Below are positions 1 to 64,000 of a stretch of 64,000 nucleotides of DNA, one piece after another; the first letter of the stretch is position 1, and each line of letters starts with the position of its first letter. This stretch comes from Bugula neritina (lineage: Eukaryota > Animalia > Bryozoa). The position numbers and the translations under genes are program-made. The notes beneath the pieces are model-generated. The model saw only the letters and a list, made by a program, of their open reading frames with translations, searched no databases and was not told the DNA's origin. The stretch is from the NCBI GenBank assembly GCA_964035545.1, contig OZ037769.1, positions 13,298,633 through 13,362,632 on the forward strand, given 5' to 3'.

Positions 1-134
1 TTTACAACTCCACAGCAAGGATAATCCGTCAAACTACTACTAGGTATTCTATCGATTGGAAATACACCGATGAAGTTCATCTTTTTCACCCACTCATCGT
101 TCTCAAGAATGGAATATATTTCTTTAGAATTCAT
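1..134 (-). CDS. Adenain-like cysteine (maturation) protease, N-terminal part only
   Basis: Manual translation from ATG at 134: MNSKEIYSILENDEWVKKMNFIGVFPIDRIPSSSLTDYPCCGVV; FxGVFPxDxxP resembles the Polinton/adenovirus protease N-terminus; ATG overlaps the capsid stop (TGATG); not in the ORF track. Confidence 0.75.
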   Translation of the reverse strand, partial: MNSKEIYSILENDEWVKKMNFIGVFPIDRIPSSSLTDYPCCGVV

Positions 135-1444
135 CACGCGTAGAAATTTGTAAGTACCGCTCTATTCTTATCAATTTTTATACCAGAGTCAAATTCGGAG
201 TAGACAATCACATTAACGGGTGTGTCAAGAGCCTGAGAAAACTTTAGCTCTAATCTTATTGTTCCTCGCTTCATCAAATGAAAGCAAGTGCTCAAATCTA
301 GGTCAGGAGTTAAATCAAAGGCCATTAGACTGTAACCTTTCTCGTATTCCTCTCTATCTATATCTATTCCGCCATTGTTGAACACCTTTCCCGTTGATTC
401 CAAGAGCGTAAAATAGTTTCTTAGAGTATTATGATTTGTGTAGTCTGAAACCAATGCCTTCTGAGGTACTTGTTTCCCGTCAACGACTAGGTTTGTATAT
501 TTTAAATGTTTGTGCTGAAAGTTGAAAGGATTCAAATTGTACGCGCCTTCGAATGCACCAGCGTTTACAATACCTATAACTATCCTCTTAGGCAGAATAC
601 CGTGAAATAAATTTTCTTCGTTCCAAGACAGTGAACCCAATGCGATATTGAATGACTTCATATCAACTCTTCTGATAGGATAAACGGCTGGTAATAGTTT
701 CTTGTCTAAATTTTCAATGTGCTTTAATTGTATTCCGCTATTGATTTTAACTTTTCGAAGGAAAAAAGATGCGTTTAGGATTTTTAGTTTGCAAGTAGAG
801 TTTTCACCAGCCATTAGCACTAAGCTGTTGTGATTCCTCACAAATTTTAATTTCATGTCTACTCCGTTTAAAATGAATCGCCTTTGAAAGAATATGTCAG
901 CGTGCGGTCTAACAATTAATTGCACAGTTTTACTCTGCCCCGTAATTCGCCTTCTAGCTTCCAAGCCTTCATTATCACCACCAATGTGATCCATTTTTCC
1001 GGGTGTATCCTTTGAGTAGAGTGACATTGATAGTTGTGACTTTTTAGCTTCATCGGAGTAACTTAGTAAAGTTTCTATAAGAGCTCTGTAGTGGTAGAGA
1101 TTAGAAGCGTTGGAAATAACTACATCATTTAGCATAATTTCTACTTGTTGAAATAATGTGTGACCCAAAAGGTTTATAGGAGCCGCATCACCTTGAGCAT
1201 CGAGATCCGTACCGTCAGCTTTTGTTATTTTCACCTCTAATAATAGATAGCTTGAACTGAGGTCAAGGTAGTTGTTCGAATCACCAGAGATTGAGAACTT
1301 TATAGGTCCCTCATCATTCAATGAGGTTGTGGGCATATGTTCTACGTGATATCCTTCTTCGATTGATGCTTGAGTAGGTAGTGTAGAAAATAAATCTAAT
1401 TCGGGTTTGCCAGCGAGGCAGCTATGTTCCATTATGAAACTCAT
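134..1444 (-). CDS. Polinton major capsid protein (double jelly-roll, hexon-like)
   Basis: 436 aa; ELDLFSTLPTQASIEEG N-terminus, LPKRIVIG..YNLNPFNFQH, AFDLTPD and GTIRLELKF motifs typical of Polinton MCP. Confidence 0.9.
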   Translation of the reverse strand: MSFIMEHSCLAGKPELDLFSTLPTQASIEEGYHVEHMPTTSLNDEGPIKFSISGDSNNYLDLSSSYLLLEVKITKADGTDLDAQGDAAPINLLGHTLFQQVEIMLNDVVISNASNLYHYRALIETLLSYSDEAKKSQLSMSLYSKDTPGKMDHIGGDNEGLEARRRITGQSKTVQLIVRPHADIFFQRRFILNGVDMKLKFVRNHNSLVLMAGENSTCKLKILNASFFLRKVKINSGIQLKHIENLDKKLLPAVYPIRRVDMKSFNIALGSLSWNEENLFHGILPKRIVIGIVNAGAFEGAYNLNPFNFQHKHLKYTNLVVDGKQVPQKALVSDYTNHNTLRNYFTLLESTGKVFNNGGIDIDREEYEKGYSLMAFDLTPDLDLSTCFHLMKRGTIRLELKFSQALDTPVNVIVYSEFDSGIKIDKNRAVLTNFYA

Positions 1445-1455
1445 AGTATAGTATT

Positions 1456-1887
1456 CTATGAAAAGATATCACGTTTAGTAACCCTACGTCTTTTCACCTT
1501 TGAAGACTTGGAAGAAGTAACTCTGTTAGTCTGACGCTTCCTTTTTTTATTTCGATTTCTGTTGGTGACGTATGTAATACCTTTAGTAATAACCTCTCCA
1601 GCCGCGCTGTTGACGTTATCTTTAATTGACTCTCTGAATGGTTTACCGGATAAACTATCTCTGGCAATGTTTAGACCAGTATTTATTGCTGTCTTTCCTA
1701 AACTTTTTACACCTTGTTTTACAACAGGCAATGCTGCTTTGAGTATGTTACCAAATATGCTCCCTAAACCGTATCCTGTTTGATATTTTTCTCCTGAAAA
1801 TATTGGAATCATTCCATTTCCTGATTGTTCATATAACTGTCTATAGCTATTTGATGCGGCATCACAATCGAATGGAATTATTCTCAT
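1456..1887 (-). CDS. Small basic virion core / membrane-lytic protein (adenovirus pVI-like)
   Basis: 143 aa; QxGxG candidate protease sites (QSGNG, QTGYG) followed by amphipathic GLGSIFGNILKAALPVVK; K/R-rich tail ending DIFS; lies between penton and MCP. Confidence 0.7.
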   Translation of the reverse strand: MRIIPFDCDAASNSYRQLYEQSGNGMIPIFSGEKYQTGYGLGSIFGNILKAALPVVKQGVKSLGKTAINTGLNIARDSLSGKPFRESIKDNVNSAAGEVITKGITYVTNRNRNKKRKRQTNRVTSSKSSKVKRRRVTKRDIFS

Positions 1888-2654
1888 ATTAGGTTTATAG
1901 GTTTAACTTTTCGAATATCTACCGTTACCACTGTACGTCCATGCGTGAATGGTACTCTTTCACCGTAATCCGTGTATATATAAATTGATACACTCGAAAC
2001 ATGCGTTTTATTTATTTTGCAGTACTGTACATTGTTAAAGTTAGTGGACTGCAACCTCCAATGACCATCCTCGACTCCTACAACTCTTAGTAGTTGAGCC
2101 TGAGTATCTCCAACAATACTAGATTCTGCTACATCTGTATACACCATCAGGTTAAATATTGTATGTAATCTTATTGGAGTATTGTACTTGACCAAAATTG
2201 TGCCATCGGTCATTGATTTTATCTCCATTTTTTCTTCCTGTACATTAAGTATTTTCTCAAGAGATGGTGAGTATGTGATGTCTATAGAGCAACCTCTAAC
2301 ATTTTCAGCAATGACATAAAAATTCTTATTGACATCGTTGTAATAGAAATTAAATTTTACTTTCAGATTTAAACACTGGTCATTTATTGCTTGATTGATA
2401 GATTGTATTAGCTTTTTATCTGATTTGTAGTAACCGTCATCTAGATGCACTGTTTCTTCAGCTTCATTTACTTTTAAGGTTATGCTGCACTGTTTCACAT
2501 TGAACCATGATTTATAAAATTGTATCTCACTCAATCCGATTTCGTAAGAGCCATCCGTAAAATCTAAACTTTGAGGCAATTGAACTGTGTATACTGAAAG
2601 ACTATTTTTTGGAAAATGCTTCAACGAAGCATTACTAGGTAAAACAACGCGCAT
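1884..2654 (-). CDS. Polinton minor capsid protein (penton)
   Basis: 256 aa; LPSNAS..FPKN..S.YTVQLP..L...YEIGLSEI N-terminus and VYTDV....IVGD..AQLLRVV motif. Confidence 0.85.
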   Translation of the reverse strand: MRVVLPSNASLKHFPKNSLSVYTVQLPQSLDFTDGSYEIGLSEIQFYKSWFNVKQCSITLKVNEAEETVHLDDGYYKSDKKLIQSINQAINDQCLNLKVKFNFYYNDVNKNFYVIAENVRGCSIDITYSPSLEKILNVQEEKMEIKSMTDGTILVKYNTPIRLHTIFNLMVYTDVAESSIVGDTQAQLLRVVGVEDGHWRLQSTNFNNVQYCKINKTHVSSVSIYIYTDYGERVPFTHGRTVVTVDIRKVKPINLI

Positions 2655-2687
2655 CTTTGTAAGAGTGACAACATATAAGTTTATTAT

Positions 2688-3815
2688 CTAATTCTTATAG
2701 TTAAAAATTACATCTCTTTTATCAACATACGAGTCAAAACTTGGCGGATATCCAGCCCACCTTACAAGAAATTGTTTTTTACCATTTACAGTACGCTGAC
2801 CAACAATTGACTCTATTTTATAGGTGTTGCTCTTGGTGTTTACTTTCTGTAATTCCGGTTCATACCATGTTCCTTCTAGCTGATCACCGCTGTCATCCGC
2901 GAGAGAATACACTGGAGGATTTGTAGTGTGGATTTTCGCTATGGTAAAGATTTCTTCGCTCCAAGAAGGAAGGTATCCTTTTTTAAATACTGTACTATAT
3001 TTCGATATTCTAACGAGATCTCCAACATTGTATTTTAGTTTGTTAGTTTGACCACTCTGACTATCTGTGTATAGTCTATGCCAAATTTCTTCTTGATTGT
3101 TAACTGTCACATCATTAGGTGTTGAGTTATGAGCCGAGTGTTTCGAGTTATTGTATGATGATATTAGATCATTGAGAATGTCAAGATATCTGTGACTGTT
3201 TTGATGAGTAAAATATTTAAACAATTTAGCCTTTAGTGTTCTTTGCAGTCTTTCAACCATGGATGCTTTAATTTCTTGATTGTTGGATGAAAAGTGGTTT
3301 ATGTTATATTCTTTCATTAATGCTTTAAATTGAGGGTTAAAGAATTCTTTGCCTCTATCTGATAAAATCATTTCTGGTGGAGTGTTGTTGTTTTCGTTTT
3401 CTATAATCTCCCTCATAGCTCTACTCACTTCTAAACCAGATTTAGTTTTGAGTGGTACACCGTAGGCTTTACGACTGAATGTGTCAATGCTTAATAGTAT
3501 ATACTTGAATCCATTATTTTCGGATGAAAACTGTTGGAGATCTGTTAAATCAATTTGCCACATGGCATTAATACCTGATACAATATACTTTCGTCTGGGA
3601 AAGTTTTTTCGCAAAGGTTTATGTAGGTTATAGCTGTCTGTTTTTTCAAGCCATATATCAATTGCACCCTTGCTTACTTTGCCTTTTAATGATTTGTATA
3701 ATTTTGCTTTACTACCAAATCCGGCTGGTTTAGAAATATTGAAATAGGTGTCTCGAATTAGTTTATCAGTATAACTGGAGTCTGGATTTTGCTTTTTTCG
3801 TTTTCGCCTTGCCAT
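2688..3815 (-). CDS. Retroviral-like (rve) DDE integrase with C-terminal chromodomain
   Basis: WQIDLTD / SDRGKEF / ASMVERLQRTLK give an intact D-D-E triad; YKIESIVGQR...FLVRWAGYPPSFDSYV chromodomain; probable ATG at 3815 (MARRKRKK), ORF track extends to 3923. Confidence 0.95.
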   Translation of the reverse strand: MARRKRKKQNPDSSYTDKLIRDTYFNISKPAGFGSKAKLYKSLKGKVSKGAIDIWLEKTDSYNLHKPLRKNFPRRKYIVSGINAMWQIDLTDLQQFSSENNGFKYILLSIDTFSRKAYGVPLKTKSGLEVSRAMREIIENENNNTPPEMILSDRGKEFFNPQFKALMKEYNINHFSSNNQEIKASMVERLQRTLKAKLFKYFTHQNSHRYLDILNDLISSYNNSKHSAHNSTPNDVTVNNQEEIWHRLYTDSQSGQTNKLKYNVGDLVRISKYSTVFKKGYLPSWSEEIFTIAKIHTTNPPVYSLADDSGDQLEGTWYEPELQKVNTKSNTYKIESIVGQRTVNGKKQFLVRWAGYPPSFDSYVDKRDVIFNYKN

Positions 3816-4491
3816 CGTATGGATCCCACTCGCCTGATGACAATTTACTAGACTCTCTTCTACTTTTAGATTTCTCTTCGATAACGTTTTGATTAATGAG
3901 TAGTTTGGGTACATTGTAATCAATTAATAGTTGTCTAAATTCTTTCCACCCTTCCAATGTTTTACCTTTCAGTTGACTATTAACCGCAAGATTTAATAGA
4001 TCAGATAAATTGCTTCCGCGTAGTTGGTTGCCGTTAATAGTTACCTGCCCCGCATCATTTACAGAAACTTTACCATCTTTTTTCAGTATATCCCAAAGTT
4101 GACTCGCCTTTGTTTTAAATCTTTGAGGGATAGCTAGTAATGGGTTATAAGATGTAAGACTTTCTGTTTCTTTTAGTTGTGGTTCACTATTCTTTGATAA
4201 AGTAGGCAACCTTGTGCTAGATATTTTCTTATAAGTAGTAGTTTTTAACTCTTGATAATTAGTCAACGCGTTGTTATAAACAGTTACTTTCTCATTTTCT
4301 GATAGCGTGTTGTCATTTAAGATTTCACTCATTAGCTTATCTACGGCAAATAGTTCTTTAGTAATCAAAGGTTTGTTTCTCTCGACTTGTTGATAATCAT
4401 TATTTTTGCTGACATCAGCATTTACAAATGAGTTGTGTTTTAGATCCGCGGCATCCACTAATAAGAATTTTCTAGCGCTTTGCGAATTCAT
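3766..4491 (-). CDS. Polinton conserved hypothetical protein
   Basis: 241 aa intact ORF with G.V.I.G..L.GSNLSDL...GWKEF..L...NVP motif that I recognise from animal Polintons; start overlaps the upstream stop (ATGA). Confidence 0.65.
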   Translation of the reverse strand: MNSQSARKFLLVDAADLKHNSFVNADVSKNNDYQQVERNKPLITKELFAVDKLMSEILNDNTLSENEKVTVYNNALTNYQELKTTTYKKISSTRLPTLSKNSEPQLKETESLTSYNPLLAIPQRFKTKASQLWDILKKDGKVSVNDAGQVTINGNQLRGSNLSDLLNLAVNSQLKGKTLEGWKEFRQLLIDYNVPKLLINQNVIEEKSKSRRESSKLSSGEWDPYDGKAKTKKAKSRLQLY

Positions 4492-4838
4492 CTTTTTCTA
4501 AAACCGCTGAATATTCCTTTCGCTAGTGGTGCTAGAACACTTCCTATTAGTGGTCCTAAAAGAGCCGAGAGAAACCCTCCTTTCTGTACCAGTGTTTTTT
4601 TAGTTTTCAGTGTACTCTTTTTATCAGCAATCTTTCTTAAAATATTTTTGTATTTACGTAAGTTGTTTTCTTCAGTAGGTGACAATGACACCTTGCCTTT
4701 TAATACGTTGTAGCAAATATCTGAGAAACAGTTCAACAGTTCACTACCCGCTGCGTTGATGATTGCTTTACAGTTGTGTTTGTCACATTCAGCTAAATAA
4801 CTTAGAGTCTTGGCGTGTTTTTTAATTCTAGCGGTCAT
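4488..4838 (-). CDS. Small core protein with adenovirus pX(mu)-like C-terminal peptide
   Basis: 116 aa; QKGG^FLSALLGPLIGSVL resembles the adenoviral pX GG^FLPALIP protease site plus hydrophobic peptide. Confidence 0.7.
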   Translation of the reverse strand: MTARIKKHAKTLSYLAECDKHNCKAIINAAGSELLNCFSDICYNVLKGKVSLSPTEENNLRKYKNILRKIADKKSTLKTKKTLVQKGGFLSALLGPLIGSVLAPLAKGIFSGFRKR

Positions 4839-4852
4839 GATTTATGTTAGCT

Positions 4853-5503
4853 TCAAGCTGCATTTCTTTGTAATGAAGTAGCGTTTCTGTTTGACAAATA
4901 GATATAGGTTTTCTCACCCGGAAATACACCTGTTCTAATGCGCAAATAGTCTTCTGTCTCTTGCCTGTAGTCTATAACCAAGTACCCAAAGGGGACAGAA
5001 GTGGCGTCTCGAAACGCTTCAACAACAAAATTACTCTGGTTTTTAGGAAACATTTGTCTTGCCAAATAGGATATCTGGTTCACGTCTCTAGGGTTTTTAA
5101 ATACAACAACATAAGAAGCGCTTCGAGACATTGTTCTCATGTGAGAGTTGTCTTGAAACAGATTCTGTGTTATAAATATTACGCTTATGTTGCGATGGTG
5201 ACTGTGCTTAGTAAATATGTTTTCAATATTCTGATCTATTTCACTCATTAAATCATCAAATATTATCAAGTTTTTTATATTTTTGTTTAATTCTTGTATA
5301 TCGATAACACCTTGATGAAACTCAACGTTGTTGTATGAACTAAACAGTGGCTGCCACTCACTATAACAATATATTATTTTTTCAGGTGGAGGTGATATCA
5401 TTGTATGACTGTTGGTAATCAATTTCCTTACCCACTGAGTTTTACCAGCCCTTGAAGGACCAGCTACAATCGCTGAAAATGTATGGTAGAAAGGTAAGCT
5501 CAT
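4853..5503 (-). CDS. A32/FtsK-HerA family genome-packaging ATPase
   Basis: Walker A GPSRAGKT, Walker B LIIFDD, HHRNISVIFITQ motif; probable start MSLPF at 5503 (ORF open to 5578). Confidence 0.93.
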   Translation of the reverse strand: MSLPFYHTFSAIVAGPSRAGKTQWVRKLITNSHTMISPPPEKIIYCYSEWQPLFSSYNNVEFHQGVIDIQELNKNIKNLIIFDDLMSEIDQNIENIFTKHSHHRNISVIFITQNLFQDNSHMRTMSRSASYVVVFKNPRDVNQISYLARQMFPKNQSNFVVEAFRDATSVPFGYLVIDYRQETEDYLRIRTGVFPGEKTYIYLSNRNATSLQRNAA

Positions 5504-5598
5504 GATGTTAACTGTATATTCCGAGAGTTTATTCCCAAATAATTGTATCAAGTAATGTACAAAAATATTAATAGGCATAAAAAAGTATAAATAGATTT

Positions 5599-5658
5599 AG
5601 GCAAGTTCAGGCATGTTTAGGCAAGTTCAGGCATGTTTAGGCATGTTTAGGCAAGTTT
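5599..5658. promoter_or_regulatory. Array of six abutting perfect p53-family half-sites (RRRCWWGYYY)
   Basis: AGGCAAGTTC AGGCATGTTT AGGCAAGTTC AGGCATGTTT AGGCATGTTT AGGCAAGTTT with zero spacer; TATA-like TATAAATA/TATTTATA at 5586-5593; 96 bp upstream of the ATPase ATG. Confidence 0.7.
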
Positions 5659-5690
5659 AGGCAAATATACACAATTATATACAAAATAAA

Positions 5691-6089
5691 CTATTGTACA
5701 TTGTTTTGTTTCTCGAGAGCTATTCCCAAGTTCCATTGGATCTGTTGAATAAAATATTTCACTGCGAAGTGTTCTCCAGCCTCGATATACATTTTGCAAA
5801 TTTGCACGCACAAGAAAAATATTGTTTCTAAGCGAATAGCTGAGATATTTGGATCAGTCAAATCTTTTGCCACTTTACAAAACTGAACGTAACCGTTAGT
5901 CTCGTACATATCCTCGGCTAGTTCGACCAATTCATTTATTTCTTCCTCACTCCAATTTTGATGTTTATTGTACATGTCCAAAACGGTTTGCGTTATACAA
6001 TAGTTAACGTAATGTTGTCTACTCATTTTCGAAAGCTTGTACCATATATAATTATAAGCGTTTTTCTGTAATAGGTATAAATTTTCCAT
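5691..6089 (-). CDS. Divergent viral Bcl-2-like protein
   Basis: 132 aa from ATG 6089; BH4-like YIWYKLSK (Bcl-2 YIHYKLSQ); BH1-region-like YVQFCKVAKDLTDPNISAIRLETIFFLCVQIC (Bcl-xL [32 protein letters not shown]); no BH2 or TM tail visible. Confidence 0.6.
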   Translation of the reverse strand: MENLYLLQKNAYNYIWYKLSKMSRQHYVNYCITQTVLDMYNKHQNWSEEEINELVELAEDMYETNGYVQFCKVAKDLTDPNISAIRLETIFFLCVQICKMYIEAGEHFAVKYFIQQIQWNLGIALEKQNNVQ

Positions 6090-6170
6090 CGTAGAATATT
6101 GATTGATGCGACCTATCAACCGAACAGTGAAATACCAATTAACTGAACGCGCTAACTGAACACAGTTTTT

Positions 6171-9100
6171 TTACAGTAAAGTAGGTTTGGTTGTCACGTG
6201 ATCTTGTGACACAATTCTCCTTCCGTAAAAATAATTTAAAGCTTTTCGATTTTGAACGTACGTGAATATTTCTTCACCTTTTACTCGAAAACCCTTGTTC
6301 GTACCGTAAGCAATTTTCTGATTTATCAATACATCGAAGTAATCTTTTTCGGTATAGTTGTTGTGCAATTTACTGACACCTTTTGAACTGTATTTAGGTT
6401 CTTCCCCGAAACAATAGTAACATTTGGAGCAAAGCGCTACAACACCTCGGGAGACATTTTCGCAGTGAAACAACCCCAAAGATCTTTTGTGGAACTTGGC
6501 ACTAGCTTTACAACAGTCTAATGGATTCCAGGTTTGCCCGTTAAACATACATTGAAAATATTGTGACTTGTGTTCATCGCAATATTCTCTACACATCCAA
6601 CTAGTGTGTTCTTGTTCAAATTCATTTCTCATATCACTTTTGACCGCTAGGTACAAAGTTTTTTCACTTAGAGCTAAATACATTGAGTCAGTGTCCATTT
6701 GAATCAAAGCAAAACTGTCTAGAGATAGAAACTTTAACAAGAAATCGTAATAGAATTTCAACATGGCTAGCTTTGCATACTCTAATACTTGAAAGCCAAT
6801 TTGTACTGGTACATTGAGTCTAATCTTAGCTTTTCGTGATTCAATTTCAACTAGTTGAGAATCAATTTCTTGTAAGCTGTTAAATCTAGGATTGTTTACC
6901 AGTCTTGAGATGTTTGTCTCTTCAGCATCACAATATATGATATCAGTGTGACTCTCCAGGTTGACTAGTGTTCGGCCATACGCAGAGTTTCCTGAAATAT
7001 AGCGAAGTGGATTATTTTGAAATATATTGAGTAATTATTCAATGCAAAAGTTATCGCTCTTGCTAGATGCTTAATTGATTTGCATATTAATAACCATTGA
7101 ATAAGTGTTATGTTTAAACATGTCAATATTTACTAAATACCTATTAGTTTGCATGAATCCGATATAATCTTCTTTGAGGAATCGAGGTCACCAGCTCTCC
7201 TAGCCTCCATTACCTTTTCACCAAACAGCTTGAAGCATTTTGATGGCTTGTATTGAATTACTTGATATACTTTTGTAACCACTAAGCCGTATTGTAGGTA
7301 CCATTGCAGTAGCGGGGTGGACAAAAGGATTTTGTTCCCGAAATAGCTACTGATTAAAGTACGTGATGGCTTTTTTAGTAAACCATTTCGTTCTGCAAAT
7401 TGTTTCATGTGTGGGCCTATGTCATCCCTTGATATCAGTACATTTTTTTGTATAGGTTGATATTCAGCAAATATTGTTTTCAAGTCTTCAGGTGTTTCTA
7501 TATCAACTTCAGCCATTCCAAACATTGAACCATTTTTGATTTCTTCTAGTATTTTGCTTTCTGATATTACGTATCTTGAATCAACAATGAAGTCCAGATT
7601 TGAGCAGAACTCACTGACATCACTGTTTTCCTTTTTCAAATTATCAAATTCACACTCCCAAGTATGGTAGACTCTGTAACCCAAATCTTGGAAATATTTC
7701 AGCGTATTGTATGTGTCTATTTGATTTTGTAAATCTTTTTTTTTGTTATTAAACTTTCCATTTGGACAATAGTCGCATAGATGTCCGTGAAACCAGCATC
7801 CTGAGTAGTTGAACACTAGTTCACTACCATCACTCGCCAGAGCGTATCCATCGACTGGTATGTTTCGTCCACCTATTCGACGTTCGGTGCTATTAAACTT
7901 GTGTTGAATTTTGACTCCGAGCAGCTTTGACATGTATTTTAGCCATACTGTAGCTTTTTCACCCGAATAGTAGCTTTTTTCTATTCTAAAGCTATTTTCT
8001 CTCCGCCTTCTTACAAAGGCTCCTGTGGGCATATCTTTCACTAGGCAACTCAAATATAAACTTGTTGCATCATACCCTACACATGTTTGTGTAGTTTTGG
8101 CTTGATCACCAAAGTATTCAGGTTTAATCTTTGTTGCGCCAGCTTCTTGATACCTTGAGAACACAATTGATAAACCACCTCTAATGTTTGATTTGATAAG
8201 TTGGTGAATGTCTTTAAACTTATCACCAAACAGAAAGATTGGCGCTTCTGGGTCTTTTAATTGAAATAAATATTGAATCGCTAGTCCTGGTATAGATATA
8301 GCTGACTTGAAATCAAGATTGCATGATTTGTAAAATTCATTTTGCTTTTCTAATGCTGGTATAAAGTGTCTGACATCTTCGTTATTGTAGTACTCTAGTA
8401 AGTCTTTTAATGTTTTCATTCCTTTCTGTACCCATATTTCTTTGCATTTTTCATACTCCTGAACGGATATGTTTTTACCTTTCAGTTTACTGTAAAACTC
8501 TTCATGAGCGGGGAACTCTGTTCTGTCTAGCACTTCCATAGATGTGAATATGTCATAAGGCCAGAAGAATTTTTCCCCTTCAACTCCCATAGCTTTTAGA
8601 TAATCAGAGTACGAAAACCCTGGAGCAAGGAAATTGAGCACGTCTAGAAATCTTAATTTTTCCGTTTGAATACACATGTATTTGTTTCCTTTTTTAGCTG
8701 TAAACAAAACTTTTTGGTTTTGTTCTAATAGATACCGTAGCATATGTTGTCGAATCAATGGAATGTCATAGACAGCGCCGTTGAAAGACAAGACCATCAA
8801 GTCTTTCAAATAACAGTGGAGTTGACTTTCTAGTGATTCAAACTTTTTTTTGACATTGTTCACTGCTTTGTTATTACAACTAGCTTCAATTTCTTTCTTG
8901 ATACACTCGTCAGCTTTTTCACGTAGTTGTTGAAACACATCATTGTATCTAACAAGCAATCTCTGGTAGCATACTTCAGACAGCTTTGTAAGGAAATCCA
9001 TCATTTTCACAACCAGCTCGTATTCGTTTCCAGAATTCATGAAATTCACTGGTTGTGTATAGCCAGATACGTTTGAGCATAAACTTATACAAGCCAACTT

Positions 9101-10708
9101 GTGTTTGTTTTCATAGTGTATTGTATTTGTGTTTGCAGGTAAATCAATCGAAGACATCATCGTTTCGCAATCAAACACAGCAAAGTACGGATAATGTCGT
9201 CTATTTTCATCAACTGTGATGTGAACATCTTCAAGCTTTTCGAAAATAGATCGAGACGGAGTATACACCCCGTAGGGATACACAAGGTTTGTTTCACCAG
9301 CTGTACATACTGTGTTATGACTATTCAACGCTCTGACTGATTTCATTAGCTTGTTACAAAATGTACATTTGTATGACTTTGTGTAAAGAGAGATGTTTTT
9401 TATCCAACTGAAATGTGATTCCTCTAGATGTAAGTTTAGTTTGTGTTTGTAATTGGTAGTGGCTCTGTACATAAGCTTTGCATTAGCTTCTTTCCCTGTA
9501 TTGTATTCCAAGGTGTACACATTAATAGAACAGTTCAGTATTCGCTCGGCAAATCTGAGGTCTGATAAAGGCACTCCTGTAAAATCTTGATTCAGTTTGT
9601 TCATACCATTCAAGTACATTTCATAATAATGTTTCGTAGACTGTGTTAAAGTACTCTGCTGCCCCTTTGAGTAAGCTAGAGCTCTAAATAGACATAAGTT
9701 GTCTTCATACAGTCTTCCAGTTGTATCAGTGCTAGCTGTTATAATTGCTTTGTTTTGTTTTGTTCTCTCAGATGGAGATATAGGGCATCCGATATTGTGA
9801 TCTGGTATAGGAAATACATACAATGTAATATTTGTTATTTTGTGAACACTCCACGAAGTGTTTGGCCTGTTTTGAGTTGCTTTCTCTATGAAATCTTTTT
9901 CTGTCATTTCTTTCACAAGTTGATTGAAATCTTGTAAATTCTCTATTAGCTTTGGCGAGGCAAAAAGTTTATCAACACCCATGCTAGCATGAAAGTATCT
10001 CAACTTTTCCTCATTTTGATTCAAAAGGATAAAACCAATTGAAGCATTGCATTTGAATTTCAATGTTTGTTCATGAAATATTAATTTCACTTCTTTATTG
10101 TTTAAAGTTGAAATAATGTCATTGTCTTTTATCAATCGATTGTAGACACTACAATATTTCCCTTTTCTGTTGTACGTTCTTATAGCTGACCAGTTTTTTC
10201 TCAATAGAGCATTTGTTTCCTCTTCGTAAATGCCTTTGTACTGATAGCGTTCAATATCATCACTGAATGTGGTTTGAGGCTTTTTGTTTGACCTTCTCTC
10301 TGCTCCGTTTGAGTTTGTATTCTAAAATTTACCAAGATTACCATTGATTAGTTAGCTTTGAATTTGTTGTGATAGTATATGTAGTATGATCATATTCATA
10401 TCGTATCGTATCACTCAGTAGATAAATTACCGTGTTATGACATCGGTGATTTGTTTTCCACGGTGCATACAACCGTTTACATTGATCACATCTTTTTTTG
10501 TGGATACTTTGGTGCCTGCTCAAACTTTGCCTGTGGTTATAACTTTTTCCACATATGTGGCACTTGAATTTCTCTAAAACAATTGAAGTATAAATTATTC
10601 TTTTAACCACCTTGATAGAGATGCAAGGATCAAAGAAAATTACTTCAAATAGAGATATTGTTTAATAATATGTAAATAGATACACTCATAAATGTATATA
10701 CTTGACAT
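6171..10708 (-). CDS. Protein-primed DNA polymerase B, spliced (~1383 aa): exons 10708-10702 (tentative), 10573-10431, 10321-7141, 6991-6171
   Basis: Exo I FDCET, Exo II FNGAVYD, motif A YDATSLY, motif B KLIG|NSAYG restored across a GT-AG intron 7140-6992, motif C MDTDS and KCY; N-terminal C2H2 finger exon joins in phase 0 via GT-AG intron 10430-10322; OTU-like DNLCLFRAL..SHF. Confidence 0.9.
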
Positions 10709-10784
10709 ATAGTGGCATTATCAGATAGAATTGTCAGGTTTACTACACTCTTCATCAGAGCCAGAAGAACAGTGTTTTAAACTT

Positions 10785-12030
10785 TTTCATCGAGTATATA
10801 TTAAGATATATTGAAATAGATTGAAATAGATTGAAGTATATAGATACCCTATTGTATATTAACAACTCGCTTTTATACATTTTGTGTTTAATAGTGGCAG
10901 AGATAGTATTGAATTTCTTTTCATCGAGTATATATTGAGATAGATTGAAGTATATAGATATTGTATATTAACAACTCGCTTTTATACATTTTGTGTTTAA
11001 TAGTGGCAGAGATAGTATTGAATTTCTTTTCATCGAGTATATATTGAGATAGATTGAAGTATATAGATATTGTATATTAACAACTCGCTTTTATACATTT
11101 TGTGTTTAATAGTGGCAGAGATAGTATTGAATTTCTTTTCAACGAGTATATATTGAGATAGATTGTAATATATAGATGTTGTATATTAACAACTCGCTTT
11201 TATACATTTTGGGTTTAATAGTGGCAGAGATAGTATTGAATTTCTTTTCAACGAGTATATATTGAGATAGATTGAAGTATATAGATATTGTATATTAACA
11301 ACTCGCTTTTATACATTTTGTGTTTAATAGTGGCAGAGATAGTATTGAATTTCTTTTCATCGAGTATATATTGAGATAGATTGTAATATATAGATGTTGT
11401 ATATTAACAACTCGCTTGTATACATTTTGGGTTTAATAGTGGCAGAGATAGTATTGAATTCCTTTTCATCGAGTATATAGGTATTGAGATAGATTGAAGT
11501 ATATAGATATTGTATATTAACAACTCGCTTGTATACATTTTGGGTTTAATAGTGGCAGAGATAGTATTGAATTTCTTTTTATTGAGTATATATTGAGATA
11601 GATTGTAATATATAGATGTTGTATATTAACAACTCGCTTTTATACATTCAATAGTAGCAGTGCTAGTATTGAATTTCTTTTCATTGAGTATATATTGAGA
11701 TAGATTGTAATATATAGATGTTGTATATTAACAACTCGCTTTTATACATTCAATAGTCGCAGTGCTAGTATTGAATTTCTTTTCATTGAGTATATATTGA
11801 GATAGATTGTAATATATAGATGTTGTATATTAACAACTCGCTTTTATACATTTTGTGTTTAATAGTGGCAGAGATAGTATTGAATTTTTTTCATTGAGTA
11901 TATATTGAGATAGATTGTAATATATAGATGTTGTGTATTAACAACTCGCTTTTATACATTTTGTGTTTAATAGTGGCAGAGATAGTATTGAATTTCTTTT
12001 CACTGATTATATATTGAGATATATTGTAAC
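10785..12030. repeat. Tandem array, ~11 copies of a ~109-bp unit, upstream of pPolB
   Basis: AACAACTCGC recurs at 10861, 10970, 11079, 11188, 11297, 11406, ~11519, 11628, 11730, 11832, 11940; units near-identical; most carry TATAAAAG on the minus strand. Confidence 0.95.
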
Positions 12031-12139
12031 AATATTTTAAACAATAATACGCATAAAAGTATTCCATTCACCAACATAAAATATTTCCCCATCACCAAAA
12101 AATACAACATATTTATATTAGAGAGTCAGTGTCAGTCCG

Positions 12140-13452
12140 TCAGCCTAAAAATTTTATGATCGGCTCCGATCGTTTAAAATAATTATATTCATCCGGTGAT
12201 ATGTCGTCTAGTTTGATTTCGGTCACATTTAGTGACCAAAATAAGTCCTCGTTTACTTTTTTTATCACACCGCTTCTCAACACGCATGTTAATTTTCCCA
12301 CTTTTCCATACAGTTGTTGTACATTTAATAACACAGGTTGTCCATTGACTACAGCATTTACGCAAATTTCGTCTTCCATGTTTCTGACCACGTCAACATA
12401 ACATCCGAGCAATGATGCATTTTCACTTTTACCGTAAAACTTGACTTTTTTTTCAAAAATTTTAGCTAGCTTTGTTTTAAAAAGTTCTAGATTTTTAGAT
12501 TTTTTCACATATAAACATGGCCCACTGTTGGGAATTTTCGACTCGTATATTTTTAATTCACCTATAAATTCATCGGATTTAAAAAAGAATTTACGCGAAT
12601 GATTAAATGTAGGTATTATCTTGTCATTGTCAGTGTAATAGGATAATTGTGATTGATCATAATTAAGAGGGACTAGATAGCAACCTTCTTCATTTGCAGG
12701 TGTTTTGCTCTGATCGACAGCGGTAGCAGCAGTGGCAGCATCATCACTTGTAGTAACAGTTGTACCAGTAGAGGAACTAGCGGATGGAATAGACGATGTC
12801 ATAGAGGAAGGAGTGGTAGTAGCGCTAAAAAAGAGGGATCTATTACTATGTTTTATAATATGTAACTTATTCTACGTAATATAATTTATTACATGACAAA
12901 CGTCTGTTTATTTGTTTATAGTTTGTCAAGTGAATACAATTAATTGTGAGTCTTACAGATGATTGATGATTTACGATATTCTACTAACCTCACGCTGGTA
13001 GATACAGATGGCTCGCTAGTCGACTCATCCACCTTTGGAATTGATGCAGGTTTCTTACGCTTTGATTCACCAGACTTAGATTCACTAAAATAATATTATT
13101 GTAATGAATAAAATGCTACTTTTAGCTGATAAAAAAGGTTAGCATAATTATAGAAAGCTAACACTATAGTAAACTAAAATCATTCTCGTGTTAATAATAT
13201 TCTAACAGGTTAGTGGTTAGCATAGTTATAGAAAGCTAACACTATAGTAAACTAAAATCATTCTCATGTTAATAATATTCTAACAGGTTAGTGGTGAGAT
13301 ATCCAAAAGAAATATATTATTACTTACTTTTTTCTTTTAGAAGGCTTTAAGGCTTTGAGTGGTTCAACTGTACTGGAACTAGTACTCGTTTCTCCCACTT
13401 TTCTTCTGAGTTGTAGTAGTTCAGCTTCTAACTTCTTTACTAAATCTCCCAT
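12140..13452 (-). CDS. Three-exon Polinton gene (301 aa), probable OB-fold ssDNA-binding protein with NLS and Ser/Thr linker; exons 13452-13328, 13084-12989, 12824-12140
   Basis: ACCATGG start, phase-consistent GT-AG introns (GTAAGT, GTTAGT donors; TTTTAG acceptors), total 906 nt in frame with ORF 12140-12802; SSB call is inference from the beta-rich C-terminal domain and position next to pPolB. Confidence 0.7.
13137..13295. repeat. 78-bp direct tandem duplication in intron 1 of the putative SSB gene
   Basis: GGTTAGCATA(A/G)TTATAGAAAGCTAACACTATAG... starts at 13137 and 13215. Confidence 0.9.
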
Positions 13453-13503
13453 GGTGTTTGCTGTATGGTTTGAGATGCGATGAAACATAGAAGTTTTTCG
13501 AGG

Positions 13504-13513
13504 CTTTTATATA
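13504..13513 (-). promoter_or_regulatory. TATA box of the putative SSB gene
   Basis: TATATAAAAG on the minus strand ~55 nt upstream of the ACCATGG start. Confidence 0.6.
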
Positions 13514-14148
13514 CTGAGATTTTGTAATTTATTCCTACGTAAATGAAATTTATCTTAACTAAAAGTTTTCCTTTTTTTATTATAGGGAGTTGGGTGGTAA
13601 CATTTTAATTGTAATCTGCCGGTTTAAGGTTTACTCACGTAAGCAATATTATATCAGTTTACGTAGGTGATACGTGTTTTATCAGTTGCATATGTATTTA
13701 AACTTCAACTAGGACACTTCCCATCCGTAAATTAGAAATTGCCGTGTCATCCATCTTAGCTGAAAAATTTTCCGATTTTTAACTATAATGAGGAATTGAG
13801 TTGTTAAATTTTAAATACAATCCACCCATCTAGGGTTTAATTACTGGGCGATATTATATCAGTTTACGTAGGTTATACAAGATTTTATTATGTTTTACTT
13901 CCCATTGATTAAATTGGAAACCGCTGTGTCACCTCCTAATTTTTGCTAATATTAATTTTTACTTTGTCAAAGTTTCAGACATCATTAGCATAAGGTTAAT
14001 TATCTTTTTTCTGCTTTTTGAGTTTCAGAAAAATTGTGTCAAGTTATAAGTTTAAAAATGGAGTTGCAAATAGAGTTGGACCATAAGACATGTTTTTTGT
14101 TTCCATTTAACATTTTATTATAAACTATGAGTTGTATACAGAAAAACA

Positions 14149-14664
14149 TTACATTCCGTAATAATTATTTTCTAAAATGTGTTTAGTCAAAACTGTTAAC
14201 AGCTTAGATGGTGAAGACGCATCACTCTGAGACATATTACCATTCAAGAAAAAATATTGTATAGTTATAAAATCCCCGTGAACTTTAGTGTTGCAAACAG
14301 CTAGTTTTAAATTGTCAGTCATTTCGAAGTGTTTTGTGCAGTTATTGAACATTCTGTCTAAAGTATAATTAGTTGAAAACATCTTTCCAGAAAAGCTACC
14401 ATTACCGCTCATAACTATGTTGATTACATTCATTGATAAAAATAGTGCTACCAGGATAATAGCGATAGGTTTCTTTTTTAGTTCTGAAAAGCTCCAGTCA
14501 TTCTTTGCATTATCTCTCCTGGTCGAAACTTTATTAATGAGTGTATTCCGATTATGTACAACTTTTCTCGCCACATCTAACTCGTCTTCAGCCACATTTG
14601 CATCTTGTTCATTAAATATAGGATCTTTATTTTGCAAGGGAGAATTTTCTACTTCTGTCATCAT
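14149..14664 (-). CDS. Polinton accessory single-pass membrane protein
   Basis: 171 aa; KKKP then hydrophobic IAIILVALFLSMNVINIVM; NxS/T sequons (NGS, NYT, NCT, NMS) after the TM; TATAAAA at ~14726-14732 and AATAAA at ~14114-14119 on the minus strand. Confidence 0.7.
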   Translation of the reverse strand: MMTEVENSPLQNKDPIFNEQDANVAEDELDVARKVVHNRNTLINKVSTRRDNAKNDWSFSELKKKPIAIILVALFLSMNVINIVMSGNGSFSGKMFSTNYTLDRMFNNCTKHFEMTDNLKLAVCNTKVHGDFITIQYFFLNGNMSQSDASSPSKLLTVLTKHILENNYYGM

Positions 14665-14941
14665 TGATTAACCTTTGCGCTCAAAACATATAACGATGAA
14701 TGATGTAAATTTCAGAATGGTGATGTTTTATACCAAAAAACACACAAATTTTGACTCGCAAACTGTATAACTCTCAGCCCAGTGAGTAAATTTTGTTACT
14801 TATAAAGTTAGTGACAAGGATATACAGCTAAACTAATCATTGATCCACCTTCCAGTAATTGCTTAAAAGGTGTATTCACTGTAAGCTAAATTTAATAGCT
14901 ACCACCTGTCAACTTTAAGGCTTACAATGCTCACATAGTTA

Positions 14942-15044
14942 ACGAGATGCTAATTTCCATAGCCATAGAGTCTACGCTATGTTGACAAATTGGCCGATAC
15001 GAGATGCTTACTTCCATAGCCGTAGAGGCGCTTATTATACTACT
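14942..15044 (-). repeat. Outer part of the presumed terminal inverted repeat with two 29-bp subterminal direct repeats
   Basis: ACGAGATGCTAATTTCCATAGCCATAGAG (14942-14970) and ACGAGATGCTTACTTCCATAGCCGTAGAG (14999-15027); terminal ACTACT; partner TIR outside the window. Confidence 0.65.
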
Positions 15045-17685
15045 GACCTTCAAATGATCATCAGCAGAAACAAAGAAATACCTTTCATCTGACTGTCTTG
15101 AGGAGGTAGCCCAAGTGATGGTTGTGCCTTGCTATCTATCAACAGAAATTTATAGAACTATCCAAAATTAATTGACACAGACTTTATCATAAAAGCAATA
15201 AACTAAATAAACATATAAAAGAGTAAGTTAGCTGAAAAATACAGACTTCAAACTAAAACCACACTTTTTATTTTAACAATTGAAATAATCAGGAAAATAA
15301 GAAACAGGTAATTTGAGTTTTATGTGAACACTGTTATGAAGTAGCAAAGTGTTCAAGAAAACATAATATGTTGAGAATCAGACTCTGTAACCACATTCAC
15401 TAGTTATTAAAAGATACATGAAATTTAAGGATCAGACACCTAAAGACATGTTTATTTTATGCACCAATTCTTTTGCCGCACATTTTAGAGTGAACAAATG
15501 CAACAAGTTATAGAATAACTGCAAATATTCCACTAGTTGAAAATCTACTATAACAACTTAAAGAGGTTCTATATAAACATACTTCCACTAAAGATTTCAA
15601 ACTTATTAGAAATTTTCAGTTCAAAGTTTGTTACCTTTTTCAATCAACAAAAAATGTGTGAATTTTAAATCAATTGAAAAAGAGTTTAATAATTTTAAAC
15701 TGGGAGGGTTCTATTTTTTCAAAGTAGTAAAAAATCTTTTATTAAACATTTTGATTTTCATATTTGTTCAACTAAGCCATGTACATACTTTCATAATTTG
15801 AGATACTATTCACATAATAAGTACACAACTCGCTTAGATCTTCTATTTTTAGAATTATATATTATTATATATTATACTCAGTAGTGATAAATAGCGCATT
15901 CACTCCCAAAGCAAGGCACTATAAATCGAAAATAATGGAAAATTTTTTCAAAACCAGGAGAGAAAAAAACCTTCAGCATGCTGTAAATATATATATAAGC
16001 TGATAGACAAAAAGAAACTAATATGGGCGCATATATTGTTTATGCACTCATTTATGTGAAAACTGAGAATTGTGTACTTATAGTCATTGCAAAAGTTCTT
16101 TTTAGTTTTTTATAAGGAAATAATATACCTTTGTGCACCATGTACTCGTCAAAACCCAGGTCTTTATTAACTTTGTTATAAATAAGTTGCCTCAATTGCT
16201 GAGGAAGCATGGCTAACCTCTACAAAATATAGAGCAAACTATCCAATACACAACAGTATGAAAGCTATGAAGGAAACGTAATTTGTAAATACAGAAAACT
16301 AGCAAAGAAACACAGAGCACAAATAGAAACAACCTGATTTTCTTGAATTGTCTTCTCTTCCTTACAGAAGTATTATGTGGGAAATTTATACATTGTATTT
16401 TGTGTGGTTTAAGCACAAATGCAACAGTTACAAAAAAGCTTAAAACCTTGAACCTTACCGTGAAATATATGGTAGCGAGGTTACAGATCATCACATATAT
16501 TTATTGTTATTTACATACAAATGAGCTAAAACTCTTGCTAAACACAGCTTGAATCAACCCTAGTATCTGAAAATTGTTAAAAGAAAATTGAGCGTCGAAA
16601 AGCTGCAGAAGATGCAACATCTGCTGAGTGATTGAAGACTGGCACTTGGACTACAGCCGGAAGTGCTTCAAATCTTATAAATGGTCTACTAAAACTATAC
16701 CACATAATTTTTAAAATGCCAAGGCAGCCACAAAACTTGAAAGATGAAAAAAAACTACAGCAGAATATCTTTACTAAGTGTACATGGTAAAACTTTTGCT
16801 TAAGCTAAAATCCTTCTCAGTTGAATAACTATCAAAAAAATTTACTTTGAGTACCATGGTAATTTCGGTGTTGTCAACCAAACCAACATACTCTAAAATA
16901 CCAAAACCAAAAGACTTTTATAAAACTTGACAACGCTACCACACCTTTAGTTACCGGACCAATTGCGTCCAAATAATTGTCACTTCAGCGTCTGAACTGG
17001 AGTTCAAGTGTAGGAAAGCCCATGGTTCTTAGTGTACTGCGACATAATGCAAAGAATTGGGCCGCTTTTTGGTCTAAAAGTCAAATTCGTGTGCAGCTCA
17101 CATTAGGTGTAAACCTGAAAAAATAAAATGACCAACCAGTTTGAAGATTACTAGCCCAGGGCTGTCGTCATATATATTAAAGTTTTTCTGCCTACATCTG
17201 ACTTGAAATTTAAACACTTCATTTTTCCACTCTTGTTTTATGAAGTTCTCCAGAAAGGGATGCAAGCACACTGGTGATGAGAAAGGCATAGCTTTGGTTC
17301 AAAGATGCTATCAAATTTGATATAAAACTCAGAAAAAGATTTTCAACATTCAAGTTGAACCTACTATCTAAACTATTCTGGCCTACAGGCTGGAGACTAA
17401 AACTGGTCATTGTGATTGTGATTGCCATGGAACTATCAGAAATTTAGAAAGATTAGGATGTTGAAGTAAAGACACTATATAATTAAATCATAAATGTTGA
17501 ACAGCCTTGGGATTATCACTTGTGATTCAGATAGCTGAAAGATGCATGCCATCTACTCTAGTACTAGTAGTCACAGTCTCAGTAGAGATAGTACTACGTA
17601 TTATATTTATTAGTATTAGTATAAGTATTACTAATTTAGTTATGAATAATAATTAAAACTAGCAGTAGTACTGCTATTTGTCTGC

Positions 17686-17723
<38 letters not shown>

Positions 17724-17736
17724 CAGTAGTAGTACT

Positions 17737-17774
<38 letters not shown>

Positions 17775-17790
17775 CTAGTAGTAGTAGTAG
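17686..17790. repeat. (AGT)n microsatellite
   Basis: Interrupted AGT trinucleotide run. Confidence 0.95.
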
Positions 17791-18779
17791 CAGACAAATA
17801 CTAGTACTAGTGAGAATTATTTATATAATTATAATTTTCATTTTAAGCTTGTCGTTGGCTAAAAGTTAAAGTAAATCACTAAAACCGTAAAACTAAAACT
17901 AGAAGTAAAAGTAAATCACTAAATGTTAAGCCTTACCGACCAAAACTAAAATTAATAATTATCAGTAATATTATAATTTTTATGAGGCATGTGATGGACC
18001 TGGTGTGCAAAACCAAAATGATAAATTCTTATTAATAATTAGTATTATTTCATTAGACTTAGTGATTTACTTTCAAACTGATAAATGATTATGAAAATTG
18101 GTAGAGGTATGAGGCACGTGGGGTTTGGATATGATCAACTTGGTGTTTTGGTGTTCAGCTGCGGCTAAAGCCGCGCCCACATTAGTTACTTATAAAAATT
18201 ACTATAAGAAGATAACTCCTCAAACATTAATAGATTAGTTTTATCCTCATTTTCAAATTTTTCTGCAGGAAGAATGAAATAAAATAATAATCGAACATTG
18301 ACCAGGAAAGTTATGCATTCTAGTCTACATTTAAATGCATAGAACATAGCATTTGCGAATATGCTGCACATCTAACAAAGGAACGCAAGTGTGGAAAAAG
18401 TCAATTGTATTAATTAATAGCATATGTAACAATAAAGTCTGCAGTTTTTTTTATATAAAATTATACGAAATGTAAAATGATATATATAGAACTAATAGGT
18501 ATTTATGGGCCCCAAATTGCCCATATGCATTTGTTGTAGCAGTGGATTAAATGCAAATAGATGTTATTACCAAGGTTTACATTAGATAGTGAAAACATTA
18601 AACCTTCAAATACTTTCTTCTACAATAACGTGCATGCTTACAATTTTTCATATGACTGAAGCGCAATGAGGCCGAAAATGTCAGTCTGAGAGATGGATTT
18701 ACAAAAAAGTCAATCATAAATCTCTGAAGACTTCAAGAAGCCAAGTCAGCATCAGAATAATTTAACTAGAATAAGTTCA

Positions 18780-18932
18780 TTAGTCTTTTTTCTCTCGAGA
18801 TCGAAGAAGTTGTTCTATTTCTGCCTTCACTTGGTTAGATTTTCGCCTTTTCATTTCAGGATATGATATCGCTGCCATCCCAGCAAATAACACAAAACCG
18901 GATATAATAGCTATTGTTTTTGGGCGCAACAT
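18780..18932 (-). CDS. Candidate 50-aa single-TM microprotein
   Basis: MLRPKTIAIISGFVLFAGMAAISYPEMKRRKSNQVKAEIEQLLRSREKKD*; preceded by an acceptor (TTCCAG, 18981) and a donor (AAG|GTGAAG, 19148), suggesting a 5'UTR intron. Confidence 0.5.
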   Translation of the reverse strand: MLRPKTIAIISGFVLFAGMAAISYPEMKRRKSNQVKAEIEQLLRSREKKD

Positions 18933-20717
18933 TTCAGCTTTTTCTCAGATGTCTCTTTGCTAAACAGTTTTCCAGAATATCTGGAACAATCATATAAACA
19001 TTATGATTCTATATCATCTGCACAGAAAGCAATATGATAAAATAAACAGAGTATTTTCTATACCTGATAAATACAACACTTTTAGCTCATAAAATTAAAA
19101 ATTTAGAATTGCAAAATCAAAAGCCAACTTCAAAAATAAAAGCTTCACCTTTCAACATATCTGTGGATATTGCTTATGATATTGATAATGATGTATCATA
19201 AACAACTTTGTAGTGATGAACTAAACTAAAATAATTTATAGGCGCTATTAATATGCTTATAATAATTTTCAGTTGTTTTTATTGACCAAAAAACATTAAT
19301 ATGCACTATTACTATAGACTATAGAGTCATAGATCACATCAAGGTATTGAAACAAAACTCGACAGCAGGCACTTTTCGTTGAATTACTGTACCCGGAGAG
19401 CGGGTAGTTTTAGCTTAATTAGGCCAAAATTTATAGAGTATGAATTGTGGCATTGTTTTACTTCTTGTAATTGTACTAAATTCATGTCTTTCAAATTAGA
19501 GTTTGGGTTTTTAATTAGTTAAACTTAGTCTTGAAGTTAAACTTAAAGTAACGGTTCGTTTCGAATTTAGTTCAACTATTAACTCACACTCATAGTGTTA
19601 TACTCAGTAGTGATACTGATTAGTCATCATAAATAATATAAATTATCAATATCATTATGATTGAATCATAAATGGTTATTATCATTATTAGAAATTAAAT
19701 TTAATATCACAATTACAAATTATTAATTTATTATTCAAATGGAAGTAATATACTAACAGTATCGTATTAAACTTTAAATAAACACTCTAATTGTACTCGC
19801 TAGAATATAACTGTTTGTTTTCAGTGGCCGCTCCAACGGTCACGAAAATACAACTCCTATTCCAAAAGTCTGTTTCATTGGTATATTAGATAATAGATTT
19901 ACAGTGAAAAAACAAGATGCATGCTATTTTAGCAGTTATAAATTATAATATCTGCTAATGACTTTGCAGATCAAGTTGTCTCCCAATATTTTTAACACTG
20001 ACTACCCTTGATAAGCTAAGCACCAAGAGTTGACAGTATTTGAAGCGTCAATTTATTTGGTATGCAAAATGCGTTACTTCAAACATGGTTTTGTAGCTAT
20101 GGCCCGTGTTTATATGGCGAATGTTTTAGTTTCTTATTTTCAGTTTCCCTGGTCTTTGAGTCCATCAAACAAATATACAACATAAACAACCTGTATGTTT
20201 ATATATAGAGTCTGGGTGCTGTAATTAACTTTTTAGCTAAATAGTCAAAGCGCTAACGTTTACTCTTATATTTAATCAAACTCTGTAGCTGTCATGCAAC
20301 TCATAAATTGAGAAAGTTTACCCATATATTTTATTTATTGACTATTGTATGTAAATGGTGAATAATATAATATCATTATCTGATAATAGATATCAAGTTT
20401 AAATATTATGAAAATATTATGGTTGCTATGGCTTACATTTCTAAAGTCATAGAATCTTTAATAGAATACAGAGAATATAGCAAATTCGAAGTGGTTGCTA
20501 ACAATATTCGGTTTGGGGCACTCAATTATCAATAACATGGGGAAGAAAATTAACAACTACCCCAAAAGTTTATTTAAATAGACTATAGGTAGTTATATTA
20601 CATAAAAAACTTAGCAACTAGTAAAGTTGTCAAAAACATATTTCTAGTGGAATGATGAGCCAATGTCACAAACTTTATATCTGAATAAATAGAGGGTTGC
20701 ATAACATAACGCAGTTT

Positions 20718-23700
20718 TCATGTCGTGACAGATGTGTTACTAGCTGTCCCAGACTCTTGTTCGAGAGACTGATGAGGGACTTTGTCTGGGGGTAATGAGA
20801 GTGATTTAGATAGAGTAGCATTCACCGACTTGGAATTGTCTACTTTCTTTTCCTTTTTAGGTGTCACGGAGCTGGGAGAAGGAAGTTCAGACTTCTTCAC
20901 CTCAGGCATGTTAGCGACTGCTGGCGCAGTTATATTGGCACTGGCAGCAGTCAGCTCAGCAGCTGCAGACTTTTCAAATCGGAAGAAGTACATCTATAAA
21001 TATTGTATTTGATAAAAAATAATTAAGACAATTCTTTGCCAAAAATAAATCAAGTTTCAAGGGAAAATGCACAAATTTTTTGTTTAAAATCTAAATATTG
21101 TTATATAAAATAGATTTGAGAGTAGTGAATGTTTTATCAAAGTTGTGGAAGAAATACATTTATAATAAAATTAAAACAAATTATTTGCAACATAACCATG
21201 TAAGTTTCAAGGAAAATGCATTACTTGTTCTTATATTTAAAAAAATGTGACGCTAGTTAAAGTTTTTTCAAAGCTGTGTAGAGTTGTCACATTTCCCAAG
21301 ACAACATACAGATTACAGCTATACACATAGGACACAGTTGAACTCAATGTGGGCAACACACTGAATGGACAGCATAGCAATTTTCAAACCGAAAAGAGGT
21401 TATCCACGTGATAGAAGTTAATGTAACTAAATATAGTGCCACAGAATTATTGTTACAACTAAAAGCATGACCTAAGCTTCATAGATGATGTTTCAGAGTG
21501 ATTTGGTTAAGCTAGCATGACTGCAGCCAAGAAGTACAAAAAAGAAACATGACTTGAAAATAAAAAAAACTTTTTACATTTAAAATAAACAGTAACTGAA
21601 ACCACAAAGCTCACTACAAAGATTGTATCAACTTACAACAAAGCCAGCTGCTAGCAGAGCATGAAGTAGAACAATAATCACCATGAATATAGCCATCACC
21701 TAAAATGTAACGCGTATAGTTAGGAGTTGTCTGATTTATGGCAACACATTTATGAGGATACAACTCTAACTACAGTAAAAACCGACTAAAATAGGATGGA
21801 AATTGCCAGAAGCAGTGCTAAGTTGGGAATCACTGAGTGCAATGTTCGGATACACATTGTTGTCCGAACTCCAAAGTCCCCTCCTCCCTGAACCTAATGA
21901 CCCCCGACTTTATACTGCTTCAAGTGATTTCCAGAAACGATATCGATTTTCTTTGCCATAAAAAATAATGCGGTTATATTTAAAACATCAACTTATTTAG
22001 TGATTAACAATATAAATAACTTTAGCAAATGCATAACCATTCATGGCTAGAGACGAAAACAGTCGTAACATTATTTTATTATTTTTCTACACCTTAATAT
22101 TTTCAAATATAAAACTATAAACTTTCGTGAATTTTTTTTTCATATTTTCAAACAAAGTTGACCAACTAATTAACATTCTAAACATAGTATGGAGTTGCTG
22201 AGTACAGCTACCCTGTGAATCAGTAAACTAGATATCGATCACAACACTGCTACAGTACCTGCTTGCCATCATTTTTCACAGCGGGGTAGAGAGTTATAAT
22301 AAGTGTAGCCCCAGAAAGTAGACTGCACACAACAGCAAGAATATACTGGACAGCCGCCGACGGAATCAGCCATAGAATCTGGATGGAGAGAACATAACAT
22401 TATCATATTATGTATCAACAGTCAGGCAACCAACTGTCTTGTTGGGTATTAGAACTTGTAAACATTGCTAGAACATTTTCTCTTTAAATGTGTATAAATA
22501 TTGCGAGGAGAATTTGTTAATACTACTGTGTGACATACAAGCAAAAGTAACTTTAGTAAAAACATTCTGTGTGCTTTATAGTTACAACCTCTGTGAGAAA
22601 CCCTGATGGTGAGGCTTTTTATTAAATTCCACTAAAGACTTGGCCCTAAACTAGCGCAGGAGCAATTACAACTGAATGCTATAACCAATGGTCTTTAGAT
22701 TACAACCACCTAGCTTGTGTTTACTAGGTCTAACCACTAGATTACTGCTACTCTCTAAACATTAACTTTAGTAATCACTCTTAAAGTACAAGAATATCTA
22801 GTCATTTCTCAGTTGTGGTGAGTTGTGGTTGCTAATTACGGTTCTATTTAATCTGAAAGATGTGAACTACTTTACTTACTGAGCAAGGAATAAAGATAGC
22901 CAGAGAATAGCCGTACACACAGACTAACTCAGTGAGGGTGTACCCCGCCAGGCTCCCCCTCCACCTCAGTATAGCCCACAAGATTACCGGGATGATTAGC
23001 CAGTATCCAAATATGGCAGACGCAGCCAACGGCACTAAGACATAAATGAAATTCATGCATGTTTTACAAATAGAAATAACATGCCCTTTTTAACAACTTT
23101 AAACAAATAGTTTATCACATGAAAATCCGTTAAACTTAACGACAAGTCAAGTAAGCAAATGCTGTTTTTTCACACTTGTTTAAATTTGAAATAAAATTTC
23201 TGACTATATAGCCGATAAAATTGTAAAGCTGTATTCTATAAAGAGAAAAACAATTTGATCACATATGTTATATCAATTCCTCTCTCAACACAGAGCAGAA
23301 GTATATGCATACCTTTGTTATAGTCGTAGACCCACTTAAAGTCCTTCCCAGATGTCTTAAAGAAATCTGCGACATTCCCTGATATTGCAATACAGAAAGT
23401 GAGGGTGGCACACACCCAGAACGGGCCTGAAACACACAACATTAAAAAACGCAACATTTTCAAGGACATCACAAAGCGATAAATGCTTATGTAACAAATC
23501 TGACTCTAAACAGCAATAGCTGTTCCTTCAGTCTTAATCTCCTTAAGAAATAAAAAAACTAGAGGATGTCTTTGATACTCCTTGAGCAAATAATGCAACT
23601 GGATACAGAAACTGTATGCAGTAGCTACTTTATTTATGACTGATGTGCAAGATTATTTCTGGCAAAGAAAAATATGAACCAACAAAAATATTTTCTGTTG

Positions 23701-24992
23701 ACAAGTAAACTATTTTCAAAGGCAGACAGGAATGTGAGCTGAAAATTGTAAAGAGTCGGTATCTTTCACGCACCAAGTTATATTTATTAGAAGATATCAT
23801 AACCATACAGACATTTTAGTTACATAGAAAGTAAGAGATTGCATATAGGTAGTGAGGACAAACTAACCATAGAAATCTGGGTTAGGCCTGATGACATGTT
23901 CCAGAACGTTCCTTTTAGGGTTGGGAAGCATGGACCAGAGAACTCTAGTGCCAACGTCCACCGCATCCACATCAAAGAATTGCTGGTAGTACGCCAAAGC
24001 GAATATGGAAGGGGCTGGCTTGCTTGTATTAGACTAAAATTTAGTTTAGAAATTATTGAAATTAGAAGAAGATGAACAACTTGCTTTAGAAAGGGAAATA
24101 GATAAATATTATGAGATAACTATGGTGTGCTGTAGTTGAAAGTTAACACATACATTAAAATTACAATTTGCTACATTACTGTTATTCACAAAATATTGGA
24201 ATATATCACTCGTAAATGTGAACTTACTAAAGTTGATTTAAAAAGCACTATTTTTGTGTATATGGCGTTTTACAGCACACAATTCAACAGAAGTAGGTAA
24301 CAGCAAATCATTATGATATACTGACAGCATTTTGAGATTCATCTACATCATCTTGCACAGCATCTGGTGGAAAGTCTGAAAACTCTATTGTATGCTCTTG
24401 TGGAGCTGAGGCAGTTTCCTTATCTTGAGCCTCATATGGGTGATCTAAACAACAAGTTGCTGATTCAAATTTTATTTGACAAGAAATTGTTCGAAATAAA
24501 AATTCTTATCAACTAAGCTTATTGTGAATATTAACACTTTTAATTGCAAAAATCACCAAAAAATTATTCAAAGTATTATATTGAAATTACAACACTCGCT
24601 ACCTAGAATTACACAACAGAACAATAAGTTATCATTTGTTTTTATAATAACAAAATGTGAGGTCTTATATTTACTTTAACATCTACATTACCCAATGTAA
24701 CAGGCTTTACATCAAAAGACAATTCTTGTTGCTTTCTCCACTTGTTACAATTAATAGACAATAACACTAAATGCTTGCACAACTAAATTTACAAAAAGAA
24801 GCTGGTTTAAAAACAATAACACATTACCACGTTAAAACCTATGCAAACCGTAATTAACAAATTAACTGTTATAATTATAAGCACACACATGACTATGTGT
24901 AAATTTAAAACAGATGAAATTGAACAGACTAACATCACAATAATGAATAATTACTAACGTTCTGCCTTACCTTGAAACTCTAACTCATCCAT
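20718..24992 (-). CDS. YIPF1: Yip1-domain protein YIPF1/YIPF2 (344 aa, 8 exons: 24992-24971, 24444-24326, 24033-23868, 23426-23313, 23034-22880, 22378-22259, 21699-21637, 20993-20718)
   Basis: [54 protein letters not shown] motifs; all introns GT-AG and phase-consistent. Confidence 0.92.
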
Positions 24993-25835
24993 TTCAAATT
25001 ATGTTGACAGTGTCAGTTTGACACTATTGCGTTGTTAGCTTAGACAGTGACTTAGAGCAAACCGAAATTCCGATGATCAAAGTTAACTTTCAATTTTAGT
25101 TTATGGTGTGCAATTTTTATCATAATGAAATTTTAACATATGAAACTGAATGTCCAGTGAATAGAGCTAAGACTAACTGACAGCAAATTTAATAAAATAA
25201 AAATATTAGCTTTAGAAAACTAAAGGGAAAGTAGCTGTAACACTAACAGTAACTCACTAACTGCAAGTCGAAGAGTTTTGAAGTGTAAACTGTAAGTGTA
25301 ATCACTATCAGTAATGAAAGTTGTAATTAGTAAGGTAGTACTGTAGTCTGTGCTCAAAGTACAAGTACAACGACTCGAATTTATCTCAGATTTGGCGTTT
25401 TGGTTTGGCTCTGAGGTCACTGTTACACTTACAATTACTGTTTGAGTCAGGAGTGACTCACTCAGTCACTGACTGTGAGACTGAGTGTGAATTTGGTGTA
25501 TCAAATTGAATTTGAAATTCAATCACAATAGATATTGGACAGTAGTTGTGTAGGCAAAGAAAGCAATAATTATTTCAAAAACGATAATTTGTAGTAAAAA
25601 CAGATATGCAGGGTACAAAATCAGAAGATTGGCTTGCAATTAATTTATAAAGCGAAAATCAAGAGTTGTAGCTACGTCTACAGTGATTGCTGACATAGAT
25701 GCGTATCTGCGCCAAGTCTTGAACTACTATTTCTTTTTAATATAAAGGTGACATTTATCAATTAAGGGTATATAGGCACCCGTATTTTTATTATTATGGA
25801 TCGCAGGCGTTACCGCAGATACCATCATTTAAAAC
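24993..25835. promoter_or_regulatory. Probable bidirectional promoter region between YIPF and TIMM29
   Basis: Divergent ATGs 843 bp apart; AP-1-like TGAGTCA/TGACTCA cluster ~25443-25460; YY1-like AACATGGCGGC over the TIMM29 ATG. Confidence 0.5.
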
Positions 25836-27084
25836 ATGGCGGCCCCCTGTATTGCCAAAACATTTTTTCAAGCTGGTACGAATCCTAACCGGTTTCTACT
25901 GCGTCGCTTTTGTGCTACAGCTGAGGGTGTAGTAAAAACTGATCTAAATGTCAAGCCAGTTAAAGAGCCTATAATTACACGTATAGGTAAGACTCGGTCA
26001 CTGAAATCCTTGAACTAATGTCACATTGAGTTTGACTTTGTCATTGTCATTGTGATTGGCATTAAATTTGATATCATTATCATGATCATCAGATTATGAT
26101 AGTACGATTGAATGTTTATATTATCATAATTATTATTAACATTCAATTTTATTTCATATTCATACTGATTTTTGATTTCATCCTCATGTGCCAACGAAGT
26201 GTATTATAATTATTTTGTCAACTTACCTGTGTTCTGTTAATTTAAATTTATCCATGCTGCAATGCAGTGTGCCAACATGAACATGGCCGTAAAAGATTTG
26301 AATTGATGACTATAAGAATTTCATACAGGGCTTCCAACTCCTTAAGTTATTTTATTGCAGCCATGTTACTGCCATTGTATGACAAAATTGTGTATCTGAA
26401 TCATCTGTACAATAGAATAGAGTGTGTAGCATAAACTCATTAATTTTAAACAAAGTTGGAGTTTAAATGTTTTTGAACGGCTAGCTGTCACTATACTGCA
26501 AGCATTGTGCTTTATTATTATTTTACAATTAACCAAGCTGAAAGAATTGATTTTTGTTTTTAGTAAATCATTTCAAGCGGTTGGTAGAGGACTATAAAAA
26601 TGCTGTCATTGAAACTGGAAGTGTAATTAAAGAAAAGCCTATTCGTGTAGCTTTATACAGTGCATTGACAGCATCAGCTGGATATTTGTATGCACACAAT
26701 CCTTCTATGGCCAACTATGAAGGACATTTAGCCATGATTACCTGCGATCAGGCTGAGGTAGGCAATACTATAAGAAACACAGAAAAATGCCAGCAAATAC
26801 AGTCAATACTTGAGCATCATTGTCATGGCAGGTTAAGACGCTTTACATTTGGTTTATTTTCTGTGATATGGGTTAGCGAGTATCCCAAATATATAGACTT
26901 GTATGAGGCACAGTGCAAGGATGTGCAGATGACCTGGAGAGAGTGGCCTAAACATATAGTAGACATTGGTATATTAGATCATTGGAGATGGACTGAACAA
27001 TACATGGTAGATTTTGATATTAACCCTTTAGAGTGGGACCATTCTTCTGCTAGCAATTCTAAAGATGAAACAGTTGAAAAATAG
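25836..27084 (+). CDS. TIMM29: Mitochondrial import inner membrane translocase subunit Tim29 (exons 25836-25986, 26564-27084)
   Basis: Presequence-like exon 1; LVEDY, IRN, GRLRRFTFGLFSVIW, LYEAQC, IVDIGILDHW and DFDIN..EW match the TIMM29 pattern; phase-1 GT-AG intron. Confidence 0.9.
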
Positions 27085-28133
27085 GACAAGAAAAATATAG
27101 GTTGTTTAAGATAGTAGAGTTGTTCTCTTTTTCTAATGTATTTTTTAATGAGCCAATAATAACTAGTTTTTTGTTGCTATCTGTCAAGGTTGTTACCAGC
27201 ATACATTTTATAATCAAAGAATTCACCAATCTTATTTGGTTCTACATAGCATGATTCTATTGCATATGCTCATAAATAACTTTTTCAACTTGATGGGTTT
27301 ACAGATAATTGGTGTATTTTTTGTAAATGTGAACAATAAACATTTACTCGCAATGACCATCATTACATTACACTACTTGAGTTCAACATTCACACAACTT
27401 GACTAGAATTTCATATTATACAAACCCAATGTGCTAAAATGGGTCAATCCAAATTACCTGTATGTAAAACATTTCATATAAGCAAATATTAAAAGTTTCC
27501 ACAATATAATAAATTTGTTATGATATTCTATTTTATTGATATTTTACACATTATAGGTGTTCTAGATGTAGAGTGGACAGACTTGCTTTTAGGCTAGTGT
27601 AGTTTTAAAATTTGAACCAATGAATCAACATGTATATTTCCGATTTTTTATTTGTCAACTGTTGAATAGAAGTATTGTACCAAAATGTCAACTGCAAATT
27701 GTACAGATAGCATAAAATATTAGCAATGTGATTGCAAAGTACAATGCTAAACATAGCTGATGTAAATTGTTGTTTCAAAGCAAATATACATAAGATAGGT
27801 AAGCTGACAAATTAAAACCCAAGGCTATATTTATCAGTTGTTTTAAAGTGGGCGACTTGCTTACAAAAATTCAGGTCACATTTGGCACAGTAGAAATGTT
27901 ATTTTAAAATGAGTAAAATTAAAGTTGGTTCACATTACAACATATATCTACAGAGTATAATGAATAATCATAAACTATAAAACAAGAATCATTACTTTGT
28001 GAGGCACAAAATTTTTTTACATAAGACCAGCTGCTAAAAATGCAATACATTTTCAACTCAAAGATAGCAGATTTTCCAGTTTACTCCATCCTTAGCAATA
28101 GTGTTATTCCAGATAGCCCTAGCTCTACAGCCA

Positions 28134-30285
28134 TCAAGAAGATAAGACTTCCCGCAGGTAAGTATCATTCAACACCTGCCCCGTCTTACTTACATAAAAA
28201 GGAGTTTTGTACTTGCCAACCTTGACCCATAAAGAGCTTCCTGGTAAATATTGGTGGACAGCCTTTACCTGCAACCAGAAAATTTGTGCAAAAGCATTTT
28301 AATGCAGCTGCGTCTCCAGGTCAACAGCTCACTAAACTATGCAGTAAGTTAGTTATGTTAGATACAAACTTCATAGTGATACATTTGGCCAGTAGTTTCA
28401 GTCGTAAAATGTTGTTAACTGCGAACAAAACCCAAGTAAACTTCAAAAAACTGTTTTTCAAATTTTGTTTAATGCTGTTGAATGGCAACTGTTTGTAAAG
28501 CTAGGACGGAGACTTCGATATTTCTGTTTCAGTTGAAACAGAATATTAAAGATTCTCTTCCCCTCCCCTCAGGGTTGTCAAGACCCTCAAATTCTTAAGA
28601 CAGCTATTATTACAGATCAATGTAGCAAATATCACTCATCACAAATTAAAGTCTCTCTAAATAATTCTTCATACAGACTGTAAGCTCAAAAAAACTCATA
28701 TTGGCAGGTTCTAGGATCTGAGTGCTACAATTCAGTCTGACAATGTCCGGCATTCAAAATTGCTTGAAATTTCGTAAAATGATTTATCCCATATCCGTAT
28801 CAATTTATTATCACAATTTGTTTCAGTAACTGTTCCACCAACTGTTCACAACGTTTCAATAATAATGTTTTCATGTTAAAGACCCTTACCTGACCGGGAG
28901 CAACGAGAATGTGTTTACTTGTACCAAACGGTGCGTACGTTGACAGACAGATTCGGGAGTTGTCTTTCATTAGCACTATACTTTTGACATACCTCGCAGG
29001 GATATAGGCTACAGCTAAACCGGAGATTACAGCTGTAAAATAAATACATAATATAGTATTAAATTGACATAAGAATAGTATATTTGTGACAAATTCTAAC
29101 AAAGAAACTATAAGAAAAGGTGTCAGTTGGACACAGTGAGCATAAATCTTGCATCAAAAAACTAAACAGTGAACTAGTGAAACAATAACTTACGCAAAAT
29201 TTATTACTTAAAAGATTTTATTACAAATAGCACAGCTCTCAGCTGTACCATAAATAATTCGATTTTTAGATATTTGAAGAACAGTAAACTTTTCCAACTC
29301 AAAAGATATAGGCAATATATTTAAACCAAAGAAAAATGGTTAGACACGAACATAATTTCCATTTTCATACTGCACAGTATCCAAAACCAATAAATGTATA
29401 GAGGTTGTTTGAGATCTGACCTAAAACATAGAAGGCTGTTGCTAAAGCTTTGTGGTATTTGCCTTCTTTAAACTTGTAAATGTCAAAAAACCATCTCTTT
29501 GATCTCTCAACTTCAATTTCTTCGGTTGTAGCCATTTCAAATTTAGATCTCAATTTCTGACCAAAGAAATTGAAATTCATTCCGACAGATGTCAGAAACA
29601 CGGAATAAGCTAAAACAAAAACAGATATTAGTATTAATAGAGTACAAGCTTTGATATGTTTTAAATCATTGTAAACTATGTATTAGCCTAAGATACAAAA
29701 ATATTTTACGTAGCGCTAACTTTTTCTGTTGCAGCAGAATGCGCCTGTAAATGTAGAAAAAATTCAGCCAAATAAAAAGCAAAACTAAATTTACCTTAAA
29801 AGTTTGACAAAATAAAGTGTCATATTGAAACCTGTTGAAATACAGAAAACTAAACTAAACAAAAAGTTAACAATAATTTTCAATAAAAGTATATTAGACA
29901 ATCAAACAAATATACACATCAAAATAGACGTATAATAAGTTGCCACTGTCTCAAATTACTATCTATTATAAAATAATTTGGTTATTGTTAACATCAAAGA
30001 TGGACTATTAATTTGCAGACCAAGAGTTTCAAGTATAGAATTTACATATTGTAAACGCAGAGACTAACCTAACAAGCAACCGACTGCAACGGCTACGTGC
30101 ATAGACTTCCTGTGTACATAAATGAGAACATCACGAGTGACTTTCACCACTTCTTCTTCGTTCCTCACTAACTTCCTGTAAGTCTTCTGTCTCGTTTGAA
30201 CAAAAATGCAATTGGTTGCCAATCTGGGAAATGATTGCAAAGAGAGTAGGTGTTTAGAAAGGCGAAAAACACCTGTGATTGGCAT
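28134..30285 (-). CDS. TMEM223: Transmembrane protein 223 (227 aa; exons 30285-30069, 29609-29421, 29032-28890, 28268-28134)
   Basis: VTRDVLIY, RYVKSIVL...LSTYAPFG...V...QV and KV......FYVSKTG motifs; two TM segments; phase-consistent GT-AG introns. Confidence 0.82.
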
Positions 30286-32856
30286 CCCAATAGCCTACAA
30301 AATTTTAACAATAAGTTTGACAGTGTGTGCCCTTAAAGATGCAGCTGGATAAATTCTGTTCTTTAGTGTTCAATCCAAATAAAATTTTACATCATAGTTA
30401 TAACAATAAATTAAAATCAATTGAATAGTAATAGAGAAAATGATTATAAAAGTTCATTTTGCTTTGTGATTTATCTAAGTGCAAGTTTCCATTTTCAAAT
30501 TATTGCAATAAACTTGGCAAGAAACTTTGTATATTGGATTAGATTTTTGTTTTCTTTTAATTAATAAAAGTAACATAAATAGCTTGAAGACGTTTAAAGT
30601 TAATATAGTTTGGTTCATGATTATAGCAGAGATAACCTACTGTAAACTTTTAATTTAATAGTACAGAATCGCAGTGATAAGAATGTGCTTAGAGAAAAGT
30701 TAGTTTCTAGTATGGTGCTAAGTTTTGTAACTGGTGTGTTGATGCATTGACTAAACTACAGAATTCTCCAATCTAAAAACAAATAATTATGCACAAGCAT
30801 TATCAAATCTGATGTCTATTTGAATTACTTTAATTAGACTCTCCACTCACTGATTGAACTTTAGTTAAACAGAATAAAAAATTGGTTTGCAGCCTTGTTT
30901 TTCTACATTGAGCACCAACTTAGTTTTTAATCAGCAGAACTTTGTCTGATTTTCATTAGAACTGCATTATACTTTCTCCTAAGTCATGTTTTTTCATCAA
31001 GCTGGGTCAAAGAAATTTCCATTCAAGTAGTTGCTGGTTCTAGCACAAGTTTAAAATTTTATTTTTAAAATAAGTTTGCTAAAGTTGATTGGCTTGACTC
31101 AGTCAACTAATTTGCTTAACTCTACTTTTTATTTTTATTAAATTGGAGGTAAATTCTAAACACTTAGGCAAGTCATGGTCAATTATTTAATGTTATTAAA
31201 CTTAGAAAATAATGTCATAACTATCTTCACTTTATCATACCGTCAGTAAATATAACGCCTGGTAATTGTGCAGACCCCAGTCTGCAAGATTCCAACTTGA
31301 TTATTATTATATTCTTCTTTATTTGCATAACTAGTATAACTATAACTTAAACTAATAAGAATATTATGCTGAAACTAGAATTGTAGTTGTCACTGTTACA
31401 ACGACACAGATGATCTATTCTTATAGAAAGAATAAAGTGATGAGACTGAGCAGGATATTAGTTGGCCTATACATCATACAACTACACTCAAACAGCATAA
31501 TACTAATTCTATTAACTTTAAGAGTATTCGTTTTTAACCTTGGATAAAAAAAACTGAGCTAAATACACTTGCAGCAGCCTATAGTAATACTAATTACTAC
31601 TCCAAGTCTTTAATTTAACACATACAACTAATGAACAGTACTTATAGCAATGCTTATACTTGATATAATTTAATTTTATAATTATACTAAGTTATAGTGA
31701 TAGAAACCATAGCAGTAATTAGTACTACTAATAGTAATAGTAATACTAATAGACAATAGTAGTAGTACTACTAGTACTACTACTAATACTTATGGTAAAC
31801 TTATACTAATGCCAGTACAGTATTACTAGTACTACGATGACCAAAGTTATACTGATACTCAACTTGAGCTTATGCTATAGTATTACTATTACTAGTAACT
31901 ATTAGTATTAGATTTAGTATTAGTATAAGTATTACTATTAGTATTAGTATTACTATTAGTTAATGTTATACTTACACTTGTAGTTGTAGTTTTAATTTAG
32001 CTAATATTAACACTAAAAGTAATAGTTTCAAGTTTATGTCTTCAAGTTATCGCAGTAAAACTATCACTATGACTATCACTATCACTACGACTAAGACTTT
32101 CACTGTCTTTGGCCAACTTATAGTTTTAGTTTTACTTACTCTTAGACCTAACAATTATTATTAACTTAAGTTTAACATTACCTGTATTTTACGCGCAAGA
32201 AGTCTGAAAAAAAAATTATCTAAATTAGATTTGTTCTAGCCAAAGTTTTTTGCCATTCACATTGTAATTCACGTCTTAATAAATTGGCAAGAAGTATCAA
32301 CTGGTTAAGATTTCTTTGCAAAATAATTTGATTCACCCTGTTACTTGAACGTTTTGTAACCCTACAGGAAGTAGGAGAACAGAATAATAAATGGGGTAGC
32401 GATAATAATTATTCTGCAAGCAACGTTCATTTGCCGATGTTTCGAAAACTAGCTAATAAGACAGCTTGTTTATACTGCGTCCAGTAGATTCAGCAGAACA
32501 ACAATAATTTTCCAATGGAAACTAGCAACTATGTACAAGCTGAAGGTGATCATAATTCCATAAGGTAAAACTTTGAGGTATAGCTATAACAAGACTACAA
32601 GAATAAAACGCGACTAACCATTTTACTAGGTAGTCATTGCAATATAATGCTGCTGAGTGATCTAGAACTTTAAAAATTGAAAAATGTAAAATATTCCGAG
32701 AAAATATTATAATAACTATAAGAGCTTTCGAATACAAATAGCAATGCGCAGCAGTAAACACTCATATAGCTCTATAGTTTACATAATATAATAAATACTT
32801 GGTGTGCATTTGTGTGTGAACTTGTGTATGTCTGCAGCTGTGTGTGCGTGTGTGCA

Positions 32857-32887
<31 letters not shown>

Positions 32888-35800
32888 AATGGATGTCAAA
32901 CTAGTTTTTACATTTTTCCTCATTGCATGCACTTTTGAAAAGTTCAGATGCTTATAGTTTTAGAGCAGAGCACTTTTTATTTAATATTAGAGGAGTGCAC
33001 TTCACCTAGTAACAGCAACTCCAATATTGAAAAGCTCATGCGTGTTGTAGAGCATGGCAATATCCAGCTAAGATGTTGCACCTATTCTATTTCAACTGTT
33101 ACATTTTTGTTTTTATAGTACTATATTGCAACATTTTTCTAGGGTAAATCCATGTACTTGCGCGTATGCATGCATAAAACTCAAAATTATCAACTAAGTT
33201 TCCTTCATTTCCAACAGATTGATCTGTCTGTTTGTAATACTGTTGTAGTTTTGTGCACTACTAGATTAGGTGTTATTGTGTGCTGGTAATTACTGCATAT
33301 CCACTGTGAGGTTATATGAAGAACCGAACAAGTTGATCATGGAACGAGAGAACTGTATATTGAATCAATTACACACGATAAAATTAGTATACAATATATA
33401 AAAGAAAGATATAACAATAGTCAAAGCAATTGCATATGGTTAACCTAGTAGCTACTAGCACTGTCCGAGACTGGCTGTGAGACGCCGGGAAGCGTTATTT
33501 ATATACATGGAGTCGTTCCTGATTGTACGACACAAGATTCCGGCGGTGTCGTCCGCAGTTGCTGGCGGTGTCGCCCGTGGTCACTAATATGGCACTGCAT
33601 GGAGATGCGGCATGACTTGGAGTTGCCGTTCCTGACCATAATCTATTGAGTTAAGTTTAGCAGGAGGTACTGCAAGGTGTACATCTACTAGCCATTACAA
33701 TACCACATTACTATAGCTTGTTTTCCTCCCCCCCCCCAAAATATTATGTAAATAATAATGACATTTAGAAGCTTATTTCCAACAACATGTACTAAACCCA
33801 AACATACTGTATTTTCAATAATGTTCTGTTATTGCCATATTCATATAACAAAACAACATTTTAGATTATAAAAATTATATATGGAAAAAACATTGATTAG
33901 TGGCCAGGGTGTCATCAATTACACCAGACGCTGGTGCTTTACACCATGCATACCAGAGATGTCCACTTGTAAGCCTAAGTTGATTTGGTTAGTTTGCCTT
34001 TTCTATTTTCTAGTACACTTATATAATTAGAACAGGCAGTTTGGCAAATAACAATATAATTTAATTACTTCTAATAGCTGCAATTCGTGAAGCTTCTTCA
34101 GTGACCAGTATTCAAACTTTTGATCAAGTGAAGCCTTTCAAAAATATTTGAAATTATATACAGTCTTGTGCAAAAATTCTTTGGTGAACTGGTTAATTGA
34201 CAGCTTTGGTCACCGAACTGAAACTATAACTATAAGTTCAATGGCTTTGGTCACCCCTTTACTTCACTCTTCTACTTTCTTGGGTTTGAAAGATTAGTAA
34301 TTGGTTATTGTCTACTCATGTCACATTAGTTCTGCTATTGAAGACATAACCAATGACGAATAATGCGCGTAACCATATCCTGTAATTGACTAACCTGGTA
34401 GTCGGTTTATTTCACTTCTATCAAGAGTTTCATTGAAATCACGCTGAGCTATACTTGGTTAAATTATCAATTAATTATAATTGCTCTGAGTTGTTTCTCA
34501 CCGTGAGTCTATTATTGAATATTAAAAGACACACAAAACGTGTTTTGCATGTATGTTTCTCTTTACTTATAAGTTATATGTAACAGTAAAAATTATAAAT
34601 AAAATCATAATTAATATTAATTATTATCATAATAAAATAATAATTATAATATTATTAATATTTATTATTTAACTTTTATAATTATATTATTAAGATTATT
34701 AATATAAATATTTATAATCAATTCAATAAAAATAATCTAAACAAAATATTAAATATAGCTTAATATAAATAATAATTTTTTTAATATCAATATCAATACA
34801 GAATGAGAATATGTTCATGTTCATGTTCATGTTCCTGTTGATCATTGATTTGGAAGTTGATGTTAAATTAATTATCAAGTTTAGTTATAATATATTTATA
34901 ATGATAGTTTTCAATGTATTACTTTCACTATTAGTAATAATTTAATTGATACTGATAGTGATAGTCACTAGACTTAGTCATATTGAATTTGATATTGATG
35001 TTGAATTTGATTATATTCACCCACTAGACCTAGTCACTTCAACTTCTTACTCATAATGTTAATCTTAATTATAGTTAAAATGATAATATTAATATAATTC
35101 TAATAGTAATTAATTAAATAGTTATAAATCAAAATGCTTGTAGTTCAATTTATAATATCAAAATGATATTCATTTAATTTCATTAAAACTAAAGTGAAAG
35201 TGGTTTATCTTTAGACTTACTCCTAGTGGTGAATATGATACTGTTATTGAATTATGATATTGTATTCTTATTGCATTTAATATTATTTTAATATACTTCA
35301 ACTGCAACTTGTACTTATAGTTATTAGTTATTAGTGATAGTTATGCTAATACTTATAGTTATTATTTATAGTTATTGCTCATTTAGTGCTAATAGTAATA
35401 GCGATACTAATAGTAATACTTCGCCGATTAATATTAGTATTAGTATCACTACTACTATTGGCATTGTTATATTACCATTAGTATTACTCTATGAGTATGA
35501 CTATTTGTATTACTGTATTTCTATGAGTATAACTGTCACTCAGACTGTCAATATAAGTATGAGTATCTGTATTGTTATTGCTAGTATTACTATTGTTATT
35601 GTAGTTTAAAATTGTTTGATTTGATAACACTAATTTACTAATGCTATTACTATTAATATTAGTATAGAACTTATGTGTGACAGTAATATCACTATTTTGT
35701 CAATACTAACAGTAATACTAATAACTAAAGTCATGTCTTAATAATAAATTCAATATAAAATGATAATTATTAACTCTATAAGTTATTAATAATATTATTA

Positions 35801-37734
35801 TTCTTATTATTTATACAGTTTACAGTATTTGAAGGTCTAACAGATTACCAGTTATTGAGTTAGTATGACTATATAAGTTAGTTATCATTATGATGATTAT
35901 AATGATACTTGTATTGATATGCTAATGTTATATCGATAGTTTTAGTTATAGCTACAGTTGATAAAAATAATTCATAGTTGTAAAATTAGATTATCTCCAA
36001 GATTAACGTAATAGAGTAATACTAATTGAAATGTTGTTAATGTTTATTTTTTAATATAAGTGAAAGCCTAATTTATTGTAATTTTTAAAAGTAAGTATAG
36101 TTGAACTAGATTTCAATTTAAACTGTGAAAAGGATTCTGATTTTTTAACTAATTTTGGAGAAAAGTTTCTCCTTTTGGCTGTTGATTGTCAACATTTTAA
36201 ATCTAAATTTGTTTTGAGTTTTGTGTAGTTTTGTTAAAATATCTACTCATACTGTTAGTGCAGTTGTTATATTTTTACTAATTACTATTTAAACTTAGAG
36301 AGTTGCTATTACCCATAAAGAATAGTTTCTATAAAAATAATTTAATGGTAATACATTACTGAGAATGTGAGCAATTTGTAACGTAGCATGACTATCTTAA
36401 CTTTATTTCCTACTGTTTTTCTAAAGGTTTCCAATTGTAGTAGGAGAGTTCTATTTGTTATGTTTTTCAATATAGGACTTTATTAAAATTATGCAGTTTA
36501 GTGAGTACTTTACAATTTTATCAGTACTACTATCTGATGAATAATGTAGGTTAATAATTGAGAGTGATAGTTGCTTTGCTTGTCTCAGGTGACATGTAAC
36601 TGATAAAATTACATGCATTTGAATGTAAATTGCCACCCATAAATCACATTCACTAAACTTGAAATCCCATAAACTTCTTGACCAATAAATTTAATGCTGT
36701 TTGTGAGTAGATGCAAAGAACGCCATGCTACCTGAAAAAGTTTGATCTTTGTAGGCGGTAGCATTAATCATTATTTCTTTCTATTTGGATGCAAATGTTA
36801 CAAAATTTAAATATAGATAATTTCATAGTGAAAGTATATTTTTTCATCAATTTTTATGAGAAGCCCTGTTCATTAAACTATGCATAGTTCCTTGAGTTTT
36901 TATATATGTGGCCTGCACTAAATACTTGCCATTTGCATATTTGATAGATTAACACATTAATCTGGCTGGTGATGCATCTACTTCACCTCAACACAGCTTG
37001 CGTAGCAACATGCCACTTGCGCCAGGGTGCGTGGTTACCATGGTTACCAATGGTTATTTTTAAGAAATATTGGCTCATCATTCACTATGTTTTTAGGAAT
37101 TCAGGTCTAATCTGTGGACAAGTGATTTACATCTCGTGTGTTGAGCATCTGCTATTCACCATTGAGGAGTAGTAGCTTAGTAACAATGGTATCACACCTT
37201 CATCTATAACAACCGAATCGTCTTTCATTCACATTGTCTTGCGCTACTCACTCAATACTTTCTCTCAGTTACACATAAGGTGAGTTGTGTATTGACTGTT
37301 TCAGGATGTAACTTGGGCAATCTATGAAATTGATTAATGTGAAATCAGAGAGTGTTCCTTGTCGATTTGAGAACTTTTTATGCTACTAAATATTTCATGT
37401 AGTAAGTATTTGAAAATGTTCAAGTATTCAAGCGTAGACTTTCAATTCTCTAGGGGTTTTAGATAGATTAACTAATGTTTTACTCAAATAATGAATCCCA
37501 TAATTTTATACATACAGTTATGCCAACTTTCATTGCAGTTTTCACCCGAAGTAACTGTGTGTTCTTCTATACTGCTTGAATTTTCTTATGTTGTTAATTT
37601 AACTTAGTTTATCTAGCTTTCTCTAGCTAAACTCAAGTTTATGATAGGTCAATCCACTGCAGTTGGTAATGTCTTGGCATTGACTCAACAAACCCCATGG
37701 ACTATATTTGTAGGTATACAACTATCTCATCAAC

Positions 37735-40700
37735 ATGGCGGGTATGGGTAAAGTTAAAGCTCTGCAAATATGGTGCAAGAATCGAGTGATGGGGTATAGA
37801 GACGTGGAGATTACAAACATGACGACGTCGTGGCGAGATGGGCTAGCTTTCTGCGCTCTTATTCATAAATTTCGGCCAGATCTAATGTAAGCATACAGCC
37901 TGATTCTGTAGTAAATATGTGCAGGGGACTGCAAACCTGAGCTATTTATAGACTCGTAATATGAGCCCATAGGTGTGTTGTGTGAAATCATTCTCCAAAA
38001 ATTCAACAGACAGACAATGTTCAACATCTATTTCAATGTGCCAAACCCAAACAAATAAATATAACTTCAAAGATCATGCAATTTGTTACATTGTTGTGAG
38101 CCATGTGGTTGATAGAGTTTGCTTAACTAGCTCTAAGGCAATTGGGTTGCTACTTGGGCACAACAAAAGGCCACAACCTTGTCGGAAATTTATGTATTGT
38201 TGGGAGAAAATATGAATGGACAGTCATTTGTTATTCACGATTGGTGTTGATATGAGCCATGCTATTATACAGAGCATAGCTTTTGACCTTTTATCATTGG
38301 TCACCGAAGTGTGAGGGGGTACCTCTTCGTTCCGTAACTGCAATAAACTGTTATAGATGTTTTTGAAACTAGGGCTTGTTTTTTATAATCCAGCATTATG
38401 TAAAACACAATAGTGAATGCCCGTCATGCAATGTGTTATTCAACCCTGGCGTTTATGTGAATCATTTGCTGAACAGCTTTCTAGAGTGAAATATTTTGAT
38501 TCAGAGTGGTGATTGCAAACGAAACCCTTCATTTCCTGGTTTTATTAAAAATAGAATTTGAAATTGTCCTTTCACCTGTGCCAACCGATTCCTAGCAATA
38601 ACAACGCCTTCTGTAAATCTGAAGTAAATTTATTTTGTAAATATATAACAACTAGCTGAATCGTTTTAAAATTTGCTGTGATGGAGGAAAATTATATGGG
38701 ATGTTATTTCAATCAGAAATTTTGAAATAATTGAAGACTTCTGGGAATTTTGAATGGCTTCGTTGAGTTTAAATTGTGACCTCATAGAAATATGTTGAAA
38801 GATCTGTTATTTATAAACACCATTTCAACTCTGGCACCACTGTAACTGTGAGTAGGTATTATTGTAACTGTGAGCTAGTACTACTGTAACTGTGAGTAAA
38901 TACTATTGTAACTGTGAGTAAATACTATTGTAACTGTGAGTAGGTATTATTGTAACTGTGAGCTAGTGCTACTGTAACTGTGAGTAGGTATTATTGTAAC
39001 TGTGAGCTAGTACTACTGTAACTGTGAGTAAATACTATTGTAACTGTGAGTAAATACTATTGTAACTGTGAGTAGGTATTATTGTAACTGTGAGCTAGTG
39101 CTACTGTAACTGTGAGTAGTTATTATTGTAACTGTGAGCTAGTGCTACTGTAACTGTGAGTAGGTATTATTGTAACTGTGAGCTAGTGCTACTGTAACTG
39201 TGAGTAGGTACTATTGTAACTGTGAGCTAGTGCTACTGTAACTGTGAGCAGGTATTATTGTAACTGTGAGCTAGTGCTACTGTAACTGTGAGTAAATACT
39301 ATTGTAACTGTGAGCTAGTGCTACTGTAACTGTGAGTAAATACTATTGTAACTGTGAGCTAGTGCTACTGTAACTGTGAGTAAATACTATTGTAACTGTG
39401 AGCTAGTGCTACTGTAACTGTGAGTAAATACTATTGTAACTGTGAGCTAGTGCTACTGTAACTGTGAGTAAATACTATTGTAACTGTGAGCTAGTGCTAC
39501 TGTAACTGTGAGTAAATACTATTGTAACTGTGAGCTAGTGCTACTGTAACTGTGAGTAAATACTATTGTAACTGTGAGCTAGTGCTACTGTAACTGTGAG
39601 TAAATACTATTGTAACTGTGAGTAAATACTATTGTAACTGTGAGTAGGTACTACTTTGACTGAGCTAGAGTGGCTGATTGTAGCCAGTGCTGTTTGCACT
39701 CTGTCTCAACTACAGCATACTAATATTATCCAATAGCTGTGGAAGTACTAAACTTCCGGCATTCAGTTACCTAGTGATGTCAATGTTTACACCAGTGTGT
39801 GGTAGTTGAGGTGAAGACGTAACTGATTTGTGGTGTGCAGAGTTTTGTGTTGGGAATATCAGGTAAATTGTGGCAGCAACATTCATATATGGGAATATTC
39901 ATCATCTGTGTGTTCTACTGTTACCGTGCCCCACCTGCTCACTTATCTTCATAATGCTGGTGCTACATTATACCTGCCCTTACCTGCTCCCACTTGCACG
40001 TTGCTGTCATTAGTTGCTATCTTTTTCTTGTGATGTTAGCATATTATATTCACAGGGAATGTTTTTGAAATAATTCTACTGGTATAAGATTACAAAGGCT
40101 AACGTATTCTGCTTTATCTATCATCAGAATACTGGTCTACTGACAGTGTATAGTCATTATATTCTTCTGACTTGTATTATGCTTTGTGTTATATATTATA
40201 TTACATCATGTTATAAGATATGGTGTTATGTTTTGTATTGTAGAGATTTTGATTCCCTCTCAAAGGAGAATGTCTTGGAGAACAATGAACTGGTATGTAG
40301 TACCCTACTTCTATTATCCCTTCTTTACTCCAATGAGTCAGTCACTTATTATACTCTTTTCTACTGAAGAATTTAGATATTCTAATGTCGTTTTCTTGAA
40401 GTAGCAATAATTGGGTTTTCATTTTGGCATGGACAACTAGCACATATACTTATTATTCTCCAGCTGCATTATTTTTGGCACTAATTCTTGAACAGTTTAT
40501 GTAATTTGCGTCATTTTCTGGAAAAAAATGTGTAGCTCGATTTTCTTTCATAAGAAGAGAAGCTACTGTGTAACTTGGAAGGAGGTGGGAGGTCTATTCT
40601 CAATTTGAAAGAGGATTCGAGGGTTGTAAGTTATAAGACACGCCCATCTCCTACAATTTTAGGTTGCAAGTAGCTACTCCATTTGAACTTTTCTTTGTAG

Positions 40701-43700
40701 CTTTCCTGTTGACTGCCTTCGTACATCTCTCCTATTATATTATTATACTAAACTCAAGGGAGTTATAATATTATGTTATAGTGTTAGGCATATACAATGC
40801 TCCATCCATATCTCAGAGTTCCATTTCTCATGAAATTTCTAAAGGTGACGAGAAGGGCGTGGACCCCCCCCCTCCCGTTTTGTGGCTTATTTATGTGTGT
40901 ATGGGCAAAATAGCTGAATTTAGCGGATGTGTGAGTTAAATCCGGTATTTTACTATGTCACGAATTGAGGTTTTGGGACCAGCAGCTTAATGAGATATGG
41001 AGGGAGCACTGTATTTGTTATAATACTATGATATTATTATGTTGTATATATATACACGGCAATGAGCTGTCCAAGGGTTCTCAGTGACATCTTATAGAGT
41101 AAACCCTGATGTCTTTGCTAGGCGTTTGAGGTGGCTGAAGGGTTGGGAGTCCCGGCGTTACTTGACGCCGAGGACATGGTTAGACTGGAGACTCCGGATA
41201 AGCTCAGCATCATCACCTATGTGGCCCAGCTTCACAACTGCTTCAAGGAGATGGAGCCAGGTAATGCTCTTTCATACCTTCTACCTGCTTCTCTACTCAA
41301 GTGTTCTGATAGGTGGCTCATAGAAACTTGTGAGTTTATAAACTTTCATTTGATATGGTACACTGCGCCGACATGCTTCCAATTCAACACATGTGGACAG
41401 TGTCAATCGAATAAGTTAACGCAACCACAAATCCAGGATTGGTTCAAAATTTAAGAGCAGTAGTGGAGAAATTGAGATAGCCTAAGTTCTTTAAATTTCT
41501 GTATAAGTTTTGGTTTGGGGCGCGGGTTAAAATTCTTGTGACAACACAACTTCTTTTGCTTCATTTCTAATATAGAACACAGGCTTTTCTCAATTTCTCC
41601 ATTACTGCACCTACCTCAGATTCGAAGAACGGTACCATGGTGAAGTTTGGTCAACATTTCAAAGATGGCAGATATTCTAGTTATCAGATTGAGCTTAAAG
41701 ATATGCGATCTCGGGTCTGACCTGCACTGTTGGCAGACCATTTCAGAGTATTTACCTAGCAATGAATTGTGGGTAGGTTTGGTTCCGGAACGAGTTTGTA
41801 ATGTTAACCTTCAACTCTACAATTATTTGATTGCTGTCAGAATGAGACCTTGTTTCCAATGCTGCCGAAACTATGACACGGAATATAATATATTGTTATT
41901 GTTGGTTATAGTAGTTCTAGGATTGACACTTTCAGTAGTAATAGCTCCAGCTTTTCTTCCCATCAAAGTAACCATTCAGTAGTGCACCATTTTTTAACAT
42001 TTGGCTCTCGCTTCATCTCCCACTAGACTCCAGTGACTAGAGCCTAGATAATTGCATTTTATACTCAATTAACTGATTTGTTGAGGTTAGATTCAAATAG
42101 ATTCCAAAATGCAACAAAATTAGATAAAAGGAAACTTGATGCTGCATCCAAACAAAGTAATTGTTGTGTTTGTGGCCAGCTGCAGCTGACAATGTGATTG
42201 TGTATCAAATGGATCAGTTGTTTTGTGGGGAGGGAATGGGAGGAATAGGTTTTGAGAAGGTGGGGGGTACTACAATGTCTTTCCATGACTCCCCTTCTTA
42301 TCCACCACATTTGCGTTCCCTCCACTCATACCCCTCGTTTGCTCCATCACTGCGCTCTATTTGTCCCTCTCTGTATCACCATTCGTTTGTCCTCAAACTC
42401 TCAGCGTATTGTTTATTCCAGCTAGACTCTGGATGCACAGTATCGATTCCCACATGATGATTTCTTGTCATGTGCAATGGCATCTTATTCTTAGTTCTGG
42501 CATTCCTAACCCTCTAAGATGACGTCTGTTATGGTTTCAGCATTCTGAACTCCGTATAATCGTTTGCCCGTTCCCATGGCAACCAGCATTTCTCTGCGCA
42601 GAGCATTGCAAAGTCAAGCTTCACCATATTCTACTTGCCAGTCACTTGAAGATGCTAATAGTTTCCTCTATCTTGGAGTGTTACTGTCCTTATTTCTTAT
42701 TCCTGCATGCATAATACTATTCCTCGGGAATGGCTGATAGCTGCCTGTGATAGATTGCCATTTGTTTGGGGGGGGGGTTGGGGGGCTCCAGACTTTTCAT
42801 GAACCCCTGACTGATGAACTCCAGTTATATTTGGCTGTGGAAGCATTCTTAGACTGTTGGCTATTTTTGCTTTCTTTGCAGGTGAACAATAAAATGTCCC
42901 ATTGTTTGCACAGCAGTCAAACATGCTTTCTATTGGAGTCAAACAAAATACATTCACACCACTCTTACTAATTGAATGAACAAGTTTTTATTTATTAATC
43001 AATTAGGGGTCTAATATACCCATGCTTTAGCTACAGTCAGACTGAGTACAATGGCTGTTGCTCACGAGGAATCCCTGCTATTCCATTTCAGCTCTGCTTG
43101 ACTTGATTTTATGCATACCGAATTTAAGCTCCTCTAGACTGTTTTGAAGCAGAATTAGAAAAATTAGTCTTTTTGTAGTACATGTTTTTAAAAAGAGATT
43201 TAAATTCCTAAGCTAATGATTATTTGACAAAATATTGTGCAACGTATTTCATCAATCATTGTGAATTCTGGGAGACATAGAAATGGTGACCAGCTATTGC
43301 AGACTGTGAAGAGCTCAGTTAAAACGCTTTGATTTGTCATACAAAAAATCCCCACTTTACTTTGTTTTCCATGCAACCGTGAGTGATGCGTAGTACTAGT
43401 GATGACTCCATGAAGCATTGCCTAACTTAGCCAGTATTTGCACCACTCTCACTGAATTACTATATGCTTTCTTGTTGATGTCAAAGTATTGATGAACTGT
43501 GCTAGCAGCTGATCATGTGACTTCTGATCATGTGACATCTGATCATGTGACTTCTGATCATGTGACATGTCATGTGACTTCTAATCACGTGACATGTCAT
43601 GTGACAGCTAGTCATATGACTCCTGGTCATATGACTTCTGGCCATCTCTTCAAGTTTGCTGTATAGCTATTTACCTGCTTGTAGCTGGAGGTCCCGGTGT

Positions 43701-46700
43701 GAAGACAGCGGCCCCCAAGAGACACTCTACTCCCGTGCAACGTTCTGTCACCATGCGTAGTCCTGAGTCTAAAAGGAAGCCAGTCCTGTCTGCTAACAAG
43801 AAAGAAGATTCTGGATCAGTGAGTCACATTTCTTCCTCAAATGAGATTTTAGACTCGAGAGTACTGATCACGTAGTTCTGGACATGCTTCTTATTTATAC
43901 AGTTCAGTGTTGGTGTGCTTGTCTGTTAAAAGTGTGTGTAGGGGGTTTAGAGGAAGTGTGTGTTGTAAGGAGTGGAGAAGAAGTATGTAATGGAAGGGTT
44001 TTGAGGAGGAGCGTGTAGTATAGAGGGTCTTGGGAGCCTGTGTGTTGAGGGAATGTGTATAGTTAGAAGTTTAGAGGAAATATGTAATGATGTAAAGAGG
44101 TCCGAGAGAGTTTGTAGCATAGGGGGATCTATAAGGGACCCTGTGTATAGCTGGGAGTTACTATAAGTTTAGAGGAGATATGTATATGTAATGCATGGGG
44201 TTTAGGGAGAGTTTAGTTAAGTGGTGGTTACAGGCTTACAGCAATCAGTAAAGAGAGTGTTGATGCAGGGGGTGTATAGTCAAGGGGTGGAGAAGAAGTG
44301 TGTATAGTTAAGGGGGTAGAATGAAAGTGTGTATAGTTAAGGGGATGGAGTGGAAGTGTGTATAGTTAGGGGGAGGTTACATAACTGTTCTCTTGCTTGT
44401 AGCTGAGCCCTGGAGGGGACATCTGCGAGGCGTGTGATGGTAAAGTATACATCATTGAGAAACATATAGCAGACGGCAAGCTGTATCACAGATCTTGTTA
44501 CAAGAGGAGCTCTCGGCCTGAGCGCCCATCCAGCGCTCTCGTCTCTTCGCAGCAAGCACCCAGTGCCCCTTCGACACCGCTACGGCCAGTCTCGCTTATT
44601 AGCAACGGGTTGAAGAAACCGTCGACATCTCTACCCAGCACTCCAAGCACTCCACCAGATTCTAGACCCGAATGGCAGCGTAAAGTGCTAGAGAAGTCAG
44701 CAAATAGAAAAAACATAGCTGGTGCTACAAATAGAACCTCTGCCCTTGACCCTGTAAATGAGAACTCTAGCTCAGTCAAGGGAGGGTCGTCAGGTGCTGC
44801 TACTAACCTCCCCAAAACAGAGGCGGAGAGAGTTCAGCTACGCTCCAAGCCAGTCGACTCTTTAAAGAAGAATCCTTTTCCGAGGGCGGTGAGTGTCGGC
44901 GTGGACCTCGATGAGAGAATCAGCAAGTTGCGGCAGCTACGCGAGTCCGCCAAGGCATCTGGTGCTAATCCTGCTGTCAGAGCTAAATTGGAGAAACTCC
45001 GAGAAAGGACTTTAGCTGGCAGCTCAAAATTAGCTATTACCGACTCCACTGATAATATGAGTAAGAATAGTGCTGATTCCACTGGCGGTACTAGTAAGAG
45101 TAGTACTACTAGTAAGAGTGGTACTGCCTCCACTAATAGTACTAGTATGAATAGTACTGCCAATGCTACTGGTGAGACTATTAGCGGTACTACTACAGAG
45201 TGGGACTCTGCCAGTACTACCGGAGTCACTAGTAGTATTGAGTCATCTAGTCAGAGTACTGTGAGTGAAAACCAGGAGGAGACTGAAGAAGTGGGTGTTC
45301 ACGATATAGAAGTCGGGAAATCCCCAACAAAATCTGAAAAAGAGGCCACGCATGCAGACAGCAGTAATAGTAATGACTCAGTAATAGAAAGTAGCACTTC
45401 AACGCAACTCTCTTCCAAGAATACAGACGATGACGTAACGTCTGAAGATGTCAAACAACCACATTCCAGCAGCGTTTCTATCTCAGTCACCGGTTCTATT
45501 CACCAAGAGTCAACAGTGCTAGCAGCTGACAGCAACCTAGTGTCTGATATATCGTCAGAATGTCAAACTGCTGGTGAAGTGAAGGCATCATTGGAGAGTG
45601 AGGCTGCAGATGTTAGTAGAACACCTTCAGTGCCGGCTTCTAAACATTCTACTAACCCCTTTGAAGAAGATGACGAAGAGGAAAGTCAACCAGCACCTAG
45701 CCAAGCTGCAGGTAAGTTGTGTAACTAAGGCGGCGATGCCTTCTTTAGCTGCAGTACGACTGATAACTGAGGCAGCAGCACTAAGATCTGTGCTAGATCT
45801 GGCGGAGATTTTCCATCTCAGATTTGCATACCCTAAATTCAGGAAGCTTTGAACTCGGTGTTGAAGTAGCCACGAGTTTCATGGCTCTTGATGTGCAGCT
45901 CACTTCCTCTCTCATGAATATTTATGAGCCTATCTCTGCGCCAACTGCATGCCATATCTAATAAGAATCTCGAGCACTTGATTTACTGCCTTCAAGTCTA
46001 GTGAAATATGTTTTTTGTTTAGCATCACAGTTTGGCAATACATCCAGTGTCATGGATATTTAAATAATCCAATTAACGTTTGTCTGCACATGTAAGTGTG
46101 GGCTGTGATTACATAACTGTTTCTTTCACTACTGCCCTTTTCTATGTCACCAAATGTATAAGTTGGTAACATCGTATATACACTACATTCCCATGCATCA
46201 AATGAAAATACCATTTGATGCATGGGGACATAGTGAAATGACTTGATTATGAGCATATCAACTGTTCCGTTAGAGTCAAGTGCCAGTAATGGCTCAGTGA
46301 GTCGCTGTCAGCGAATGGTTGATAAGAGTTTAAGTAAAAAGTAATATACTCTTCCTAGGCTAGCCAGTAGTGTTTTGTTGATTTCTAGAAAATTTCGCAC
46401 TCTATTCCTAAAATATTTTTCGTGATTTATAAATGCAAATAATTTTTCTGCACTCCACCAATCACTGATTAGCTGATTGCTGCCGTTTCTACTTAGACAC
46501 AGTGCAGCTAGGAGTCAGCTTACCTCCCCAGGCGCCGACTAGACACAAACGTAGTCCTGTTGCTAAATCTAAAGCTCATAGTCCAAGTACGGCCACTTCT
46601 AGTCCTAGTAGTAAGCCTGCAGGCTCAACACCTGTGACTGATGACACCATTTTACCTGCAAAGTCTGCCCAGAGCTCTTTGAATGTTACAGGTTAGAATG

Positions 46701-49700
46701 ATTCTCTCTTCATTTAACGCTTTGTTTTATAATTACTGCTAGTACCCACCTATAATTTTTGTGATTGTGCTTAAAGTTTAGTTTTTTTTTGCTTGATTTT
46801 ATTTTCGCTTTGCATCATGCACTCCTTCTTTCACACCTGTGATTGGCTATGCTTCCACCTGCACTCTCTTACATAATACTTATGCAGCCATCACTTCTTT
46901 GCCATAGAAAGTGTTCATATAAACATTATAATGTGCTCCCTAAAGAACAGACTGTGTAAAGTCTAGCTGTTGCTAATGTATAGATATTGGGAAAGGCATA
47001 TTTGTGGGAGGTTATATCTACCATTTCAACCAAAAGATTGGACGGGTATATACTGTAGAGGGGTTAATGATCAGTAACCAAAAGAGCGTAGGGTTTATAC
47101 TGTAGAAAATGTGACTTTCATTGCAAGTAACCAGATTATGTACGTGAATTTGCTTCACGCTTCCATGAATCATCTCCAATGCATTAAGTTACCCCATGAA
47201 TCAATAGTGTAAAAGAACTTCTTGGCATATCTTGGTAATAATCTTGATTGACTGCACAATCTAATGGGTAAATTATGAAATTCCTTTTCGACTAAATTAT
47301 TAAGTGATTTTTAGTTAGACTCCTGGGAGCTTTCGAGTTTATTGAATTCTTAAGCTGATGTTTGTTCTATCCCACAATTCTCTGCCATTGCTCTCTCTTC
47401 TGCTTCTCTTCCTCCTGTACGCTAATTTCTATGATTTCTCAAGTAGACTGAGCACCTCGACATCATGGTTCACTTGTGCGCTGTTAGAGCTCAGTCTATT
47501 CAGCACCCGCTTGTCCTAATTTTGCTGCACTATTCTGTATGGGTATGTTTTCAGTCGCCTCACACCTTGTTAATATTCCTCCCTCTGCTGCTGCTGCTGC
47601 CGGCAATACAGTAGACGCTGTCACAGCGGGCGATGGAGCTGAAGACAATGAAGCACTCAATGACCTTGAAGAGGCAAATAGAACCGTAGAGGTCAGTGGA
47701 AACTTCCAGAAAGAGGAATCGGGAGAAGAAAGTGGCAAGTCAAGTGATCATATCACTGACCCCACGTGTAAGAATGATGCTGATTGGTCAGCTACGGAGC
47801 TAGTAGCTTCAGCTGAAGATGTCAATGACCAGGTAGTTGGTGTGAATACTGATTGTGCTGAAGACATCAAGGAGGTCACAGCAGAACAAGTTTTAGTTGA
47901 AGCGAGTGTTTCAGCTACTGAAGAGGTTGTTGAGGCTGCTGAAGAGGTTGTTGAGGCTGCTGAAGAGGTTATTGAGACTGTTGAAGATGTCAAGGTTGTT
48001 GACGATGACTCTGAACTCGCTGCTTCCCCTGACCCTGAGGTGAGAGTGGCAGCTGAGGAGCCCCAGACTGAGTCTAGAGAAGGGAGTGAAGGAAATGGTG
48101 AAGAGACAGTAGAGAAGGTTCCAGAAGCCGCGTTGCCAGAAGCTAATGAAGGTGAAAGTGTAAACAACCCTGAAGCATTTGTGGATATGAAGGCAGAGAT
48201 TGAGGAAGAGAAGGAATCTAGTGATGCTGCCTCTACTGAAGCTGGTCCAGTAGAAGACTCTCTGAGTGACTCCGCACCGGATGACATCATTATTTCAGCT
48301 GTCGGTGCTGGAAAGGATAGTAAGTGGCTGTAGAAGGTTCTGGACTATTTGTCTAACGGCTCTGAGGTCATGTCTGCTGGTAGTGTTTCTATACCAAACT
48401 GACCAGTAGAGTTGTTATGCTGGTGTAGGTCACATGTTTTCACACTCTACTCTCTACTTTGTATGACTAAAAGGACTTGCGTGTTGTCCTGTCTTATCAA
48501 TGTTGGGAGGTCAAACTAATCATGCTGATTTTTATCAAGGGTTGTTTACTCCTTGCTACTAACTTGTTTTGCTTTTACCCGCTCCTAAAGCTCGCTGGTA
48601 GTTATTGCGTGACGGCTTTTGCTTGATTATTTCCTTTTTCAGTTATTTTTAACTGAGCAGCTTATACACATTTAGGAGCAGTAGTTGACAAATTGAGATA
48701 GCCCAAGTTCTTAAATTTTATTATAAAGTTTTGGTTTGGGGGCTTGGGTTGAAATTTTTATGAGAACATAACTTTCTTTGCTACATTGTTAATATAGAAC
48801 ACAGGCTTTTCTCAATTTCTCCATTACTGCACCTACCTCCTATTACATGCCATATATGTAGTTATGACAATTTTTGTGAATGCAACACCCAACTTTAGAC
48901 AGCTACACAGACTTGAGTGAAGGTTATTAGTGTGGTGCATGCTGTTACCCACCCGACACGGTCCTGTTAACCTTTAGAACTCCTGTCTGGTCTGTGCTGG
49001 GACAGATTTGTGGTTAGTTGGCTTGTGCTATGGCTTTGCTTATACATTGCATGACTCTATGGTAACCCCTGTTGCTATAATCCTCCTTTTATTATCATTT
49101 ATAGCCTATTTGAATGTCTCTGTGTGCCTTAATGTATTAAACTGTCTGCCATATCAGTTGGTTCTTAAGCAATATATGTGTAAAAGTAAACTGAATATGT
49201 TATAAATGCTTGGCAATATGGCCGATTGAAACTTGAAGAAATGTTCTTGACCCACAGTGTTAACAAGATTAGCAGATTTCGTCCAGCTAACTTCTCACTA
49301 AATCATTTGCCCTTGACCTTTATCACACGACGTCTTTCTCATGGTGGTAGGTAAGCCAGAGCGACCTCCAGTCTCACCTGCTGTCACTAAAAAGTGGAAC
49401 AACAATGATGTTAGTAAAGCAGGTAATGGTGTGTTGTCTTCCCCTGAACCTAGTGCTGTAGTGATGAGGCAAAGAGAGAATAAATCCAAATCTTCACGAC
49501 GAGCCGTCACAGCTGTACATGGTAAGGTATCTTGCATTTACTGATAGTTTTGTGATGTTATACAATATATTTGTAGACATGTTTAGCTAGTAGTAGTACT
49601 AGTAGTAGTGGTAGTAGCAGTGGTAATGATGAGAAATGTGTATTCTAGGTATTGGCAAAGCATCTATGAAGTCTACAATATCCACCATTTTAGTATGTTA

Positions 49701-52700
49701 ATATTATATACTGTATGTGGTGTAATAGTAGCAATGCATTCTAGATTATACTATCAATATACTTGTATACTATTGCCCACACTCTCATCATATCCCTAAT
49801 CTTCACACAATTGCTATGAATATTCAAATGTTATATGACTCAACGTTCAGTTGTTATCAATTAACGTTATTGGTTGTCCTGCCCTGTTGTATTTCCTAGT
49901 ATTCCAATACGTAATGCATGACAGATATAAAATATTCGTCACAACAACTTTGTTTGGAACATGCTTTAGCCATGAGTTCCCATTATTCAACCTCTAGCCC
50001 TTCTCACCTCTTCAAATGTGTGATACGGCATTTAATATGCTAGCATTGATTGGTGTCAGCCAGTATTATGATCGCCACAGTTGACTGACTTTGACTCTTT
50101 CCGAAGTTCCAATCCTCTGAAGTCATGAGCCATTACTTTAATTTTTATGTCCTTTTTTAAAAATATTTTGCATTTTTTTCACGTTTGCCTAACCATCCAT
50201 GCTATTTTTCTGAATTCTTTTCTAGCCTTGTAATTCCTTAATAAAGTTTGGCACGTTGTGATGAGCACCCTTATGTAGTGGGAAAATCACAGTTTACAAA
50301 TGGCTCTGTTTTGTTACATTATAATATATTTTCATGCAGGCTAATTCTTTGTATTTTTGACTGTTAGATTCTAAATCTAATTTCCATGAAAGTCATGAAA
50401 ACATAACTCCACCGCCACCCAAGCCCGCCCGGCAGTCTACTATTGTGACAGCAGCGCCTGAGGCTAAGAATAGTTGGGAGAATGCTCTAGAAAGTTGGTC
50501 AGACAAACGGAAAGAACAGCGTAGCACTTGGTACAAGACTGAGACATACCCTGCAGGTATAATACAATCAGAGTGCATCTGTAGACAGAGTTGACCTGTA
50601 GACAGAGTTGATCTGTAGACAGTGTTGATCTGTAGACAGTTGTTGTGAAAGAGTTGGTAAGAAAATGGCTGTTTTGTGACACTAAACGGTACTTTGCTTT
50701 TCATATCATGATTCATAGTTATAAATAGACTGTAAAATATACAGAAGAATATAAGGTCTCTCTAACAGATTTTCATGTGTAAAGTTCCAGTCCAGCATAC
50801 AGACTTCACACCTTCTAACCTGTTATTTTTTAAATCGTATTATCTATGTGTACTCTGTTGGCGGATATGTACCAGAAACCAGAAGTAATTTGAAGTATTC
50901 TATTTCTAGGTTGTCATTGATTAAATAAGCTCAGTATTATAATATGCATAGCCACATGTATATACATATAGTGAGTATATTTTACCTTAATCCTTTCCAT
51001 CAGCTATGTGTTGTTGAACTAGTTCATCTCCTTTTCTACTGCACATTTGTTTAGCCGGCTTTCACTAAGCACTCATCAACTATTTGCTATACTATGACCT
51101 GACTAATATTATACTAGTCATAGATATTATACAGTAAACCGAGTTCGGGGCGTAACTTCACCCCCTCGTCACTAGTGCATGCGGCTGCTGAGGTTTTAAG
51201 CTATGTTTTAATCATCTAACACCAACAGCAGTTTAGAGCACATTTGGTGGGTTGACCAGCACGCTCAGGAGCTGCTAAGGATTATGGGTACTCCATGTTT
51301 CCTGGTTTTATACATCCTGCTGCTTTGGTTTTTGTGTTGACATAGAATAGTGTAGAGAAAAAAATTCTAGAAACAAATTATCAGGAGCCATTTATAACCT
51401 AGATATCTTTATATCAATCTTCTTAAAAATCTAGCGAAAAAGTGTTTTTTCAAATGCTTTCAACTATATTTTTATATATGAAAAGCTATTGGCAGAGTAA
51501 AGGTTCTGTCTATTTTAGTTTTGTGTTTTTTGACACTTACGTAGACTCCAGAATTCTCCCAACAGCTCACGCACTGTTATTTATTTAGACTTTTTCTAGA
51601 TGTGACATGATTGTTCTGATTCGCTGTTTGGTGAGCTCCTATTTTGTCATCGTAGAACATAACCCTTTTGGTGATGAGGACGCCGAGGAGGAACAGGAAG
51701 TCAGGGGAGATAACCAGAAAAACTCTGACTACGATGAATCTCTAAACCCTTTTGCTGATGACCTTGACGAAAGTGAAAAGGTCGAACTTGGCGACCAGCA
51801 GGCAAATACAGACACAAATACTGATACTCCCTTACGGAAGAAGATAATTCCCTCGAATCCCTTTGAATCTAGTGATGAAGACGAAGTCCCTTCTTTAGAC
51901 AACCGTAAAATCATTCCAGAGCAAATACCCGTAGCAAAATCAAAAGACACTCAAAATACCAAAAGACTGTCTGAAACTGGCAGCAAGAGAGCCACGCCCA
52001 AAAAGAAAGCGGCTCCGCCTCCACCACAAACTCCTCCCACATCTACACAAACTCCTCCCACATCTACACAAACTCCTCCCACATCTACACAATCTCAACC
52101 TTTAGACTCTACCACAGCTCAAACGGAGCAGCTCGACAAGTCTGCTGAAATATTTATAACAGAGCCAGAAGTCAACGAGGACGCAAAAAGCGCAGACGTG
52201 CAGAAGAAGAAACACAGACCAGCTCCGCCGCGGCCTCTGCCTCCTAAACGTCGGGTACGTACCAGTAAACTTGGCTGCTTTCTAAATTGCACTGCAAGGC
52301 CTGAGGCTAAGAAGGTAGAATCGAGACTCAGTAGTCAGAGCTCTCTGCTTTGGAAGTACTGATTGTTGGCTGTTGCAATTCATGTGCTTGTGTTGCTGAG
52401 TCGGTGTGGCGCATCTTATAGAATGCTAGCCTAAAGTGTAAACTGGCCTTTTGGAATATATTTTTCTTAAAAGTTAAAAGTTATTTTGCTTCTAAGTTTG
52501 TGATTGGCTGATTATTAGATAAGATAGTGATTGGTTGGAGAATCGTGCCTTTTGTGTAAAGTGCTACTTTTGAGTGAGCGACTTATGTACTGCTTCAGGA
52601 TGACTTAGTTTTTCTAAATAAAGTGATTTTTAACATCCATAAATGGGACATGCACCAACAGTAACCTCTTTTCTATATTTATCTAAAATTGCTTTAATTT

Positions 52701-55700
52701 TCACTGCAATTACCTGCTTTATGCAACATAGTATGTGGTACACTTATCCACAAATACTCACTCACACATATTTACACTACTTGTTTTCCATTAAAATTAT
52801 TTTCATCGAATTTGTCTTCCCTGTGTTTGTTGATGTCCCTGTTAAATATGTTGTTAAATCGTCCACCACCCTGCAAGCTTAGACTTAGGTATTTAAGATT
52901 TAATTGAAAAAATTCCCCAGTCTATTCTTTTAGACTAATTTGAAAAGGCAATTTTTGCTAATTGCAGATAGAATAAACACTCATATTTGTTGCATGAGAA
53001 AATTACTGCAACATTTTCAGACTAATAATACCACATTTGCTTGCATCTGCTTTAGTTTTCATGTGGGTTAAAAATATTTCCTTGTTCATGTGTTTCTCTG
53101 TTTCTGTGGTACTGTTTGTGATTTACTGTAAGCCGCCAATTCTCTTCTTTTATCCAGATTTATCCAGTTTTTCAGCTCTCCGTCTAGCGACACTCTAGTG
53201 TTGGTAGAAAGGAGAGTTGTGCCCCCTCTGGTAATATCTGACCGCTAATATGTTGGCTCTATCATATATTTCTATTATTTCTTATACCTTAACGGTTTAC
53301 GGGACTCTATACTTAACTCTCTGCAATATAGCTATGTTTTATTATGATACTCAGTCTACGGTTGTACCGTAATGCAAATGTGCCCATCTTTTATACTATA
53401 CAAAAAATAAAGTATATTCTATTATTTTTTACTGGATTTTAATATTTTTAATGTGCTATTTTTATTCTGGGAATTTAGATTTGAAGCTGTATCTATGGAT
53501 TTAATCCTTATTTTCCATTCAATAAAGTTGATATACCTAACTTATTTATGACCTAGCAATTTGTTGTGAAATTCAAATATGGGTTGTTTTTGATCACCCC
53601 TTGTGCTGCCCATCTCAAAGTTGAACTCTAAGGTTGACACCATAGAAAAGGTTGGTGATTGCTGCTGTTTGCTGCCAACTAACTGACGCTGCCGGATACT
53701 CATGCCTGGTCTAACTGAAACAACCCTAAACCTGCTATTATTGGAGTGAAAGTTTTGAAATGAAATTTATTGGTCTACAAAAATTTGGGTGCTTTTTGGT
53801 CAGCGTAATTTGATTTCCAACCATTTTCTTCTTGTGTGGCATTACTAACAACTCTCTCTGTGTGGGCGTGTCTCTGTATATCTGTACTAATGCTACTAGC
53901 TAACCATTACTCGCTACTGCTACCATCTCTTTATGCTGTGTTGTGGACAGGTTTTCTCTAAGAGTTTGTAAAATTAGTAGTAAGTATTACACAAAAGGCA
54001 TGAACTTCTTCAAAGAAACTGCATGGTTTACTGATATTGTGAGCCTCTCCTTATTTTCCAACTCTGCAGTACCAACACTACTTCTAGGTTCATCATAGTA
54101 TTGTTCTATGTAGATTACCCATTTACCATTTCATATTTCAATAATGTGTTATGCTGTGCTCAAAATCAAGCATTTTAATTGTAAAAATTGATTTTTTTTT
54201 TCTTGGCAAGCTTTTTCATAACAAATTCTGCGTTACATTCTTTTGAATTTATAGTGTTTGTTGTGCCATAATGCGGAATTTTCAACAATAGAAATCAACC
54301 TTATAAATTGTTGTTAGTTTTAACAAAAGTTATTCTTATTTTAGTCATTTTTCATCATTCTCTTCTACCACCATCTGTTACATTCTGTCTACCATCTCTC
54401 AGGTACAATCAGAATATGGACTGCAGCCTGAAGATATAGACAGGGAGTTGGCTTCTCTTGATGTTAAACAACAGGAACTTGAAGACAGGGGAAGACAACT
54501 GGAGCAGGCTATTAGAACTGGTAACTCTAACATATATTGGTTATACGGTGCTTCCTCCATATCTCACTGAGCTACGGGTCCTGAAACCTCAATCCATGAC
54601 ACCAGATTTAACTCACGGGTTCATTAAAATCGGTCATTTTGCCTATACACACATACATAAGCCACAAAACGAGTTCAAGCCTTTTTCGTTACCTTTGAAG
54701 TTTCGTGAGATCTGTAACCGTGAGATATAGAGGGGGCACTGTATACTTGTTTACTGTGATGTCAATGAGTATTAAAATGCATCTCGCATATTGTTAGCAA
54801 TTTTGAGAGTTGTGTTCTCTGGTCATGTAAGCAGACAATTCCTAAATTGAGACACATTCGCGATTGCTATATGAATTATATATTTGTGTAGATCCTTATT
54901 TTTAGAATAATAAAAAAAGTTCTTTGCATTTAGTAGTTGTCCAGCATGCAATATGCTGAGTGCACATCTATTGTTCCAGCACACTCTGTGCTCTAATGAC
55001 TATGTACTGTACTCAACTATCTAGTTAACTATCACAGTATGTACTCTCTCTGTTACTAAGAACTCCTTCACTATCACAGTATGTACTCACTCTGTTACTA
55101 ACAACTAGTCAGTTCACTATCACAGTATGTACTCACTCTGTTACTAACAACTATTTCACTATCACAATATGTACTCACTCTGTTACTAACAACTATTTCA
55201 CTACCACAGTATGTACTCACTCTGTTACTAACAACTATTTCACTATCACAATATGTACTCACTCTGTTACTAACAACTATTTCACTACCACAGTATGTAC
55301 TCACTCTGTTACTAACAACTATTTCACTACCACAGTATGTACTCACTCTGTTACTAACAACTCCTTCACTATCACAGTATGTACTCACTCTGTTTTGAAA
55401 TAGCTGAGAAAGCTGCTGCCGACACCAACGAGTCGTTGAGTGAAAACGACGAGCTGCTCTCGAGTTGGCTGGAGACGATCAACGAGAAGAATCAGTTGGT
55501 GAGAAGAGAGTCAGAGCTCATGTTCATGTGAGTCACTCATGAGTCAGTTTGTAGTGATTTATGACTCAGTTAGTAGTTAGTTATCAGTCATTTGGTAGTT
55601 ATTCATCAGTCAGTTGCTAGTAACTTATCAGTCAGTTGTTAGTTATTCATTAGTCAGTTTTGTAGTTTGTCACTCATAGCTATTCAGTAGTTACTTATTC

Positions 55701-58249
55701 TTTTGTTAAGTTGCTGAAATTGTTCACTAGGCAGTTGTTTATCAGTAGTTAATAGTTAGTGATTGTTAGTTACTTTCTGTCAGTAACTACACTGTCGATT
55801 GCTGTGGGAGTGGTAGTCAGTGAGCAGTACTTGGTTGTTGGTATGTAGCAGAAACTAGTGTCAGCTGGTAGTAAATTGTGTTGATTAAAGTAAGTTACTG
55901 ATATATATAAGTTTCAAGTTGATAATTGAGTGTTTTTGTTTTTATTAATCACTAAATATTGGTACCTATCATAGTTATAGTAATTTATTCAAGTTATAAT
56001 GTAAGCAAATTGTAAGAACATGTAGAGAAGATGATTTCTAATAATTTTCAACTCGTTCAATATATGAATACAATTTCATTTCAGTGATCAATTAAATAAT
56101 TGTAGTATCACTACAAAAAGATAGAAATTTATTTGCTCACCAGCATAATAACTTCATAAAATATGTAGCTCAATAACACCTTGTAAGATATGTTAAAGCT
56201 GATAGCATAAATCAAGCTGCTCCTATATTATGTGCCTTATCCATACTCATTTATATTTTGGATGGAGGGTGGCAAAGTATTTTAACAGCCAATCTAACTG
56301 TCTGAATTTTAAGTGCTTTGTGTTGTGAACTTTTTTATGGCTTTGAAAAGTAATATTAAAATATAATACGGTAGTAGTATAAAAGTAATAATATAGTATA
56401 ATATAGTGGTAGTAAAAAGTAATATTATAGAATAATATAATAATAGCATTAAGATAATATTGTATAATATAGTAATAGTGAAAAACTAGTATTATAGTAT
56501 AATTTTGTAGTAGTATAAAGTTAATCTTAAAGTATAATAATATAGTAGTAGTATAAAAGTAATATTATAGTATAACTTTGTATACCAAAAGTGATATTAT
56601 AGTACACTGATAGTTTATATTTTCCCACTCAGTCCCAGAGTTGACTAGAAGTAACTCAGTAACAATATTTATGGGTTCACTTTTGTGTTTCCCTTACTTA
56701 GCTCTTCTGTCTACTTGAGTTACATGAATAATTCAGCTAAATTGAGAAGCCCTCAAGTTTGTTTGTTGTGCTAAACAGAGTTTGTGGAATTCATCTCGCA
56801 AGTCCCGTTACTATTACCAAATTCCCGGATCTCTTTTTCTCGGTTTTGTCTGGCAAAAACTAGAATTTGTTGTTCTTATTGTACCGGGATTTTTCCTCAA
56901 GTATTGTTGGCCCATTTCCATGAATAAGGTTTGTGGTAACCTCAATAGCAGTACTCAAGTACTAATAGTTCCGTTGACCGAATTAAAGTTGGCAATGACC
57001 TTTAAAGCTTAATGGCGGGTTTTAAGATTTTCGCTGTCAGTTTAAATTTTTAATGACTGCCACTAAATATTTATTATCTTTTGATAACTGTTAATATAAT
57101 TATCTTTGCTCTTTATTAAATGACCAATATACTCATCAATTTTGCTCAAAAATTTCAACAGCAGGGGATGAATCATTCCATATTGGGTCCATCAGCTGCA
57201 TTTGGCAACGTGCCAGCTGATGTCAATAACTGTGTTAGTGTTGACATGCTGCCAGACAGGTTAGCTGCCGAATCATATGTTGTGTACATCTTTTAATGGC
57301 CAAGTACTTGTAATAAACTATTGAAATAGGGATGAGCAACTAATATAAAGTTGTCTGCCCATGTCAATGACTTGCTAGTTGGTTTATTAAGCATAAAATC
57401 TAGCACATTTTGTTTTTAATTATCTAATAAATTTTCAGTAGTAGTTTTTTTGTCAAAAATCTAAATTCTATTCATACATTGCTTGCTGTGAAATTGTGAA
57501 GGAAATGTAATTCAACTGTCCTTTAAAGTTTAAACTTTAAATACACTCCTAATAGGTGTTGAATAAGTAAAATTTCATCAACTATTTCTGTTGGCTTTAG
57601 AGCGTTGTTAACTCCCAGTTATAGTTACTATTCGTTTCTGAACTTGGTTAGGATTTCGAAATACTGCCTATATGATGGTCTATTACAACTACATTACTAT
57701 ATACACTAGTAATATGATATTCCATACTATATACACTAGTAGTATACTTTTCTATGCTATATATGCTAGTAATATACTTTTCTATATTATAATATATACC
57801 CAAGTACTTTACTATTTTGTCCTACATACGCTAGTATTATGCTAGTCTATACTATATATAGTATATACACTATAGTATTATGCTAGTCTATACTATATCA
57901 TAAACTTTATTACTTTGTTTATTAAACACATTAAAACATAGTCTGGCGGCTGTATAATGGATATAGTGCATTAGAACTTTTGACACCGGCTGAATTGTCT
58001 ACTGTAAATGTTGGATGCTAGACTAAACAGTATATAACTGCTGCGTGCACTCAGTGGAATTTGGTCAGTTTATCTGTTTATTCATGTCCAAATGGCTGCT
58101 GTTTACTGTTATGAGAAATAGATTCAATTTTTTAAGTTTCTCTGAAACTTACAAAATAGTCTTTCTCTATGTTTGTCTTGTTTTATTTGCTGTTGTGGTA
58201 AATAGTGTCTTAGAAATTAGTGGATAAAAATAGGAATGTGACATATTTA

Positions 58250-58346
<97 letters not shown>

Positions 58347-61300
58347 TCATCTTTTGACAGAGCTCAATTAACAAACATTCTCAACATTACATATTCCATC
58401 AAGATTTTATAGTTATATTGTTCCAGGAATTTCTGAGCTAATAATCCTACGCAAACTAGGAGTGAACTTTGTGCCAATTGTTGATTGATTTAAAAGATGG
58501 TAAACTGTGGTCCTGCCCACTGTTTCTTCCGGTGTTGGGGTCATTAAATCTGATTTTCTGGGCTGGTTGGCACGACTCCAAACCCTACCACAAGCAACAC
58601 TCACGCCATAGGTCCAGTGCAGTTGATCTGGCATCTATTACTATACAATTATTGATTTAACACCAGCCATTCTCTTGATTCACAATTATCATAATAATAA
58701 TTAGGGGCATGAAGTCCAAATCTCATTGTTATGGTTTTGAAAAGGCCTCATACTGATAGGTAAGGTTTTCTTAGAACATTTGTTTATGTTGTTATTGTGG
58801 GATGTAATTCGGCTTGCCCTCTCTGGTGGTTTGGTGAATATTTTCCTTTCCCCTCTGTAGTGGGCTCAGTTGTATAACCTGAAAATGTTCGCATCCGGTT
58901 TAGTGCCATAGAAAAAGGGGAGATTACTCCACTTTTGTGAATTGAATGCCAAACAGCAATGTGTTATATTGTTCTTTTATGGAAGAATGTCCTGTGAGAT
59001 TTATCTATTTTCACTGCTATATATGTACATAAATTGAGTAGTGAAATATTAAATTTAATGTTTTATTTTTCTATTTTCATCATTTAAAATATGGTAAAAT
59101 TGTATTTTTATTATTTTGTGGAATATTTTATGCTGTAAGTTAATGCTGTAGAGTGTAGGGAAATGGTAAAGTGTCAGCAGTTACATAAGAGGGGTAAAAA
59201 ATTAAGTTTGTAAGAGTTTTGATTTCAGACTAATCAATGCTTCACAATGTTATTACGTTGCTATCTAGTTAATCACTATGATGTAATGAGCTAGGTAGAC
59301 AACGTAATGACCAGTTGATATAATTAGGTCTAAGGTACGATAGGTGGTCAGTTGGTCTCCATGTCCAGTCTACTGGACAGGAACTATGCCAAGTAATTTA
59401 GCCTCGGGCAGCAGTATCTTGGCTCAAGTCCAGACGAGTTCGTAGAGTGTTTTTTGTTTTGGTTTATTCACCATTGTAACTAGGATCTTCTATCTGTTTC
59501 ATGGTTGTTAACTTATAATATGGGTGTTAACTGAAACAAAATTGTAATATTGTAATAAAAGCTAATAACCGAAATAATTACTTGATAATTATTATTTTCA
59601 ATATTATAACTTTGTAGATCAGTTATGAGATATTGTGAATGAAAGATATTAAATATTGCATTGTCATGGTATTAGCCCGGAAAGTGGTTATTATTATTAG
59701 AGTTTGAACAATTTAGTAATTGTAATTACCTGGTAGATTTATTTCTTTAGATCCAAACATCACGACTTGGAGATGAAACAAGCTGACATTGAGTATGAAC
59801 TGAGGCAGATCATGCACAGAGCAGGTAAGGCAGCAAGCTGACTTCCGCTGAAAATACTTACTATGTTACTCTTACTATGTGACACTTGTACTTACTCTTG
59901 CTACTTGACACTTGTACTTACACTCCACTTACACAGATTTATGACACGCCTACATAGACCCTCGCCACATAAAGTACACCTTGAGATCAAATAAATGCCA
60001 GCAATTTCACCCCAAGGCAGCTTTAGCCAATTCTACCCTTAATTCAGATATCCTATGAATTTGGCTAGATTCTGAGTTGATTTTGGAGTGACATTTTGAA
60101 AATACTAGAATTTCACAAGTGTAGTATACACAGTGCCTAGTTCTCAATGCAGATTATTTGCTTCACGACCACATCTAATATCTAAGCACTAGATTCAGAA
60201 ACTGCTACTTTCAAAGTCTGGGGGGTTTTTGCTTCGCGTGGTAAAAGTCAAAATGCATGATATTTTAATGTAGGGAATTGAAAAAAAATCCAAAATGTCT
60301 CAATCAAAGTTTAGACAAGTCATACGAGCAAGTGTCAGCAAGAGCAGTTGCTGCCTAGTGTTACACAGCCCATAGTTCATGGCTTGTCCTAGCCATTGGT
60401 GATGTCCGGCAATAGTCCTCTTGCCATGTTGGCAGCATATTAAAAGGCAAAGTACATAGTCCACTCACAAACACCTGCCATCAGGGGGTTCTCGCATGGA
60501 TGGAGAATTTATACGAACATCTTCCATAGTACATAGTTTGCAGATCTATGGGGTAGTTAGAAAGAGTATATTTTAATCTCAACAATTCAATTAGTATACT
60601 GGTTCGTCAACCTAATTGAGATATGAACAAACCAAATGTTTTACAAAAAGCCCCAATAATCCCACATGACTTAGCAGTTGCAGTGTAACTAGAAAAGTTC
60701 ACAATCATAACAATGATAATAATATTCATAATAATTTGTGAAGGAGGATATATTGTAAATACATGCATAACAAAACCCCTGTGACAAATGATATCTGGGT
60801 CCCTATAAATACTGCCTTACTTCTTCCTTAGGGATAGATACTCATTAGAGTTGTAGCTCTCACTCCTTTGTGTTCCATAGGGTGGGACAGAGTTCTACTG
60901 TTGGTGATACACGGCCTAGTTGATTCTAGGAATCACTGCAAACCAATAATAATAGCTGCGTGTTTGTCACGAAGGATCAGCTAATCTCATGGCAATTTGT
61001 GGACTAAGTTCAACCCCAGGCCTCAGAATAGTTGCTCCAGGCTCTATTTTAGTCTGCAATGACAATTGTTAGAGTACATGCCTCATGCTTATGTGCTCCT
61101 TCCACTTGAAAGGCTCGCCAATAATGTTCTCTTACTTTTACCACCTTATACACAATAAAGTTTTACCCCATATTGTTGAGCGGTACATGTCTATATGTAG
61201 CACAACCACTTGTGACAGTGTGTCACTTGTTTATCTGTAACACAACCACTTGTGACAGTTTGTTACTTGTTTATTTGTAACACAGCCACATGTGACAGTT

Positions 61301-63356
61301 TGTCACTTGTTTATTTGTAACACAGCCACATGTGGCAGTTTGTCACTTGTATGCCTGTGACACAACCACCTGTGACATTGTGTCACTTCTCTGTCTGCAA
61401 CATGACTGCACTTGGCCTGTGGCATCTGTTACTACATTTCCATGCTTCCAAGTTTCCAAGCATTATGTGAATGGATTTGTCATTGTTTGAAAACAGTGAC
61501 ATCCACAATCATAAGTTGTGCAACCGGCAACCACAATCCATTCTGTGGAGCAATGGAATACAGTGTGTTAGGTAGAGAACTTGTTATTTGTTGTCATCTA
61601 TTCTGTAGCTTCTGCAGGACTTTGTGCTGACCTTCAGCTAGGTTTGTTGACTCACTATTCTGCTTAATATTCAGCTTTGTTTTGGTTTCATAAAATAAAT
61701 TTTTGGAATGGGTGTCACAATATTTACAAGTATTTAATTTGTTTGTTATGGGCTGACGTATTTTATGTGTATATAGAGAACTCCTGTCAACATTGGACAC
61801 GGCCACTTGTTTGTTTAGAGATTAATTGTGCTGCCGATTACCAGGAAGTCTTGGAAGGCGGCAGCAATGTTTTGAGTTGTAGTGTTTTCTGTATCGTACT
61901 TCATGGCGTCAAAAGCTATTATATTATTTGTTATTTTTCACTTTTAGCTAATAATTTGTTCATTACTGACTAATAGTGATGGAAAGTGAAAATAAAGTGT
62001 TGTAACTTTGCCAACATCTACTCTCTCACCTATTTTTTGCTAATACACCTTTTCCTATTATATTTATCTTCAAACATTTTTAGATTGAAGAGTGCTATTT
62101 TACCTTGGCTAATATCAAACCGTATAAATATTTTATAATAGTTATAAAAAAGTCATTGTAAATAAAAAATTAAAAATATATCATGGTTGCACTTGATGTA
62201 ATGCATAATGCATTGTAGTTTGTACCATTGTTGTGAAAATTTCCTAATGGCAAATGGAAAGCAGTTGGAAATTACAGGTTTTCCATGACTGCAGGCTAGG
62301 CTATAAGCTGCCCAACTTGTACTATATCTCACTTATGTTTCAATTATAGATTTATTTATAGCAAAGAATTATTTTTGAGAGCTGCTTGATAAAATGTAGT
62401 TTAGGTAGACTTGGGATTAATTGGTTATTGATTAGTAGACTAATCTATGTGTTTTAGTTATAAACAAAAATTATTCCTGTTAAGTTAGATGATTTAAAGA
62501 TTATGATTTTTCATATCATTATGTGTGTTGTGTCTTGTATCTCTCTAAGTTTCACAGGCTATTTCTGAGGTTTTAAAGGCTCATTGCCCACAGGGATTCC
62601 ACAAAAATAAGCTCTAATATGGTAGTTATCATCTGGTGGTAATGAATATTCAACAAAACATGTTATTTAAGCAATGTTTTGCTACTGTGTTAACATTTTG
62701 CTTAGAGCGAATATACCAGTTTATCTAGCATTGAGCAATTAATAAATCCTATATTACAAGACAAAGCCAAAGATAGTTAAAAAGTTACCAAGAAGTTTGG
62801 TGTTTTGGCGAGCAAAGTGTATAGGAGAAGGGGGAGGTCTTTGACATGACATGACTATACTAGACTCCTTGGACTAGCATACTATGTTATTACACTATAA
62901 CAAGTGACCAAATACTATCTGCTGTTGAACACATCACCAACTGCATCAGTAGTGACACACAGTGCTCCCTCCATACCTCACGGTTTCATTTCTCAGGAAA
63001 TTCCATAGGTCACAAGGAGGGCTTGGATCCCCATTTTGTGGCTTATGCATGTGTGTATAGGGACAAAAAAGAAATAATTTAGCTGATCCGTGAGTTAAAT
63101 CCGGTATTCTACTATGTCACAAATTGAGGTTTCGGACCCGGAGCTTAGTGAGATACGGAGGGAGCACTGTATTCTCCTTAACAGTTTATATTGCACAATC
63201 GTTATGATGAAGTGTAGAATATGTAATTCCTTGATTTCCAGAGAAGCTCAAGTCTGATGCTGACAAGATCAGAGAAGATGAATTGCTGACAGAGTTGGTC
63301 AGCGTGGTTCACGAGAGAAGTCAGCTGGTAGACAAGATGGACGACGAGCGTATCAG
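37735..63356 (+). CDS. MICALL1: MICAL-like protein (co-ortholog of MICALL1/2), 3' end outside window; exons 37735-37886, 40244-40292, 41122-41260, 43685-43818, 44403-45711, 46497-46691, 47555-48319, 49351-49521, 50368-50556, 51656-52254, 54403-54520, 55404-55527, 59751-59824, 63242-63356
   Basis: N-terminal CH domain ([29 protein letters not shown]), LIM zinc finger, several NPF-acidic motifs, Pro-rich segments, C-terminal bMERB coiled coil ([10 protein letters not shown]...[14 protein letters not shown]); all 13 introns GT-AG and in phase. Confidence 0.9.
38838..39660. repeat. 22-bp minisatellite (TGTAACTGTGAG core) in MICAL-like intron 1
   Basis: Roughly 37 tandem copies, alternating variants giving a 44-bp higher-order repeat. 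Confidence 0.95.
40795..41011 (+). mobile_element. MITE family A copy 1 (Tc1/mariner-type, TA target)
   Basis: Imperfect TIR CA(G/A)TGCTCC..CCATATCTCA / TGAGATATGGAGGGAGCACTG flanked by TA; internal identity to 62960-63169. Confidence 0.8.
41454..41611 (+). mobile_element. MITE family B copy 1
   Basis: ~30-bp TIRs GCAGTAGTGGAGAAATTGAGATAGCC / GGCTTTTCTCAATTTCTCCATTACTGC; second copy at 48675-48833. Confidence 0.78.
43510..43640. repeat. 12-15-bp tandem repeat built on TCATGTGAC
   Basis: Seven TCA(T/C)GTGAC and two TCATATGAC units just upstream of exon 4. Confidence 0.85.
48675..48833 (+). mobile_element. MITE family B copy 2
   Basis: Colinear with 41454-41611, same TIRs. Confidence 0.78.
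50578..50641. repeat. Short tandem repeat (CTGTAGACAGAGTTGA-like unit)
   Basis: About 4 copies of CTGTAGACAG directly after exon 9. Confidence 0.8.
54546..54741 (-). mobile_element. MITE family A copy 2 (inverted)
   Basis: TIRs CGGTGCTTCCTCCATATCTCAC / GTGAGATATAGAGGGGGCACTG with TA flanks; interior is the reverse complement of copies 1 and 3. Confidence 0.8.
55020..55395. repeat. 42-bp minisatellite ending just before the exon 12 acceptor
   Basis: About 9 copies of CACTATCACAGTATGTACTCACTCTGTTACTAACAACTATTT. Confidence 0.92.
58251..58342. repeat. (TA)n microsatellite
   Basis: Pure TA run. Confidence 0.97.
61198..61390. repeat. 39-bp minisatellite
   Basis: About 5 copies of TGTAACACA(A/G)CCAC(T/A)TGTGACAGTTTGTCACTTGTTTAT. 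Confidence 0.85.
62960..63169 (+). mobile_element. MITE family A copy 3
   Basis: TIRs CAGTGCTCCCTCCATACCTCAC / GTGAGATACGGAGGGAGCACTG. Confidence 0.82.
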
Positions 63357-64000
63357 GTGAGTCTACTTTCACATGTCGTCTGCTTACTCTCTCCGCTCTC
63401 GAAGTATAACTGCACCCCATTATTACCTCCTTTTGGGTGACACCCTATATTATCTACCTTCTCATTAAACTTATTGATGAAAATAAATAAATGAAAAGAA
63501 AATGGTAGCCACCCTACCCTTGTCTCTTGATGTACTGGATAAAGTTCCAGTTTAGAAGTTCTCCACATCTGATGAAGAGACAACATTTCAACAGCCTAAA
63601 TGTGACAGAGTAGTAAATATTTTTTATATATTTCAACAATGTGCTTCACGTTTAACTTAATCAAATAACAGTTATGATGCCCACGCTTTCTTTCTGCAAG
63701 GTTGAAATTGCTTGCAGCAACAACTTTGTAATTTGAATTTAGTCAACAGGCAGTATCTTGAATGAAGTACCATTAATTTAGGAATACTCCTAGACGAATA
63801 TAATTCATCATTGAGTTTAACAGTAAAACTCTGCCCGCTGTTGCTGCCAATACCTGTCCAATCGTATTTTGTGTAACATTACAGACAGCGGCTGGTTGAT
63901 AGCACACCTATGGCTTCGGAGTCGGTGGTTATTAAGTTTTTACAGAAGTTGTTGTCTTCATGTCAGTTCCACCTCCATTGTGTGGCTCTCTGGGTATCCC

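Follow-up and report, generated by a model that had tools for sequence, protein, structure and literature searches.

The gene of the protein-primed DNA polymerase (pPolB) of a Polinton/Maverick element of Bugula neritina contains a real spliceosomal intron (6992..7140, minus strand; 149 nt, U2-type GT-AG, phase 1) that interrupts the Gly codon of polymerase motif B (KLxG/NSAYG, the slash marking the joint). All positions are those of the window, i.e., the whole stretch of 64,000 nucleotides analysed (contig OZ037769.1, 13,298,633 to 13,362,632). A probability of about 70% was assigned to the reading that this is a real spliceosomal intron, removed in probable RNA, likely old and constitutive and without a role as a switch.

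The donor (GTATTT) lies at 7140 and the acceptor (TTTCAG) runs down to 6992 on the minus strand; the Gly codon is interrupted after base 1. The long pPolB open reading frame terminates with CKLIGI and a stop at 7133, and beyond the intron an open frame extends from NSAYG (6989) past MDTDS (6695) as far as the stop at 6171. The intron was AT-rich in its interior (GC content 0.26 vs 0.39 in the exon), which together with the GT donor and the YAG acceptor agrees with a U2-type intron; the branch point consensus YTRAY was missing from its last 60 nt and was found in 6 of 9 related loci. Among 98 GT-AG pairs of 40–300 nt in 6901–7250, only 2 restored K...N..YG. The alternative pair (donor 7221, 230 nt) also yields K...N..YG, but would delete 27 conserved codons and was rejected. 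Rfam search of 5500–16000 for a self-splicing intron of group I or II gave no match at E ≤ 1, and none of the repeat families of at least 30 nt among those shown, looked for as a sign of introner origin, overlaps the intron in the window. Coordinates, ends and frame were those claimed in the preliminary description, and exactly the same joint was present in probable RNA. The length of 1023 aa given there for the open reading frame stands only as a count starting, in our reading, at a TTG codon; the frame measures 949 aa from the first ATG and 1062 aa from stop to stop.

Eight of the 23 listed sequencing runs were compared with the window: six of probable RNA (X7–X12), one of probable DNA (X6) and one of unknown kind (X1). 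These RNA/DNA labels are guesses; X7 is RNA-Seq by its library text and X6 is from the same sample as X7. The data were assembled contigs without tissue labels, from which retention is not measurable. The junction 7141/6991, proposed earlier as a check, was present exactly in 2 of the 6 probable RNA runs, from two separate studies: X9 – joint skipping 149 bases with CT..AC ends, exactly 7140/6992 (2 contigs, depth 5.6); X7 – identical 149-base joint with CT..AC ends (1 contig, depth 13.3). The joint-bearing contigs had 37 letters on the shorter side of the joint. The probable RNA runs X10 and X11 covered the intron with no joint; X8 and X12 were without coverage of the donor, so that a missing joint there is uninformative. 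No joint was observed in the case of X6 and X1, in both of which single contigs span the intron (6680–7326 and 6741–7700, respectively). Intron-containing contigs were obtained from X7, X8 and X11, and X10 had depth over the intron; the depth over the intron in X7 was about 11–17 vs 13.3 at the joint, which could indicate substantial retention, or DNA, or pre-mRNA.

The X6 contig differed from the window at 7 positions in the 149-nt intron vs 3 in 498 exon nt (10 in all; Fisher P = 0.002); two of the three exon differences were synonymous and one nonsynonymous, and GT and AG were untouched by any listed X6 difference. Over four runs, 16 of the 29 listed exon differences were synonymous, in a set that includes frameshifted copies. 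The region 7978–10684 in the probable RNA runs X9–X12 was dominated by a frameshifted sister copy, which also lacks 9667–9707. One X7 contig matches the exon and the donor GT at 7139 and continues with 121 different AT-rich letters; it possibly belongs to a sister family in which this site holds an intron of different sequence. At 6500–7700, X1 reached a depth of about 1100 and almost all of its contigs were 99% alike, which may reflect many near-identical copies.

Conservation of the intron position, the other check proposed earlier, was looked for in relatives. Search gave 75 related proteins, the 22 closest at 52–74% identity; the nearest named relative was a protein of the bryozoan Watersipora subatra (61% identical). 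Fifteen of these 22 proteins end 0–37 residues after KLxG and 7 read on; the cluster members listed end likewise just after the motif-B Gly, and among the remaining 53 proteins, which are more distant, not one ends there. The intron state of the 15 truncated proteins was taken from the ORF end, i.e., judged from protein and not from DNA; P0003, P0007, P0016 and P0019 are known as proteins only. Related metagenome loci (26) were classified as follows: GT-AG intron at the identical base – 9; read-through – 12; uninformative – 5 (L022–L026, which do not show motif B and were left out of the counts). A single accession series accounts for most of these loci, near-copies included; the distinct types number about six with the intron and, among close read-through loci, two. 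The nine related introns (68, 69, 170, 170, 173, 174, 191, 222 and 222 nt) are of the same phase; canonical GT-AG ends at the identical base were found in 10 of 10 cases seen in DNA, the window included. Interiors were unalignable between lineages, except for L013–L016, L019/L020 and near-copies. Extra GT-AG introns were found elsewhere in pPolB (L012, 3709–4260; L017, 4395–4565; L020, 4775–4935, also in L019), and the motif-B site is therefore not unique; two extra introns of L012 are also of phase 1 in Gly codons. The motif-B intron is dispensable, since L001–L010 read through motif B in DNA and all 7 of those tested keep the signals of the 5' introns (below). Scanning of viral contigs with the last pPolB exon gave no match.

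For the history of the intron, a tree was calculated from the 380 residues before the motif-B Gly (35 rows, LG+G4, 5 of 19 outgroup rows). A clade of 30 rows (support 100/100) contained 22 rows with the intron, 7 read-through rows and one NCBI model with unseen exon structure. Changes of intron state numbered 4 in all, 3 of them forced inside the clade vs a mean of 6.4 after shuffling, and the read-through rows were nested among the intron rows. Grouping of the intron-bearing rows as a single clade was rejected (p-AU 2e-36). The tree with its intron-free outgroup is compatible with a single gain followed by as many as three losses; the change counts alone cannot separate gain from loss, and only the loss in L001–L010 is visible in DNA. 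We infer that the intron was gained once, in the ancestor of this marine-invertebrate Polinton clade, at the G/G site of the Gly codon, that its interior drifted beyond recognition, and that it was cleanly lost in up to three lineages.

The preliminary description had further suggested that splicing acts as a switch that sets the ratio of primer to polymerase or restricts replication to particular tissues. Under such regulated retention, host or element would control splicing, and the retained form would be a terminal protein–vOTU–exonuclease product without motif C, supplying primer or repressing replication, e.g., outside the germline. The preliminary statement on the product itself was correct: retention would lead to a stop one codon into the intron, with loss of half of motif B and of motif C. 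The contigs agree with regulation in part, spliced and intron-containing forms both occurring in probable RNA (at comparable depth in the case of X7), and X10 and X11 covering the intron without a joint; however, the intron-containing contigs may stem from DNA or pre-mRNA. The early stop gave a mixed signal. It is reached after 0–3 intron codons in 6 of 7 lineages seen in DNA (mean over the 7: 2.1 vs 10.0 codons in shuffles, P = 0.0045, the lineages being not independent), but it was not significant in the 15 truncated proteins (P = 0.42) or over all 22 rows (P = 0.10); the shuffles keep 6 donor bases, the 8-base version being circular and not used. The position is kept across the clade, and one site kept across 52–74% protein identity could reflect function, but the introns share no internal sequence, and the intron was lost in L001–L010, the polymerase frames of which are long and open. 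The truncated product, moreover, would still comprise about 1060 of the 1333 residues encoded from 10321 on (ca. 80% of the protein) and would be a poor route to a primer; Cys and His patterns of a vOTU domain are present in it, and this domain was proposed, in the part of the source available, to cut the terminal protein free (10.1101/2024.03.18.585575). The suggested switch is therefore not borne out, and we regard regulated retention as unlikely. Slightly less credence is given to its widest form, in which a conserved intron in the polymerase active site, under host control, serves a clade of animal Polintons as a switch for replication: splicing would yield the full enzyme, and retention a product that bears the primer but lacks catalytic activity and either builds up a stock of terminal protein or prevents replication in the wrong tissue.

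Shared position could also arise without shared ancestry, if the G/G site in the motif-B Gly codon were a hot spot that attracted introns repeatedly and independently. Interiors unrelated between lineages and different lengths point in this direction, as do the two extra phase-1 introns in Gly codons of L012; unrelated interiors are, however, expected at such divergence, and the identical base in all 10 cases seen in DNA, the clustering of the state on the tree with nested read-through rows, and the complete absence (0 of 53) of ends at this Gly among the more distant proteins argue against it. Repeated gain was accordingly judged improbable, a little more so than the replication switch. Far below all of these in probability stands the reading that there is no intron, that an insertion of 149 nt killed the gene and that the RNA joints come from an intron-less sister copy. 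Frameshifted sister copies are indeed present and prevail in parts of the probable RNA runs, and read-through relatives are known; but the joint was absent from X6 and X1, canonical ends were found in 10 of 10 cases seen in DNA despite different interiors, and both flanking frames are open and conserved. This reading is largely refuted, and the earlier claim of a spliceosomal intron in a polymerase that is no pseudogene was supported by splicing in probable RNA and by the conserved position in related elements.

The long pPolB exon (7141..10321, minus strand) is an open frame with a predicted terminal-protein and vOTU region, Exo I–III, motif A, a Vsr-like insert and the first half of motif B; the last exon (6171..6991, minus strand) carries NSAYG, motif C (DTDS 6695), the C-terminal domain and the stop, and is 51% identical to residues 1048–1320 of P0016. 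Motifs Exo I–III and Pol A–C were found across the two exons, and the vOTU Cys and His patterns at 9703 and 9415, all with patterns of our own. Pfam search of the window ORFs gave no polymerase match; relatives at 43–44% identity match DNA_pol_B_2 above the cut-off. The Vsr match was obtained in PDB with the relative P0016 (E 0.003), and the same pattern is present in the window at 7801; PDB search with the pPolB ORF of the window itself gave no match, Vsr included.

The first 113 residues of the long ORF contain no Met, and yet homology to P0016 starts at about 10261; the true start of pPolB is likely in upstream exons. Judged from sequence, pPolB likely has two further introns flanking a zinc-finger exon located upstream, from which the missing N-terminus would come: a likely second intron (10322..10430, minus strand; 109 nt, phase 0, GTAATT...TTTTAG), which joins the zinc-finger exon in frame; a likely C2H2 zinc-finger exon (10431..10573, minus strand; Pfam zf-C2H2, E 4e-5, narrowly missing the curated cut-off); and, within 10574..10708 on the minus strand, a candidate third intron (10701–10574) with a start exon of 7 nt (10708–10702), the acceptor being conserved and the donor and ATG placed by eye. 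The phase-1 acceptor 3–5 codons before the first zinc-finger Cys and the phase-0 donor 2–5 codons past HxC of the zinc finger were each found in 14 of 14 rows (window and 13 loci); the in-frame acceptor into the polymerase frame was found in 11 of the 14 by a strict filter and in the other 3 (window, L019, L020) by a relaxed filter, one each. The RefSeq model of Watersipora subatra (P0076) has an N-terminus that aligns to the zinc finger and is fused to the polymerase. No zinc finger was matched in L012 (4 kb upstream present) or in L006, L007, L009, L011 and L016 (most with short upstream DNA). Joints of the second and third introns were absent from X9–X12, and an X9 contig (9856–10380) runs into the candidate second intron.

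The Polinton/Maverick occupies bases 1 to about 15000 with all genes on the minus strand and continues beyond the left end of the window. Besides pPolB, it contains, all on the minus strand, an uninterrupted packaging ATPase (4853..5578; Pfam Adeno_IVa2 above the cut-off), which follows pPolB in related loci; two conserved ORFs (3766..4838; 241 and 116 aa) between the ATPase and the integrase; an uninterrupted retroviral-type integrase with a chromodomain (2688..3914; Pfam rve, E 2e-14, and Chromo); an ORF of 256 aa (1884..2654; no Pfam match), for which a minor capsid protein is guessed from the position; and a likely major capsid protein of the double jelly-roll type (134..1444; Atlas feature score 0.98 to clusters with PF21738 DJR-like on 14–30% of members), for which neither Pfam nor PDB sequence search gave a match. 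The order pPolB, ATPase, two small ORFs, integrase was the same in related loci. Upstream of pPolB, repeat finding gave a tandem array of a 109-nt unit (10852..12029; about 11 copies, no strand assigned); a 10-nt array is located at 5596–5664, upstream of the ATPase. A candidate element end was recognized in the sequence at 15005..15044 (minus strand); it begins with AGTAGTA, the AGTAGT at 15044 being what we take to be the Polinton type of terminus, and the partner end would fall to the left of the window. A possible accessory gene of three exons lies at 12140–13450, with splice sites placed by eye at about 13327 and 12990 (donors) and about 13085 and 12824 (acceptors); L012 contains a weak match to its last ORF. 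The flank carries a Tim29-like host gene as one long ORF (26551–27084).

Under the preferred reading of an ordinary intron, the element would be transcribed in the host nucleus, and the host U2 spliceosome would remove the motif-B intron and likely also the two 5' introns. The mRNA would encode a single chain (zinc finger – terminal protein – vOTU – exonuclease – polymerase), from which the vOTU domain may free the terminal protein, as proposed for Polintons in the available part of 10.1101/2024.03.18.585575; unspliced RNA would meet the stop one codon into the intron and would likely be waste or pre-mRNA. An old, ordinary intron that ties pPolB production to host splicing is the best reading of these data.

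Core genes of Polintons are taken to be free of introns, and surveys rely on prokaryotic or ORF gene callers, as described in the parts available of PMC10120064, PMC8097293 and 10.1101/2023.08.22.554363. A clade of apparently intact elements is recorded as truncated, since the database sequences of 15 of the 22 closest proteins stop at the motif-B site. The earlier expectation that ORF-based surveys would mis-call the gene held in part: it would fail the rule of "intronless ORFs" (PMC8097293), but the ORF of 949 aa would pass the 900-aa filter of 10.1101/2023.08.22.554363, as a truncated protein, both rules being quoted from the available parts of these sources. Old introns and clean losses show a long dependence on nuclear transcription and host splicing; clean loss in an element replicating as DNA would likely require a cDNA step. 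Presence or loss of the intron is a marker for tracing transfer between hosts, and the junction of the two exons allows the place and time of Polinton polymerase production to be tested directly in RNA.

Retention of the third intron of the Drosophila P element, the tissue-specific regulation of which is established, gives a truncated enzyme. The present intron is similar in that retention would truncate the enzyme of a mobile element, and differs in that such regulation is established there and not here and in that close relatives here lack the intron. Literature search (titles and abstract starts) gave no report of a spliceosomal intron in an animal Polinton polymerase; survey supplements may contain spliced models. 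The available parts of PMC8502044, PMC11244446, 10.64898/2026.10.13.758929 and 10.64898/2026.07.28.741278 contained nothing on such introns. Polintons/Mavericks of vertebrates and nematodes (eupolintoviruses, formerly adintoviruses) share with the present element pPolB, the rve integrase, the packaging ATPase and likely the double jelly-roll capsid gene in one element. Their core genes, in contrast to pPolB described here with one shown and two likely introns, are described in the available text as intronless: intact vertebrate elements are without introns (PMC8097293), and introns are found in cargo genes only (10.1101/2022.07.12.499685). In PMC10120064, endogenous viruses are assumed to be free of introns. 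Polintons with a Vsr-type pPolB2, described from molluscs and a marine nematode (10.1101/2023.08.22.554363), have a similar Vsr-like insert between motifs A and B; that survey was ORF-based, and its text, as far as available, is without mention of a spliceosomal intron. Group I introns are described in PLVs (PMC12220804, available part). Spliceosomal introns within Polinton-like elements are known from the introner-carrying eupolintoviral elements of dinoflagellates (PMC12166617, available part); those are copies of introner transposons, mostly young and in protists, whereas the intron described here is conserved in position, diverged in sequence and located in an animal element.
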